A stretch of 46,411 nt of DNA. Origin: Candidatus Vogelbacteria bacterium (GTDB lineage: Bacteria; Patescibacteriota; Minisyncoccia; Phycocordibacterales; XYD1-FULL-46-19). How positions within the stretch are numbered: the stretch's first letter is position 1; each line of letters opens with the position of its first letter. Under the pieces are notes generated by a model. That model saw nothing but the letters and a program-made list of their open reading frames with translations, made no database searches and was not told where the DNA came from. The stretch spans positions 1 through 46,411 of the forward strand of contig JAHFNY010000002.1 in the NCBI GenBank assembly GCA_023267075.1, given 5' to 3'. This document shows, in pieces, positions 1 through 46,411 of the stretch. The translations under genes were made by a program, and so were the position numbers.

Positions 1-1440
1 AACGTAAGTGGTCGCGGCGGCCGTAGTACTAACTCGATCGGGGGTAATCGCTTTAATCAATTCTCGATTAGCCAAATACGGTTTTAAGTTAAATCCCAAC
101 AAGGCGGCCAAAGCAAGGAAAATAGCAATCACCCCTAAAGTAGCTTGGTAACCGAGCGATAATTTCTTGGTCCCACCCAAAAGTTTTTCTGACCGTTCAT
201 CCGTAGCCGAGAAATAAGCGAGGAAAGTAAAGAAGACAAGATAACTCCCTAAGTTATCAAACACAAATAAATTGTGAATAAAGTAAGCCGCGAGCATCCC
301 GGTGAACAAACTTTTTTCCCACAGTTCGCGACGCGAGCGCCAGATTAGCCAGAGAGCGGTGCCAAAGAGCGAGAGGTAAGCCAAGAGACCGAAGATCCCG
401 CCAGCAATAAGCCAGTCAATGACCAAATTGTGCGAACGATCAAACCATTGTTCTTGATTCCACAAGCGCGGATCATAGTATTTATTGAAGACAACAGTAT
501 AATTCTCCGGTCCCCAACCGAGGAGCGGCCGAGCCTTAAAACCTTCCCAACCCATTTGCCAAATGACGAAACGGGAAACGGTCGTCCGCTCGGTTAAAGA
601 AATATCGGCAAAGCGGCGCAAGACTTGGCTCTGGCGAACGAGCGGTAAATCACGGACGGCGATAAAACCAATGACCAAAATTAAAATAGCAGCAATAAGA
701 TAACGAGAAATTTTCTTCAGTTTACCCTCCCCCCGCCAAGCTAAGATTAAAGCGGTTAAAAAGGCGCCAGCGATGAGGCCCAAGATTGCCCCCCGGGTGG
801 CCGTGTAATACAAGATAACGGCTTCTAAAATAATTACTACTCCATATAAATACTTCTGCCATTTAATTTTAGTTTTCCGTAACAGCCAAGCGGCAATAAA
901 TAAGTGGAAAACAATGTAAATCGCCAGGTAAGTGGCATTGCCAAAAGTCGCGTCTAAACGGACCCCGCCTTGATTGATAGTGATTAGGCCCAAAAGTTGG
1001 AGCACCCCATAGAGAGAAATCAAAATACTCACTCCTAAAGAAATTTGGAAAAAGCGCTGCCAAAGATTATGAGCGGTAATAACTGAAGTTAGAACCAGGA
1101 AGTAAGCCAGCAAGTGGAAGTGGGTCACCAGTCCTTCCATCCGCTCAAAGTTGGACCAAAATGAGCGCAATGGGTTAACACCCAAAATTGTGGCTAAAGA
1201 TAAAACTGCAACGAAAATTATTGCTGCCCAGAGAATGGGCGAGCGGCGAGGACGATATTTAGGATCAGTAATCGCGAGCACAAGCCAGGCGCCAAAAATT
1301 ATTTCCGTAATAATCCGAAAGAAAAAAGCTTTACCCGTAATGAAGGGAAAGAACAACGAACTGGTAACGATTAAAGGAGTAAACAAAAGAGCGAAGGAAC
1401 CAATGATGGCCACCCACTTAAGGGTTTTATTTAAAGTCAT
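1..1440 (-). CDS. O-antigen ligase/polymerase-like (Wzy_C-type) polytopic membrane protein; 3' end runs off the window
   Basis: Missing from the ORF track because there is no stop inside the window. Reading the minus strand from the ATG at 1440-1438 gives MTLNKTLKWVAIIGSFALLFTPLIVTSSLFFPFITGKAFFFR..., open to base 1 (480 codons). It is multi-TM, with LYYTATRGAILGLIAG and WFDRSHNLVIDWLIAGGIFGL segments typical of the O-antigen ligase family. Track ORFs 869..1063(-) and 1151..1468(+) are other-frame shadows. Confidence 0.7.
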   Translation of the reverse strand, partial: MTLNKTLKWVAIIGSFALLFTPLIVTSSLFFPFITGKAFFFRIITEIIFGAWLVLAITDPKYRPRRSPILWAAIIFVAVLSLATILGVNPLRSFWSNFERMEGLVTHFHLLAYFLVLTSVITAHNLWQRFFQISLGVSILISLYGVLQLLGLITINQGGVRLDATFGNATYLAIYIVFHLFIAAWLLRKTKIKWQKYLYGVVIILEAVILYYTATRGAILGLIAGAFLTALILAWRGEGKLKKISRYLIAAILILVIGFIAVRDLPLVRQSQVLRRFADISLTERTTVSRFVIWQMGWEGFKARPLLGWGPENYTVVFNKYYDPRLWNQEQWFDRSHNLVIDWLIAGGIFGLLAYLSLFGTALWLIWRSRRELWEKSLFTGMLAAYFIHNLFVFDNLGSYLVFFTFLAYFSATDERSEKLLGGTKKLSLGYQATLGVIAIFLALAALLGFNLKPYLANRELIKAITPDRVSTTAAATTYV

Positions 1441-1495
1441 AGGCATGATAACGGTAAATATAGCATAAAAGCTCAAAAATGCTAGGATAAAGGAA

Positions 1496-2749
1496 ATGGA
1501 AAAGTGGCGTAATCTTAGCTATCGCTTGCTCCGCTCGAGTGAGCGTTACTTTAAGACTGATATGGTCTACTTGGTTAAAGGCGGCTTTTGGCTCTCGATT
1601 AGCCAGGTTTTAACTTCTCTCTCTTCCTTGGTCCTGGCTATCGCCTTCGCCAATCTCCTACCGAAAGAAATTTACGGGACTTACAAATATATTTTATCCC
1701 TAGTTAGTGTCCTCGCTATTTTTACTCTCCCGGGGATCGAGACAGCGGTCACCCAAGCCATTGCTCGCAACTTAGATGGCTCGTTTATGACCGGCTTCTG
1801 GACCAAAGTCCGCTGGGGTTTGATTGGTTCAGTTATTAGTTTAATCGCCGGCGGCTATTATTATGTCAATGGCAATTTTGATTTAGGCCTAGCCTTATTC
1901 ATTGCCGCCGTCTTTCTGCCCTTAACTAATGCCTTTGACCTTTATAACTCCATTCTCCAAGGGAAAAAACAATTTAAATTTTATACCTGGTGCAATTCTC
2001 TGACGCAGATTATTACCACCGCCGCTTTAGTTAGTTTCATCATTTTCAATCAGCAAGTGGTTAAGATCGTTCTAGTCTTTTTTCTCGCCAACACGATTGT
2101 TAACTGGTTAATCTTTCTCTTAACTAAGAAAACTTTCCTCACTAATGAAGCGGTTGATCCAGTAACGGTAACCTATGGCAAGCACCTGTCAGTAATTAGC
2201 TTCATCGGTTTAATTGCCGATCAATTAGACCAGATTCTTATCTTCCACTTTCTGGGCGCGGCTGACCTTGCCATTTACGTTTTGGCGGTTGCCCCCACCG
2301 ACCAATTAAAAGGGGTAATAAAGAATATCCCCTTTCTCGCTTTTCCTAAATTGGCTAATCGCCCCCGGGCAGAACTGCGACCCGCAGTCTTACAAAAAGC
2401 GTTGATTCTGGGGGCCAGCATGGCAATAATGGTCTTGGGTTATATTATTGTCGCACCGTGGTTCTTCCAAATCTTTTTCCCCAAATATCTGGCTTCCGTC
2501 CATTATTCTCAAGTTTTAGCTTTATCACTTATCTTTATCACTCCGGCCATTTTCTTGGCCACCTTTTTTGAATCGCAAGTAATGACCAAAGAAATTTACC
2601 ACTACAATATTTCTTATAATCTTATTAGCACTATTCTCTTATTGCCTTTCATTTATTGGCTTGGCTTGTGGGGAGCGATTATCGCTCGCCTCTTAACGCG
2701 AGCGATAACTTTGGGTTACACCCTAATTATTTTTGACCGACAACAATAG
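1496..2749 (+). CDS. Wzx-like polysaccharide/oligosaccharide flippase (MOP superfamily)
   Basis: 417-aa ORF that is hydrophobic throughout, with about 12 TM stretches. The N-terminus YFKTDMVYLVKGGFWLSISQVL resembles polysaccharide-biosynthesis flippases. It sits in the glycan locus. Confidence 0.7.
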   Translation: MEKWRNLSYRLLRSSERYFKTDMVYLVKGGFWLSISQVLTSLSSLVLAIAFANLLPKEIYGTYKYILSLVSVLAIFTLPGIETAVTQAIARNLDGSFMTGFWTKVRWGLIGSVISLIAGGYYYVNGNFDLGLALFIAAVFLPLTNAFDLYNSILQGKKQFKFYTWCNSLTQIITTAALVSFIIFNQQVVKIVLVFFLANTIVNWLIFLLTKKTFLTNEAVDPVTVTYGKHLSVISFIGLIADQLDQILIFHFLGAADLAIYVLAVAPTDQLKGVIKNIPFLAFPKLANRPRAELRPAVLQKALILGASMAIMVLGYIIVAPWFFQIFFPKYLASVHYSQVLALSLIFITPAIFLATFFESQVMTKEIYHYNISYNLISTILLLPFIYWLGLWGAIIARLLTRAITLGYTLIIFDRQQ

Positions 2750-3374
2750 TCTTCTGGCCTAAAATTAAACTTAGCTTTTTTCCCTCAAGGCGCCAGCGCT
2801 TAATATTAGAAAAACGTTTTTCTAACAAGATGTTCCGGGTTCTCACTGTAACCACGGTCAAATAAATCCCTACCGCTTTTTTCAATCCCCAATAAGAAAA
2901 ACGGGAAACATGAGTATAATCATCGGCGAGCGGCCGCCGGCCGCGAAGCCAGTAAATAAAATCATATCCCCGCTTAGCCGGATAATTGGGCGTCTGGAGA
3001 TATAAGTAACCACCAGGCTTAAGCACTCGCTTCACTTCCGCGAGCATTGGCTTAAAGTCTTTAACGTGCTCGATCACATCCAAGGAATAAACAAAATCAA
3101 AAAAATTATCGGTAAACGGCAAGTGAGCCACATCCGCGACTTTAAACTCAATCCCTGGATAATTATGTTGCGCGGTAGTAATCGCTCGTTCAGAGGCATC
3201 AACGCCAAACTTTTCTTGATTGGGGAGACTCCCTAAAAAGGCACTTCGGCCACAACCTAAATCAAGAACTCGACCTTGATTATAGCGGTCAAATAATTCC
3301 CGGTCGGTGTAGGTACCTACCCCAATCCCCACCTCATCATACTCATCCCAAATTTTTACTTTTACCTTGTCCAT
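2727..3374 (-). CDS. class I SAM-dependent methyltransferase
   Basis: 215 aa with SAM motif I VLDLGCGRSAF, followed by DFVYSLDVIEHV and LKPGGYLYLQTPN (Methyltransf_11/23-like). Confidence 0.8.
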   Translation of the reverse strand: MDKVKVKIWDEYDEVGIGVGTYTDRELFDRYNQGRVLDLGCGRSAFLGSLPNQEKFGVDASERAITTAQHNYPGIEFKVADVAHLPFTDNFFDFVYSLDVIEHVKDFKPMLAEVKRVLKPGGYLYLQTPNYPAKRGYDFIYWLRGRRPLADDYTHVSRFSYWGLKKAVGIYLTVVTVRTRNILLEKRFSNIKRWRLEGKKLSLILGQKTIVVGQK

Positions 3375-3442
3375 ACATGACTTTTCATTTGCTAAGTATA
3401 GTATATAATAACCCTGAACTAAACTATCATACTTATAATACT

Positions 3443-4417
3443 ATGGATACAAAAAGGAAAGTCAGTGCCTGTATAATCGCCTATAATATCGAAAATTTTA
3501 TTGCCGATTGTATCGAAGGAGCCCTCTCTCAAAAATTAGACAATCCTTATGAAATAGTGATACAGGAAGATTGTTCGACTGACAGAACAAGAGAAATTGT
3601 TCTCGAATACCAAAGAAAATATCCGGATAAAATCAGGGCAATCTTAAATGAAAAAAATATCGGCCAAGCCGAGAATTTTTTGAGATCTATTGAAGCATGT
3701 GAAGGAGACTATATTGCTTTTTGCGACGGGGATGATGTTTGGACAGACCCATTGAAAATTAAACTCCAGTTAGAAGAAATGGGTAAACATCCTGAATGTG
3801 ACATGTGTTTCCATCCATCAACCATCCAATATATGATCCGAAAAGGAAATAGCCCAATGAAAGCTTACCACGGGGATAGTGTCAAAATATTTGATACAAA
3901 AAAATCCATTCTCGTTGGTGGATCACTTTCTCCCACCTCGTCTTTAGTCTTTCGTAAAAGTGTAATTACCGCATTGAGGAAGTTTACTGTGAAGTACGAC
4001 TTGAGCTTAGGAGGAGACTCTGATGATTTTATAGAAATTTTTGGTTCTCTCCATGGCGGGTTACTTTACCTTCCTAGATGTATGGCGGTTTACCGATTTG
4101 AAGTTCCGGGATCCTGGAGCGATAAAGATAGGAAATTTGAGAATTCAGTCCGTGGTACACGCACCCGGACCTACATGCTCAGTAAATTAAATGAATATCT
4201 TGATTATAAATATTCTAAAGAAATACAATATAAAATTACCTTGACCCATTACACCCTCTGGAGAAGATTTATGAAAGTAGATAAAAAAACATTAGACGAC
4301 TATAAAAAAACCCGAGAAGAAGTCTACTCTTTACCTATTGATAAAAAAATTCTTGCTCGCATACTCTTTAAAAGCCTAAAAAGAAAGCTCAAATCTTTCT
4401 TCTCCCTATTAAAATAA
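3443..4417 (+). CDS. glycosyltransferase family 2 (GT-A fold)
   Basis: Contains VSACIIAYNIENFIADCIEGALSQ and an acidic motif FCDGDDVW. I prefer the ATG at 3443 (MDTKRK) over the track start 3377, whose first 22 codons lie in the AT-rich divergent intergenic region. The gene is visibly AT-rich: line 4201-4260 has 17 G+C of 60. Confidence 0.75.
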   Translation: MDTKRKVSACIIAYNIENFIADCIEGALSQKLDNPYEIVIQEDCSTDRTREIVLEYQRKYPDKIRAILNEKNIGQAENFLRSIEACEGDYIAFCDGDDVWTDPLKIKLQLEEMGKHPECDMCFHPSTIQYMIRKGNSPMKAYHGDSVKIFDTKKSILVGGSLSPTSSLVFRKSVITALRKFTVKYDLSLGGDSDDFIEIFGSLHGGLLYLPRCMAVYRFEVPGSWSDKDRKFENSVRGTRTRTYMLSKLNEYLDYKYSKEIQYKITLTHYTLWRRFMKVDKKTLDDYKKTREEVYSLPIDKKILARILFKSLKRKLKSFFSLLK

Positions 4418-4444
4418 GGCCCCCCGATCCGGAGATGGGGGGCC
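4418..4444 (-). terminator. GC-rich hairpin terminator between convergent genes
   Basis: GGCCCCCC-N11-GGGGGGCC forms a perfect 8-bp stem (4418-4425 / 4437-4444). Read on the minus strand it is followed by TTATTTTAAT, so it fits best as the terminator of the radical-SAM gene. It may also stop the plus-strand GT2 gene. Confidence 0.7.
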
Positions 4445-4451
4445 GAAACAC

Positions 4452-5975
4452 TTACACACTGCTCCGCCGCAGTATGTTTTGACTGAATCCTTGCTGCCCC
4501 ATCGAATGCTCGTAGAGCATTGATGGGGCACTTGGATTGAAAGGGATACCTAGTCTAGCACGCACATCGCGCTCGACATCATTACGAAGTTCTACCAAGT
4601 CATCCGGGGCAAGATAATCCGTGTAGACGAATGAGCTATACCCACCATTGGGATCACCTTTGTAGTAGTCGGCTACCCGGCTATGATCTACATCAATCTG
4701 GTAGAGCTTGTCGCCAGTCTTGCACGTATAAACCCAGATACCAGGCAAAAATTCGTGGGGCACCGCCTCATCAAAATATGGTGTCCCGGGATAACAGGTG
4801 ATAATCGTTATGTCGAAATCATCGGGTCGAACATCGAGAAGCCACTCTCGTGTCTCCTCGACTGTTCCCCGAGTTTCCCCAGGGTGACCAATCGACATAA
4901 GCGCTTTCACCTTTAATCCCACATCATGAGCAAGCGCCACACACCGTGTGTTCTCTTCCTTCGTTGCTTTTTTGTTTATGTTTTTTAGAATTCTTGGTGC
5001 ACCAGCCTCGAATCCAGTGAGAATCCAACGGAAACCAGCGCGGAACATCGCTCTGGCCTGCTCTTTAGAGAAAAGCTCCGACTTAATAAATCCCCGCAGA
5101 CGCCACTCAACTCCCAGGTTCTTTTGGGTCTCAGCAATGAGATCCATAAGCTCCACCATCTTCGGGTTAACATTAAGCTCATCATCATAGAGCATAAATC
5201 CCGTCACCCCGTAGGTATGGTAAAGATGGATCATCTCATCGACCACCTTCTGAGAAGTGCGTGTCCGAATGTTCCGGAGCATAGGCGACGATCGCCCGCC
5301 ACAAAACCCACACTCAAATGGACACCCGAGTTGAGCGATGAGAGAAAGAGCAGAAACGCCATCGATGGTGTAATGATAACTCGGCACGTCGATCAGGTGT
5401 CTCGCCGGCAAAGGCAAGGCATTCAGTCGGTCATTGTTTAAGAACATTGCCGACCGTCTGTCATCCACATCTATAAGTTTGGGTGAGTCTTCTGACAGGG
5501 CCAGAAATATCGCCTCCTCTCCATCACCAGCCACTAGTACGTCGAACACTTCTTCGACTTGAGACATCGCCACATGTCCCCGGCCAAATAGACTACGCTT
5601 AAGTTCATTCTTATAGGCCGCATTAACTAACGTGATGTGCGGACCACCAAGAATAATTTTGGCTGTTGAATTCTTCTGACGGATAGCGGAGACGATCTGA
5701 AGTGCCGCCGGCATTTGAGGAGTTGTTGCCGTAATAGCAAAATGACAAACAGTTTGTGTTTGCACATAATCTATAACCGCCTCCTCAAAATTTCGGAAAC
5801 CCGAGAGATCAAGAACGTCAACTTGAATTCCGGCTTGTTCAAGCACTGCAGCAACTCGTAAAATACCAAGCGACATAAAAACTCTCTCGTCAAGAAGGAA
5901 TGAGGATGGAGGAATAATGAGGCAAACTGGCCCCATCTTCCCCACATGGTTAGATTGGCCAATCTGCATTTCCAT
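4452..5975 (-). CDS. B12-binding-domain radical SAM protein (class B-like)
   Basis: 507 aa. The N-terminal part is cobalamin-binding-like (KIILGGPHITL, VLVAGDGEEAIF). It is followed by the radical-SAM cluster motif CxxxCxxC in LGCPFECGFCGG. G+C is higher than in neighbouring genes: line 5221-5280 has 30 of 60. Confidence 0.85.
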   Translation of the reverse strand: MEMQIGQSNHVGKMGPVCLIIPPSSFLLDERVFMSLGILRVAAVLEQAGIQVDVLDLSGFRNFEEAVIDYVQTQTVCHFAITATTPQMPAALQIVSAIRQKNSTAKIILGGPHITLVNAAYKNELKRSLFGRGHVAMSQVEEVFDVLVAGDGEEAIFLALSEDSPKLIDVDDRRSAMFLNNDRLNALPLPARHLIDVPSYHYTIDGVSALSLIAQLGCPFECGFCGGRSSPMLRNIRTRTSQKVVDEMIHLYHTYGVTGFMLYDDELNVNPKMVELMDLIAETQKNLGVEWRLRGFIKSELFSKEQARAMFRAGFRWILTGFEAGAPRILKNINKKATKEENTRCVALAHDVGLKVKALMSIGHPGETRGTVEETREWLLDVRPDDFDITIITCYPGTPYFDEAVPHEFLPGIWVYTCKTGDKLYQIDVDHSRVADYYKGDPNGGYSSFVYTDYLAPDDLVELRNDVERDVRARLGIPFNPSAPSMLYEHSMGQQGFSQNILRRSSV

Positions 5976-6022
5976 AGTTAAATCCCTTTCATTGTGAGGA
6001 CCAGGTCCAGAAAAAATATACC

Positions 6023-7168
6023 CTAAATGACAATGGAAGTACAGCGCTTCTCGATCTCTTCAAGGATCGACTGCGCCCGTTCACTCCAAGCGTACTTTTG
6101 GACCTCTTGATAGGCCTGATTACTGATTTTATTAGCGAAAGTCTCATCGGCCAAGATTTTCTCTGTTGCTTGAGCAAAAGCGGATGGATCATCCGGCTGG
6201 ACCAAAACGGAGTTAGTCTCATTCAAGGTCTCCCGAATCGATGGCAGGTCGGGCGCCACAATGGGCCGTTTAGCCGCCATATACTCAAACATCTTTAAGG
6301 GTGAGGAATAATGGGAAGAGATTTTTTCTTTAGCAGATTGGGTAATCGCTAAAACGTCAGCCGCTTTCATATAAAGAGGAATAATCTTTCTATCTTGGAA
6401 CGGTCTGATGATAATATTATTTTGTTCTCCATACTTCTTAACAAATTGACTGTATTCCGGCTCAATCCCCCCAACAAATAGAAAGGTAACTTCAGGCAAT
6501 AAATAAGCGGCTTGGGCTAAAGTCTCTACCCCCTTCCAAGAATAAAATTGGCCGCTGTAGAGAACGATTCTTTGATCTATTGGTAAATCAAGTGATTCCC
6601 TGGCTTCAAGCTTAGTCTGACTTAGATCAAAATCTTTTAACTCCACTCCACTGGGCTTAATCTGAATATTATCTTGATCGATACCAAGCTTGATTAATTC
6701 TCTTTTAAGATTGGCATTAAGGACGAAAAATAGTTTCGGCCTTTTAATCAGCCATTTAAATAAGAATCTGGACGTGGGGATATCATGGAGCTCAAGGCAC
6801 AGAAAATAATCCTTAGAAAAAGCTAAAGCCGTGATAAAATCGCGAGTATAGATTATCTCCCCTTTCTTTGGTTTAACTATCATTTTAGCCATAATGAGGA
6901 AAAACAGTAAATCTAACCAGTAGAGCAAACGGCCAAATTTAAAAGTTTTATCTAAGAGATCAAGACTAGGGATCTTTCTGATTACAAAATCTTTCGGTAA
7001 TTGATAAAAATTAAATGGATCTTCTTCTTTAAAATTGCTTTTCCGGCTCGGGACAAAAAGCTCTACCCGAGCCCCAGCCATCGCAAATTCTGAACACATC
7101 TTCATAATCGCGTAGCCTTGGGCCCGAGGAGTAGGAATCCTCACATTGGTTATATATTTTATATTCAT
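6023..7168 (-). CDS. glycosyltransferase family 4 (GT-B fold)
   Basis: Has a C-terminal GT1/GT4 signature region (ITQSAKEKISSHYSSPLKMFEYMAAKRPIVAPDLPSIRE). The ATG at 7168 overlaps the upstream stop as ATGA (7165-7168), which suggests translational coupling. Confidence 0.8.
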   Translation of the reverse strand: MNIKYITNVRIPTPRAQGYAIMKMCSEFAMAGARVELFVPSRKSNFKEEDPFNFYQLPKDFVIRKIPSLDLLDKTFKFGRLLYWLDLLFFLIMAKMIVKPKKGEIIYTRDFITALAFSKDYFLCLELHDIPTSRFLFKWLIKRPKLFFVLNANLKRELIKLGIDQDNIQIKPSGVELKDFDLSQTKLEARESLDLPIDQRIVLYSGQFYSWKGVETLAQAAYLLPEVTFLFVGGIEPEYSQFVKKYGEQNNIIIRPFQDRKIIPLYMKAADVLAITQSAKEKISSHYSSPLKMFEYMAAKRPIVAPDLPSIRETLNETNSVLVQPDDPSAFAQATEKILADETFANKISNQAYQEVQKYAWSERAQSILEEIEKRCTSIVI

Positions 7169-8544
7169 TGATTGAATCGCCAACCTTTACCATAGCGAGA
7201 CCAAATAAAGTGGGCAGCAGAAAAAGCACAAAGCAATAAAAGCGGTTCTACCGGGATACGGTAACGAGCGTGGGCCAAGGGTCCGGTAATAATCGCGAAG
7301 TAAAATATTATCGCCAAAAACATTCTATTTAATCGAAGATCTTTAGACCACCACGCACCAGCCAAGGCAAGAAGAGCGATAATGGCCCAAAAAATATTCT
7401 CTAATAAATCCCAACCGTGATTCTTAATAACTGTCATCAAGATCGATAAAGAAAAGGGATTCAAGGCTTGAATAAGCGAGGGTTCAGGTTGGGGATTAAA
7501 ATCCGGCCTCATATCTTCTGTAAAGCGCCAATACTCGTGAGCCCCACTGGAGGTGAAAAACGGGATGAACGTGCTTAGATGAAAAAGAGCATAGCGGAAG
7601 GGGTGGGCGGCAATCACTTCTAAAGCCACCTTAGTCAAAGCCGGTGCTGATTCAAAATTATTTGGTACCGTCCCGGGCGGCAAACCCGCCATTTTAAGTA
7701 AAGCATTGCGGGAATCAACGGCATTCAAGCCACTGATTGATTGATAAAATTGAGCGGCATTTTGCCGCAATAAGACATTAGAACCCGTAGAAGCGAAAGC
7801 AAACACTCCGAATACTTTTTCATTTCTAATGAACCACGGTAGGACGGAAGAAGCAAAAATTAGGACGATTAAAAACCCAGTGATAATATGTTTCCGAGAA
7901 ATCTCTGTTGGCTTAAGATATAAAAGGAAATAAGCTGGAATAAAAAACAGTAAGATATAAAAAGATGCCTCCCGAACGTATGTTGCCAAGGCGAGTAAGA
8001 AGCCGGTTAAAGCTCCTTTCAGGTAAATATTTTTTTGTTCCGAAAAGAAAAATAGGTATAAAGCAATGATAAAGAAAAAAACAAAAAGATTCTCGGTAGT
8101 AATGGCTGAAGCGGCGAGCATAGTATCAGGCAAAAGAAGATAGACGATAGAAGCCCCTAAAGCCCAGTAAGAAGAGGCGGTCATCTTCTCAACCATCTTA
8201 AAGATCAAAATGACGGTAATAAACAAAGTCAAAATCTGAACAAAAAGAATCGGATAAAAGCTGTTAAAAGCCAAATAAAAAGGTAGAGCAAATAAGGGAT
8301 AACCCGGTGTCCGCCAAGAAGTGGGAGTGAAGGGTGGCTTTTCCGCTAAAGAAAAGACTCTTTGATTGACCAAATTTTCAGTTAAAACCACATTATCATG
8401 AGCAGTACTGGTCAAATTACCCGGATAAGCTTTAGCATTTTCAGTATTAGAATTGTGGGCCACAGTGGTTAAATACCAAATGCTACTACCACTAGTGATT
8501 ATGGTGACGATCAACAATATTAAGTAAATCTTTTTATTAGACAT
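7165..8544 (-). CDS. GT-C fold membrane glycosyltransferase (ArnT/PMT, GT39-like)
   Basis: 459 aa and polytopic, with an RTPGYPLFALPFYL motif in the first loop region as in ArnT/PMT_2 proteins. It lies directly downstream of a Dpm1-like GT2 gene. Confidence 0.6.
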   Translation of the reverse strand: MSNKKIYLILLIVTIITSGSSIWYLTTVAHNSNTENAKAYPGNLTSTAHDNVVLTENLVNQRVFSLAEKPPFTPTSWRTPGYPLFALPFYLAFNSFYPILFVQILTLFITVILIFKMVEKMTASSYWALGASIVYLLLPDTMLAASAITTENLFVFFFIIALYLFFFSEQKNIYLKGALTGFLLALATYVREASFYILLFFIPAYFLLYLKPTEISRKHIITGFLIVLIFASSVLPWFIRNEKVFGVFAFASTGSNVLLRQNAAQFYQSISGLNAVDSRNALLKMAGLPPGTVPNNFESAPALTKVALEVIAAHPFRYALFHLSTFIPFFTSSGAHEYWRFTEDMRPDFNPQPEPSLIQALNPFSLSILMTVIKNHGWDLLENIFWAIIALLALAGAWWSKDLRLNRMFLAIIFYFAIITGPLAHARYRIPVEPLLLLCAFSAAHFIWSRYGKGWRFNQ

Positions 8545-8549
8545 AAAAT

Positions 8550-9233
8550 TTAATCGATAAAACGGTACTTAATCACCGCCCCCAAGATTTTAAATCCATC
8601 CCGCCAATTAATTTTCTTTCCCCCTTTATGATCTCGAGGGTTATAATGAATTGGCACATCAACTGCTTTATATCCCCGCTTCATAACCTTGGCCACTAAC
8701 TCATGTTCATAAGCAAAATCATTGGAACGGACATTAATAGTATCGGCTAATTTTTTAGTAAAAACTTTATACCCTCCCGTATATTCAGCCGAATGGCCAC
8801 CATAGAGAAAATTGCTAAAGAAAGTGATGGTCTTATTGCCCAATTCATAGAAAAGGCCTTGCCCCTCAGCTCTAGCTTTATCGTACGTCCTAACACCTAA
8901 AACGACCTCGCTTGCTCCTGCTAAAATCGGCTGCAGAAGAGCGGGGAAATCCTTTGGATCATACTCTAAATCGGCATCTTGAATAATAAACATTTCTCCG
9001 GTAATCTCTTTTAATCCCCTTTTCACCGCCGCGCCCTTACCGGGAATTGATTCCTTAACTACTTTTATCCCCGGAATGGCACTAGCGATAGAAAAAGTGT
9101 TGTCAGTCGAGTTGTTATCCACTACAATAATCTCGGTCTCAAGAGGACTAACCCCTACCGCTTGCACTCGCTTAACACACTCGGCCAAAGTCCGCTCTTC
9201 ATTAAAAGCTGGTATAATTATCGAAAGTTTCAT
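8550..9233 (-). CDS. GT2 polyprenyl-phosphate glycosyltransferase (Dpm1/GtrB/ArnC-like)
   Basis: Contains [26 protein letters not shown] and [12 protein letters not shown] chose the ATG at 9233 (M15 of the track ORF), just before the conserved N-terminus. Confidence 0.8.
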
Positions 9234-9249
9234 AATAAGCCCATACATA

Positions 9250-9957
9250 ATGACTGATTTCAAATATGAAGGCAAGGATCTGGAAGCGATGTCTTTTGCC
9301 CATAATTACCACCGCTGGATCTTGAGTAAATTCCAAAAATTCTTAGGCAAACGAGTGGCCGAAGTAGGAGCCGGCTCGGGCAATTTTTCTTTATTAATTT
9401 TGGGCCAACCGATAGAAGAATTGGTCGCAATTGAACCATCGCCAGCAATGTTTTCCCAACATATTCAAAACACCGCTACTGATACTAGAGTTAAAAGACA
9501 CAACGCTTTTTTCCCAGAAATAAGTCCTAAATACCCTGATTATTTTGATTCTATTGTTTACGTTAATGTGATGGAACATGTGGAAAAAGATGCCGAGGAA
9601 TTATCACACGTTCACCAATCTCTTAAAAAGGGTGGCCGGGTGTGCATCTTCGTCCCCGCTTTAGCTTGGCTCTACAGTAATCACGATAAATCGATTGGAC
9701 ATTATCGACGCTATCATAAAAAAGACTTAATTCAATTACTGGAACAAGCGGGTTTTGAAGTCGAACAGATTAACTATTTTGATATCATTGGCATCATCCC
9801 CTGGCTCATTATCTGCAAATTTTTAGGCAAAGAACCAAATACTAGCAATGTTTCCGTCTATGATAGATTGATCGTCCCGATCGGCAAATTTATAGAAAAT
9901 ATAATTCCCCCGCCCATTGGCAAAAATCTGTTAGTGGTTGGCAGGAAAAAAATCTAA
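9250..9957 (+). CDS. class I SAM-dependent methyltransferase
   Basis: Motif [13 protein letters not shown], then [10 protein letters not shown] and [13 protein letters not shown]. The start is taken at ATG 9250 (MTDFKYEG). The first 58 codons of the track ORF are antisense to the neighbouring GT2 gene. Confidence 0.8.
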
Positions 9958-11061
9958 AAAGTAATCTTCCAACTTCCTGATATACACCGGCAAGCTATAA
10001 TTACTCACCGTCACTTTGGCTTCTTGACTAATATTTTCCCTCAACGCTTCATCGTCCAAAAGAAGACTTATTTTATCCGCTAAAGAATCAGGGTCTTTGG
10101 GTTCAGCGAGTAGACCATTTTTACCGTCAATCAATATTTCCGGTATCCCACCCACCGCAGTGGCTACCACCGGCACACCAGCGGCCATCGCTTCAAGCAT
10201 CGCGATTGGTTGCCCCTCCCAGTGCGAGGAAATAACGAAAATATCTAAAACGGGCAAAATTTCTTTAATCTCCCGCGCGGGTCTAATCAAAAACCGTTCA
10301 CTTATTTTAAGATCATTAACTAAAGTCTTAAGTTCCGACTCTAGTTTACCGTAACCAATTAATAGAAAATAAACACCATCCCGCTTAATTTTTTCCAAAA
10401 CTTTTTTAGCCGCTTGAATAAGATCAACCTGGCCCTTCTGCTCAACGAAACGACCAACCGTTCCCACGACCACGCTATTTGCCGGTAGGCCTAAAGTTTG
10501 CTTCATTTTAACCGGATCAAATTGCTTTGGCTCAACTAATTCAATTGGATAAGGTAAAATGGCAAATTTACTTTTAGCAATATTTTCTTGTTTAGCGGTA
10601 AAATCTAAAATCGCTTGAGAATCAACGAAGATTTTAACCGTTTCAAGCGCTAAAATCTTATCGGCCGCAATCTTCCACCACGACTTCTGCCAATAAACAT
10701 TATGCTCAAAAATAAAGATGGGCTTCCGGCCAAGCAAGAGATTAAGCACCCGGATGATAAAATTTGACTCAAATAAATGGCAACAAAACAAATCAAACTT
10801 TTCTTGGCGCAAAAACTTATAAACCCTAAACCAACTTACAATATCCCCTGGCCCCCTAAAGTTAAAAGCCCGATACGGAATACCTTTAAGTTCGGCTAAA
10901 ACCTTAGCGTAATTATTTTCCCCATAAGGAAACAGGGTACAAAGATATGGTTCAAATCTCTCTTTATCAATGTTTTTAACCTGATTAATAACCAGCTTTT
11001 CCGCTCCACCAATATCCAAATTACCAATAGTGAACAAAATTTTAATCTTTTCGACAGTCAT
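9931..11061 (-). CDS. glycosyltransferase family 4
   Basis: Contains KILFTIGNLDIGGAEK and SSHWEGQPIAMLEAMAAGVPVVATAVGGIPE. Start taken at ATG 11061 (MTVEKIKILF). Confidence 0.85.
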   Translation of the reverse strand: MTVEKIKILFTIGNLDIGGAEKLVINQVKNIDKERFEPYLCTLFPYGENNYAKVLAELKGIPYRAFNFRGPGDIVSWFRVYKFLRQEKFDLFCCHLFESNFIIRVLNLLLGRKPIFIFEHNVYWQKSWWKIAADKILALETVKIFVDSQAILDFTAKQENIAKSKFAILPYPIELVEPKQFDPVKMKQTLGLPANSVVVGTVGRFVEQKGQVDLIQAAKKVLEKIKRDGVYFLLIGYGKLESELKTLVNDLKISERFLIRPAREIKEILPVLDIFVISSHWEGQPIAMLEAMAAGVPVVATAVGGIPEILIDGKNGLLAEPKDPDSLADKISLLLDDEALRENISQEAKVTVSNYSLPVYIRKLEDYFLDFFPANH

Positions 11062-12748
11062 AAATAGTACTTGAGATATATTTATCTTGTTCTCTATAGG
11101 CAACTTGGCAAGAATTAAAATACTGGGCATAGACACTGTTTGGATCAATATGTGGAATATCCACGACTAAATAATGCTCTCGATATTTATTAAGAGTTTT
11201 TAACTTTTCCGTGACATCAAATTTGGGGTCAATATAAAGACGCTTACGATATTTACCGGTTTGGATAACGTTATAGCCGCCATTATCGTTATAGACGGTG
11301 ACCATTTTAATATCCTGATCAGCCTTGATAAAAGCCGTGGCATTTACCACCAACTTAGCCGCATTACCATTAATACCGCCAAACAAATATTCTTCAATAA
11401 AAACTCCGTTATAGACTAAACCCAGAATAAGGATGCCCAACAAAACTGTCGTCTTAAGATTGACCTTAACAAAAGCAATTAAAACTAAAATTAAGACAAA
11501 CAACCACATTAAACCAATAAAAGCGAAAGAAATATAAAATGGTAGCGGGCCGGAACCACCAGTAAAGGGGAAGAGAAAATTCCAATGAAAAGAAACTAGG
11601 AGCTGAAGCCACTCAGTCTTAGGATAAAGGGGCGAGACATTCTGCGGTAAAAATTGAATCAAAAAAATCAAACTTGCGGCCAAGCTAATTATTAAAATTT
11701 TAAACCGATGGATCAATCCCTGATCTAGAACTTTAACCCCAATAGCGCCCCCAATCAGACATAAAGGAATGATTAAGAATTGGAGATAACGATCTAAAGC
11801 CCCAATAGAGAAATCGAATAGCACTAAATAGAAAACTAATCCGGCAAAAATAAATAAGTAAAACGGTCGAAGCTTTCTAAACAATACTTGATTGGTGAAA
11901 ATAACTGGTGCCAATAAAAGCGGGGAAGAATATAAAACCGCTTTACTAAATTGAATAAAAGTCTGGAGCCACCCCCGATTAAGAAATGACGATGAATCAG
12001 CAAAATGTTCCCAATACTTGATCGCGCTTGATACATTAAAGAAAGGAAAAAATAATTTAGATATTAGCAAAACATTAATTAAAACCGCTGCCGCTAAAAT
12101 AATTTTTAACCCATAAGCAAATAAGCGTTGCTTGTTACGGAAAGCTCCTTGCTCTACTGCCCAATCTAAAGCAAAAGCAAGCAGTGGCAAAACAGCACTA
12201 ACTTTGACCAGGAAACCACCTAAAGCCCCCACCAATAACAAGACCAACCACGGCCACTTTTCTTTAATCTCCAACTTCCCTGCCTTGCCGGCAGGCAAGC
12301 AATCTCTAACTTCTCTGATTTTGAAATAACCAATTGAAAGTAAGAGTAAAAAAAACGGCATTACTGCTCCATCAACATCCACCATCAAAGACGCCAAAAC
12401 CGAGAAAAAAGAAACGGTGAACAACAAAATAGTCCCATATGCAGTCCGGTAATCAAAAATAATTTTAGCTAAGTAAAAAAGTAGGAGTAAATTAAGTAAG
12501 CTAAAGATTAAGGGAATTGCCCGAAAATTGTTTTCTCCCACGACTGGGCCAAGTTTACTGTAAACAAATTCAGCCAGGGGCGGATGGGGAATGACGCCAA
12601 CCGACTCTTCTCCACTGCCAAAAAATGATACCCACTTGTATTCATCCTGGTGATATGGCTGATGAAGAGCCGGCAAACGCAAAACTAAAAATAGAACGAC
12701 AATAGCCAAGAAAATCAAAATCCCCTTCTTAGAAAACTTAAATTTCAT
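11042..12748 (-). CDS. GT-C fold membrane glycosyltransferase (GT39/PMT_2-like) with a C-terminal soluble domain
   Basis: Polytopic, with HQPYHQDEYKW (a first-loop acidic motif) near the N-terminus. Start taken at ATG 12748, because the track start 12781 is a TTG. It carries the in-frame palindromic element at 12278-12300. Confidence 0.55.
   Translation of the reverse strand: MKFKFSKKGILIFLAIVVLFLVLRLPALHQPYHQDEYKWVSFFGSGEESVGVIPHPPLAEFVYSKLGPVVGENNFRAIPLIFSLLNLLLLFYLAKIIFDYRTAYGTILLFTVSFFSVLASLMVDVDGAVMPFFLLLLSIGYFKIREVRDCLPAGKAGKLEIKEKWPWLVLLLVGALGGFLVKVSAVLPLLAFALDWAVEQGAFRNKQRLFAYGLKIILAAAVLINVLLISKLFFPFFNVSSAIKYWEHFADSSSFLNRGWLQTFIQFSKAVLYSSPLLLAPVIFTNQVLFRKLRPFYLFIFAGLVFYLVLFDFSIGALDRYLQFLIIPLCLIGGAIGVKVLDQGLIHRFKILIISLAASLIFLIQFLPQNVSPLYPKTEWLQLLVSFHWNFLFPFTGGSGPLPFYISFAFIGLMWLFVLILVLIAFVKVNLKTTVLLGILILGLVYNGVFIEEYLFGGINGNAAKLVVNATAFIKADQDIKMVTVYNDNGGYNVIQTGKYRKRLYIDPKFDVTEKLKTLNKYREHYLVVDIPHIDPNSVYAQYFNSCQVAYREQDKYISSTIYDCRKD
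12278..12300. repeat. GC-rich palindromic element, copy 1 (in frame in the GT-C gene)
   Basis: CCCTGCCTTGCCGGCAGGCAAGC. Its reverse complement matches copy 2 (24850-24872) at 21 of 23 positions. It encodes CLPAGKAGK. Confidence 0.7.
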
Positions 12749-12764
12749 AATGTGGGACAATTTT

Positions 12765-14426
12765 TTATTTCTTTTCGGCAATCAGTAATATCGACACACC
12801 AAAGGGGAACTTGAGATACCTTAACAATTTTCTTTCAAAATTAAAGAGGCTAAAAAATATTTTATCTAACAGGGGCGTATTAAGATCAAAATCGGACTGA
12901 CGCTTCTTAAGCTTAAAGATTCTACTCGCCAACCGGACCAGAGCAATCGGCAAGAAAAGAATGGTATTGAAATAAGATGAAGAAACAATTTTAAACTCGC
13001 CAGAAGTGAGGACCTTGTCCTTGATCCCACCTAAGGTGTAACGCCGATAATGATGGGCCACTTCATCTTGTACCCCCCAGAGAAATTGATACGCGGGCAC
13101 CATGACGATGAACTTGCCCCCTGGCTTAAGCACTCTTGCCACCTCTTTAATCGCCCAAGATTCATCCTCCAAGTGTTCTAAAACATCCATCGACAACACT
13201 ACATCAAATTGCCGATCGGGATAATTTAATTTATGGGAATCCTGAATGGTCAGATTTTTAATCCCCTTCAACTCGCCAAATTTAATCGCCTCTTCAGAGA
13301 TATCAGTTCCCGAGACATCATATCCCCGCTCGCCCAACTCCCCGACGAAAATCCCCGAACCACAACCAAAATCAAGAATCTTTACCTCCTTGGGCGAACG
13401 AGAAAAATACTTGGTCAAATTGTCTACCACCATCATCCGCCTAACCTTCATTAACCAATGATTCTTCTCTACTTCAAAATAATTTTTATAAAAATTTCTA
13501 TTCATGCCAGAAGTGTTTAGGTCCCATAAATTCCAATTGAACTTGGTAATATATTCTTTAAGGCAAACGTGCCAATCCCGAGTAAGGTGTGGAGCAATTC
13601 TCTTAAGCTCGGTGTTGATTAACTTCTCTGACTTGGGCCGCGGGGCAAAATAATTTTCTTTGAAAAAGCTAGAATCGACTTCTCGGATCTTAACTTGGTC
13701 TGTTACGCCAAGACATTCAAGCAAGTACCGCGCCACATCCGCTCGACTACCACCCCCATCGCAAGCCCCATGATATAGACCATAAGCATCATGGTCAAGA
13801 AGATATTTTATTGATTGAGCCAAGTCATAAGTGTGGCAAGGTGTCCCCAATTTATCATTGACTACCATCAACTCTTTCACCCCCGCCCGTAATTGTTTAA
13901 TGATTTTATTAATAAACTTTTTATCTTTCTTAGGCCCACCACCCATCATCCAACCAGCCCGAATAACAATCGACTTGGGTAAAGTCTTAGCCACCAACTC
14001 CCCGCCATATTTACTTTTACCATACACACTCAAAGGATTAGGAGTATCAATTTCTAAATACTCTTCTTTAACGCCATCAAAGATCCCCGCAGTAGAAATA
14101 TAGACTAGAGGAATATTATGTTCCCGGGCATATTGAGCCACATTTTCTACCCCACCGGTATTAGTGGCATAAGCCTCTTTAGGGTGGAGCTCGCAATATT
14201 CCATATCGGTTAAAGCTGCCAAATGGACAATGTAATTAGGCTTGATTTTAGCCAAGTAAGCGGCCACGTTTTTACTAGCCGCTACGTCTAAAAGCTCCAA
14301 CCAGGGAGTATTAAGATCAATATCGCTAGCATGAAGCTCGCAAATATCTTTAAAAACGTCATATACCGCCTCACCCAGCATGCCGCCGCAACCGGTTATG
14401 ACTACTCTGTCGCTTTTATGAATCAT
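12765..14426 (-). CDS. fusion protein: RmlD-like SDR (sugar-nucleotide reductase/epimerase) plus a C-terminal SAM methyltransferase
   Basis: The N-terminal part has VVITGCGGMLGEAV, HLAALTDMEYCE and SVYGKSKYGGE (the SDR YxxxK). The C-terminal part has ILDFGCGSGIFVGEL, VLSMDVLEHLED and LKPGGKFIVMVPA. Confidence 0.75.
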   Translation of the reverse strand: MIHKSDRVVITGCGGMLGEAVYDVFKDICELHASDIDLNTPWLELLDVAASKNVAAYLAKIKPNYIVHLAALTDMEYCELHPKEAYATNTGGVENVAQYAREHNIPLVYISTAGIFDGVKEEYLEIDTPNPLSVYGKSKYGGELVAKTLPKSIVIRAGWMMGGGPKKDKKFINKIIKQLRAGVKELMVVNDKLGTPCHTYDLAQSIKYLLDHDAYGLYHGACDGGGSRADVARYLLECLGVTDQVKIREVDSSFFKENYFAPRPKSEKLINTELKRIAPHLTRDWHVCLKEYITKFNWNLWDLNTSGMNRNFYKNYFEVEKNHWLMKVRRMMVVDNLTKYFSRSPKEVKILDFGCGSGIFVGELGERGYDVSGTDISEEAIKFGELKGIKNLTIQDSHKLNYPDRQFDVVLSMDVLEHLEDESWAIKEVARVLKPGGKFIVMVPAYQFLWGVQDEVAHHYRRYTLGGIKDKVLTSGEFKIVSSSYFNTILFLPIALVRLASRIFKLKKRQSDFDLNTPLLDKIFFSLFNFERKLLRYLKFPFGVSILLIAEKK

Positions 14427-14432
14427 AGTAAA

Positions 14433-15149
14433 TTATAGTAAGCCAAGCCTCAGTTTTACCATATCTTTAATCGTATTCCAAATCACTTTAGGCTTGGAGC
14501 CGGAAGCAATACCGGTCTTCCTCTCATAATGAGTCACTGGAAATTGGGCGATTTTATAACCCATTTTCCGCGCTTTTAACATTATCTCGGCATCAATGAA
14601 AGCACCGTAGGGATTACCATTAATGGTCATTTGTTGCAGAACCGAGGCTTTGAAGATTTTAACCGCGCAATTAATATCCCGAAAATGACTAAAAAATAGA
14701 ACATTAATTAAAGTATTGTGGACCAGCGACTGGAATTTACGGAAGGGGGAAACCGCTTTTTGGGTGGCATAGCCAGCAATCACGTCATGGTTCTGTAAAA
14801 GATGGAGATAAGGCCCGGCCTCTCTAACATCGTATTGATTATCGCCATCGGTGTACATCACATAAGCAAATCCCCCGCGCGAGCCATGCTCAAACCCTTC
14901 TTTAAGCGTGGCATTATAACCCTTATTTTTCTCATGGTGAATTACTCGAGTATGGGGAAACTTCTGGGCCAGTTCTTCAGCCACTTTACCCGTCCCGTCT
15001 TTAGCCCCATCATCAATAATTACAATCTCAAATTTATCGGTATTATTGTTTAGAAAGTCAAAAACAACGGGAATCAAATCCGGCAAATTACCGGCGTCAT
15101 TATACGCCGGGCAGAAAAATGAAACGCTAGAGAGCCTAAAATTATTCAT
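14433..15149 (-). CDS. GT2 polyprenyl-phosphate glycosyltransferase (GtrB/Dpm1-like)
   Basis: Contains VSFFCPAYNDAGNL, VIIDDGAKDGT and MYTDGDNQYD. Confidence 0.8.
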   Translation of the reverse strand: MNNFRLSSVSFFCPAYNDAGNLPDLIPVVFDFLNNNTDKFEIVIIDDGAKDGTGKVAEELAQKFPHTRVIHHEKNKGYNATLKEGFEHGSRGGFAYVMYTDGDNQYDVREAGPYLHLLQNHDVIAGYATQKAVSPFRKFQSLVHNTLINVLFFSHFRDINCAVKIFKASVLQQMTINGNPYGAFIDAEIMLKARKMGYKIAQFPVTHYERKTGIASGSKPKVIWNTIKDMVKLRLGLL

Positions 15150-15157
15150 AAATCATT

Positions 15158-16192
15158 TTATAAAATTTCTTGAGCTAATTTATCGACCAGACTATTTAAA
15201 CTGTGTTTTTGGGCGACATAGGTCTCAAGTTCTAGAGAAAGTCTTTTCTTTTCCTCTGCCGCTAAATTGAGAATGAATTCAATTCGTTGAGCAACATCTT
15301 CAACTTTTTCGCTAGTAGCAATCAATCTCTCATCAATCTCCCCCGCTAGAGATTGATTAGTTATAACCAAGAGGCAACCACACGCCGCCGCTTCTAAAAT
15401 CGTTTTATCTAAGCTGCCCGAGGGCGTTAGATTGATAAAAATCTCATGCTGATTATAAATCGCCGGTGCTTCATAATTAGGAATAGCGGGATGGAAAGTG
15501 ACCACATCTTCAATCTTTAATTCAAGCACGCGGGCTTTAAGTTGGTTAAAATAAGCTTGATCTTTAGGCAAAGCCGCACCGTAAAAGTAAGTTTTAGCCA
15601 TTATACCTTTAGCCTTCAAAAGTCCTAAAGCCTCAATCAAAATTTCTGGATGTTTAATGGGCGCAATTCGGCTTAAGAATAAGAGCGAGTTTTTTTCTCT
15701 GATCTCACCGTTTAGAGGCTTAAACTTGTCCGTATTAATCCCCACCGGCATTAATGTAGTCTTTTTATATCGAGCGGTAAAAGAAAAGGGTGAAGTACAA
15801 AAGACTTTATTAGCTAGAAAAACGGCTAACCTAGTCAACCCACTGCCGTTTGGATGATTACGCCACAAACCAATGGTCCGACCCCGCAGGCGCCACCACC
15901 AGCCGCCAAGTAAAACGTATTCCTGATTCATGTGGACAAAGACCGCCTCATATTCTCCTTCTAAACGCCACAATAATTTATAAAATTGAATGATATAAGC
16001 TAGCCGATTAGGCGCCTGTTCCTTACCTAAAGAAAAGACTTTTACATTAGCGGGTAAATCCGCTTGACCCCGCTCTAAACAAATCACCGTTACTTGAGTA
16101 AATTTACTAGCCAGAGCCCTCACCCACTCGTGGAAAAAGCCGAGGACATCATCCTCACGATCAATTTTTTGGGTTAAGACTAATAGTTTCAT
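15158..16192 (-). CDS. glycosyltransferase family 4-like
   Basis: Starts MKLLVLTQKIDREDDVLGFFHEW and has the GT-B C-terminal region TPSGSLDKTILEAAACGCLLV. Confidence 0.7.
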   Translation of the reverse strand: MKLLVLTQKIDREDDVLGFFHEWVRALASKFTQVTVICLERGQADLPANVKVFSLGKEQAPNRLAYIIQFYKLLWRLEGEYEAVFVHMNQEYVLLGGWWWRLRGRTIGLWRNHPNGSGLTRLAVFLANKVFCTSPFSFTARYKKTTLMPVGINTDKFKPLNGEIREKNSLLFLSRIAPIKHPEILIEALGLLKAKGIMAKTYFYGAALPKDQAYFNQLKARVLELKIEDVVTFHPAIPNYEAPAIYNQHEIFINLTPSGSLDKTILEAAACGCLLVITNQSLAGEIDERLIATSEKVEDVAQRIEFILNLAAEEKKRLSLELETYVAQKHSLNSLVDKLAQEIL

Positions 16193-17664
16193 CGGCCGTT
16201 TTTAAAGATTACTCCTCGATAAATAAAAAAGTTGAAGACGGCAATAATCGCTCCACCAATGACTTGAGCAATCAAGTAATGAATCCCCGCTCCATCAACT
16301 AATAAATACATTAAGACCGTATTGGCTAAAGTATTGAAGATCCCCAACCCACTGTGCATTACCGCTTGAATATGCACTGTCTTAAGCGAGTGGTCGCGGA
16401 AGACCCAAAACTTCTGGAGAATAAAGCTCACCACCAACGCCACCAAGAAAGCCCAGATAGCGGAATAAAGATACCAAATCCCGACCCAATCAGTGAAAAC
16501 GTGGAGAAGGAAGAGGTCTAAAACCGCCGCCGAGCCCCCGGCGATTAAATATTTGAAAAATCTTTTCACTTTGCCGCCGCGATTGAAACTGACATCATCA
16601 TGCCAAGCGTGGCTAATCGCCGCTAAATATTCGGATTTAGACACCATGGGTAAATTAGTCGGGGCCTTTATCTCCCGAGAATTTAATTCTTTAATCATCG
16701 CGGCGGCTAGCGCCGCTGGCTCTGGTTTAACAATTGCCGCCCCCACTTCACTCGCTACCCCCACGTCGGTTGCTACAATCGGCAAACCAGCAAAAGAGGC
16801 CTCTAAAAGAGTTAGGCCATAACCCTCGTAAGCTGAAGTAAGGAGGAAGAGATCAGCGGTCCGATACAAATCAGTTAAATCCGCAATCCAACCGGCAAAA
16901 ATCACTTTAGACTCTACCCCCAATTGCCGCGCCAAGGCTTTAAGTTCTCCCTCTAGGGGTCCAGTGCCCGCAATCACTAAACCAAGGTCAGGATTAGTTT
17001 TAAGCGCTACCGCTAAGGCTTTAATCGCTAAATCAATTTGCTTCTCACGGGTAAGACGAGACGCCACTAAAATAATCTGTTTGAATTGAGAATATTGCTG
17101 ATGGAGATCGATCTTAATTGGTTGAGAAAATTTAGTCGCTTCAGTAAAAATTGGCAGAACGAGCACCGGCTTAGCTAACACGATTTTATTATTAATCAAA
17201 GAATTCTTGATTCGCTCGCTCACTACTCGAGTATGACTCGCTTCTGATAAAAGCAAGCGGCCCAAATTGTGGCGCAAGCGATTAAGCCCCGACTCACGTC
17301 GGAAGGCCGGCGCCAGAAAATCGGTATGAATTTGCAATTCTAGTCCAGTCCTAAACCATTGCGCGAGCAGCCAGCCAGCGAGTCCAGTCTCAAAGGGATC
17401 TTGGCAAGTAATTAAAGTTGGTCGACCGATCTTTTTACCCAACCAAAAAGCTGAAGAAATATAAGTTAAGCGCGATAAATTATTAGTCGGATAAACCGTT
17501 ACCTTAGCACTAACTTTAAATTGCTTAAAATTATTTTTCTTAAGCGAGAAAACAATCACGTCTAGTTGATCTACCAGGTCGCCTAAAGCCACTAAACGCT
17601 CGCGGACGGCGCTCCCCTCTTTAAACACTTCTCGATCGGTTGAAATCATTAAGACTTTAGTCAT
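16189..17664 (-). CDS. GT4 glycosyltransferase fused to a C-terminal GtrA-like 4-TM domain
   Basis: The GT-B part has TSAYEGYGLTLLEASFAGLPIVATDVG. The last ~125 aa (FFKYLIAGGSAAVLDLFLLHVFTDWVGIWYLYSAIWAFLVALVVSFILQKFWVFRD...) match the GtrA family pattern. Confidence 0.75.
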   Translation of the reverse strand: MTKVLMISTDREVFKEGSAVRERLVALGDLVDQLDVIVFSLKKNNFKQFKVSAKVTVYPTNNLSRLTYISSAFWLGKKIGRPTLITCQDPFETGLAGWLLAQWFRTGLELQIHTDFLAPAFRRESGLNRLRHNLGRLLLSEASHTRVVSERIKNSLINNKIVLAKPVLVLPIFTEATKFSQPIKIDLHQQYSQFKQIILVASRLTREKQIDLAIKALAVALKTNPDLGLVIAGTGPLEGELKALARQLGVESKVIFAGWIADLTDLYRTADLFLLTSAYEGYGLTLLEASFAGLPIVATDVGVASEVGAAIVKPEPAALAAAMIKELNSREIKAPTNLPMVSKSEYLAAISHAWHDDVSFNRGGKVKRFFKYLIAGGSAAVLDLFLLHVFTDWVGIWYLYSAIWAFLVALVVSFILQKFWVFRDHSLKTVHIQAVMHSGLGIFNTLANTVLMYLLVDGAGIHYLIAQVIGGAIIAVFNFFIYRGVIFKNGR

Positions 17665-18677
17665 ACTATCTTGTCGGACAAATTTATAAACTCGTCCCTA
17701 ATCTCATCCCAAGTGTGAGTATAAGTAAACTGCTCCACGCGCGAACGCCATTTGGCATATTCTAGTGGTTGAGTTAGTTCTAAGACTTTATCTTTAATTT
17801 CCTTTTCATTGAGCGGATCGACGAAAATGCCCACTCCGCGCAACTTTTCATATAAACCGGTCTCCCGCGTCAGAATAAACGGCTTACCTAAACGAATCGC
17901 GTCTAAAATTAAATTGGGACTAATATCACCGATGGAGACTAAAATTATCGCATAAGCCTCTTTCATTTTAGTTAAAAATTCCCCGTAAGGCGCTAGTTCT
18001 AGATCAAGTCGTAAGTCACCGTCAATAAACTTGGCCGCCAAGAAAGCTTTAGCTAGAGTATCCAAGTTCTTCCACACCAAGGGTCGCGCAGCACCCAAGA
18101 AAACCTTTCCCACTGGTAAAGTAAAGCTTTCCTTCGGGCCAAAATAATTCTCGATTAACGCCGTCTTCACTTTAGCCAATCGATATGGTTTGGTCCAAAT
18201 TTGCCTCTGCCACTCGGTACTAAAGACCACTATACTCGCCAAGCGGAGGGTTAGTCGGGTGAGGAAGAAGGTAAGTTTTTCCTTCTTCGTCCACTTGCTC
18301 CGACCGGCCAAGTAAAAATTGCGGAGGAGAATCTTTTCCCCTGTCCGCTCCACGTACCACTCCCACAAGAAGTCGCCGCCAGTACGAATAATTATTTTTT
18401 TATTAAAAATCCGCGCGGCAATAGTTGCCGGCAAGCCGACGCTATAAGTATCTAGAGCAATAATTAAATCGGCTTGAATCACCGCCGGAATAATTTTAAA
18501 AAAATAAAAAAGGTGGCGAATCCCGGTCGGCAATTTAAATTCTAACTTATACCGCCGGACTATCACTTCCCAATCCGCATCCCTAAAGCTCTTAGCTAAT
18601 TCTTTAGCATATTGGGCCGGACCACCGACTTGGGGCGGATAAATCCCCGTCGCAATGAATAATTTCTTCTTTTCCAC
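17661..18677 (-). CDS. glycosyltransferase (GT4-like, GT-B fold)
   Basis: Starts KLFIATGIYPPQVGGPAQYAKEL, an N-terminus typical of Glyco_trans_4-like domains. It has 4-nt overlaps with both neighbouring genes. Confidence 0.6.
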   Translation of the reverse strand: MEKKKLFIATGIYPPQVGGPAQYAKELAKSFRDADWEVIVRRYKLEFKLPTGIRHLFYFFKIIPAVIQADLIIALDTYSVGLPATIAARIFNKKIIIRTGGDFLWEWYVERTGEKILLRNFYLAGRSKWTKKEKLTFFLTRLTLRLASIVVFSTEWQRQIWTKPYRLAKVKTALIENYFGPKESFTLPVGKVFLGAARPLVWKNLDTLAKAFLAAKFIDGDLRLDLELAPYGEFLTKMKEAYAIILVSIGDISPNLILDAIRLGKPFILTRETGLYEKLRGVGIFVDPLNEKEIKDKVLELTQPLEYAKWRSRVEQFTYTHTWDEIRDEFINLSDKIV

Positions 18678-19801
18678 TATATAAGAGAAGCAAAAATTTG
18701 ACTCATTCGCAAGGCGATTTTATCCCAATCGTAATTTTGTTTGATTAGTTCCCGCGCGTTGTTGGCAATTTCCCAAACTTTGGCTTTGTTTTTTTCATCC
18801 GTCACCCAATTAATTTTCTCGGCCAAACTTTCTGCATCATCGACGGGGACAATAAATCCGGTCTCATTATCTTTAAGAAAGTCGGTGATACCACCTACGG
18901 CCGTCGCAATCACCGGCACACCCGCCGCCATCGCTTCTAAAAAGGAATTACCCAAACCTTCCGAGCGACTAGGCCTAGTAAAAACGTCTGCTTGCTGTAA
19001 TTCTTGGGGGATCTGATCATTAGCAATATTACCCAAAAATTTTACTCGTGATTCTAAATTTAGATTTTTCACTAAAGTTTTAAGCTTAACTTCTTCTTCC
19101 CCCGTCCCAGCGATTCTTAAATTAAAATTAGTCGGGAGTTTAGCCAAAGCCTGAATAATTACCCCCACCGCATTTTTTTTAACCAAGCGGGAAGCAGTAA
19201 AAATTATTTTCTCATTTTGAGAATTAAATTTAGTCTGATCACAAAAAAACATTTTTAAGTCCACTCCATTGGGTAAAATTGAAACCGAACCACGATAACC
19301 ATATTTTTTAGCTCGAGTGGCTAAGTAATTACTAATAACGGTTAAGTAAGTAGTCCGCTTTAGTGCCAACCCCCAAGATAAACCAATTAAACCAAACCAA
19401 CGGAAGGTAAGATGACTTTCTGAATCTCCTTCTTGCAAATTAAGAATAATCGGGATCTTATGCCAGAAACGAAATAAATTATGAATATAAGCCACTCCAC
19501 TAGCAAATGTGGCCATCACACACCAAAACAAAGTGTAATGATTATCCTGATCAAGACTAACGGCCTTAAACGCGCCCAAAAATGGGAGAAATAATTTATC
19601 GATCATTGGCACTCCCCAGCCTAACCGATAGACCTTCACCCGCCCCACTTGTTCTTCTGACTTTAATTTGGGATCAAGTTTGGCGGTAATGAGATCAAAA
19701 TCATAATCGATCAGCCGATCAGTCAACTCCTTCACCGCCACTTCCGCCCCGCCAATGAAGGGCAAGTACGCCGTAGAGAAAATAAGCACCCGTTTAGACA
19801 T
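18677..19801 (-). CDS. glycosyltransferase family 4
   Basis: Contains VLIFSTAYLPFIGGAEV and PSRSEGLGNSFLEAMAAGVPVIATAVGGITDF. Confidence 0.85.
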   Translation of the reverse strand: MSKRVLIFSTAYLPFIGGAEVAVKELTDRLIDYDFDLITAKLDPKLKSEEQVGRVKVYRLGWGVPMIDKLFLPFLGAFKAVSLDQDNHYTLFWCVMATFASGVAYIHNLFRFWHKIPIILNLQEGDSESHLTFRWFGLIGLSWGLALKRTTYLTVISNYLATRAKKYGYRGSVSILPNGVDLKMFFCDQTKFNSQNEKIIFTASRLVKKNAVGVIIQALAKLPTNFNLRIAGTGEEEVKLKTLVKNLNLESRVKFLGNIANDQIPQELQQADVFTRPSRSEGLGNSFLEAMAAGVPVIATAVGGITDFLKDNETGFIVPVDDAESLAEKINWVTDEKNKAKVWEIANNARELIKQNYDWDKIALRMSQIFASLI

Positions 19802-19809
19802 AAGGCCGA

Positions 19810-21462
19810 TTATACCTCAAGCATCTTCTTTAGCACATCTTCAGGAACTTCTGGTTTAGCCCCGACGTCGCTTCGCGAGTCGGGACCCCGACCTTGCGTC
19901 GGGGCTTCATTAGATTTTGGTACTTCAGGCTTGGGTTCAATCGTCTTTACTACCGCCGCGAGGGCCGCTTTTAAATCATTCTTAAATTGATCAGTCCCCG
20001 TCTTTTTAGCTGGGGCCAAGTCTTTAAGCGAGACAGTTTTAGCCGGTGGCGGGACCGGTTTAGGAGCCGGGGTCGGAGCGGGCTTAGATACTACGGGCGA
20101 GGCAGCAATAGGCGGTTTAGGAGCCACCGAAGGCGCACTAGGAGCTTTAGGCGGGGTAGCAACGGCCACAACCTCAGGCTGATGCCAATCTACAATTGTT
20201 TGTTCTACTAGCGCTCGCGGCTTGGCATAGTGCTCATGGGTATAGGCAATCACTTTATCCCGCTGAGAGGGTGAGGTAGTTACAATCGGCGGCAAGGTCG
20301 TGGCCGAGAAGGGCGGCGAGCCAACGCCATCAATCATCAAGCTCAAATAAATTTGAGTGAAGCCCAGATTGACCAAATCCTCTTGAGTAAAGGTGGGGAA
20401 GAAGACTTTCTCCAGTACCTCGGCATCAAAGGGACCAACCCGGAATGAGATTAATGTCCCGACGTTGCCAAAGACGGCATTGCGCACCTCTTCTTCCATC
20501 TGTTCAATATATTGATGGGCAATAGTAAGTGAGAGTTTATATTTACGCGCTTCTGATAAAATATTCTCAAAGGTTTTATTGGCGAAAGATTGGAACTCGT
20601 CTACATAAAGATAGAATGGCGGCAATTGCCGGAGCTCGGCCTCCGGCACATTAGAGCGCGACATCGCCGCTAGATAAATCTTAGTAATGAGCATGCCACC
20701 CAAGAGATTGGCATTTTGCTCCCCCACTCGGCCTTTGGACAAGTTGATCAGCAAAATTTTCTTCTTATCCATCACCTCGCGGAAGTCAAAACTAGACTTA
20801 CTCTGGCCGATCATATTCCGGATCAAGGGGTTAGAAGTAAATTGCCCCACTTTATTTTGAATCGCCGGCGTGGCCTCAGCGGCGAAGCGCTCGGTATATT
20901 TAGCAAATTCATCCACCCAAAAGGACTTTACCGCTGGGTCAGAAATATTGGCTACCACCTTCTCTCTAAACTTTTTATCGGCGAGCATTCGGTTTACCCC
21001 CAAGAGGGTTGAACCGGGATATTCTAACAACGCTAAAATCGTATTATTTAAAATGTATGCCATCCGAGCGCTCCAAGCATCCACCCAAATCTTCTCAAAG
21101 GTGCTCATTAGGCCACTCGCGACCAAGTGGCGCTGATCCTTACCCACATCCTCCATCACATTAAAAGCAATCGGATGATCAAGGTCAAAAGGCGCCAGAT
21201 AAATCACATCACGAACTCGCTCGGGTGGAATGAAGTCCAAAAGCTTTTCCACCACACTGCCATGCGGATCAATAAAGCACATTCCCTCACCATTTTTAAT
21301 ATCCTGAATTGCCAAGTTCTCCAGCAAGGTAGACTTACCCATACCCGTCTTGCCGATAATATACATGTGGCGCGAGCGATCTTCAGACTTAATGCCAAAA
21401 GGCATCTTCTTGCCCCGGAAATCGGTTTGGCCAAAATAATTAAGGTGCGGAGTAAACTCCAT
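19810..21462 (-). CDS. TraG/TraD/VirD4-like type IV coupling-protein-family ATPase with a Pro/Ala-rich tail
   Basis: Walker A IGKTGMGKST and Walker B-like FYLYVDEFQSFA. The C-terminal ~130 aa are low complexity (ATPPKAPSAPSVAPKPPIAASPVVSKPAPTPAPKPVPPPAKT). Confidence 0.65.
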   Translation of the reverse strand: MEFTPHLNYFGQTDFRGKKMPFGIKSEDRSRHMYIIGKTGMGKSTLLENLAIQDIKNGEGMCFIDPHGSVVEKLLDFIPPERVRDVIYLAPFDLDHPIAFNVMEDVGKDQRHLVASGLMSTFEKIWVDAWSARMAYILNNTILALLEYPGSTLLGVNRMLADKKFREKVVANISDPAVKSFWVDEFAKYTERFAAEATPAIQNKVGQFTSNPLIRNMIGQSKSSFDFREVMDKKKILLINLSKGRVGEQNANLLGGMLITKIYLAAMSRSNVPEAELRQLPPFYLYVDEFQSFANKTFENILSEARKYKLSLTIAHQYIEQMEEEVRNAVFGNVGTLISFRVGPFDAEVLEKVFFPTFTQEDLVNLGFTQIYLSLMIDGVGSPPFSATTLPPIVTTSPSQRDKVIAYTHEHYAKPRALVEQTIVDWHQPEVVAVATPPKAPSAPSVAPKPPIAASPVVSKPAPTPAPKPVPPPAKTVSLKDLAPAKKTGTDQFKNDLKAALAAVVKTIEPKPEVPKSNEAPTQGRGPDSRSDVGAKPEVPEDVLKKMLEV

Positions 21463-21471
21463 ACTTCTATT

Positions 21472-22629
21472 TTACTCTAATTTAAACGCAGCGCGAGTGT
21501 ATAGATTCTTGGGATCCCACATCATCCAACTAGTGAGACCCACGTCATAGGTAGCTTTAATCTGATCATCAATCATTGCCGCCGTATAATCAGCGCCAAG
21601 ATTAAAATCTTGAAGCCACGGCCGGAGCTTGAGCGGACTAGAACTGGCGGCCACCGCTCGCGCTACCGCGCTCGCCATAGAAATTTTAATCACCTCATAA
21701 GGATTAGCGGCCGGATTCTTAAAATTATTCCAACCAGTCGGCCAGTGGGACGGGTAAACCATCGGTGAGACATAATCAAAGTAGGGCAGAGTATTCTCCA
21801 GCACTTGGCCAATGCCTAAATCATCGGTATTAGTGGTCGTCATACCAAACAAATCGACCGAAGTCTTCATCCCAGTATTAACCAACTGACTGTGTAAATA
21901 ACTGAAGAAACTTTTCAACATTTCCGCTTTGGTGGATGTGCCAATAGTGAAGGTATAAAGCGCGTCGGCCATATTGCCATCAGACGGGTAGCGGACGTAA
22001 TCAAAATTAATTTCATCAAAGCCGAGAGTATAAGAATCTTTAGCTAAACTAGTGATGTAATCCCAATACGGCTTGGCCCCCACATCAATAAATGAGAGGC
22101 CCTTGCGATCCTTCCACACGCCACCCGTACTTTTACTCTTCACCGCCAATTCTGGATGGAGCTTGGTGTAGAGCGGATCTTGAAAGACGGCAATCCGACC
22201 AATCACGTAAATATGATTAGTGTGTAACTCCCGGATAAAATCACCTAAATCTTTAGCCACACAGCTAGCCCCCGCCGCAGATTGGAGTTTAGGATCGCCA
22301 AAAGAAATGGAGCCAGAATAATCTTTAATATCAATCACCACAGCATTAAGCTCCGTTGTCCTAATAAAATTTTGTAAATCCTCTCGCCAATGCGGCGTGG
22401 CCGCCACACACGCCGTCATATAAATAGCTTTAAGCGGCTCGGGAGTAATAATATGCGAGACGGGCGGTGGTAAATTAATTTGACCGGTGGTAGAAGAAAC
22501 TGCTGCCACATTAGGCGATTGATATTCAAATGGGTCTGCAAAAACCGTCCAAGCAAAAAAACCAATCACTAGCACTAAAGCTAAAATGATAATGAGTAAA
22601 AATAATTTGGCTTGAAGCCGCTTAGGCAT
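21472..22629 (-). CDS. membrane-anchored putative glycoside hydrolase (DUF4015/GHL-type TIM barrel)
   Basis: Has an N-terminal TM anchor, then LNAVVIDIKDYSG, IYVIGRIAVFQD and GFDEINFDYVRYPSDG, as in the putative glycosyl hydrolase domain family. Confidence 0.6.
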   Translation of the reverse strand: MPKRLQAKLFLLIIILALVLVIGFFAWTVFADPFEYQSPNVAAVSSTTGQINLPPPVSHIITPEPLKAIYMTACVAATPHWREDLQNFIRTTELNAVVIDIKDYSGSISFGDPKLQSAAGASCVAKDLGDFIRELHTNHIYVIGRIAVFQDPLYTKLHPELAVKSKSTGGVWKDRKGLSFIDVGAKPYWDYITSLAKDSYTLGFDEINFDYVRYPSDGNMADALYTFTIGTSTKAEMLKSFFSYLHSQLVNTGMKTSVDLFGMTTTNTDDLGIGQVLENTLPYFDYVSPMVYPSHWPTGWNNFKNPAANPYEVIKISMASAVARAVAASSSPLKLRPWLQDFNLGADYTAAMIDDQIKATYDVGLTSWMMWDPKNLYTRAAFKLE

Positions 22630-22854
22630 TTAGGGATGTGGTGGGGTTGGTGGTAAATCGGGAATGGGAGTGACATTGGTACCGCGCGAGCGACTACCAG
22701 CAAAACCAAGGAGCATAATCACTAATCCCAACACTAAATACAGCAAACGATCAAATTTCCCCGGGAAACCAGAAAAAAGCGCGAGGAGAAATACCACTCC
22801 GCCCAAAATGGCCGTTGCCCGATTGCGCCACAGCGCTTGACGTAAATTCATCAT
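22630..22854 (-). CDS. small 2-TM membrane protein (hypothetical)
   Basis: Two hydrophobic helices (AILGGVVFLLALFSGF, LYLVLGLVIMLLGFAG). Start taken at ATG 22854, immediately after the murC stop. Confidence 0.4.
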   Translation of the reverse strand: MMNLRQALWRNRATAILGGVVFLLALFSGFPGKFDRLLYLVLGLVIMLLGFAGSRSRGTNVTPIPDLPPTPPHP

Positions 22855-22855
22855 C

Positions 22856-24169
22856 CTATGATAACAGAGCGTCGGCAACGTCGCAAACATTGCCCGCGCC
22901 AATAGTAATAACTAAATCATCCGGTTTAAGTTCTTCTTTAAGTACCGTAGGAATAACCTTCAAATCAAGGGCGCGAGCGGGGGTAAAATGATTGATAGCG
23001 GTGGCTAAAACTTCATGAGAAATAGTTGGATCAATTGGCTCGCGAGCGGCGTAAATGGGCGCCACTATCACCTCACTCGCATCTTTAAAGCTCTCGGCAA
23101 ACTGGGTCAAAAGCAATTTAGTCCGCGAGTATAAGTGGGGTTGGAAAACGGCAATGATTCGCTTGTTGGGGAACTTCTCCTTCGCCGCGGCAAGTGTGGC
23201 TTTAATCTCGGTGGGATGATGAGCATAGTCATCGTAAACCAATGCTCCGCCTAATTCCCCTTTAAACTCAAACCGCCGCCAGGTGCCTTTGAACTTGTTC
23301 AAGGCTTGGACCGCGACATCAATGCTTATTCCTAAAGTTTGGGCCGCGGCCAAGGCCGCTTGAGCATTAAGAATATTATGGGCCCCAGGCACGAGTAAAT
23401 TTAAATTTTTAGTGTTTTCTAATTTGTAATCTATTACTTTACATTTAGCGGCGGCGGCAACCGAGCTTACATTCGGCAAAGACTGATCGCAAATTAAATA
23501 ACCGTCGGCCGGAACTTTCTGGACCAAGGCAATAAACGCACTTTGGATATCCGCCAAATCTTTATAATAATCCAGATGATCATTATCAATATTGGTAATG
23601 ACTAAAATTTGGGGTGATAAATTTAAGAAGGAACGCCGCCACTCACAAGCCTCGGCAATTAAAAGATCACCCGTGCCGGCAATAAAATTGGTCCTCTTAT
23701 TATTCTCATCAAACATAAAGCTCCCCACCACCACCGTTGGATCCAAGTTAGCGGCGAGCGCGATCTGGGCAATCATGGCGGTAGTCGTCGTTTTACCGTG
23801 AGTACCAGCAATTGCGACCGTTTTCTTGGTTTGAGAAATTTGCCCCAGCGCCTCGGGATAAGTCATCATTGGCACACCCAACTGCTCGGCCGCCTGGCGC
23901 TCAGGGTTATCGGCCGGGATGGCGATGGTGTAAATAACAAGTTCAGTATCGGGAAGTAAGTTTTCAGCTCTATGACCAATGTGGACTTTTATCCCATATT
24001 TTTCTAATTCATCAGTAACTAAGCTCTGATTTTGATCTGAACCAGTAATTCGCATCCCTGCTTCGCCAAGGCTACGCAGGGCAAGCATCCTGGCAATCGC
24101 CGAAACCCCAATCCCCCCAATCCCAATAAAATGGACTTTTTTAATATTGTGTAAATTAATTTCTAACAT
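22856..24169 (-). CDS. murC: UDP-N-acetylmuramate--L-alanine ligase
   Basis: Contains VHFIGIGGIGVSAIARML, AIAGTHGKTTTTAMI and DDYAHHPTEI. Confidence 0.9.
   Translation of the reverse strand: MLEINLHNIKKVHFIGIGGIGVSAIARMLALRSLGEAGMRITGSDQNQSLVTDELEKYGIKVHIGHRAENLLPDTELVIYTIAIPADNPERQAAEQLGVPMMTYPEALGQISQTKKTVAIAGTHGKTTTTAMIAQIALAANLDPTVVVGSFMFDENNKRTNFIAGTGDLLIAEACEWRRSFLNLSPQILVITNIDNDHLDYYKDLADIQSAFIALVQKVPADGYLICDQSLPNVSSVAAAAKCKVIDYKLENTKNLNLLVPGAHNILNAQAALAAAQTLGISIDVAVQALNKFKGTWRRFEFKGELGGALVYDDYAHHPTEIKATLAAAKEKFPNKRIIAVFQPHLYSRTKLLLTQFAESFKDASEVIVAPIYAAREPIDPTISHEVLATAINHFTPARALDLKVIPTVLKEELKPDDLVITIGAGNVCDVADALLS
24056..24086. repeat. possible diverged, longer copy of the palindromic element inside murC
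   Basis: CCCTGCTTCGCCAAGGCTACGCAGGGCAAGC. Its flanks CCCTGC...CAGGGCAAGC match copy 1 (CCCTGC...CAGGCAAGC). It encodes LALRSLGEAGM, about 5 residues more than the E. coli MurC sequence as I recall it at this point. Confidence 0.35.
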
Positions 24170-24668
24170 ACTTAAGATAATTTCTTATTATACTGGACTC
24201 GTCTAAATCACTCCGCCCATACTTTTTTCCTTGTTCAACAAAAATATTTTCTAAAGTCTCTGGCGCAATCCACTTAATTTCACTCTTTGATTCTACTTCA
24301 TCTTTATCTCGACTTTCTGGATCAAGACTTGTCATCTTAACGTGAAAGTAGAGCGTCGTTTTTTCTACTTCCACCTTACTTACTCGCAAAGGAAAATGAG
24401 ATTTAATTGACCCAAGATATGCCTTCACTTCTCCCGCCGCACCAAATTCTTCTTTCAATCCTCGCAAAACTGTCGTTTCTAGTGCCTCTCCTGATTCTAT
24501 TGATTCTCTCATCAGCAACCAGAGATCGCTCTTTTTTTCTGTCTCAATTGGCAAATCATCTTTTTTATAAAAATGAACACAAATTAATCCCTCATCATTA
24601 GTAAGCACCGCTCCTACCGAAACATGGAACGGGAACTCCTTGGTAGCTTTAGTAATACTTACACTCAT
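24156..24668 (-). CDS. NUDIX hydrolase
   Basis: Has a Nudix-box-like segment ESIESGEALETTVLRGLKEEFGAAG. It overlaps the murD stop (ATGA) and the murC start. Confidence 0.7.
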   Translation of the reverse strand: MSVSITKATKEFPFHVSVGAVLTNDEGLICVHFYKKDDLPIETEKKSDLWLLMRESIESGEALETTVLRGLKEEFGAAGEVKAYLGSIKSHFPLRVSKVEVEKTTLYFHVKMTSLDPESRDKDEVESKSEIKWIAPETLENIFVEQGKKYGRSDLDESSIIRNYLKYVRN

Positions 24669-26005
24669 TTTAATTTCCTCACCAATTTATTAAACTGGTC
24701 ACCGCGGTCGAATTCATTCTGGAAAAGGCCAAAGGAAGCGGCGCCAGGGGAAAGTAGAATCAAGTCGCCGCGTTTGGCTAGGCCCTGAGCTTGCCGAAGG
24801 GCTAATTTCATATTATCCACCATAATCACCGGAAACTTTTTTTTCAACGGCTTGCCTGCCGGCGAGGCAGGTAGAGTAACAAGAATTTTTTTAGTCGCCG
24901 TACCCTCAAATAAAATCAAACCTTTGAGATATTTGGGCACAATTTGGCCATAGCGAGTATAATCTAATTCTTTATCTGTCCCGCCACCAATTAAAATAAT
25001 TTTACCCTTAAATTGCTTCAACGCATGAACTGCTGCCAGCACGGCGTCGGGTGTGGTGGCCGTGGTGTCATTGTAATATTTAATCCCCTTTACCTCTCTA
25101 ATAAATTCCAATCGCCCCGGTAAACCTTTAAAGTTTTTAACCGCCTTTTTAATTACCGAGTCAGACACTCCTAAAACTTTAGCCGCCGTACTGGCCAAGA
25201 CGGCATTATACTCTCGATGCTGACCGGCCAAGAGTGATTGCTTGGGGATTATTAACTTACCTTTTGGCTTCAAACTTTTTACTTTTTTAGCCACCTGACT
25301 ACCAGCAATTAATACATCTTCTTTAGTTTGATGAATAAAAATATTGGCTTTATCGGCAAAATATCTTTCCATATCTCCATGATAGTAATTTAAGTGATCC
25401 ACCATGAAAGTGGTGAAAACAGATAGATGCGGACTAATTTTATTATCGCCAAAGCTCTGCAATTGCCACGAGTCTAGCTCCATCACCACGTAATCACCTT
25501 TTTTAATTTTTTTTAATAACGGCAAAGTGGCTGTCCCTCGCACATTCCCGGCCAAGTACACTTTCTTTTTAGCTTGTTTTAAAATCTCAAACAATAAGTG
25601 CGTCACCGTACTTTTACCCCGGGTGCCAGTGATGCCAATAATTTTTACCCCCACTGGAGCGAGTCTACAGAAGAGCGAGGCATCTTGCTCGACTTCAATT
25701 TTATTCTTCTCCGCTTCTTTAAGATAAATAGAATCAAGCGGAACATTCGGCGCCCGAACAATTAAATCTTTATTTCTAAAATCTTCTAACCGATGCTCGC
25801 CCAAGTGGTAGGTAATAGCTTTTAGCTTCTTTAGCTGATTCAAAGCAGGAGCAAGCTCTTTTTCAGTCTTTAAATCCGTCACAGTTAAAATCGCTCCCTG
25901 TTCCGCCAAGAATTTGATTACCCCAATCCCCCGGCCGAGGAGCCCCAGGCCCATCACCGTCACCTTTTTGCCCTTAAAGTAGCCTTGCCAAGTCATCCCC
26001 GCCAT
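24665..26005 (-). CDS. murD: UDP-N-acetylmuramoylalanine--D-glutamate ligase
   Basis: Contains VMGLGLLGRG, IGITGTRGKSTV and LLSPGAASFGLFQNEFDRGDQF. Confidence 0.9.
   Translation of the reverse strand: MAGMTWQGYFKGKKVTVMGLGLLGRGIGVIKFLAEQGAILTVTDLKTEKELAPALNQLKKLKAITYHLGEHRLEDFRNKDLIVRAPNVPLDSIYLKEAEKNKIEVEQDASLFCRLAPVGVKIIGITGTRGKSTVTHLLFEILKQAKKKVYLAGNVRGTATLPLLKKIKKGDYVVMELDSWQLQSFGDNKISPHLSVFTTFMVDHLNYYHGDMERYFADKANIFIHQTKEDVLIAGSQVAKKVKSLKPKGKLIIPKQSLLAGQHREYNAVLASTAAKVLGVSDSVIKKAVKNFKGLPGRLEFIREVKGIKYYNDTTATTPDAVLAAVHALKQFKGKIILIGGGTDKELDYTRYGQIVPKYLKGLILFEGTATKKILVTLPASPAGKPLKKKFPVIMVDNMKLALRQAQGLAKRGDLILLSPGAASFGLFQNEFDRGDQFNKLVRKLK
24850..24872. repeat. GC-rich palindromic element, copy 2 (in frame in murD)
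   Basis: GCTTGCCTGCCGGCGAGGCAGGT, with stem CCTGCC/GGCAGG. It encodes LPASPAGKP. Confidence 0.7.
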
Positions 26006-26040
26006 TTTAGCAGAAAGGCCTTTTAGGGCATAATATAAGG

Positions 26041-26649
26041 GTGAGCTGGCTAATCCCCTTAATTGAGCATTATCGCTATCTAATCCTCTTCCCCATCGCC
26101 GCTATTGAGGGCCCAGTGGTGGCACTCGTGGTGGGCTTTTTAATCTCCCTTGGTTATTTAAGTTTTATCCCGGCTTATCTTATTCTCGTTTTAGGCGATA
26201 TTATCCCTGACAGTATTTATTATTACCTTGGCCGTTTTGGCAATGAGCGAGCTTTGGTAAAAAAATATTTCTCCGGTGAAGGTTTCCTCGCCGGTCATCT
26301 CCAAGCGGTCGAGAAATTGTGGCATCATCACGGTGGCAAGACCATGTTCTTCAGCAAGCTGGCGTATGGCTTAAGCACGCCATTTTTAATTAGCGCTGGC
26401 CTCGCCAAATTGCCAGTAAAAAAGTTTTTTACTTACGCTCTGCCGGTTACCTTTGGTCAATATTTGGTTCTTTTAACTATTGGCTATTTTTTTGGTAGTT
26501 CCTACCAAAAGTTTGCTGATTACTTCACTTCTTTTGGTTTAATTATTGCCGGCTTAGGAATTTTAATTGTTCTCTATCTCCTCTTTTCCCGTTATGCCCG
26601 GCGCGAGATCATTAAACTGGAAGAAGGAGAAGAGAAAGTATCATTATGA
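26041..26649 (+). CDS. DedA-family membrane protein
   Basis: 202 aa and multi-TM, with FPIAAIEGPVVALVVGFL and GDIIPDSIYYYLGRFG typical of DedA/SNARE-associated proteins. GTG start as given in the track. Confidence 0.75.
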   Translation: MSWLIPLIEHYRYLILFPIAAIEGPVVALVVGFLISLGYLSFIPAYLILVLGDIIPDSIYYYLGRFGNERALVKKYFSGEGFLAGHLQAVEKLWHHHGGKTMFFSKLAYGLSTPFLISAGLAKLPVKKFFTYALPVTFGQYLVLLTIGYFFGSSYQKFADYFTSFGLIIAGLGILIVLYLLFSRYARREIIKLEEGEEKVSL

Positions 26650-27839
26650 AAATTGTTATTGCGAGCGACAATTTTTATCCTGAACTCTCTGGCATTACCG
26701 ATTCCCTGGTCCTCTCGATTAAAACTTTAACTGCTCGTGGGCACCAAGTATTAGTCCTCGCCCCTCGCTACGCTCGGGGTGATTATGAGAAAGTTAATTT
26801 GAAAGAGGAAGAATTAACCCTGCCTAATCTCACAGTCTGCCGTTTGCCGAGCGTCATTTTCCCCGGCTCGGCCACCGGCCAGAGCCGGATTGCCCTCCCT
26901 CTTGGCCGCGGCTATCAGGCGATTAAAAAGTTTGCCCCTGATATTATCCATACTCACTCCCCGTTTGGCGCCGGACTAGAAGCGCTGGTCGCGGCCAAAA
27001 AATTAAAAATTCCTTTGATTGGGACCAATCACACTCCCATTGCCGAATTCATGGCTTATAGTCCCCTTAACTTTAATTGGCTCACGGGCGCGATGTGCCG
27101 TTATTTCTCGTGGTATTACAATCAATGCTATTTCGTCTCGGCCCCAAGCCAGGCCTTATTAGATGAGATGGCAAAGTCTGGCTTCAAGCAAAAGTCGGCC
27201 CCCATCTCCAACCCCATTAATGTGTCCGGCTTTAAACCGGCAGCGAGCCCGAGCGACAAGCAAGCATTGAAAAAACTTTTCAAATTATCCGAGAAAACGG
27301 TTCTCTACACCGGTCGGCTCGCCGCCGAGAAGCACGTAGATGTAATTATTAAAGCGATGGTTAAAGTGAAAGCGGCCGTACCAGAGATAACACTCGCCCT
27401 CACCGGTCATGGCGCGGCCGAAACCAGTTTAAAAGATTTAACCAAGCAACTAGACCTAGAAACAATCGTTAGATTCTTCGGCTTTGTTAGCCCTAGTGAT
27501 TTAAAAGCCTTGTATCAAGCGAGTGACATCTTCACCATTATGAGCACCGCCGAGTCACAGAGCTTGAGTTTATTCCAGGCTTTCGCCTCTGGCTTGCCGG
27601 TCATCGGCGCCCGGGCCAGAGCTTTGCCAGAATATATTAATCACGATAATGGCTATTTAGTGGAACCAGGCGACGATCAAGCGCTAGCCGAGATAATTAT
27701 TAAACTGGCGACTGATCCGGTCCTTGCCACCCGTTTGGGTGAAAACGGCTTACACGCCAGCGAGCGCTTCTCACCGGTAGAGATTACTAATCAGTGGGAA
27801 AAGCTTTATAATGAAACAGCCCAAAATTATGGACACTAA
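26646..27839 (+). CDS. glycosyltransferase family 4 (possibly a glycolipid synthase)
   Basis: Starts MKIVIASDNFYPELSGITDS and contains STAESQSLSLFQAFASGLPVIGARARALPE. Its start overlaps the DedA stop as ATGA. Confidence 0.8.
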   Translation: MKIVIASDNFYPELSGITDSLVLSIKTLTARGHQVLVLAPRYARGDYEKVNLKEEELTLPNLTVCRLPSVIFPGSATGQSRIALPLGRGYQAIKKFAPDIIHTHSPFGAGLEALVAAKKLKIPLIGTNHTPIAEFMAYSPLNFNWLTGAMCRYFSWYYNQCYFVSAPSQALLDEMAKSGFKQKSAPISNPINVSGFKPAASPSDKQALKKLFKLSEKTVLYTGRLAAEKHVDVIIKAMVKVKAAVPEITLALTGHGAAETSLKDLTKQLDLETIVRFFGFVSPSDLKALYQASDIFTIMSTAESQSLSLFQAFASGLPVIGARARALPEYINHDNGYLVEPGDDQALAEIIIKLATDPVLATRLGENGLHASERFSPVEITNQWEKLYNETAQNYGH

Positions 27840-28551
27840 ACCTAAAATTAGTTTGATCATTCCGGCATATAATGAAGAAAAATATTTAGGCAGTTGTCTT
27901 GAACATGCTCTTAAAAATGGCGGGAGTGATTTCTTTGAGATTATAGTGATTGATAATGCGAGCACCGATCAAACCGCGACGATTGCCAGTAATTACCCGC
28001 AAGTACGGGTAGTGCGAGAAGATTGGAAAGGTCTTACCCGGGCCCGTGAGCGCGGGCTTAAAGAGGCGAGGGGCGAGATTTTAGCTTATCTTGATGCTGA
28101 CACCCATCTTCCTCCCGGTTGGACCAAAACGGCCATAAAAGAATTCAACCAGAATCCTAAATTAGTGGCTTTAAGCGGTCCATATACTTATTATGACTTC
28201 CCCCGCACCCAGCAAATTTGGATCAAATTATATTGGTTTGCGGCCACGGTGATGTATTGGTTTACTGGCTATATGTTGGTGGGTGGTAACTTTTTGATCA
28301 AGAAAGAAGTGTTGGAAAAAATGAGTGGCTTTAACACCAAGATAGAGTTCTACGGTGAGGACACTGATCTCGCTCGACGCGCCAGCAAATATGGTAAAGT
28401 GAAGTTTAATTTAAAGTTAATTATGCCCACTTCCGCTCGCCGATTAAAAGGCCAAGGGACGCTGAAAACCGCTTATTTTTATTTTATCAATTTTATCTCT
28501 CAAGTAGTGCTCCATCGCTCTACCACCAAAGATTATGCCGACCTCCGCTAA
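27811..28551 (+). CDS. glycosyltransferase family 2
   Basis: Contains ISLIIPAYNEEKYL, VIDNASTDQT and YLDADTHLPPGW. The start may instead be ATG 27829 (MDTKPK). Confidence 0.8.
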   Translation: MKQPKIMDTKPKISLIIPAYNEEKYLGSCLEHALKNGGSDFFEIIVIDNASTDQTATIASNYPQVRVVREDWKGLTRARERGLKEARGEILAYLDADTHLPPGWTKTAIKEFNQNPKLVALSGPYTYYDFPRTQQIWIKLYWFAATVMYWFTGYMLVGGNFLIKKEVLEKMSGFNTKIEFYGEDTDLARRASKYGKVKFNLKLIMPTSARRLKGQGTLKTAYFYFINFISQVVLHRSTTKDYADLR

Positions 28552-29170
28552 ACCCTGGCTCAATAAAGATTATTGGTTTGCCTTCTGGAGTGGGCTCATC
28601 TTCTTAATCGGTAGCTTGGTGGCTAATTATTATGCCAATCTCTACGCCATAGAGCGGGCCAGTAATCCAGTAACTGATATTATCTTAAGTAATACTCGCG
28701 CCTTTGATCTTGATGGCTTATTTATCTACGGCGCTTTCGGCTTGGTGGGTTTAATTACCATCCTAGGTCTAATTAAAATCCAACGCCTCCCATTTATTTT
28801 AAAAAGTGTGGCCCTCTTCGTTATCATCCGCTCGGTCTTTATCTCGCTTACCCATATTGGTATTTACCCCACCCATGCCGTGCTTGATCTTAATCCTTTC
28901 AGTCTGTTATTAAATAAATTTGCTCTGGGGGGTGATCTCTTCTTCTCTGGTCATACCGGACTCCCCTTTTTAATGGGGCTCATCTTTTGGGATAAAATTT
29001 ATTTACGTTACTTATTTATCTTTCTCTCCATTCTCTTTGGTACAGTCGTCCTCCTCGCCCACCTCCACTACTCCATTGACGTCCTGGCCGCCTTCTTCAT
29101 TACTTACTCTATTTACCACCTCGCCCGCCACTTCTTCCCCTTTGAGCTAAAACTGTTTCAAGAGGAGTAA
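28535..29170 (+). CDS. PAP2_C / sphingomyelin-synthase-like membrane protein
   Basis: GGDLFFSGHTG matches G-D-x3-S-G-H-T, and HLHYSIDVLAAFFITYSIYH matches H-Y-[ST]-x-D-V. These correspond to the D3 and D4 motifs of SMS-type PAP2 head-group transferases. Confidence 0.65.
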   Translation: MPTSAKPWLNKDYWFAFWSGLIFLIGSLVANYYANLYAIERASNPVTDIILSNTRAFDLDGLFIYGAFGLVGLITILGLIKIQRLPFILKSVALFVIIRSVFISLTHIGIYPTHAVLDLNPFSLLLNKFALGGDLFFSGHTGLPFLMGLIFWDKIYLRYLFIFLSILFGTVVLLAHLHYSIDVLAAFFITYSIYHLARHFFPFELKLFQEE

Positions 29171-29173
29171 GTG

Positions 29174-29201
29174 TTGATTTTTGAAGAAACTTTGTTATAG
29201 T
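29174..29201 (+). promoter_or_regulatory. sigma70-type promoter for tRNA-Ile
   Basis: TTGATT (29174-29179), 16-nt spacer, TGtTATAGT (hexamer at 29196-29201). The tRNA starts 14 nt downstream. Confidence 0.6.
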
Positions 29202-29214
29202 CTGAAGGTTATTT

Positions 29215-29288
29215 GCGTGTGTAGCTCAGCTGGTTAGAGCACGTCACTGATAATGACGAGGCCGTAGGTTCGAGTCCTACCACACGCA
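29215..29288 (+). tRNA. tRNA-Ile (anticodon GAT)
   Basis: The cloverleaf folds by hand: acceptor GCGTGTG/CACACGC, D arm GCTC-AGCTGGTTA-GAGC, anticodon arm CGTCA-CTGATAA-TGACG, T arm GTAGG-TTCGAGT-CCTAC, discriminator A. No CCA is encoded. Confidence 0.9.
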
Positions 29289-29304
29289 CCGTGTGAGTTT
29301 TTTT
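29281..29304 (+). terminator. hairpin plus T-run that shares the tRNA 3' acceptor strand
   Basis: CACACG-CAC-CGTGTG, followed by AGTTTTTTT (T-run at 29298-29304). Confidence 0.5.
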
Positions 29305-29810
29305 CTCGTTCTAGCAGGTAGTCAAGAGGAAAATGTGGTGTCAATTCGACGTTTTTTCGGTCAACCAAGCGGTTCGAGGTTGCAAATCTAACTAAATCGC
29401 GTTTTTCTTCGGAATTTGCCACTTTATAGTTAATCCAGGCCGTATTTGCGAGTTCGAGGATTCCCTGCACCTTAGATGGAATCTGTTGCTCTGTACCACT
29501 CGAAAGTTCCTGAATTTGTTCCTCTAGCCCCTTTCGCTCGAATAGCAGAGATTCCTTTCTCCTTTCAAAGGCTTCGCGATCGAGGGCTTGTTCCAAATAG
29601 GCGTCGGTCAACCGATCCATTCGGTCATTTGTTCGGGCTATTTGAAGGTTCAAACTTCGACTAATTTCTTCCTTTTTCGACTCCCACTTCTCGCTGTGCC
29701 TGGCTATTTCTTGGACCAAGTATCGCCATTCTTTTTCGCTAAACTGTAGCTGCTTGAAGAGAGCGAGAATTGCCTCATCGACTAGTTCCTCTCGTATTCC
29801 GGTGTCGATT
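29289..29810 (-). pseudogene. 3' fragment of a large serine recombinase gene (coiled-coil/C-terminal region only)
   Basis: The C-terminal ~170 aa of track ORF 29234..30061 read TNDRMDRLTDAYLEQALDREAFERRKESLLFERKGLEEQIQEL...ELANTAWINYKVANSEEKRDLVRFATSNRLVDRKNVELT. This resembles the C-terminal part of recombinase-family proteins. No resolvase catalytic domain is present, the N-terminal 85 aa look non-coding, and the ORF tail is antisense to the tRNA. Confidence 0.55.
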
Positions 29811-29811
29811 G

Positions 29812-30182
29812 CGTGCGAAATCAGCGTCAGTACATCGCCGGCACACGAATTGTCCAACATTGAAAAATGCCTTACCGCCGGATACACCCAAGTCGCGGTC
29901 ATATCTTCTGACGCGAAAAAACTTGCGGACATTGAAAAACAAACCAAGGCCAAATTCCTCAGCGAGCAGTTAATGCGAATACACTTCGTGACGCCGGAAC
30001 AATTGTTCGCAATCATTGAACGTTTTGAAGCGATGTCGGCAAGCACGGTGAAAACAGTCAAAGGCTACCGGGTAAAAGTGAATTATCAGCCGGTTGGCTC
30101 GAAGGACAAGCAGGCCCGGAGACGGGTTGTATCAAATGTAATTACGTCGGCTCTAGGTCGTATACGGTCAAGAAAAGGCTAG
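29812..30182 (+). pseudogene. orphan C-terminal gene fragment of unknown (mobile-element-type?) protein
   Basis: This is the C-terminal part of track ORF 29754..30182 (ACEISVSTSPAHELSNIEKCLTAGYTQVAVISSDAKKLADIEKQ...). It looks protein-like, but it has no plausible N-terminus and abuts the recombinase fragment head to head. Confidence 0.3.
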
Positions 30183-30469
30183 CAGATGATCGCCTATGTT
30201 ACGCAATCACGCAACATCGTTACGCAACGCAACAAAGATCTGTCGAAATAGCCTCTACGGTGACATTTTTCCTGCAAGCATATCCACCTAACGCCGAAAT
30301 CAGACCAATGTTTAAGATTGGCTACGATTCAAGGCTTACTCCTTGCAGTAATATCAGTTCTAGGTTATAGTCTTCAAATAATAGCCCTTCCTCGTGAGGC
30401 AACTGCTCACGGCGATCGGTTACAAACCCAATCCCTATGCAACAATCCGGCAGTAGCAAGGAGAAAGAC

Positions 30470-30793
30470 ATGCACGAAAACAGCAAGTATTCCGTAATCA
30501 TCACTACCTGTGGAACCCGTGAATCAGCAGAAAAAATCGCGGGGGCACTCTTGGATCAAAAACTTGCCGCATGCATTCAAATTTTTGATGTCACGAGCCT
30601 CTATACATGGAAGGGGCAGGTAAACAAGGACAACGAAAGTCTCCTTCTTATCAAGGCCAAAGCGGAACTCTACAATGAGATTGAGGAGTGTATTCGTCAG
30701 AATCATACCTACGAAGTACCGGAGATCGTGCAACTTCCGATAGTCAACGGATTCAGCTCATACCTCCAGTGGATCTCAGAGGTCAGTAAATGA
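30470..30793 (+). CDS. cutA: CutA1 divalent-cation tolerance protein
   Basis: Contains YSVIITTCGTRESAEKIAGALLDQKLAACIQI, WKGQV and HTYEVPEIVQLPI. A strong SD (AAGGAG) lies 6 nt upstream of ATG 30470. Confidence 0.8.
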   Translation: MHENSKYSVIITTCGTRESAEKIAGALLDQKLAACIQIFDVTSLYTWKGQVNKDNESLLLIKAKAELYNEIEECIRQNHTYEVPEIVQLPIVNGFSSYLQWISEVSK

Positions 30794-31086
30794 CCATTAC
30801 TGGTTCTATTCTCCTTTCCAGCGCGGCCACAATTGGGGGGTTTTTTCTTCGTCTCGCATATGAGTTCGTCAGAGATAAACGTCGATTCAAAAAAGAACTG
30901 CGCGACAACAATCACATAGACGTATCTGGAACTGATTGGCACGCTGCTTGGCAGACAAGCGTCGAAATCTGGTGGAGCGCGTACCGTCGCGTGAACTGCG
31001 TCTGGTTCAGGCTTCGAATTAGTTCACGTCACGTAGAAAGGTTATCTGCGGCCTACAAGATACCCGGACGAAATAAATCAGGCTAG
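30790..31086 (+). CDS. hypothetical; N-terminal TM helix, probably frameshifted after ~60 codons
   Basis: Its start overlaps the cutA stop as ATGA. The first part is protein-like (SILLSSAATIGGFFLRLAYEFVRDKRRFKKEL). The remainder is W/R-rich, and another frame reads more plausibly. Confidence 0.3.
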   Translation: MTITGSILLSSAATIGGFFLRLAYEFVRDKRRFKKELRDNNHIDVSGTDWHAAWQTSVEIWWSAYRRVNCVWFRLRISSRHVERLSAAYKIPGRNKSG

Positions 31087-31131
31087 TCATCCGAAAAAGG
31101 TCATTGGCAGCCCTGAAAGTCCACGTCCTTC

Positions 31132-31165
31132 AGAAAAGAAGCCTCGCCATACTTACTGGCGAGGC
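31132..31165 (-). terminator. rho-independent terminator (minus strand)
   Basis: GCCTCGCC-N9-GGCGAGGC, an 8-bp stem at 31141-31148 / 31158-31165. On the minus strand it is followed by TTCTTTTCT. Confidence 0.6.
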
Positions 31166-31259
31166 GAACAAACTGTTTCCACGACGCCAATCATCAAGTT
31201 GCGCTTGGCGATATCTCGGCTCCAAAAATTGCGGAGTATATTCTTTGGACCAACGTAAA

Positions 31260-31514
31260 TTATCGAATCAAAGACTCCTTGTCTTCCGTCAGCGTAATCC
31301 AGTCTCTAACCAATGTGAGCGACCTGATTAGGGGTACAATGTCTCGAGGAGTAAATACCTTCGTCTTCTGAATCCGATTTCCCCGACAGCAAGACTTGAA
31401 AACTAAGATCCTAAGCCTAAACCCGTCATTCCCCAATCTCCCGAAAACTTGCACCGATATACAATTTAATGTCGTGTCGTGGATTAGACTCCAGTTACGA
31501 TTGAAACAAGCCAT
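31260..31514 (-). pseudogene. decayed small gene with a strong SD
   Basis: GAGGAGG lies 8 nt upstream of ATG 31514. After the TAA at 31260 the same frame continues through one more in-frame stop towards the terminator at 31132-31165. Confidence 0.3.
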
Positions 31515-31747
31515 CTAGATTTCCTCCTCGCCGACGGCGATAACTCACCGCCCCCACAATGGAGGCGGTAAGAACGCCGGGCGAAAAGTCCATCAGACAA
31601 CCTTAGTGGAAATCATAACCGCTTAACATCTGGCTATCACATATCAATATCCAAATACAGCATATATCTGTTTATACATTTGTCAAGTTATATATACTCT
31701 ATCCAAAACCTCGGATGCACTAACCGGAACAGACTAATCTTCTCTCT

Positions 31748-33073
31748 TCATTCCGCGTCAAGATTTGGAAAAAGAAAATCCGATTTCCGTTTGGCCATTC
31801 TTAAAATCGACACTATTTCCGTTTCTTTACTGACCTCCGACAAATGCCACATAGACTTGAGAAATGCTAATCGTATGTTCATGTATTTAATACTCACGTC
31901 ACATCCAATACTAAATGGTACGCCAGTCGCGGGATCGAGTAGAAAGGGTCCATACTGGTAATTACTAAAATCAGGTTCACTTGAAATGTTTTCTCTACTC
32001 AAAAAAACCTTGGCTTCCTTCTCCTTCTCGATCCAGCGGTCTAATACCGAACAAAGGCTCCTAGTGAGAGCAAGATATCCGATCAAAGATTCAAGTCGCC
32101 TGGAATGAAGTTGCTTTTCACACAGGCCAGTAATACCAAAATCCACATCTGCAGGGCGGGCAAAAGTCCACTTACTTTCAAGAAATCCGGCTATTTGCTT
32201 ATCAACCTTCTTATTTGTACTCCCAAGTGCCTTGAACCATTCGCGCCTCAACGCCTTAACTCTCGGTTTGTCTTTGCACTCCTCGCTGTTTTGCCCAAGA
32301 AACATATCGACCGCCCGCACAATTCTAACGAAATAGGACAAAATCGGTGTGCTTTGAATTTTATCTGACAGCCGCTCCGTAAGCATTCGTCTATACTCCA
32401 CATGAATAATTGATTCTAAGTCGTCATTCTGAATTTGTCTGGCAAAAGTATCCCACCATTCTTTGACGTGATCGCACCATTCTTGGGGAGTACGTGTCAT
32501 CGGGCCTTTTGTCCCATACTTCAACAAGGACCAAACAAGAAAACATCGAACTAGATGTTCGAGCAACAATACATCCTTACGCGACCCCTCTTGCTGGGAT
32601 GTCTTAGGATGCAAGGCAAGCAACCGTAAATGGGTCCTGCAGTAAACATTGGGTATGCCTCCAAAAACGAGAATTCCCAGAATATACTCGACGGCCATTT
32701 CTTTCAGCTCGGCGGATAAGGCACTATGATCTGTATCATCTGGTGGAATATCAAGCAGCTTCAGTACTTTCTCCCCTTCGAGGTCTGGGCGCGCGCGAGT
32801 GAAACGACCGGCAAGCTGAAGAGTGACGGCCAGCGTCTTTCTTATGTCGTGAAATGCTGCGATCTTGAGCTCGGGAAGATCAAAGCCTTCTCCCAACATG
32901 TCTACACAGACGATGATTCGCGCCTCTTTAGAGACAATCTTTTGCCGGATCAACTCACGCTGTCGGACCGACTTAATGCCTGTGTGGAGTTGGACGGGGT
33001 TAAACTCCGGGTACTGTCTGTACAGTTCGAAGACTTCCTTCGCGCGGGCGACGTTTTCGACACGGGCCATCAA
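31748..33073 (-). pseudogene. superfamily-2 helicase C-terminal half plus unknown C-terminal domain (N-terminal ATPase half lost or degraded)
   Basis: Contains helicase motifs V/VI: IIVCVDMLGEGFDLPELKIAAFHD and QLAGRFTRA. The frame continues upstream (CPAKAIADCAIERLRHDRKKGHIL) to an in-frame TAG only 24 codons above the track start. I found no Walker A or DExH motif in any frame up to ~33330. Confidence 0.6.
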
Positions 33074-33568
33074 AATATGGCCCTTCTTCCTATCATGGCG
33101 AAGTCGTTCTATAGCACAGTCTGCAATGGCCTTGGCAGGGCACTACCGAACGATGCGACAGGGGCTAAGCAGCCTGTTATTGCGATTACGGTCTACGACG
33201 AGCGATAAGTGGAATCCAGAAGAATAACACTGGCAACGTAGCGCTTGTATCGGCAGCGGTGAGATAGAATCGGAGTGGCAATGAACCTACGGTGCCAATT
33301 ATTCCAGTGTTTTGACGAGATGTGAGTAAGATCGCAAGGACTTCGAGACGTTGGCAGAGACAATCACTTAGTTCTTTGTAGAGGGCGAAGTAGACTTGGG
33401 GACTTCAGGGACTTTGTTTTGATAGTGCGCTATAATCTTTTCAACCATATCGCGCAACACCTTGAAAGTTCGAGGTCTGTCTCGATACGGGGCACACTTT
33501 TTAAGTAAAAGAAAAGGCCCGGCCGCACTGCGAGAGTACGGGGGGGCCAAATGTGAACGAGAAAACAT

Positions 33569-33784
33569 TCAGGGGACGACGACTTCCACCTTAAGACCTT
33601 GAAACATATGGGTCTCGGTAATATGTCCGGTTGGCGCTGAAAACCAAACATGATCAGCATCTTGTGGACCTTGAGTTTTGATCCTGTGAACAGCAATCAA
33701 CATAGCCATCACAAAAAGTGTCGCTATGGCCCAATACCACCACTGATGCTTGCGAGATAACATCGCATCAAAAAATCGGTTCAT
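33569..33784 (-). CDS. small single-TM protein (hypothetical)
   Basis: GGAGGAG lies 7 nt upstream of ATG 33784. One TM helix (WWYWAIATLFVMAMLIAV). Confidence 0.4.
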   Translation of the reverse strand: MNRFFDAMLSRKHQWWYWAIATLFVMAMLIAVHRIKTQGPQDADHVWFSAPTGHITETHMFQGLKVEVVVP

Positions 33785-33985
33785 CTCTATTCTCCTCCGT
33801 GTTAGCGCCGGTGCTGGCGCTTATTTGTTACCTAAATACAATTGGAATGCGAAAAAAAGTAAGGCAACCGCCAAATAAAACAACGGTTCACCCATCAGCA
33901 AGAAGTAGTCTCTTACTATTTTCATATGGAAAGACCCCCTAAGTTGTTCTACTTAAGAGGTTAGCATAGTTAAAGCAAAAAGTCA

Positions 33986-34011
33986 AGTATCCTTTCTTTT
34001 GTTCCGTTTAT
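33986..34011 (-). repeat. 3' (trailer) half of the 16S precursor processing stem
   Basis: 33993-34011 is the exact reverse complement of 36484-36502 (19 bp). With two G-U pairs and five more Watson-Crick pairs, the helix extends to 26 bp. Confidence 0.75.
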
Positions 34012-34178
34012 AGAGGCTTTTACGAGATCCTCCAACTCACGTTGATTGTTACTCCTGCTCTTTCGAAACGAGCACGATGAGGGCTACAACGATCCCTCTC
34101 CCCACTCTAGTCTTGCGACCGTGAGTGGGGACGACCTGTAAGTAATAGGCTGACGCCCATTACAGACTGGAATAAATT
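34012..34178 (-). other. hairpin-rich 167-nt segment between 16S helix 45 and the processing stem (3' extension or insertion)
   Basis: On the rRNA strand: UAAUGGGC-GUCA-GCCUAUUA; CCCCACUC...GUC-GCAA-GAC...GAGUGGGG; GAGGG-N10-CCCUC; UGCUC...GAGCA; CAAC-GUGA-GUUG. There is no CCUCC anywhere in it. Confidence 0.6.
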
Positions 34179-34296
34179 CCACGACCAGCTTCCGCTAGCC
34201 GTGCCTTGTTACGACTTAACCCTTGTCACCGAGCTTACCGTAGGGTCGCCAAAGGCGACACTTTGGGCATTCCCGGCTCCCTTGGCTTGACGGGCG

Positions 34297-35145
34297 ATTA
34301 TCTTTTAGAAACTTAAAATTGATGTTCCCACGTAGCAGGCGGATTTCCCGCACTACGCGAGCTCTAGTGCATTTTGGCCTTTAGCTTAGCTAAACGGACC
34401 AAACCAGCTTGGGTGTGATGAACACCCCGTTCAATCAATGTAAGCATTTGGCAAAACAATTCAAAATCACGCCTTTTTGAAGGTAATCGCAAGCGATTTT
34501 TCTTGAAAAAGGGAACGATTATTTTACCCAAATGATCACGATGAGTGACCTCAAAACGATAACAGTGTTGATGATTACGACGATTATCTTTCTGGAAATA
34601 GACATTACCACAACCAAAATATAATTTAAGTTGATCAAGAATAGTTTTATCCTTCTCAATCAACTTGAGATAAAAACGTGGTTCCGCTTTTACCCGACGT
34701 TTAACTTTAGGCGAAGTAGCCTCTCGGACATAAACCGTAAAGCTGCCTTCGCCATCTACTAAACCAACAATGTAATCTTTTGTAAGCATTTAGACACTAG
34801 AGTGAGCCCTTCTCCCTATATAATTTGGGATACTATGGCTCAGCTGACTTCTGACGCTGCGTAAGTTTCATTATACCTCGCCTAACGGCGGATAACAACG
34901 TCAGATCTCCACAGGTAAGTTATAGCACTCTTCCCTTCATCCTCAACGTGACTTGTCTTAGATCTTCACCACGCTCACCGCCCCTCCGTGGTTCAATCAT
35001 CACTTTTTATGTTAAGGCTAAAGTTTGCTTCCAGATCCTTCACCCTAGACCTCGCGGTGCTAGGGCTATCTTTCAGCTACGCTCTGGGACGACCAGAGGA
35101 GTCGATTTTAACGACTTAGTTCTATAACCAGCTGCGCGCTTTTAT
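34297..35145 (-). mobile_element. 16S rRNA intervening sequence encoding a homing endonuclease
   Basis: Conserved 16S sequence stops after ...GTACTCAC (E. coli ~1399) at 35146 and resumes with CGCCCGTCA (E. coli 1400-) at 34296. The 849 nt between contain the LAGLIDADG ORF on the same strand. Confidence 0.85.
34364..34789 (-). CDS. single-motif LAGLIDADG homing endonuclease
   Basis: 141 aa. It has the motif YIVGLVDGEGSF near the N-terminus, and its size fits homodimeric I-CreI-type enzymes. It lies inside the rRNA insertion. Confidence 0.85.
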   Translation of the reverse strand: MLTKDYIVGLVDGEGSFTVYVREATSPKVKRRVKAEPRFYLKLIEKDKTILDQLKLYFGCGNVYFQKDNRRNHQHCYRFEVTHRDHLGKIIVPFFKKNRLRLPSKRRDFELFCQMLTLIERGVHHTQAGLVRLAKLKAKMH

Positions 35146-36146
35146 TGTGAGTACAAGACTCGAGAACGTATTCACCGCAGTATAGCTGACCTGCGATTAC
35201 TAGCGATTCCAACTTCATGAGGTCGAGTTGCAGACCTCAATCCGAACTGGGGCCACCTTTAAGGATTAGCTCAGAGTTTCCTCGTCGCAACCTTTTGTAA
35301 TGGCCATTGTATCATGTGTGTAGCCCAGGATGTCAGAGGGACATGCTGACTTGGCGTCATCCTCGCTTCCTTTCGCCAGAGGCGAACAGTCTCGCGTGAC
35401 ACTTGTAACACGCGACGAGGGTTGCGTTCGTTTCCCCACTGAAGGGAACAACTCAAGCCACGAACTGACGACAGCCATGCATCACCTGCCCAACCGTCCT
35501 TGTGAGACATCTCAAGTTTCCTCGAGACTTCGTTTGGGTTTCAAACCCTGGTGAGGTTCTTCGTTTAGCGTCGAATTAAACCACATGATCCACCGCTTGT
35601 GCGAGTCCCCGTCTATTCTTTTGAGTTTTAGCCTTGCGGCCGTACTTCCCAGGCGGATCACTTAACGCGTTAGCTACGGCTCTCAGAGGGTCGATACTCC
35701 GAAAACCTAGTGATCATCGTTTAGGGCGTGGACTACTGGGGTATCTAATCCCATTCGCTACCCACGCTTTCGTGTTTCAGTGTCAGCTGAGTGCCAGCTA
35801 GCTGCCTTCGCTTTTGGTATTCCCCATGATATCAACGGATTTCACCCCTACACCATGAGTTCTACTAGCCCCTCACCCGCTCCAGTTTGGCCGTTTCCCT
35901 CGCCGCTTCCCGGTTAAGCCGGGAGATTTAACAAGAGACTAACCAGACCACCTACACACCCTTTACGCCCAATAATTCCGGATAACGCTTGGACCACTCG
36001 TCTTACCGCTGCTGCTGGCACGAGTTTAGCAGGTCCTTATTCATGAGGTACTATCAATAAAATTTCTCCCTCATAAAAGATGTTTACGCGCCGAAGCGCT
36101 TCATCCACCACGCGACATCGCTCCATCAGACTTTCGTCCATTGTGG

Positions 36147-36177
<31 letters not shown>

Positions 36178-36483
36178 ATGGGCCGTGTCTCAGTCCCATC
36201 GGTGGGGGTCAGGCTCTCACCTCCCCTACGCGTCATAGCCTTGGTAAGCCATTACCTTACCAACTAGCTGATACGTCGCAGGCCGCTCCCCAAGCGATAA
36301 ATCTTTACTCTTTCGAGACTATCGGGAATTATCTCGCCTTTCGGCGAGTTATGCCCGACTTGGGGGTGCGTTCCTACGTGTTACTACCTCGTTCGCCATG
36401 CCCCTTGCGGAGCATTCGACTTGCATGCCTTATCCATGTCGCCAGCGTTCATCCTGAGCCAAGATCAAACTCTTAGTTTAAAG

Positions 36484-36509
36484 ATAAACGGAACAAAAGA
36501 AAAAATACT
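36484..36509 (-). repeat. 5' (leader) half of the 16S precursor processing stem
   Basis: Complementary to 33986-34011 (see that feature). It ends only about 3-10 nt upstream of the mature 5' end. Confidence 0.75.
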
Positions 36510-36645
36510 AAATACATTATTTGCACTTTCTATGTGCCCGCCCATACCGTTCAGTATGTTCGGGCAAGTGGATCGATTGTCAAAGGACTGGCCCTATTAC
36601 TCTAAATATGAGTCTCAAAAACGCGCCTCCTAAGGCGCAAGAGCC

Positions 36646-36673
36646 ATTATACACGAGGCCTAATAGGAGTCAA
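36646..36673 (-). promoter_or_regulatory. candidate 16S rRNA promoter
   Basis: The minus strand reads TTGACT (36673-36668), 16-nt spacer, TATAAT (36651-36646). It lies ~160 nt upstream of the 16S 5' end and just downstream of the neighbouring gene's terminator. Confidence 0.6.
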
Positions 36674-36690
36674 GGTCTTTATTTAACAAC

Positions 36691-36719
36691 AAAAAAACCG
36701 AGGAGCAGACGCTCCTCGG
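36691..36719 (-). terminator. rho-independent terminator of the 2-TM protein gene
   Basis: On the minus strand, CCGAGGAGC-GTCT-GCTCCTCGG (9-bp stem) is followed by TTTTTTT. Confidence 0.8.
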
Positions 36720-36746
36720 CCATAAATGGATTCAAGAACTCAAAAC

Positions 36747-37613
36747 TTAATTGGTGGATACTGTCTCCCCCGACGCCTTAGGAATATCAATCATGGCTAG
36801 CACTGGGTGATTAGCCGGAAGAACTTCCCGTAGGGTTTTCTCAAGACTTTCTCTAACCGCCCCAGCTCCTTTCGATTTCATGAACCGTTTAGAAGCTTCC
36901 AGATAACCTATGGCTTCAACTATCCCCCCAATCAACTTAGATTGTCTGGAGTAGTTAAAAGTAAAATAGGAGTGAAACGCGCTAAATTTTTTCAAAACCC
37001 ATCGAATCTCTGCAAAATCATGAGAATAAAACTCGCAGCACGATAGTAGATCTAAACCAATCAGTCTGTTACCTTGGTCATCTTTTATGTCAACCTCAGT
37101 AAAAGATAGATTGGAAAATCTTGCCAAACAGTAACCATACTTCATCCTGGTCCAAAGATAATGACCAAAGAACGAAAACAAGGACAATCGCAAACTAATA
37201 AATTCACCTTGGTTTCGTAGCCCCTCCTTGAACCAGGAGTCTTTGGTGGTAGTAGTAACCACAAAACCAGCCAATTTTTTACTGTGTATGTTATCCTCGC
37301 TGGTAGGATCAAGTTCACCTTCGATATCTTTCACCAAGACCCAGAGCTTGTAGCCGATGACGTTGTGCCGCCACCATTCGATTAGTCCTTGACGGAAGCG
37401 GATAACTATAACCAGCCAAACACACAACGAAATCGACATCAGAATTTGGTCCACGTAGCCCAAGTCGTTGTGGATATGACCAACGTGAAGTGACCACAGA
37501 TTATTCGGGATCAGATACATGGCAATAACAAAAGCCAACGGATACAGCCAGAGATAAATCTTCGGCCGATACTGCTTCGCCTCTTCCAAACTACTCAACT
37601 TAATCGCGTTCAT
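36747..37613 (-). CDS. hypothetical membrane protein (2 N-terminal TM helices plus a ~190-aa soluble domain)
   Basis: AAGGAG lies 7 nt upstream of ATG 37613 (MNAIKLSS), which is codon 22 of the track ORF. TM helices are IYLWLYPLAFVIAMYLI and ILMSISLCVWLVIVIRF. I recognise no family. Confidence 0.6.
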   Translation of the reverse strand: MNAIKLSSLEEAKQYRPKIYLWLYPLAFVIAMYLIPNNLWSLHVGHIHNDLGYVDQILMSISLCVWLVIVIRFRQGLIEWWRHNVIGYKLWVLVKDIEGELDPTSEDNIHSKKLAGFVVTTTTKDSWFKEGLRNQGEFISLRLSLFSFFGHYLWTRMKYGYCLARFSNLSFTEVDIKDDQGNRLIGLDLLSCCEFYSHDFAEIRWVLKKFSAFHSYFTFNYSRQSKLIGGIVEAIGYLEASKRFMKSKGAGAVRESLEKTLREVLPANHPVLAMIDIPKASGETVSTN

Positions 37614-37737
37614 CTCTTTTCTCCTTTCCGGCCCAAAAAGGGCGGGATGTGCGTCGGGTGTAGTCTCTAGCCACAAGCTAGTCTAACCGGACCACCAATT
37701 TCAAGGAACTAAATCAGGACCACCCTGACTTAGCCGT

Positions 37738-37765
37738 ATTATATCATATATAAATAAAAAAGCAA
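37738..37765 (-). promoter_or_regulatory. promoter for the 2-TM protein gene
   Basis: The minus strand reads TTGCTT (37765-37760), 16-nt spacer, TGaTATAAT (hexamer at 37743-37738). This leaves a ~115-nt structured leader. Confidence 0.55.
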
Positions 37766-37779
37766 ATTTTATTTTTTAC

Positions 37780-38577
37780 TTACAAACTACCTGGAAATTT
37801 AAGAATCTTTAGCTGACTTTCTATACACTTTTCAATATACCCAACAAATTTTGTTATTTTTTCTTCTGGAAGTAAATCCACTAAAAAATATTCCGATCGC
37901 AATAAACCGCCTGTTGGTATTTTTTGTTCAAAAGCATATCTAGTTTCAAGTTGTAAATAATCAACATCATAAGTAGACCAGTTTTGATCTCCTATATTCT
38001 TACAAAAAATATTACTATCAGTCTTGTAAATAACCATTGGAAAACTCACAATACCACCTTTAATAGTAGCGGCTAATTCTTTTTCAGTCCATAAACCAAG
38101 ATCTTTCCTATCTCTAAAAAATATTAACGAATTTAAAACTTGATTTACAGCTTTAAAAATAGGCTCATTTTCCGTATCTTTTGATTGTTTTCCCTCAGTT
38201 TCTCCACAAAACATTTTTATAACTTTATTTTCTTCTCCATAATGAAGTTCTTTTGTATAAACATTACTTCCAAAGGTATCCCTTATACCGTAAGTTTTTT
38301 GTATGAGTTTTTCAGAGTTTATTTTATCCTTACCATCTAACCAAAGATAAATATCATTTGTTAAATTTTTACATTCAATAATCAATCTTAATAAGACATA
38401 AACGTATTCTTCTCCAAAAAACCACGGTAATGGTATAATCTTTTCACAAATAATATCTAATTCACGTGGTAAGTCTCTACCAGTATCGACATAATATGGA
38501 CTAATTAAAGCCTTCCAGCCCAGCTTTCTTAGTTCAACAACAACTCTCTCAGTGAGATTATTGCCGTGATTTATCAT
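37780..38577 (-). CDS. predicted PD-(D/E)xK-fold nuclease with an uncharacterised C-terminal domain
   Basis: The N-terminus has E...D...ExK spacing: ERVVVELRKLGW (helix), ELDIICEK (D strand), LIIECKN (ExK). The gene is very AT-rich: 12 and 17 G+C of 60 in lines 38101 and 38281, against 31 of 60 in secF line 38701. Start taken at ATG 38577, because the track start 38616 overlaps the end of secF. Confidence 0.5.
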   Translation of the reverse strand: MINHGNNLTERVVVELRKLGWKALISPYYVDTGRDLPRELDIICEKIIPLPWFFGEEYVYVLLRLIIECKNLTNDIYLWLDGKDKINSEKLIQKTYGIRDTFGSNVYTKELHYGEENKVIKMFCGETEGKQSKDTENEPIFKAVNQVLNSLIFFRDRKDLGLWTEKELAATIKGGIVSFPMVIYKTDSNIFCKNIGDQNWSTYDVDYLQLETRYAFEQKIPTGGLLRSEYFLVDLLPEEKITKFVGYIEKCIESQLKILKFPGSL

Positions 38578-38605
38578 AGTTTGTTTATCTTTTGTGCTAG
38601 ATTTA

Positions 38606-39535
38606 CTATGATTCATCTAAAAATTTCTTCCCCTTATTTGAAACGTGCTTTTCGGAGAATTTATTCCAGGTTACGAGGAGGGGTGAAGCGATGAAGATGG
38701 AAGAGTAGGTACCCACGATCATACCAATAGTAAGAGCAAGGGCGAAGTCGCGCGTGGTCTCCCCGCCGAAGAAGTAGAGCGCGAGCAAGGCGAGGATCAC
38801 GGTTAAGGAGGTGTTAATGGACCGAGTGAAAGTTTGCGAGAGCGAGATGCCCACCGTTTCTTCAAAGTGAGGTGAGATTTTAAGTTTTAAGTTTTCCCGG
38901 ATCCGGTCAAAGACAACGATGGTGTCGTTTACAGAAAGACCAAGAATCGTAAGGAGCGCGGTTAAGAAAAGGGCGTCAATTTCCGTCCCGTGAATGGCAC
39001 CCAAGTAGGCAAAGACGCCGGTGGGGATGAGGAGATCGTGCACCAGCGTGGCAATGGCAATGAGACCATATTTCCAAGAAGAAACTGGTCGCGAGACCCC
39101 GCGGAAGGCGAAGGTAATAAATAAAATAATTAAGAGCGAGACTAAACTAATGGCAATAATCGCCTTTTGGGCTAATTCCGCCCCGAGCGACGGGCCAATA
39201 GAACTAAATTGTTTCTCGACTACCGAAGAAGTGGCGTTTAAAGCGGCGGCTTGAATCAGCGTATTTTTCTCATCATTGGTAATAGTCCGAAGGCGCATCA
39301 CCAGACCTTGATCACCAGTCGGTTGAACAGAGACGGTCCCAAGATTAAGTTTATTAACCGCGGCGCGAATGTCATCAATCGCCGGCCGAGTGCCAGTGTA
39401 ATTAAGCTCCACAATTGTCCCCCCTTTAAAATCAATGCCGAAGTTAAGACCAAAGAAGATCATCGCCGCAAGAGAAGCGAGGAGGGCAAAGCCAGAGAGA
39501 AGATAGAAAAATTTTCGGTATTTAATGACCCACAT
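38606..39535 (-). CDS. secF: protein translocase subunit SecF
   Basis: Contains LNFGIDFKGGT and LSVNDTIVVFDRIREN. 309 aa and polytopic. Confidence 0.9.
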   Translation of the reverse strand: MWVIKYRKFFYLLSGFALLASLAAMIFFGLNFGIDFKGGTIVELNYTGTRPAIDDIRAAVNKLNLGTVSVQPTGDQGLVMRLRTITNDEKNTLIQAAALNATSSVVEKQFSSIGPSLGAELAQKAIIAISLVSLLIILFITFAFRGVSRPVSSWKYGLIAIATLVHDLLIPTGVFAYLGAIHGTEIDALFLTALLTILGLSVNDTIVVFDRIRENLKLKISPHFEETVGISLSQTFTRSINTSLTVILALLALYFFGGETTRDFALALTIGMIVGTYSSIFIASPLLVTWNKFSEKHVSNKGKKFLDES

Positions 39536-39559
39536 ATGTTTATAGCTTCGTTAGCTTCA

Positions 39560-40879
39560 TTAGCTTTTTAGGCCAGAAGAAAATAAAAAGGTTGATAATT
39601 TGGTTTTGTGTTTTACCCCCAAAGCTAAGAGGAAAGTCCGGGTCACACTAATCGCCGTGAACATGGAAAGGACAGTTCCTAAAGCAAAAGTGAGGGCAAA
39701 GCCTTTAATCAGCGCCGTGCCGAACCAGAACAAAATAATACCGGCAATAATGTGAGCAATATTAGAATCGCGGATGGCGAGCCACGCCCGCGAGAAACCA
39801 GCGCTAATTGCCTCATGCATCTTCTGCTCTTTCTTCAACTCTTCCTTCAAGCGTTCAAAAATGAGGACATTGGCATCCACCGCAATACCGATAGACAGAA
39901 TAAAACCGGCAATCCCCGCGGCGGTAAGCGTGACCGGCACCAGTTTAAAAATGGCAAGCATCAGGGCGCTATAAATGGCGAGTGACACCACCGCCACCAC
40001 GCCCGGCAAGCGATACCACACAATCATAAAGAGGGCGATAATGAGAAAGCCCATCTCCCCCGCCTTGACCCCCTTAGCTAAAGCGTCAGCGCCAAGGGTG
40101 GCGCCAATCGTCTCGGTAGAAGAAAGAGTAATCGGCACCGGCAGAGCCCCAAGATTTAAATTGCGGACCAAAGTTTTAGCCTCATCTACTGTGAACTGAC
40201 CATTGATCTCGGCCTTTCCATCCAGGATTGGTTCATTCACCACCGGAGCGGAGAGGAGATTACCATCCAAATAAATGGCGAGCGGCTTGCCGACATTAGC
40301 TTTAGTAATCTCGCCGAAAAGTTTAGACCCATCAGCATTAAAAGTCAGACTAATCGATGGCCCGAGCGAATTCTGACCGTAGGTCACTTGGGCTTGCTTC
40401 AAAAAGCGACCCGTGAGACCAGAAGTAATAAATGGATCAGTGCCACTCGCCACGTTTGCCAAATCATTAATCGTTTTACCCAGTGGCAGAACTTTAAATT
40501 CCAATACCGGCGTTTGAGCAATAATCGCTAGCGCTTGCTTAAGATCCGTCACGCCGGGTAACTCCACCAACAAGCGGTGTTTGGCACTGTCACCAAGACC
40601 AGCTTGCTCGGTTTGGACTAATGGTTCCGAGACGCCGAAGACATTGACCCGCTTCTCAATCACGTCGCGGAGTGAGCTCATGGCATCACCCACATCAGCC
40701 GGGTTAAGGGTAGAAGTGTTGGCATCGTAGATGAGGCGGGTCCCGCCCGAGAGATCCAGGCCCAGCTTAAAAGGCCGGCTTAAGAAGGCATTAGGCGCCA
40801 CCTCGGAGTGGTAAACATAAAAGCCGACGGCGAGGCCGGCGATAAGCAATAAAACGGCAATTACCCGAGTTTTAATCAT
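39560..40879 (-). CDS. secD: protein translocase subunit SecD
   Basis: Contains LGLDLSGGTRLIYDA and GIAVDANVLIFERLKEE. Start taken at ATG 40879 (MIKTRV), because the upstream track codons contain the TATAAT box. Confidence 0.9.
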   Translation of the reverse strand: MIKTRVIAVLLLIAGLAVGFYVYHSEVAPNAFLSRPFKLGLDLSGGTRLIYDANTSTLNPADVGDAMSSLRDVIEKRVNVFGVSEPLVQTEQAGLGDSAKHRLLVELPGVTDLKQALAIIAQTPVLEFKVLPLGKTINDLANVASGTDPFITSGLTGRFLKQAQVTYGQNSLGPSISLTFNADGSKLFGEITKANVGKPLAIYLDGNLLSAPVVNEPILDGKAEINGQFTVDEAKTLVRNLNLGALPVPITLSSTETIGATLGADALAKGVKAGEMGFLIIALFMIVWYRLPGVVAVVSLAIYSALMLAIFKLVPVTLTAAGIAGFILSIGIAVDANVLIFERLKEELKKEQKMHEAISAGFSRAWLAIRDSNIAHIIAGIILFWFGTALIKGFALTFALGTVLSMFTAISVTRTFLLALGVKHKTKLSTFLFSSGLKS

Positions 40880-40889
40880 AGACCTGGCC

Positions 40890-40917
40890 ATTATAGCCAA
40901 ACGGGCTTAAAAATCAA
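40890..40917 (-). promoter_or_regulatory. secDF promoter giving a very short leader
   Basis: The minus strand reads TTGATT (40917-40912), 16-nt spacer, TATAAT (40895-40890). The ATG is 10 nt after the -10 box, and there is no SD. Confidence 0.55.
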
Positions 40918-41105
40918 CAATAAACAAAACTCCCCTGATTTGAAAAACCAGAGGAGAAATGAAGTAAGTTGCGAGAACGGAAAACAAACTGGTTGTCCGG
41001 ATTCCACCTGTTGTCAGGCTTCGCCCAATTGTCGTTCAGCCACAAATCGTCGTCGTTCCGGTCCAGGTTGAACACCTTCGGGTTACCGGCCGAGTCAGTT
41101 TCCGT
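40914..41105 (-). pseudogene. 3' fragment of a paralogue of the 617-aa gene
   Basis: Reads TETDSAGNPKVFNLDRNDDDLWLNDNWAKPDNRWNPDNQFVFRSR..., bounded upstream by an in-frame TAG (41106-41108). Nucleotides 40971-41099 align with 41480-41608, with 15 mismatches in 129 by hand alignment. Confidence 0.65.
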
Positions 41106-41250
41106 CTAAAACGCCACCTATATCACCACCCAGCGTGAAAGTTAAGAAAACCAATCTTCTGGGTTGAATTTTATCCGGCATCTTAAATGCCTTAGCGCTT
41201 TAGACCAAGTAGCTTCATTTTTTATGAAGTTTTACCCCGCCAGACTCTCT

Positions 41251-41324
41251 CCGGAAAGCCGTAGCCGTCCGGACTCTCGCCTTTGCGGATACTGGATTCG
41301 GGAGCCGGAAGCCGTAGCCGCCGG
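41251..41324. repeat. two tandem hairpins with the same 12-nt loop in an intergenic region
   Basis: CCGGA-AAGCCGTAGCCG-TCCGG (41251-41272) and CCGG-AAGCCGTAGCCG-CCGG (41305-41324). Confidence 0.6.
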
Positions 41325-41449
41325 TGACTATTCCCCTAGTACCGTGATTGATTATAGCAAAAATAAAATGGGATAAAAAATTTGGGCGGAGCAAGGACCA
41401 AGGGTCAAAGTTTCAAAGGGTAAAAAATTAAAATTCAAGAATCAAGGGT

Positions 41450-43303
41450 CTAAGGGCTTGCCTGCCCGCCGGCAGGCGGGCGAGAACGGAAAACAAACCG
41501 GTAGGCCGGATCCCACCTGTAGTCAGGCTCCGCCCAATCGTCGTCCAGCCACAAATCGCCGCCGTACCGGTCCAGGTCGAACACCCTCGGGCTACCGGCC
41601 GAGCCAGTGATTGGTTCCATGGCAATTACTTTCCAATCTTCTCCTTCATATTGCAAACGAAGCTGGGGACCAACTTCGGCTGGGCAGAGGTCCAGACCAA
41701 GTTCCTCCGCTCGTTGGTAAATATCTTGAGTTGTGGCGCCTTTAGGAAAGCCGAGTTGTTCAACTGTGAATTGCACCAGTTCATAAGTCTTCAATTCTTG
41801 ACTAAATTCAGTTTCGGTAAGAATATCATCGGCGTAATCAGAAATATTAATATTCTTAACTTTTAAGGCGGCACGGGCTTTATCTGGAGAATTAACGGCA
41901 GGATTAGTTTCTAAGGTTTGCCAAAAGATTTTTTTGTCCGGGAAAGATTCGTAGAAATGCTTGATATTAGGATAATTTCTGATAGTTTTAAAGACTTCCA
42001 GATTCCACGGGCCAATATAAACCTTGGTTTGGTTGTTAAGTTCATTAACGTTGTGCGCTACCTGGTCTTTGACACAGTCAAAAATCACCAACATGTCGGC
42101 TTCTAAATTTCTACCTTTTCGCAATTCATCAATTCTTGGATCACGGCCATAACCAAAACCTTTAATTTGGCCGTTAAGCTCATAGAGGAAGGTAAGTTCA
42201 ATTTTGGTTAAAGGCTCATCCTGATTCATCTTGGTCTCAATCTCAGTCAATTTCTTCATGTCCCAACTTTTCTTTCTATAGGTCTCAGCCTCTGGCCCAA
42301 ATTCTTTTAGCTTTTCATCCAAAACTTCTTGCATCAAGGGCTCAATGTTTTGGTGGGGTAGGATCCCGCGGACTTCGCCGATTCTCTGGTTTCCATCCAT
42401 TCGGATAGCCAGACGGGGTTGAGTGGGGTTACCGTCTCTATCATTGGTGTAATAAACGTAAAAGTCGCCAGACTCAATTTGCATTTCCGCCGTGGAACGT
42501 CCAGCCGTGCACCAGCCGGTACCCTTGCCTTCTAGCGATTGAAAAAGTTTGGCTGCGTCTCCAGCTTGTTTCTGCTCATATTTTATCCACTTACCCTTTA
42601 ACTCTTCCTTATTCTCAATCTGAGTGGCAAGTGACTTCTGGATCAGTTCAGCATAGAGGGTAGGAAATTTTTTAGAAAATTTTTCTTGAATCTCTGGGTC
42701 TTTAAGATTTTTATTATCGGCTTTGACTTTTTCGTAAATGTCAGCGATTTGGGCTAATGGCTCGCGGTAAATATCAGGGTACGGAGCAACTGTGCTTGTG
42801 GTCCGCTTTTTGAATTCGCCCCGTTCTTTATCAAATTGGGAGAGTTTAGTGATGCTTCGCCAAACAAAATACTTGAACCACGCTGGATACACAGCATCAT
42901 CGGAAGTTAGATAGTCCATCCATGCATCAAGGGAAACTTTCTGATCTTCAATCACGACAGTTTTCATCTGTTCACGGACATCACTGGGAATGTGTTCTAC
43001 TGCTTGGCCTCGTTCCCTGGCCACTCGTTGTTGGAGCTCAAAATAGCTCTCGGGAAAATTCTCTCGCTTAATAATCAGTGCGTCGTAGATTTTATCGCGG
43101 AATAATTCCAAATTCCGTCGCCTAGTTTTCTCATCCGGGTTGAGAAAAATGTTCTCCAGCCGATCCATATACGCCTCGATCCGCTCAGAGGGGTCATTGG
43201 GAATCTTTTCACCAGTTTGACGTTCTTGTCGAACTACCGCTCGCTCCACTTCCAGGGAAGTCTGGAGTTCGGGATTTTTGAGGTGGAGAGGATGTTTTTC
43301 CAT
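41450..43303 (-). CDS. large conserved hypothetical soluble protein
   Basis: 617-aa uninterrupted ORF with no TM segments. It contains a GKGTGWCTAGRS motif and a C-terminal VFDLDRYGGDLWLDDDWAEPDYRWDPAYRFVFRSR module. The last 9 codons and the stop are supplied by palindromic element copy 4. Confidence 0.7.
   Translation of the reverse strand: MEKHPLHLKNPELQTSLEVERAVVRQERQTGEKIPNDPSERIEAYMDRLENIFLNPDEKTRRRNLELFRDKIYDALIIKRENFPESYFELQQRVARERGQAVEHIPSDVREQMKTVVIEDQKVSLDAWMDYLTSDDAVYPAWFKYFVWRSITKLSQFDKERGEFKKRTTSTVAPYPDIYREPLAQIADIYEKVKADNKNLKDPEIQEKFSKKFPTLYAELIQKSLATQIENKEELKGKWIKYEQKQAGDAAKLFQSLEGKGTGWCTAGRSTAEMQIESGDFYVYYTNDRDGNPTQPRLAIRMDGNQRIGEVRGILPHQNIEPLMQEVLDEKLKEFGPEAETYRKKSWDMKKLTEIETKMNQDEPLTKIELTFLYELNGQIKGFGYGRDPRIDELRKGRNLEADMLVIFDCVKDQVAHNVNELNNQTKVYIGPWNLEVFKTIRNYPNIKHFYESFPDKKIFWQTLETNPAVNSPDKARAALKVKNINISDYADDILTETEFSQELKTYELVQFTVEQLGFPKGATTQDIYQRAEELGLDLCPAEVGPQLRLQYEGEDWKVIAMEPITGSAGSPRVFDLDRYGGDLWLDDDWAEPDYRWDPAYRFVFRSRPPAGGQASP
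41456..41480. repeat. GC-rich palindromic element, copy 4 (forms the 3' end of the 617-aa gene)
   Basis: GCTTGCCTGCCCGCCGGCAGGCGGG. It encodes PPAGGQASP followed by the stop codon. Confidence 0.65.
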
Positions 43304-43317
43304 AACACTATAATAGA

Positions 43318-44118
43318 CTAATCAGTCGCCAGCTCAAACAAGTTCTCAAACAGTTTGGCCACGGTGATGGGGCCAACGCCGCCGGGGACGGGGGTAAAGA
43401 TCGCACATTTGTCGGCACAAGCAGGGTCGGCGTCGCCGGCCAGTTTGCCACTCGCTCCTGCCTCGCCGGCAGGCAGGTCGCTCGTGGCGGCATCAATTAA
43501 AATCACTCCCTCTTTAATCATCGCCGGTTTAATAAAGTGCGGTCGGCCGGCGCCGCTCACCACAATATCGGCCACTTTTAGTAAATCAATTAAATTATCG
43601 GTTTGAGAGTCGGCCGTTTCCACCACCGCTCCTTGTTGAGCAAGCCACACCGCCACCGGCCGGCCCACCAACTTACCTTTGCCAATCACTAGCGCTTTTT
43701 TCTTGGCGACCTCAATTCCATTTTGACTTAAAATCTCGGCAATAGCGCCAGACACTGGATCCAAGACTTTTGGCTCTGGCCCCAGAGCATCAACGTCCTT
43801 CTCGGCTGGTACCAAAGCCAAAATCTTTTCTTGATCTAAATGTTTGGGCAATGGCAACTGAACTACAATGCCAGTAATATTCTGATCATCACCCAATTTC
43901 TGAACCACCGCCTCCACATCAGCTTGAGCAATGTTGGCCTCATACTCCAACACCCGCACCTCCACCCCAATCGCTTCGCCGAATTTTTTCTTAATATTAA
44001 CAAATGAGACCGAGGCCGGATCCTCCCCCACCAAGACCGCCGCCAGAATGGGCTTGGGTTCCTTCAATTTCAACTGCTCTTTAATTTCTGCCGCGAGGGC
44101 CTTACCATCCACAATCAT
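43318..44118 (-). CDS. folD: bifunctional methylenetetrahydrofolate dehydrogenase/cyclohydrolase
   Basis: Contains MIVDGKALAAEIKEQL, AAVLVGEDPASVSFV, GIVVQLPLPKHL and TPVPGGVGPITVAKL. Confidence 0.9.
   Translation of the reverse strand: MIVDGKALAAEIKEQLKLKEPKPILAAVLVGEDPASVSFVNIKKKFGEAIGVEVRVLEYEANIAQADVEAVVQKLGDDQNITGIVVQLPLPKHLDQEKILALVPAEKDVDALGPEPKVLDPVSGAIAEILSQNGIEVAKKKALVIGKGKLVGRPVAVWLAQQGAVVETADSQTDNLIDLLKVADIVVSGAGRPHFIKPAMIKEGVILIDAATSDLPAGEAGASGKLAGDADPACADKCAIFTPVPGGVGPITVAKLFENLFELATD
43457..43479. repeat. GC-rich palindromic element, copy 3 (in frame in folD)
   Basis: CCTGCCTCGCCGGCAGGCAGGTC. Its reverse complement matches copy 2 at 20 of 22 aligned positions. It encodes LPAGEAGAS. 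Confidence 0.7.
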
Positions 44119-44121
44119 AAA

Positions 44122-45021
44122 TTATAATAACTCGGCAATACCGTCTTCAATTTTTACCTGCGGTTCCCAACCGATTAACTTTTTCGCCAGAGAATTATCG
44201 GCTAAAGAATCTCGTGGTTCAAGACGAGCTGGAATGTGAATCACTTCCCCACCCACCAATTCCGCAATTCGATTAACCGAGACTCCATTGCCTCCACCCG
44301 TGTTCATTACTTCTCCCTGACCAACGTTATTACTTTCTGCGGCTAAGATATTCGCTCTAACAATATCTTTAATATTAGTAAAATCTCTGGTCTGCTCGCC
44401 GTCGCCAGTAATCGTCAGCGGTTCACCCCGTTTCTTTTGCTCAATAAATTTCCCAATCACCAGAGCATACGCCCCTTCGGCATTGTAACGCGGACCATAG
44501 ACATTAAAGTAACGTAAAGAAACGGTGGGTAATCCATAGACCATGGAAAAAACGCGGCAATATAATTCCCCAATATATTTTTGCAAACCGTACGGGCTCT
44601 TCGGATTAGCCGGCATTGTTTCCACCAGGGGCAAGATCGGTTGATCACCATAAGCCGAGCTGGAAGCGGAGTAAATAAGCTTTTTCACCCCCGCCTCTTT
44701 GGCGGCGACTAAAACATTTAAAGTGCCGGAGACATTGGTGTCATTAGTTTCTACTGGATGCTCAATGGAGTACGGCACCCGGGGCAAAGCGGCGAGATGG
44801 AAGACCCATTCAATATCTTTGAACAAGGGTTTAATTTCTTCTAGATTTCTAATATCGGCAAGATGGAAAATGGCTTGAGAATTAACATTCTCCTTTTTCC
44901 CCCCGGCTAAATTATCTAACACGTGGACTTCATGCCCGGCCGCCACCAAGGCATCGGTTAGATGAGAACCAATAAAACCTGCCCCGCCCACGACTAAAAC
45001 TTTCTTTTTTGTTGTATCCAT
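44122..45021 (-). CDS. NAD-dependent sugar-nucleotide epimerase/dehydratase (extended SDR, GalE-like)
   Basis: Contains VLVVGGAGFIGSHL, ASSSAYGD and SPYGLQKYIGE (YxxxK). Confidence 0.8.
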   Translation of the reverse strand: MDTTKKKVLVVGGAGFIGSHLTDALVAAGHEVHVLDNLAGGKKENVNSQAIFHLADIRNLEEIKPLFKDIEWVFHLAALPRVPYSIEHPVETNDTNVSGTLNVLVAAKEAGVKKLIYSASSSAYGDQPILPLVETMPANPKSPYGLQKYIGELYCRVFSMVYGLPTVSLRYFNVYGPRYNAEGAYALVIGKFIEQKKRGEPLTITGDGEQTRDFTNIKDIVRANILAAESNNVGQGEVMNTGGGNGVSVNRIAELVGGEVIHIPARLEPRDSLADNSLAKKLIGWEPQVKIEDGIAELL

Positions 45022-45035
45022 CTTTAGATTATACT

Positions 45036-46325
45036 TTAAGCACCCTTAGTTGATAACAGGGTCCGAATAGTTTTCAAACCAATACTCACATCAAGCCACA
45101 GACTCCGGTGTTTAATATAATATAAATCGTAAGAAAGTTTTTCTTTAGTTGCATCCACCGCGGGGGCAAAGTGCGGATGATTATCATGATAAATCTGGGC
45201 CCAACCAGACAAACCAGGAGCGATCAAATAACGGAGATCATAATATGGGATATCCCGCCGATACAAAGCGGCATAATCCGGCTTCTCGGGCCGCGGACCA
45301 ATTAACGATTGTTCACCCATGATGACGCTCCAGAGTTGAGGCAATTCATCTAAACGAGTTTTGCGTAAAATTTTTCCTAATCGAGTAACATGCCGAGCAG
45401 AGAGATCCATCTCCATCGACATGCTTCTGAACTTGTAGACTACGAACTCCTTCCCATTCCGACCTACCCGATGATCAGCGTAGAACATTGTTCCCCCATC
45501 ACTTAATTTAATCGCGATAAAAATGAACGGGTAAATGACTAAAGAAATTAAACCGAGGGGTAAAGCTACAGCCAGATCGATCAGACGTTTAACTAAGTCG
45601 TAGACACCCCGCCGGGGTGTAGAAACATTATTAATTACCCACCGCTCGTTGATAAGCTCCACCGGCACACGCCGGAAAACTAATTCATATAAATCAGATA
45701 GCGTTAATAAAATACTACCAGAAAACATGGAGCGATAAATTTGGGTAAGTCCTGAAGCTACTTGAGGGTCATCGGGATTAAAAACTACCATTGCCCCAGG
45801 TGTAAGAGTCTGTGGTTCAGCTACTTGGCTAACTTTAAGATTATAATCAGTATTAGTTGAAAGCTCGTCTTTTAATTCACTAACTTCCTTACCACTACCA
45901 ATAAAAATTATTTGTTCGGCTCGGCCGCGGTAGAGGTGATGCACAAAATAGCGCCGCCAAACTAAGATGAAAATAAATGAGACGAGTAGATAGATAAAGA
46001 GATTAGTCCGCGGGGCAATGCCGACAATTGGCACATAGTAAAAGAAAATAATCGCCAAAATGGTGTTAACAATTTGCGCATTGGCAATGGTCTGAGGCAG
46101 ATCTTTCTTAAACAGTGAGGTCGGCCGACGGTAGAGGTCAAAAATGAAAAAGACAATGATCCAAGCCACCCAAATGGCGGTAAAGGCTTGGAGGTGACTG
46201 TCAAAGAGGCTACTGGTAGGCCACTCCCCATAACGCAAAAAAAGCGTTACCCATAAAGCGGCAATAAATAGGATAATATCCCCCAATAAGAGGACAATGG
46301 TGGCGCGATGGCTACGGAATTTCAT
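45036..46325 (-). CDS. polyprenyl-phosphate sugar phosphotransferase (Bac_transf, WbaP/EpsB-like priming enzyme)
   Basis: N-terminal TM helices, then KRLIDLAVALPLGLISL, YKFRSM, DELPQLWSVIMGEQSLIGPRPE and PGLSGWAQ. Start taken at ATG 46325. Confidence 0.85.
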   Translation of the reverse strand: MKFRSHRATIVLLLGDIILFIAALWVTLFLRYGEWPTSSLFDSHLQAFTAIWVAWIIVFFIFDLYRRPTSLFKKDLPQTIANAQIVNTILAIIFFYYVPIVGIAPRTNLFIYLLVSFIFILVWRRYFVHHLYRGRAEQIIFIGSGKEVSELKDELSTNTDYNLKVSQVAEPQTLTPGAMVVFNPDDPQVASGLTQIYRSMFSGSILLTLSDLYELVFRRVPVELINERWVINNVSTPRRGVYDLVKRLIDLAVALPLGLISLVIYPFIFIAIKLSDGGTMFYADHRVGRNGKEFVVYKFRSMSMEMDLSARHVTRLGKILRKTRLDELPQLWSVIMGEQSLIGPRPEKPDYAALYRRDIPYYDLRYLIAPGLSGWAQIYHDNHPHFAPAVDATKEKLSYDLYYIKHRSLWLDVSIGLKTIRTLLSTKGA

Positions 46326-46374
46326 CGTCGCCGATAATACCACAAAAAGCGTTTTTATGCTATAGTCCAGAGCA

Positions 46375-46411
46375 ATGAAAATTATTTATTTGATTACCAA
46401 AGGCAATTGGG
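46375..46411 (+). CDS. start of an ORF running off the window (MKIIYLITKGNW...)
   Basis: ATG at 46375, 8 nt after TGcTATAGT (hexamer 46361-46366). Only 12 codons are visible, so I make no family call. Confidence 0.3.
   Translation, partial: MKIIYLITKGNW

Follow-up and report, generated by a model that had tools for sequence, protein, structure and literature searches.

A 20-21-nt palindrome inside protein-coding genes as a probable copy of a very small, non-autonomous mobile DNA element

Introduction

Short palindromic repeats that colonise genomes, and at times genes, are known from several settings. REP sequences form super-families with an unpaired GTAG or CGTC tag at one end, their families are mostly species- or genus-level, and intragenic REPs in known proteins have been recorded in Opitutus terrae, Rickettsia conorii and Thioalkalivibrio (PMC3733652). 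The loops of REPs are the target of an IS element, IS1397, according to a reference in PMC3116915. Eight Rickettsia palindromic elements, RPE-1 to RPE-8, are attributed to Ogata et al. 2000 as cited in PMC3733652, and PMC2670323 reports palindromic repeats from Volvox organelle genomes.

The DNA analysed here, hereafter the window, is a stretch of 46,411 nt, and it carries a recurrent palindromic sequence that we call E, one copy of which lies at 12279-12299. Several further kinds of short repeat are relevant to its interpretation. RPE-1 type elements are about 100-150 bp long and restricted to Rickettsia, and DNA uptake sequences are lineage-specific and occur about once per kb. The small dispersed repeats (SDRs; SDR1-SDR8) of filamentous cyanobacteria are reportedly 21-27 nt long with hairpin potential, and are said to be mostly non-coding, sometimes nested, and variably present or absent at orthologous sites; we know of no enzyme that mobilises them.

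Results

Four copies of a palindrome in the window

The palindrome is real at all four sites named by the first-pass annotation, three of which share an exact 18-mer, GCCTGCCGGCRAGGCAGG (12279-12296 on the minus strand, 24854-24871 on the plus strand and 43457-43474 on the minus strand), where none is expected; the fourth is diverged. No match to this 18-mer, even with up to three mismatches, arose in 100 dinucleotide shuffles of the window. GC-rich 20-mers are common in the window, but the zero expectation for a repeated 18-mer excludes chance or GC-rich patches as the source. A search of Rfam gave nothing at the E copies or in the region from 40.9 to 41.5 kb. The copies and their surroundings are as follows.

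12279-12299, minus strand: copy 1, of the 21-nt form E21 (CTTGCCTGCCGGCAAGGCAGG), with exact core and 21-nt match; encodes LPAGKAG
12300-12313, minus strand: two 7-nt words, GAAGTTA GAGATTG, read directly and abutting the 5' side of copy 1
12265-12278, minus strand: two 7-nt words, GAAGTTG GAGATTA, directly adjoining copy 1 on its 3' side
11042-12781, minus strand: host ORF of copy 1, a GT-C type glycosyltransferase (PMT_2) of 579 codons if the most distant possible start is taken
24851-24871, plus strand: copy 2, E21 (CTTGCCTGCCGGCGAGGCAGG), encoding PASPAGK in the Mur_ligase_C domain of MurD
24665-26005, minus strand: host ORF of copy 2, MurD (UDP-N-acetylmuramoylalanine-D-glutamate ligase)
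43457-43477, minus strand: copy 3, E21 (CCTGCCTGCCGGCGAGGCAGG), equal to the consensus; encodes (D)LPAGEAG in FolD
43318-44118, minus strand: host ORF of copy 3, FolD (methylene-THF dehydrogenase/cyclohydrolase)
41461-41480, minus strand: copy 4, 20 nt long and diverged (CCCGCCTGCCGGCGGGCAGG), at the very 3' terminus of a 617-codon ORF
41450-43303, minus strand: host ORF of copy 4, a 617-aa protein without a Pfam match
40971-41099, minus strand: duplicate, 88% identical (family D1), of the final 43 codons (41480-41608) of the 617-aa ORF

The peptides first quoted for the four copies are correct, as is the figure of 21 identities in 23 positions between copy 2 and the reverse complement of copy 1. 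The unit, however, is 20-21 nt and not 23 nt. E21 reads C[C/T]TGCCTGCCGGC[R]AGGCAGG, and the second form, E20, is a perfect 20-nt palindrome whose inverted arms, CCTGCCTGCC and GGCAGGCAGG, measure 10 nt each and abut, so that terminal inverted repeats are present; E21 differs from E20 by one additional purine after GGC, at the centre. That base is A in 87 and G in 39 of the surveyed copies, a tally to which the search pattern contributed by admitting A or G only. The GCTTG earlier taken for a conserved flank dissolves on this alignment, CTTG being a C-to-T variant of the first four bases, CCTG, of the element itself; three of the four window copies are of this CTTG subtype. As single-stranded DNA the hairpin has a computed folding energy of -6.8 to -8 kcal/mol.

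All four window copies lie within ORFs, as had been stated, and copies 1-3 preserve the frames of long ORFs; copy 4 is 20 nt in length and therefore alters the frame of the last four codons of its ORF. Copy 1 places LPAGKAG in a loop between transmembrane segments, and copy 2 runs antisense to murD. Copy 4 departs from the consensus by one substitution and one deletion and supplies the tail PPAGGQASP followed by a stop codon. Its host ORF sits between folD and secD, which are adjacent in a related Paceibacteria contig (L140). The duplicate at 40971-41099 has no palindrome, and the homology breaks off precisely at the border of copy 4.

The element is an insertion

Homologues of the host proteins lack the encoded segment. 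In FolD, MurD and the GT-C protein E amounts to exactly seven residues more than in the nearest homologues: the MurD insert is missing from all 14 of the closest relatives (73-80% identity), LPAGKAG occurs in none of 119 aligned GT-C homologues, and 111 of 120 FolD relatives have a short, 16-residue loop. Relatives without the palindrome are thus also without the peptide, which is how the first-pass annotation had expected an insertion to show itself. For the GT-C gene, homologues are collinear across the site of copy 1, and a terminator lying between two mis-joined genes was rejected on this ground.

At the codon level the difference is exactly the 21-nt element, a clean gain of 21 nt without target duplication. 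The FolD junction reads AGC GA[E]A GCG against an empty AGT GA/G TCG (the slash marks the corresponding point), copy 3 having entered after the GA of the Glu codon in a TSE motif; the MurD junction reads CTA[E]CCG TTG against TTA/CCG TTA in the empty P0122 and P0125, between Leu and Pro codons. A phage tRNA-Met gene carries E20 between the GAGG and TC of its variable loop and is still called as a tRNA by ARAGORN. None of these three junctions with a known empty site shows a target duplication. An alignment of an Ignavibacteriaceae MenE with that of B. subtilis likewise leaves a seven-residue gap opposite LPAGKAG. DNA that already existed has gained E as a precise block of 20 or 21 nt, and wherever the empty counterpart is known no target-site duplication accompanies it.

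These comparisons refute, through the MurD homologues, the FolD and MurD junctions and the FolD loop survey, the alternative that the Pro/Ala/Gly segments are ordinary conserved or convergent protein sequence with similarity of the DNA as a by-product. Some distant FolD enzymes (4a26, 8wfc) do have a loop of equal length at this position, but one and the same DNA specifies different peptides in different genes (LPAGKAG, PASPAGK, LPAGEAG), the segment is missing from close homologues, and E also occurs in tRNA genes and intergenic DNA; we give this alternative practically no credence.

One might suspect that E was introduced during sequencing or assembly, as the remnant of an adaptor or linker or through an assembly-graph effect at k=21, 21 nt being a common smallest assembler k-mer and most matches coming from metagenome-assembled genomes. 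Such an artefact is, however, extremely improbable: E is present in assemblies from many pipelines and in cultured isolates, reading frames are kept, an E20 copy is accompanied by a compensating 1-nt change, decayed and nested copies exist, frame use is skewed, and host genes are collinear with their homologues on either side of each copy.

Flanking sequence and direct repeats

No conserved sequence extends beyond the hairpin, and the sole rule for the flanks is an A or G at position -1, found in 93% of copies. Among 180 unique copies, 7 have GTAG/CTAC and 13 have CGTC/GACG no more than 8 nt from an end, about 14 being the chance expectation. Direct repeats of 7, 8 or 14 nt abut 14-16% of copies, and 83% of E21 copies have no abutting repeat. 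Copy 1 belongs to the former group, the segments at 12265-12278 and 12300-12313 making up a direct repeat of 14 nt in which 12 positions agree; the same layout, X X [E] X X, recurs at five other loci (L024, L029, L031, L032 and L063). A 7-bp target duplication as a general rule is contradicted by the FolD, MurD and tRNA junctions, and a duplication of fixed length is not found at every copy. Two flank-pattern scans for empty alleles of the repeat-flanked phage copies returned none.

Signatures of mobility

Between P0005 and P0013 the DNA of folD is 95% identical, yet one gene carries E20 with a compensating 1-nt insertion and the other is empty. The folD gene of P0006 has a second E copy nested at the centre of the first, its relative P0024 being empty, and P0009 and P0012 have decayed copies at the same FolD site. 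Three copies stand in tandem in a Chitinophagaceae ArgRS gene, and phage contigs contain head-to-head pairs. The folD gene of the window and that of P0002 are 70% identical overall, yet their E copies differ at just one of 21 positions. E occupies one particular FolD bond, GA^R, in several lineages that are not mutual closest relatives, which would require either strong target choice or recombinational spread. E also lands in the loops of other palindromes; as a general rule this was rejected, only 5-6% of copies lying inside larger palindromes as against 1% of controls.

Distribution among bacteria and phages

The exact 21-mer occurs at 120 or more loci in GTDB genomes, against 0.002-22 expected depending on GC content, and an enrichment far beyond chance is seen both in the window and in public genomes. 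Most of these loci have 30-46% GC. Hosts among the GTDB matches listed include Patescibacteria, Bacteroidota (with cultured strains), Gammaproteobacteria, Omnitrophota and others, at least nine phyla in all, and two cultured isolates, Arenibacter sp. P308M17 and Hyunsoonleella flava T58; no cyanobacterial record is present among 80 titled GTDB matches listed. E is not confined to the candidate phyla radiation (CPR), having matches in Bacteroidota, Gammaproteobacteria, Omnitrophota and phages. The G-CTTG subtype of the window is found at 60 metagenome loci. Four of the loci with E (L143, L177, L188 and L192) come from Hainich groundwater. Viral loci number 45, of which 10 have E21 and 35 have E20; with so few, and mostly in GC-rich phages, phages are no more than a candidate for the main vehicle. 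Density is low, at one copy per 11.6 kb in the window and about one per 40-60 kb for the diverged further copies inside matched loci, and no conserved 'master' locus was found among the 180 copies. E looks to be among the smallest and most widely spread selfish DNA elements so far.

Coding frames and tolerance

E contains no stop codon in any of its six frames, and E21, which amounts to seven codons, can for this reason fit any phase of a gene. Long open frames contain 88 of the 180 unique copies, a depletion relative to random positions (49% versus 70%). The in-ORF copies use the six frames unequally (34/26/9/8/7/4; chi-square p = 8e-10), with an excess of those giving LPAGKAG and PALPAGR, the two frames poorest in Cys and Arg, and orientation relative to the gene is even (45 sense, 43 antisense). 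In genes E21 is translated as a short, disordered loop rich in Pro, Ala and Gly. In the FolD model, whose mean pLDDT is 91.8, the insert is the sole disordered stretch, residues 216-223 at the tip of a β-hairpin being the only ones with pLDDT below 50. Copies persist where they are tolerated, in protein surface loops, the tRNA variable loop, the loops of other hairpins and intergenic DNA.

Depletion in ORFs and skewed frame use are the pattern expected of a tolerated burden, and they count against the idea that the palindrome is a selected functional signal whose genic location is incidental, whether a site bound by a conserved protein, a signal for DNA uptake, recombination, replication or partition, or an RNA hairpin acting in the stabilisation or termination of transcripts. 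Such a signal would account for perfect conservation across very distant hosts, for a conservation of E well above that of synonymous sites in the gene around it (20 of 21 positions where folD is 70% identical), for the T-runs that follow some intergenic copies and for the clustering of several copies at gene boundaries of phage contigs. It fits poorly with a density of about one copy per 12-60 kb, equal orientations, unrelated host genes and flanks, near-identical genes with and without the element, and decayed copies. The particular alternative of a DNA-uptake or recombination signal, raised in the first-pass annotation, is disfavoured by the many phyla, the low density, the presence of both orientations and the unrelated flanks. 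As for termination, the window copies are gene-internal and have no T-run after them, and with no consistent T-tract and near-equal sense and antisense numbers the copies are not intrinsic terminators. Overall we regard a functional signal as improbable.

Search for a mobilising enzyme

Pfam annotation of the window ORFs returned glycosyltransferases, Mur ligases, SecDF, a LAGLIDADG endonuclease and a VirD4-like protein, and no transposase, HUH or RAYT gene. An all-against-all comparison of 2,870 ORFs around 130 copies (about 1.3 Mb) revealed no recurrent gene family near E, and a linked transposase was rejected on both counts. Half-site pairs bracketing a transposase gene were absent from 1.49 Mb of DNA; E as the joined ends of a full-length IS was accordingly set aside, there being no gene bracketed by such pairs. 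An apparent 1.4-kb inverted pair in the phage locus L224 belongs to a different hairpin family, 45 nt in length and carrying E20 in its loop; the DNA between the two members has no transposase-like ORF.

Absence of a linked enzyme and of a conserved flank is what would be seen if no dedicated enzyme existed and the host's own DNA repair or replication produced or captured E again and again. Breaks or gaps could be closed by ligation of a short oligonucleotide or duplex; a 13-mer, CCTGCCTGCCGGC, whose 3' end is self-complementary would, for instance, on dimerisation and fill-in yield exactly E20, as deduced from its sequence. Alternatively, template switching onto other E copies could take place, and the central and -1 purines would be untemplated additions. 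The clean junctions without duplication, the purines at these two positions (the central one partly built into the search pattern) and the association of E with slippage-prone 7-nt tandem repeats agree with such an origin. Nevertheless, we know of no source for an oligonucleotide of this kind, the 180 copies include no 'master' locus, an identical 21-mer across phyla is hard to obtain from independent repair events, and the CTTG subtype in three of four window copies points to copying of resident copies. We consider an origin in repair or capture to be rather unlikely.

Discussion

We favour, as the probable explanation though with appreciable reservation, that 12279-12299 is a single copy of a selfish DNA element that is palindromic, very small and non-autonomous, similar in kind to REPs and RPEs and moved in trans. 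E would fold into a hairpin on single-stranded DNA and be moved by an enzyme encoded elsewhere. The most plausible mechanism would be of a hairpin-recognising, single-strand type (HUH/RAYT- or IS200/IS605-like), because of the hairpin, the strand-polar flank rule and the missing target duplication. The CTTG variant common to three window copies suggests copying inside this genome, and the sharing of identical E sequences by many phyla and by phages suggests horizontal spread with high turnover.

Several observations are at odds with a mobile element of this type. A mobilising enzyme was found neither in the window nor near the copies at 130 loci. E has no guide or cleavage motif, which REPs and IS200/IS605 ends need. 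Moreover, the roughly 15% of copies that are flanked by repeats resemble a 7-bp duplication by a DDE-type transposase, in conflict with the duplication-free junctions. Occupation of one FolD bond in lineages that are not closest relatives also counts against it, unless targets are strongly chosen or recombination spreads E.

A broader reading, which we put forward as speculative and are inclined to doubt, sees in E an ultra-minimal mobile element that is pan-bacterial and carried by phages, consists of nothing but a 20-bp palindrome (21 bp when frame-neutral), is still active in at least nine phyla and is moved by a widespread unrecognised activity that targets single-stranded or slipped DNA. 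Repeat visits would leave tandem repeats quantised in 7 nt, and E with its footprints would be a general source of seven-residue loops and heptamer-repeat segments in the housekeeping proteins and tRNAs of small-genome bacteria such as CPR.

If a mobile E is accepted, it would bring the lower size limit of mobile elements that spread horizontally to a new value, 20 bp without a flanking signal. It can ride inside essential genes because it adds exactly seven stop-free codons, and it would be a testable source of lineage-specific loop insertions in FolD, MurD, ArgRS, AlaRS, MenE and tRNAs. Corresponding caution would be needed when CPR and Bacteroidota proteins are annotated, used in phylogenies or have their structures predicted, the seven-residue inserts being DNA parasites and not functional motifs. 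Identical E sequences in distant phyla and phages could be used to trace how groundwater and aquatic bacteria have recently exchanged DNA, phyletic co-occurrence could provide a handle on the mobilising enzyme, and the cultured hosts Arenibacter and Hyunsoonleella make experiments feasible.

Searches of the literature by sequence, encoded peptide and keyword found no description of E, the report on SDRs by Elhai et al. 2008 (Genome Res 18:1484; referenced in PMC3116915) being outside that comparison. The resemblance to SDRs lies in very small size, hairpin potential, nesting (P0006) and presence or absence at a site (P0005/P0013, P0006/P0024); E is set apart from SDRs as they are described in being cross-phylum and often in frame in housekeeping genes, and presumably also in sequence. 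DNA uptake sequences differ from E in density, E occurring once per 11.6 kb in the window and about once per 40-60 kb elsewhere, and E extends over at least nine phyla. The mobile GC clusters and palindromic repeats of organelles (yeast mitochondria, Volvox) are likewise short, GC-rich, found in AT-rich genomes and sometimes in genes, but they are lineage-restricted and of other sequences, whereas E is found in free-living and episymbiotic bacteria and in phages.

IS200/IS605 'peel and paste' elements share with E hairpin ends, the lack of target-site duplication and strand-polar insertion by a short target, and E enters the loops of other hairpins much as REP-loop-targeting IS elements do. 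In contrast to IS200/IS605, E encodes nothing, has no sub-terminal guide or cleavage motifs and has a target that is merely 'a purine', and the 7-nt direct repeat at 15% of copies is not a product of that mechanism. Next to IS-derived elements of 70-300 bp, E has only 20-21 nt, and no full-length IS with the same ends was found in 1.49 Mb.

With REPs and REPINs E shares the form of a GC-rich imperfect palindrome of 20-40 bp in many dispersed copies (four in 46 kb here and 180 unique copies elsewhere), sometimes in inverted pairs, and both are thought to be non-autonomous mobile DNA, REPs being mobilised by RAYTs, tyrosine HUH transposases whose genes are flanked by the repeats. E differs in having no GTAG/CGTC tag beyond chance occurrence (7 and 13 of 180; about 14 by chance), in having no RAYT or other transposase found nearby (the window and about 1.3 Mb of loci), in the half of its copies (88 of 180) that lie in ORFs where REPs are mainly extragenic and downstream of ORFs, and in the occurrence at low density of one identical sequence in at least nine phyla and in phages. 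The likeness to Rickettsia palindromic elements drawn in the first-pass annotation holds as an analogy: both are selfish palindromic repeats that sit in frame in functional protein-coding genes and are translated, forming loops that leave the fold undisturbed, and the E insertions in functional genes are missing from orthologues. Unlike the Rickettsia elements, E achieves this with 20-21 nt and exactly seven residues, and does so across phyla.

A repeated palindrome in the window

The first-pass annotation had described a GC-rich palindromic element of about 23 nt at four sites. The recurrence is confirmed: in sites read directly from the window, the 18-mer GCCTGCCGGCRAGGCAGG, its longest GC-rich repeat, has exact matches at 12279-12296 (minus strand), 24854-24871 (plus) and 43457-43474 (minus), a fourth copy is diverged, and the dinucleotide-shuffled window yields zero matches with up to three mismatches permitted. 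The length needs correction, as an error-tolerant search sets the unit at 21 nt (20 nt in copy 4):

12279-12299, minus strand: copy 1, E21, GT-C (PMT_2) gene, CTTGCCTGCCGGCAAGGCAGG
24851-24871, plus strand: copy 2, E21, murD, CTTGCCTGCCGGCGAGGCAGG
43457-43477, minus strand: copy 3, E21, folD, CCTGCCTGCCGGCGAGGCAGG
41461-41480, minus strand: copy 4, diverged 20-nt member, 617-aa ORF, CCCGCCTGCCGGCGGGCAGG

E20 is a perfect 20-nt palindrome, CCTGCCTGCC followed by GGCAGGCAGG, and E21 is E20 with one purine added after GGC; we refer to either as the element. Computed folding of the single-stranded DNA gives a hairpin of 6-8 bp (-6.8 to -8 kcal/mol). The density is 1 per 11.6 kb, in a window encoding cell-envelope glycosyltransferases, Mur ligases, SecDF, FolD and a 16S rRNA gene. 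The window spans an entire contig, and the source names of its best protein matches point to a Paceibacteria-type (Parcubacteria) organism. A CTTG start is common to 3 of the 4 window copies yet is found in only 3 of 122 matches in a genome survey, which suggests that the window copies arose by copying within this genome.

Insertion into host genes

The FolD loop has 16 residues (IDAGTSE-SSGxLxGDA) in 111 of the 120 nearest relatives and 23 residues (…TSDLPAGEAGASG…) in the window. The window folD reads AGC GA[C CTG CCT GCC GGC GAG GCA GG]A GCG and the empty relatives AGT GA^G TCG or AGT GA^A TCT (the caret marks the insertion point), a difference of exactly +21 nt without duplication. Likewise, all 14 closest MurD homologues (73-80% identity) read …VLPA-KWKK… with no insert, and the window murD, CTA[CCT GCC TCG CCG GCA GGC AAG]CCG TTG versus TTA^CCG TTA in homologue P0125, is longer by exactly 21 nt, with the element antisense to the gene. 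LPAGKAG, in a loop between transmembrane segments of the GT-C protein, is found in 0 of 119 homologues. Copy 4, because it is 20 nt long, rewrites the last four codons of the 617-aa ORF, and a stop codon comes next. In the AlphaFold model of the window FolD (mean pLDDT 91.8), residues 216-223 (PAGEAGAS), at a β-hairpin tip, are the sole stretch with pLDDT below 50. Orthologues without the palindrome therefore lack the peptide, and these comparisons identify the window copies as insertions rather than conserved protein; the in-frame insertion originally proposed is supported by the 21-nt gains in folD and murD.

Signs of gain, loss and copying

Two folD homologues with 95% DNA identity differ in occupancy: P0005 has a perfect E20 and, a few bases 3' of it, a 1-nt insertion that compensates; P0013 is empty. 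In P0006 one copy is nested in the middle of another, CCTGCCTGCCGG[C CTG TCT GCC GAC AAG GCA GG]C GAG GCA GG; its relative P0024 is empty at the site, and P0009 and P0012 carry decayed versions there. Since FolD carriers are not mutual closest relatives, the same GA^R bond has gained or lost the element on several occasions. The window and P0002 match at 20 of 21 element positions versus 70% identity across folD, so either the copies postdate the genes or they are being homogenized.

Tolerance in coding DNA

E21 spans seven codons and has stop codons in none of its six frames. Long open frames contain 88 of 180 unique copies (49%). Among the 122 copies from the genome survey the share is 43%, against 70% for positions drawn at random from these loci; coding DNA thus holds fewer copies than random placement would give, but is far from closed to them. 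The two Cys/Arg-poor frames predominate (LPAGKAG, 34; PALPAGR, 26; the remaining four together, 28; p = 8e-10), and copies within ORFs are equally sense (45) and antisense (43), a combination expected if the element inserts as DNA and selection then acts on the peptide it encodes, and not expected of a motif in RNA or protein. Persistence in genes is explained by the length of E21 and its absence of stops.

Distribution across phyla and phages

The family first recognized in the window exceeds chance in public genomes: a scan of CYTGCCTGCCGGCRAGGCAGG against one genome per GTDB species matched at least 120 loci, versus an expectation of 0.002 if all DNA were 30% GC and 22 if all were 70% GC, and most matching loci have 30-46% GC. 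The flanking DNA is unrelated between loci among the matches listed.

Taxa of the 80 titled matches among the GTDB matches listed
Bacteroidota: 29, including cultured Arenibacter sp. P308M17 and Hyunsoonleella flava T58, and Chitinophagaceae contigs of 0.96 and 2.1 Mb
Patescibacteria/CPR: 25
Gammaproteobacteria MAGs: 10
Omnitrophota: 5
Planctomycetota: 2
Ignavibacteria: 2
Elusimicrobia: 1
Nitrospirae: 1
Spirochaetia: 1
Unclassified: 4

The G-CTTG subtype of the window occurs at 60 metagenome loci. IMG/VR holds E21 in 10 loci and E20 in 35, and one viral contig of 29.5 kb (L224, IMGVR_UViG_3300037242_000417) bears six E20 copies; additional diverged copies occur in fetched loci at about 1 per 40-60 kb. 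Hosts elsewhere include ArgRS, AlaRS, MenE, a histidine kinase, YebC and a TonB-dependent receptor. The ArgRS of a Chitinophagaceae contig (L045, DASPKM010000006.1, ~1245-1307) has three tandem in-frame copies near its N-terminal domain (LPTGKAG LPTGKAG LPAGEAG), and alignment of MenE with the B. subtilis structure leaves a 7-residue gap exactly opposite LPAGKAG. ARAGORN still calls a phage tRNA-Met(CAT) (L228, 2239-2330) whose variable loop holds E20; in another viral contig (L235, ~500-560) a truncated tRNA-like fragment has E20 in its D-loop.

Insertion sites and mechanism

No target duplication is seen in FolD, MurD or the tRNA, the three junctions for which an empty counterpart is known. 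On the 5' side, 93% of E21 copies are preceded by a purine, against only a weak bias on the 3' side (G 40%, then A 51%), so the process is strand-polar. Copies are nested in palindromes in 5-6% of cases versus 1% of controls, as where one element sits within another, or where an E20 occupies the loop in a 45-nt phage hairpin family; in the rest of that family the loop is plain or holds another GC palindrome. No gene family recurs near copies in the fetched loci, and the window has no transposase gene. These features would fit best a trans-acting enzyme that recognizes the hairpin and moves it as a single strand without duplication, candidate classes being HUH, RAYT or IS200/IS605; the element differs from the substrates of such enzymes in lacking the tags they use.

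Some copies are flanked by short repeats. An identical 7-nt word, or two such words (14 nt), abuts both sides of 25 of 177 E21 and 7 of 45 E20 copies, with one further 8-nt case in each set and none of 5, 6 or 9-13 nt in either; about 0.4 abutting repeats are expected by chance. For seven copies, excising the element leaves flanks that join into an unbroken period-7 array (controls, 0 of 3,540), and copy 1 itself reads GAAGTTA GAGATTG [element] GAAGTTG GAGATTA. The words follow local base composition, AT-rich in CPR and GC-rich in GC-rich phages, and thus derive from the target. Two readings are possible: a second mode of insertion that duplicates 7 bp and builds arrays by repeated visits, or a preference of the element for junctions of pre-existing 7-nt tandem repeats. 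Heptamer arrays without the element do occur in the same loop of GT-C homologues: P0246 (L202) has a perfect (AATTTTC)x4, translated in all three phases (NFQFSIFNFQ), and in its close relative P0255 (L201) a different GC-rich insert, of 33 nt, falls precisely at the boundary of units 2 and 3. Flank-pattern scans found no empty alleles of repeat-flanked phage copies.

Other features of the window

The 617-aa ORF (41450-43303), which has no Pfam domain, lies between folD and secD; these genes are directly adjacent in a related Paceibacteria contig (L140, 1640-3759), and the ~2.4-kb window segment thus looks like a lineage-specific insertion. Some 380 nt downstream, 129 nt from the 3' terminus of the ORF recur as a direct duplicate (40971-41099 versus 41480-41608, 88% identical), with homology that runs to the very edge of copy 4 and no further. 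The intervening 41100-41449 (350 nt) has no convincing ORF or Rfam match (top, a weak RT-7, E = 0.03).

The 16S rRNA gene (35095-36480, minus strand) and about 1.1 kb downstream of it lie between the arms of an inverted repeat of 26 nt (33986-34011 and 36484-36509, 92% complementary; span 33986-36509). The downstream stretch includes:

34806-34880: group II intron D1-D4 fragment
34364-34789: LAGLIDADG endonuclease ORF

The inverted repeat probably forms a processing stem around an intron-bearing rRNA region. The window has no 23S rRNA match. An ORF for a VirD4/TrwB-like type IV coupling protein (19810-21462) lies amid the cell-wall gene cluster, a position kept in related contigs L140 and L203.

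Comparison with known systems

Other palindromic mini-inserts fill the same MurD loop in other Paceibacteria. P0156 (L203) carries TCTAGGTCCGTCCTAGGCCGGTCTAGGACGGACCTAGG, a different GC-rich palindrome of ~40 nt encoding WSRSVLGRSRTDL, and several more homologues have further unrelated inserts there, so the element apparently belongs to a broader class, of which it is the most widespread member. At L096 (~1040-1095), within the ATPase domain of a histidine kinase, the element directly follows another small palindrome (ATCCCGCC AAA GGCGGGAT), placing two mini-palindromes side by side in one loop. The GC-rich viral contig L224 has at least 10 copies in 12 kb of a 45-nt hairpin repeat (GGGTGCCCCATCCTTG…CAAGGGTGGGTC) whose loop is plain, or E20, or TCCGCCGCGGCGGA.

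The palindromic mini-element is real, has been inserted, and is of the selfish type. REPs are 20-40-bp palindromes with documented intragenic cases, and the Rickettsia RPEs are the classic in-frame example (PMC3733652). The likeness to the latter suggested at first pass is upheld, as the element likewise works in frame within genes, and its mode of working resembles that of REPs; in contrast to REPs, it lacks their defining tag and is neither mainly extragenic nor lineage-restricted. The literature searched gave no relevant account of its sequence, halves, encoded peptides or kind. As a family it is apparently new, and its minimal size, frame-neutral design and identical sequence across phyla and phages are unusual. 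By description, the nearest in size and behaviour are the cyanobacterial small dispersed repeats (Elhai 2008, cited in PMC3116915).

Follow-up and report, generated by a model that had tools for sequence, protein, structure and literature searches.

The 16S rRNA gene on the minus strand of the 46,411-nucleotide stretch of DNA analysed here (the window) raises the question of what has become of the anti-Shine–Dalgarno (anti-SD) sequence at its 3′ end, and of what the structured segment of 167 nt that follows helix 45 (h45) at 34178–34012 represents. An earlier note on this DNA had left three readings side by side: an anti-SD that was lost or changed to AUUCC, a novel 3′-terminal expansion that replaces the 3′ tail, and a second intervening sequence without an ORF whose downstream exon could not be located. 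To our knowledge, loss of the anti-SD is rare across bacteria. On the evidence presented below, it is probable that the 16S rRNA of this lineage lost its anti-SD by substitution, that 34166–34012 is the 3′ trailer of the pre-16S rRNA reaching to a 26-bp processing stem, and that translation initiation is independent of the SD sequence.

The 16S rRNA gene and its 3′ tail

A single bacterial 16S rRNA gene was identified with Rfam on the minus strand of the window (RF00177, 1280.6 bits, which is also the score given for exon 1). Exon 1 (35147–36480, minus strand) covers the gene from its 5′ end up to a point near E. coli position 1400, with GUCUUGUACUCAC as its last letters and the junction taken from the sequence, and exon 2 (34180–34296, minus strand) carries the CGCCCGUCA decoding-site strand, h44 and h45 in the SSU model alignment. 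No 23S rRNA gene is linked to or follows the 16S rRNA gene within the window. The neighboring region at 29.2–33.6 kb has a decayed appearance. When exon 2 alone was aligned with RF00177, 34300–34167 fell on model positions 1387–1533 (75.7 bits), with h44 and h45 intact, every h45 pair standard and the GGAA loop at the 3′ end of the model. Helix 45, which reads CACGGCUAGC-GGAA-GCUGGUCGUG at 34203–34180 (minus strand), is thus intact as had been claimed, and its pairs show no variation across 19 relatives.

Directly after h45, the window reads GAAUUUAUUCC. The covariance-model alignment places here a degenerate 3′ tail of about 13 nt, GAAUUUAUUCCAG (34167–34179, minus strand), as the positional homologue of the expected GAUCACCUCCUUU; in the exon 2 alignment with RF00177, GGAAUUUAUUCCAG stands opposite GGAUcACCUCCUUu, and the only matches are four letters (G, A, U and C). 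The absence of the expected tail, already noticed in the earlier note, was confirmed both by model alignment, in which no CCUCC-containing tail was recovered with exon 2, and by a scan of the rRNA strand from 36800 to 28000, in which the sole copy of CCUCC lies at 31565–31561, about 2.4 kb past the processing stem. A search of both strands of the window for a displaced anti-SD, using CACCUCCUU with up to two mismatches and exact CCUCC, gave nothing usable near the 16S rRNA gene. Two cryptic anti-SD candidates were also rejected, namely ACCUCUUAAG (around 33960), which lies past the processing stem, and CCUCU (34016–34012), which is a strand of the pseudoknot stem S2 described below and is free to vary in sequence among relatives.

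Relatives were collected in two scans. The first, of species-representative genomes with the h45 type of the window gene, gave 120 loci, nearly all from Parcubacteria/Paceibacterota or similarly labelled CPR MAGs, and the second, of metagenomes with a longer, family-level pattern, gave 41 additional loci. Among the 160 related loci with a readable tail, a sample of the same h45 type and biased by the h45 search pattern, 153 possess non-canonical A/U-rich tails (for example GAAUAAUUCAAUUUGAA, GAACAUAUCCAAUUGGAA, GAUUAAUUCCAAUUGGA and GAUUUAUUUCAAAUUGAAC), in which AUUUC, AUUCA, UAUCC or AUUCC occupies the position of CCUCC, and 7 possess CCUCC. The window 16S rRNA is 81–84% identical to the best genome loci, with matches including Taylorbacteria, Adlerbacteria and Paceibacterota MAGs, and by its sequence the window is assigned to a bacterium of the Parcubacteria (Paceibacteria, CPR/Patescibacteria).

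In the available text of Tsurumaki et al. (2022, RNA 28:1041, PMC9297842), only 48% of Parcubacteria 16S rRNA genes were found to carry the CCUCCU anti-SD motif, and the Parcubacteria without it overlap the group lacking uL1, with SD helices inferred not to form. The window, which groups with Parcubacteria MAGs, belongs to the same lineage and is missing the same motif; no rplA-region genes were seen within its 46 kb, which are a fraction of the genome. Anti-SD loss is therefore what is normally found in this lineage, and the 2022 publication already contains the central fact: the locus is unusual, as had been suggested, in comparison with bacteria generally but not within its own lineage. That text reports the absence of the motif, whereas what replaces it and the use of SD sequences are added by the present analysis, and the trailer architecture and the leaderless signature described below extend the published work.

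The relatives also indicate how the tail arose. In predicted folds of the canonical-tail relatives, the anti-SD pairs with a downstream GGGAG or AAGGAG to form a small hairpin (CUCC-UUUCUA-GGGAG). Of 134 unique tails, 67 possess a small hairpin of at least 4 bp that starts 6–8 nt past h45, compared with 26 on average and 37 at most after shuffling; for hairpins of at least 3 bp, the count is 111 versus 58 after shuffling. The stems change in a compensatory manner, from CUCC/GGAG in canonical tails to UUCA/UGAA, CUCA/UGAG, UCCA/UGGA, UUCC/GGAA or UGUC/GACG in non-canonical ones. Since a hairpin with compensatory stems occurs at the same place, the tail can be regarded as a substituted homologue of the canonical tail. 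AUUCC in the window aligns as the positional homologue of CCUCC, which points to a tail altered by substitution rather than replaced. The small hairpin itself is not formed in the window; the predicted fold places the CC dinucleotide of the tail in the basal pairs of HP1, the first hairpin of the trailer. Across the family-level relatives, a 19-nt tail is almost invariant, though its neighbors are hypervariable, and this near-invariance argues that some constraint acts on the tail. By homology with the canonical-tail relatives, the mature 16S 3′ end is probably located near 34179–34167.

The probable trailer and the processing stem

In E. coli and B. subtilis, RNase III cuts a stem formed by the leader and trailer of the pre-16S rRNA, and the connectors between stem and mature 16S rRNA in E. 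coli are about 115 nt on the 5′ side and 33 nt on the 3′ side. The processing stem mentioned in the earlier note is a 26-bp duplex in the window, formed between the leader strand AGUAUUUUUUCUUUUGUUCCGUUUAU (36509–36484, minus strand), which ends 10 nt before AGAGUUUGAUC, and the trailer strand AUAAACGGAACAAAAGAAAGGAUACU (34011–33986, minus strand), and would close the entire 16S transcription unit. Its 3′ strand is conserved in relatives as AACGGAAC..GAAAG, with the conserved AACGGAACAGAAGAAAG strand being the last module of the trailer and pairing with the leader. Homologous leader–trailer stems were found in 10 relatives, and 4 CPR loci with a canonical tail have one as well. Separate folding of long leader-by-trailer duplexes gave meaningless whole-length duplexes, and the leader sequences alone were kept. 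Upstream on the minus strand are an rrn promoter (TTGACT-16-TATAAT, 36673–36646, 11/12 matches in a promoter scan), a leader hairpin (36639–36622) within a leader layout that is the same in relatives, and a boxA-like element, CUUUGACAAUCGAUCC (36585–36570), that is conserved in relatives. A terminator lies directly 3′ of the stem in several relatives.

The architecture is like that of E. coli and B. subtilis in that a long flanking duplex encloses the mature 16S rRNA with spacers at both ends, and differs in that the connector of the window is nearly all on the 3′ side (168 versus 10 nt), is highly structured and includes a pseudoknot. Because no more than 10 nt separate the leader strand from the 16S 5′ end, the connector sits in the trailer, whereas that of E. 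coli is mostly the 115-nt leader. Connector lengths (leader + trailer) are 10 + 168 nt in the window, 5 + 242, 26 + 168 and 73 + 129 nt in relatives and 90 + 111 and 48 + 101 nt in canonical loci, and the summed length is similar across loci. In the relatives with a canonical anti-SD (L002, L061, L080 and L113), 88–121 nt separate h45 from the stem, and the canonical GAUCACCUCCUUUCU tails are followed, after the anti-SD, by a structured trailer whose elements include a first hairpin and a GGUCGA-type motif.

In the window and in the family-level relatives, the modules of the segment follow one another in the same order, namely the tail, HP1, a GGUCGAU/GGCGAU motif, HP2, HP3, HP4, a single-stranded box, a pseudoknot and the leader-pairing strand, and this modular trailer is conserved across 41 family-level loci. 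Folding of 34205–33985 gave a z score of −5.70 and that of the first 82 nt a z score of −6.29, which were equalled by 0 of 200 shuffles, in agreement with the claim that the segment is structured. At the level of sequence, a BLAST comparison of the 167-nt segment with the 120 genome loci gave 0 matches, and likeness is found only at family level or via a structure model.

The following modules all lie on the minus strand. HP1 (CCAGUCUGUAAUGGGC-GUCA-GCCUAUUACUUACAGG, 34135–34170) is present in both MFE and centroid folds, in which the tail contributes its CC to the base of the hairpin, and a hairpin at this position occurs in every relative with hypervariable sequence and length (about 20 to more than 100 nt). 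GGUCGUC (34130–34136) is the window copy of the conserved GUCGA(U) motif, which in the modular layout reads AGGUCGUC here; GTCGA is found in 55% of 117 diverse loci, where 8% would be expected, with a median position 46 nt past h45 and also after canonical tails, and the motif looks like a sequence-specific signal. Pairing of GUCGAU with the tail (GAUCA/UGGUC), which was hinted at by single folds of canonical relatives, was rejected, as no co-variation was seen and the energies with own and swapped tails were the same (−2.30 versus −2.30 kcal/mol, p = 0.29). HP2 (CCCCACUC..GGUC-GCAA-GACU..GAGUGGGG, 34100–34130) has a GCAA tetraloop in predicted folds, and its position in relatives is occupied by a perfect hairpin of unrelated sequence. 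HP3 (GAGGG-AUCGUUGUAG-CCCUC, 34079–34098) shows 96% of alignment cells paired and compensatory changes in 3 of 4 pairs, with GGUG/CACC, GAGUG/CACUC and GAGGG/CCCUC as stem variants, the last being that of the window. HP4 (UCGUGCUC-GUUUCGAAA-GAGCAGGA, 34053–34077) carries a conserved UUUCGAAR loop, and its stem is paired in 97% of cells, with compensatory changes in 7 of the 8 pairs. The conserved single-stranded box GUAACAAUCAAC (34041–34052) reads AGAACAAUGAAU in relatives, and its AACAA is invariant in the alignments. This box resembles the boxA-like element of the leader.

The last structure before the leader-pairing strand is an H-type pseudoknot (34011–34039) composed of S1, UGAG (34039–34036) with CUCG (34026–34023), and S2, UGGAGG (34034–34029) with CCUCUA (34016–34011). 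S1 and S2 are 83% and 87% paired, with compensatory changes in 9 of 9 pairs, and S2 reads GGUUG/CAACC, UGUUA/UGACA and so on in relatives. The SD-like GGAGGAUC pointed out in the earlier note is present at 34033–34026; however, its GGAGG and the CCUCU are the two strands of the freely varying S2, and therefore neither is an SD or an anti-SD. At least five hairpins had been claimed, two of them with GNRA loops: five structural modules were recovered and the GCAA loop of HP2 is real, but the GUGA hairpin competes with the pseudoknot, which the comparative data favor.

The helices were further assessed by covariation. Across 19 sequences aligned with MAFFT, the cells of HP3, HP4, S1 and S2 were 89.4% paired, versus 72.7% after shuffling and at most 48.6% in slid controls, and 17 of 21 pairs were compensatory. 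A covariance model (R1) was then built on HP3, HP4 and S2. In the alignment made with it (A3; 27 distinct sequences), whose fit used three of the four helices that were then scored, 91.9% of cells were paired, 19 of 21 pairs were compensatory and 0 of 500 shuffles reached the observed values; in S1, which is outside the model, all 4 pairs vary on both sides. R1 places the module directly after the 16S rRNA in all family-level relatives with a trailer long enough to test, and also matches one GTDB genome, with weak matches at the right position in more distant Parcubacteria.

According to the preferred explanation, 34166–34012 (about 155 nt), with its four hairpins, GUCGAU-like motif and pseudoknot, would occupy the interval between the 3′ terminus of the 16S rRNA and the trailer strand of the stem. 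RNase III, which is retained in CPR bacteria, would first cut the stem, and the trailer could then be taken off by further endo- or exonucleolytic trimming, as suggested by homology with the canonical-tail relatives. PNPase stalls at stable hairpins. The hairpins of the trailer would thus obstruct it, and an extra endonuclease step must therefore be assumed, which is a point against this explanation and in favor of a 3′-terminal expansion, in which part or all of the trailer (e.g., the tail with HP1, or the whole length to the site of RNase III cleavage) would be kept on the mature 16S rRNA as a new 3′ domain and might take over from the missing anti-SD, for example as a docking or occluding platform element. 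The strongly conserved and covarying helices, the nearly invariant tail, the conserved GUCGAU motif and the small number of RNases in CPR bacteria (PMC12641178) could likewise be accommodated by such an expansion. It is nonetheless improbable, because the trailer with its first hairpin and GGUCGA also follows the canonical anti-SD, which would be buried if the trailer were retained there, and because HP1 and HP2 are hypervariable in the manner of spacers rather than of ribosomal domains. Moreover, the processing stem encloses the segment, just as the stems of other bacteria enclose their trailers. The earlier wording that it replaces the 3′ tail is not supported, since the tail of about 13 nt is still present and the canonical relatives have trailers of 88–121 nt.

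CPR bacteria keep rnc, rnj and pnp (encoding RNase III, RNase J and PNPase, respectively), and era is mostly missing (PMC12641178); the RNA site of Era is GAUCACCUCC. Beyond removal of the trailer as favored here, it may be proposed tentatively, as a rather unlikely elaboration, that the tail, the GUCGAU motif and the pseudoknot next to the processing stem act as a CPR-specific cis-acting scaffold for assembly and processing that offsets lost 30S biogenesis factors such as Era and RimM, or that the mature 30S subunit keeps a portion of the trailer as a 3′ extension, which would take the place of the anti-SD region on the platform. The conserved trailer, with its GUCGAU motif and pseudoknot, offers targets for rRNA maturation in factor-poor organisms.

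Translation initiation

The SD core was scored at −18 to −5, with ORF starts approximated by the first ATG. It was found in 9% of 33 ORFs of the window and in 10% of 494 ORFs of the non-canonical relatives, versus 9% at a control position, and the connection that had been drawn between the altered tail and the SD-less genes of the window is thereby supported; the canonical-tail relatives, as an SD positive control, comprise 22 ORFs only, which is too small a set to inform. On the other hand, a −10-like hexamer 4–9 nt upstream of ATG was present in 24% of the ORFs in the window and 22% of those in relatives, versus 6% in the control. Among 5-mers, those overrepresented before start codons are words of the −10 box, and the upstream regions are A-rich. 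These patterns suggest that SD pairing is not used for initiation in the organism of the window, in which many genes look leaderless and the rest appear to have A-rich, SD-less upstream regions.

A changed anti-SD would require pairing between AUUCC, or the A/U-rich tail, and a new GGAAU or AAAUAAAU motif before start codons. The location of AUUCC at the CCUCC position, the conservation of the tail within the family and the A-rich upstream regions are compatible with such pairing, but the duplex energies render it highly improbable: those of each tail with the −20 to −3 region of its own genes were no better than those of a control region, at −2.10 versus −2.27 kcal/mol for the 494 ORFs and −2.34 versus −3.44 kcal/mol for the window. 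In addition, the enriched upstream words are those of the −10 box, not complements of the tail, and in the predicted fold the basal pairs of HP1 take up the CC that the tail would need to offer. The tail was rejected as a new anti-SD, with no energetic or k-mer signal and no complementary motif enriched. Of the suggestion that the anti-SD was lost or changed to AUUCC, the loss and the homology of AUUCC to CCUCC stand, but there is no sign of AUUCC acting as a new anti-SD.

Initiation independent of the SD sequence, as preferred here, has partial counterparts elsewhere. Bacteroidota possess SD-poor genes with A-rich upstream regions and keep a CCUCC anti-SD that is nevertheless unused; the likeness to the window lies in the SD-less genes and A-rich upstream regions, whereas CCUCC, kept there, is gone here. 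Actinobacteria and Deinococcus are rich in leaderless mRNAs, and the −10 boxes a few nucleotides before the start are shared with the window, but these bacteria keep a canonical anti-SD and use SD sequences for many genes. Loss of the anti-SD implies that a whole lineage would start translation without SD pairing, and the window provides a clean example, in which a degenerate tail, SD-less genes and putative promoters abutting start codons occur together. Gene finders that rely on SD sequences will mis-call starts in such genomes.

Intervening sequences and integrity of the locus

The two exons of the window 16S rRNA gene are separated by a group-II-like intron of about 850 nt (34297–35146, minus strand; RF01998, 40.2 bits, above the gathering score), which is the context of the flagged segment and not the segment itself. 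A LAGLIDADG_1 homing-endonuclease ORF lies inside it (34364–34789, minus strand; Pfam PF00961, E = 1.6e-17). In the available text of Tsurumaki et al. on CPR rRNA insertion sequences (2024, J Bacteriol, PMC11270868), 16IS9 at position 1400 is a known CPR insertion site and matches the intron of the window, which is typical of that work in being group-II-like with LAGLIDADG_1. In contrast, the flagged segment is off the sites reported in that text, the 3′-most found there being 1498, and is without an intron family match or a 3′ exon.

The frequency of insertions in CPR 16S rRNA genes, the presence of one at position 1400 in this very gene and the known site at position 1498 (PMC11270868) might be taken to suggest a second ORF-less intron or intervening sequence after h45, followed by a 3′ exon that carries the anti-SD. 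This possibility, raised in the earlier note with the exon as the missing piece, is barely credible, as no group I or II family matched 34166–34012 at E ≤ 10 in Rfam, no CCUCC exon occurs ahead of the processing stem, and the sole CCUCU is a strand of a helix that varies freely in relatives. Furthermore, the non-canonical tail starts right after h45 in 153 of the 160 loci, and the anti-SD of the canonical relatives is upstream, not downstream, of the first trailer hairpin.

Misassembly, or decay of the gene into a 16S pseudogene, for which the decayed look of the nearby 29.2–33.6 kb and the lack of a linked 23S rRNA gene could be cited, has a negligible probability, because the tail is lineage-wide with a published precedent, the leader and trailer are complementary over 26 bp although they lie 2.5 kb apart, all universal 16S helices score normally, and the same architecture recurs across more than 100 MAGs and, independently, 41 contigs from metagenomes.

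The intron also affects how the substituted tail is annotated. The whole-gene Rfam alignment puts the 3′ end of the model on the intron sequence AAAAUCGACUCCUCU at 35095, and the 16S 3′ end at this position is an artefact, since the intron interrupts the 16S rRNA. As a practical caution, covariance-model annotation of this gene misplaces the 16S 3′ end within the intron.

Intron placement and the annotated 16S 3' end

The 16S rRNA gene is interrupted at about position 1400 by a group-II-like intron (34297-35146, minus strand), within which lies an ORF for a single-domain LAGLIDADG_1 endonuclease (34364-34789, minus strand). An insertion at this position corresponds to the known CPR site 16IS9 (PMC11270868), and homologous introns, with 65-69% identity, occupy the identical 16S site in three related loci (L077, L045 and L066). 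In the whole-gene Rfam alignment, the 3' end of the SSU model and its anti-SD columns fall on the intron sequence AAAAUCGACUCCUCU (35095-35109, minus strand); in an automatic annotation, the 3' end of the 16S would be wrongly called, about 930 nt too soon.

Helix 45 together with the U-rich tail that follows it (GAAUUUAUUC; 34171-34203, minus strand) scored as intrinsic-terminator-like in a simple scan, and a canonical tail following the helix would not score in this way. The score probably reflects just A/U richness. In the related locus L064 (CAYUQA010000031.1), helix 45 is followed by the canonical GAUCACCUCCUUUCU and then directly by AUUCAAUUGAAA, which is the sequence typical of non-canonical tails. 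This tail is either an evolutionary intermediate or the product of a chimeric assembly; as an intermediate, it would hint at anti-SD loss by deletion in some lines.

Elements of the trailer and leader

In the trailer, the pre-16S spacer between the tail and the processing stem, a conserved GUCGA(U) motif is located directly 3' of the first hairpin (34130-34136, minus strand). Among the trailers of loci L001-L161, 55% of those from diverse Parcubacteria/CPR carry the motif immediately after this hairpin, versus 8% expected; it is also found there in loci with a canonical anti-SD, and no co-variation between motif and tail was detected. At the far end, an H-type pseudoknot (34011-34039, minus strand) adjoins the 3' strand of the processing stem, and both of its stems show compensatory changes among relatives. 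By eye, several of the more distant relatives, L124 among them, have an apparent pseudoknot of the same topology and unrelated sequence.

The rrn leader (36570-36673, minus strand) comprises a near-consensus promoter, a hairpin and the boxA-like CUUUGACAAUCGAUCC, and these elements occur in the same order in the leaders of relatives. An AACAAU box akin to the boxA-like element is found again in the trailer (34041-34052).

Start codons and gene neighborhood

Throughout the window, TATAAT-like boxes lie 4-9 nt 5' of start codons (for example, those at 14426, 19801, 21462, 26041, 43303, 44118 and 45021) and SD motifs are absent, a combination that is a signature of leaderless mRNAs. This pattern also holds across 494 ORFs of relatives, where a box is located 4-9 nt upstream of the start in 22%, versus 6% in the control.

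Genes are dense in the window except downstream of the 16S, at 29200-33600, where only fragmentary, overlapping ORFs occur, including a Helicase_C fragment (31748-33073, minus strand); this region looks decayed or mobile. A tRNA-Ile (GAT) is encoded at 29215-29290 on the strand opposite to the 16S, and the window lacks a 23S. Upstream of the 16S are secD and secF (38606-40900, minus strand) and, between them and the 16S, two ORFs (36747-37676 and 37780-38616) that lack a Pfam match. Between these upstream genes and the rrn promoter lies a strong terminator (36721-36696).
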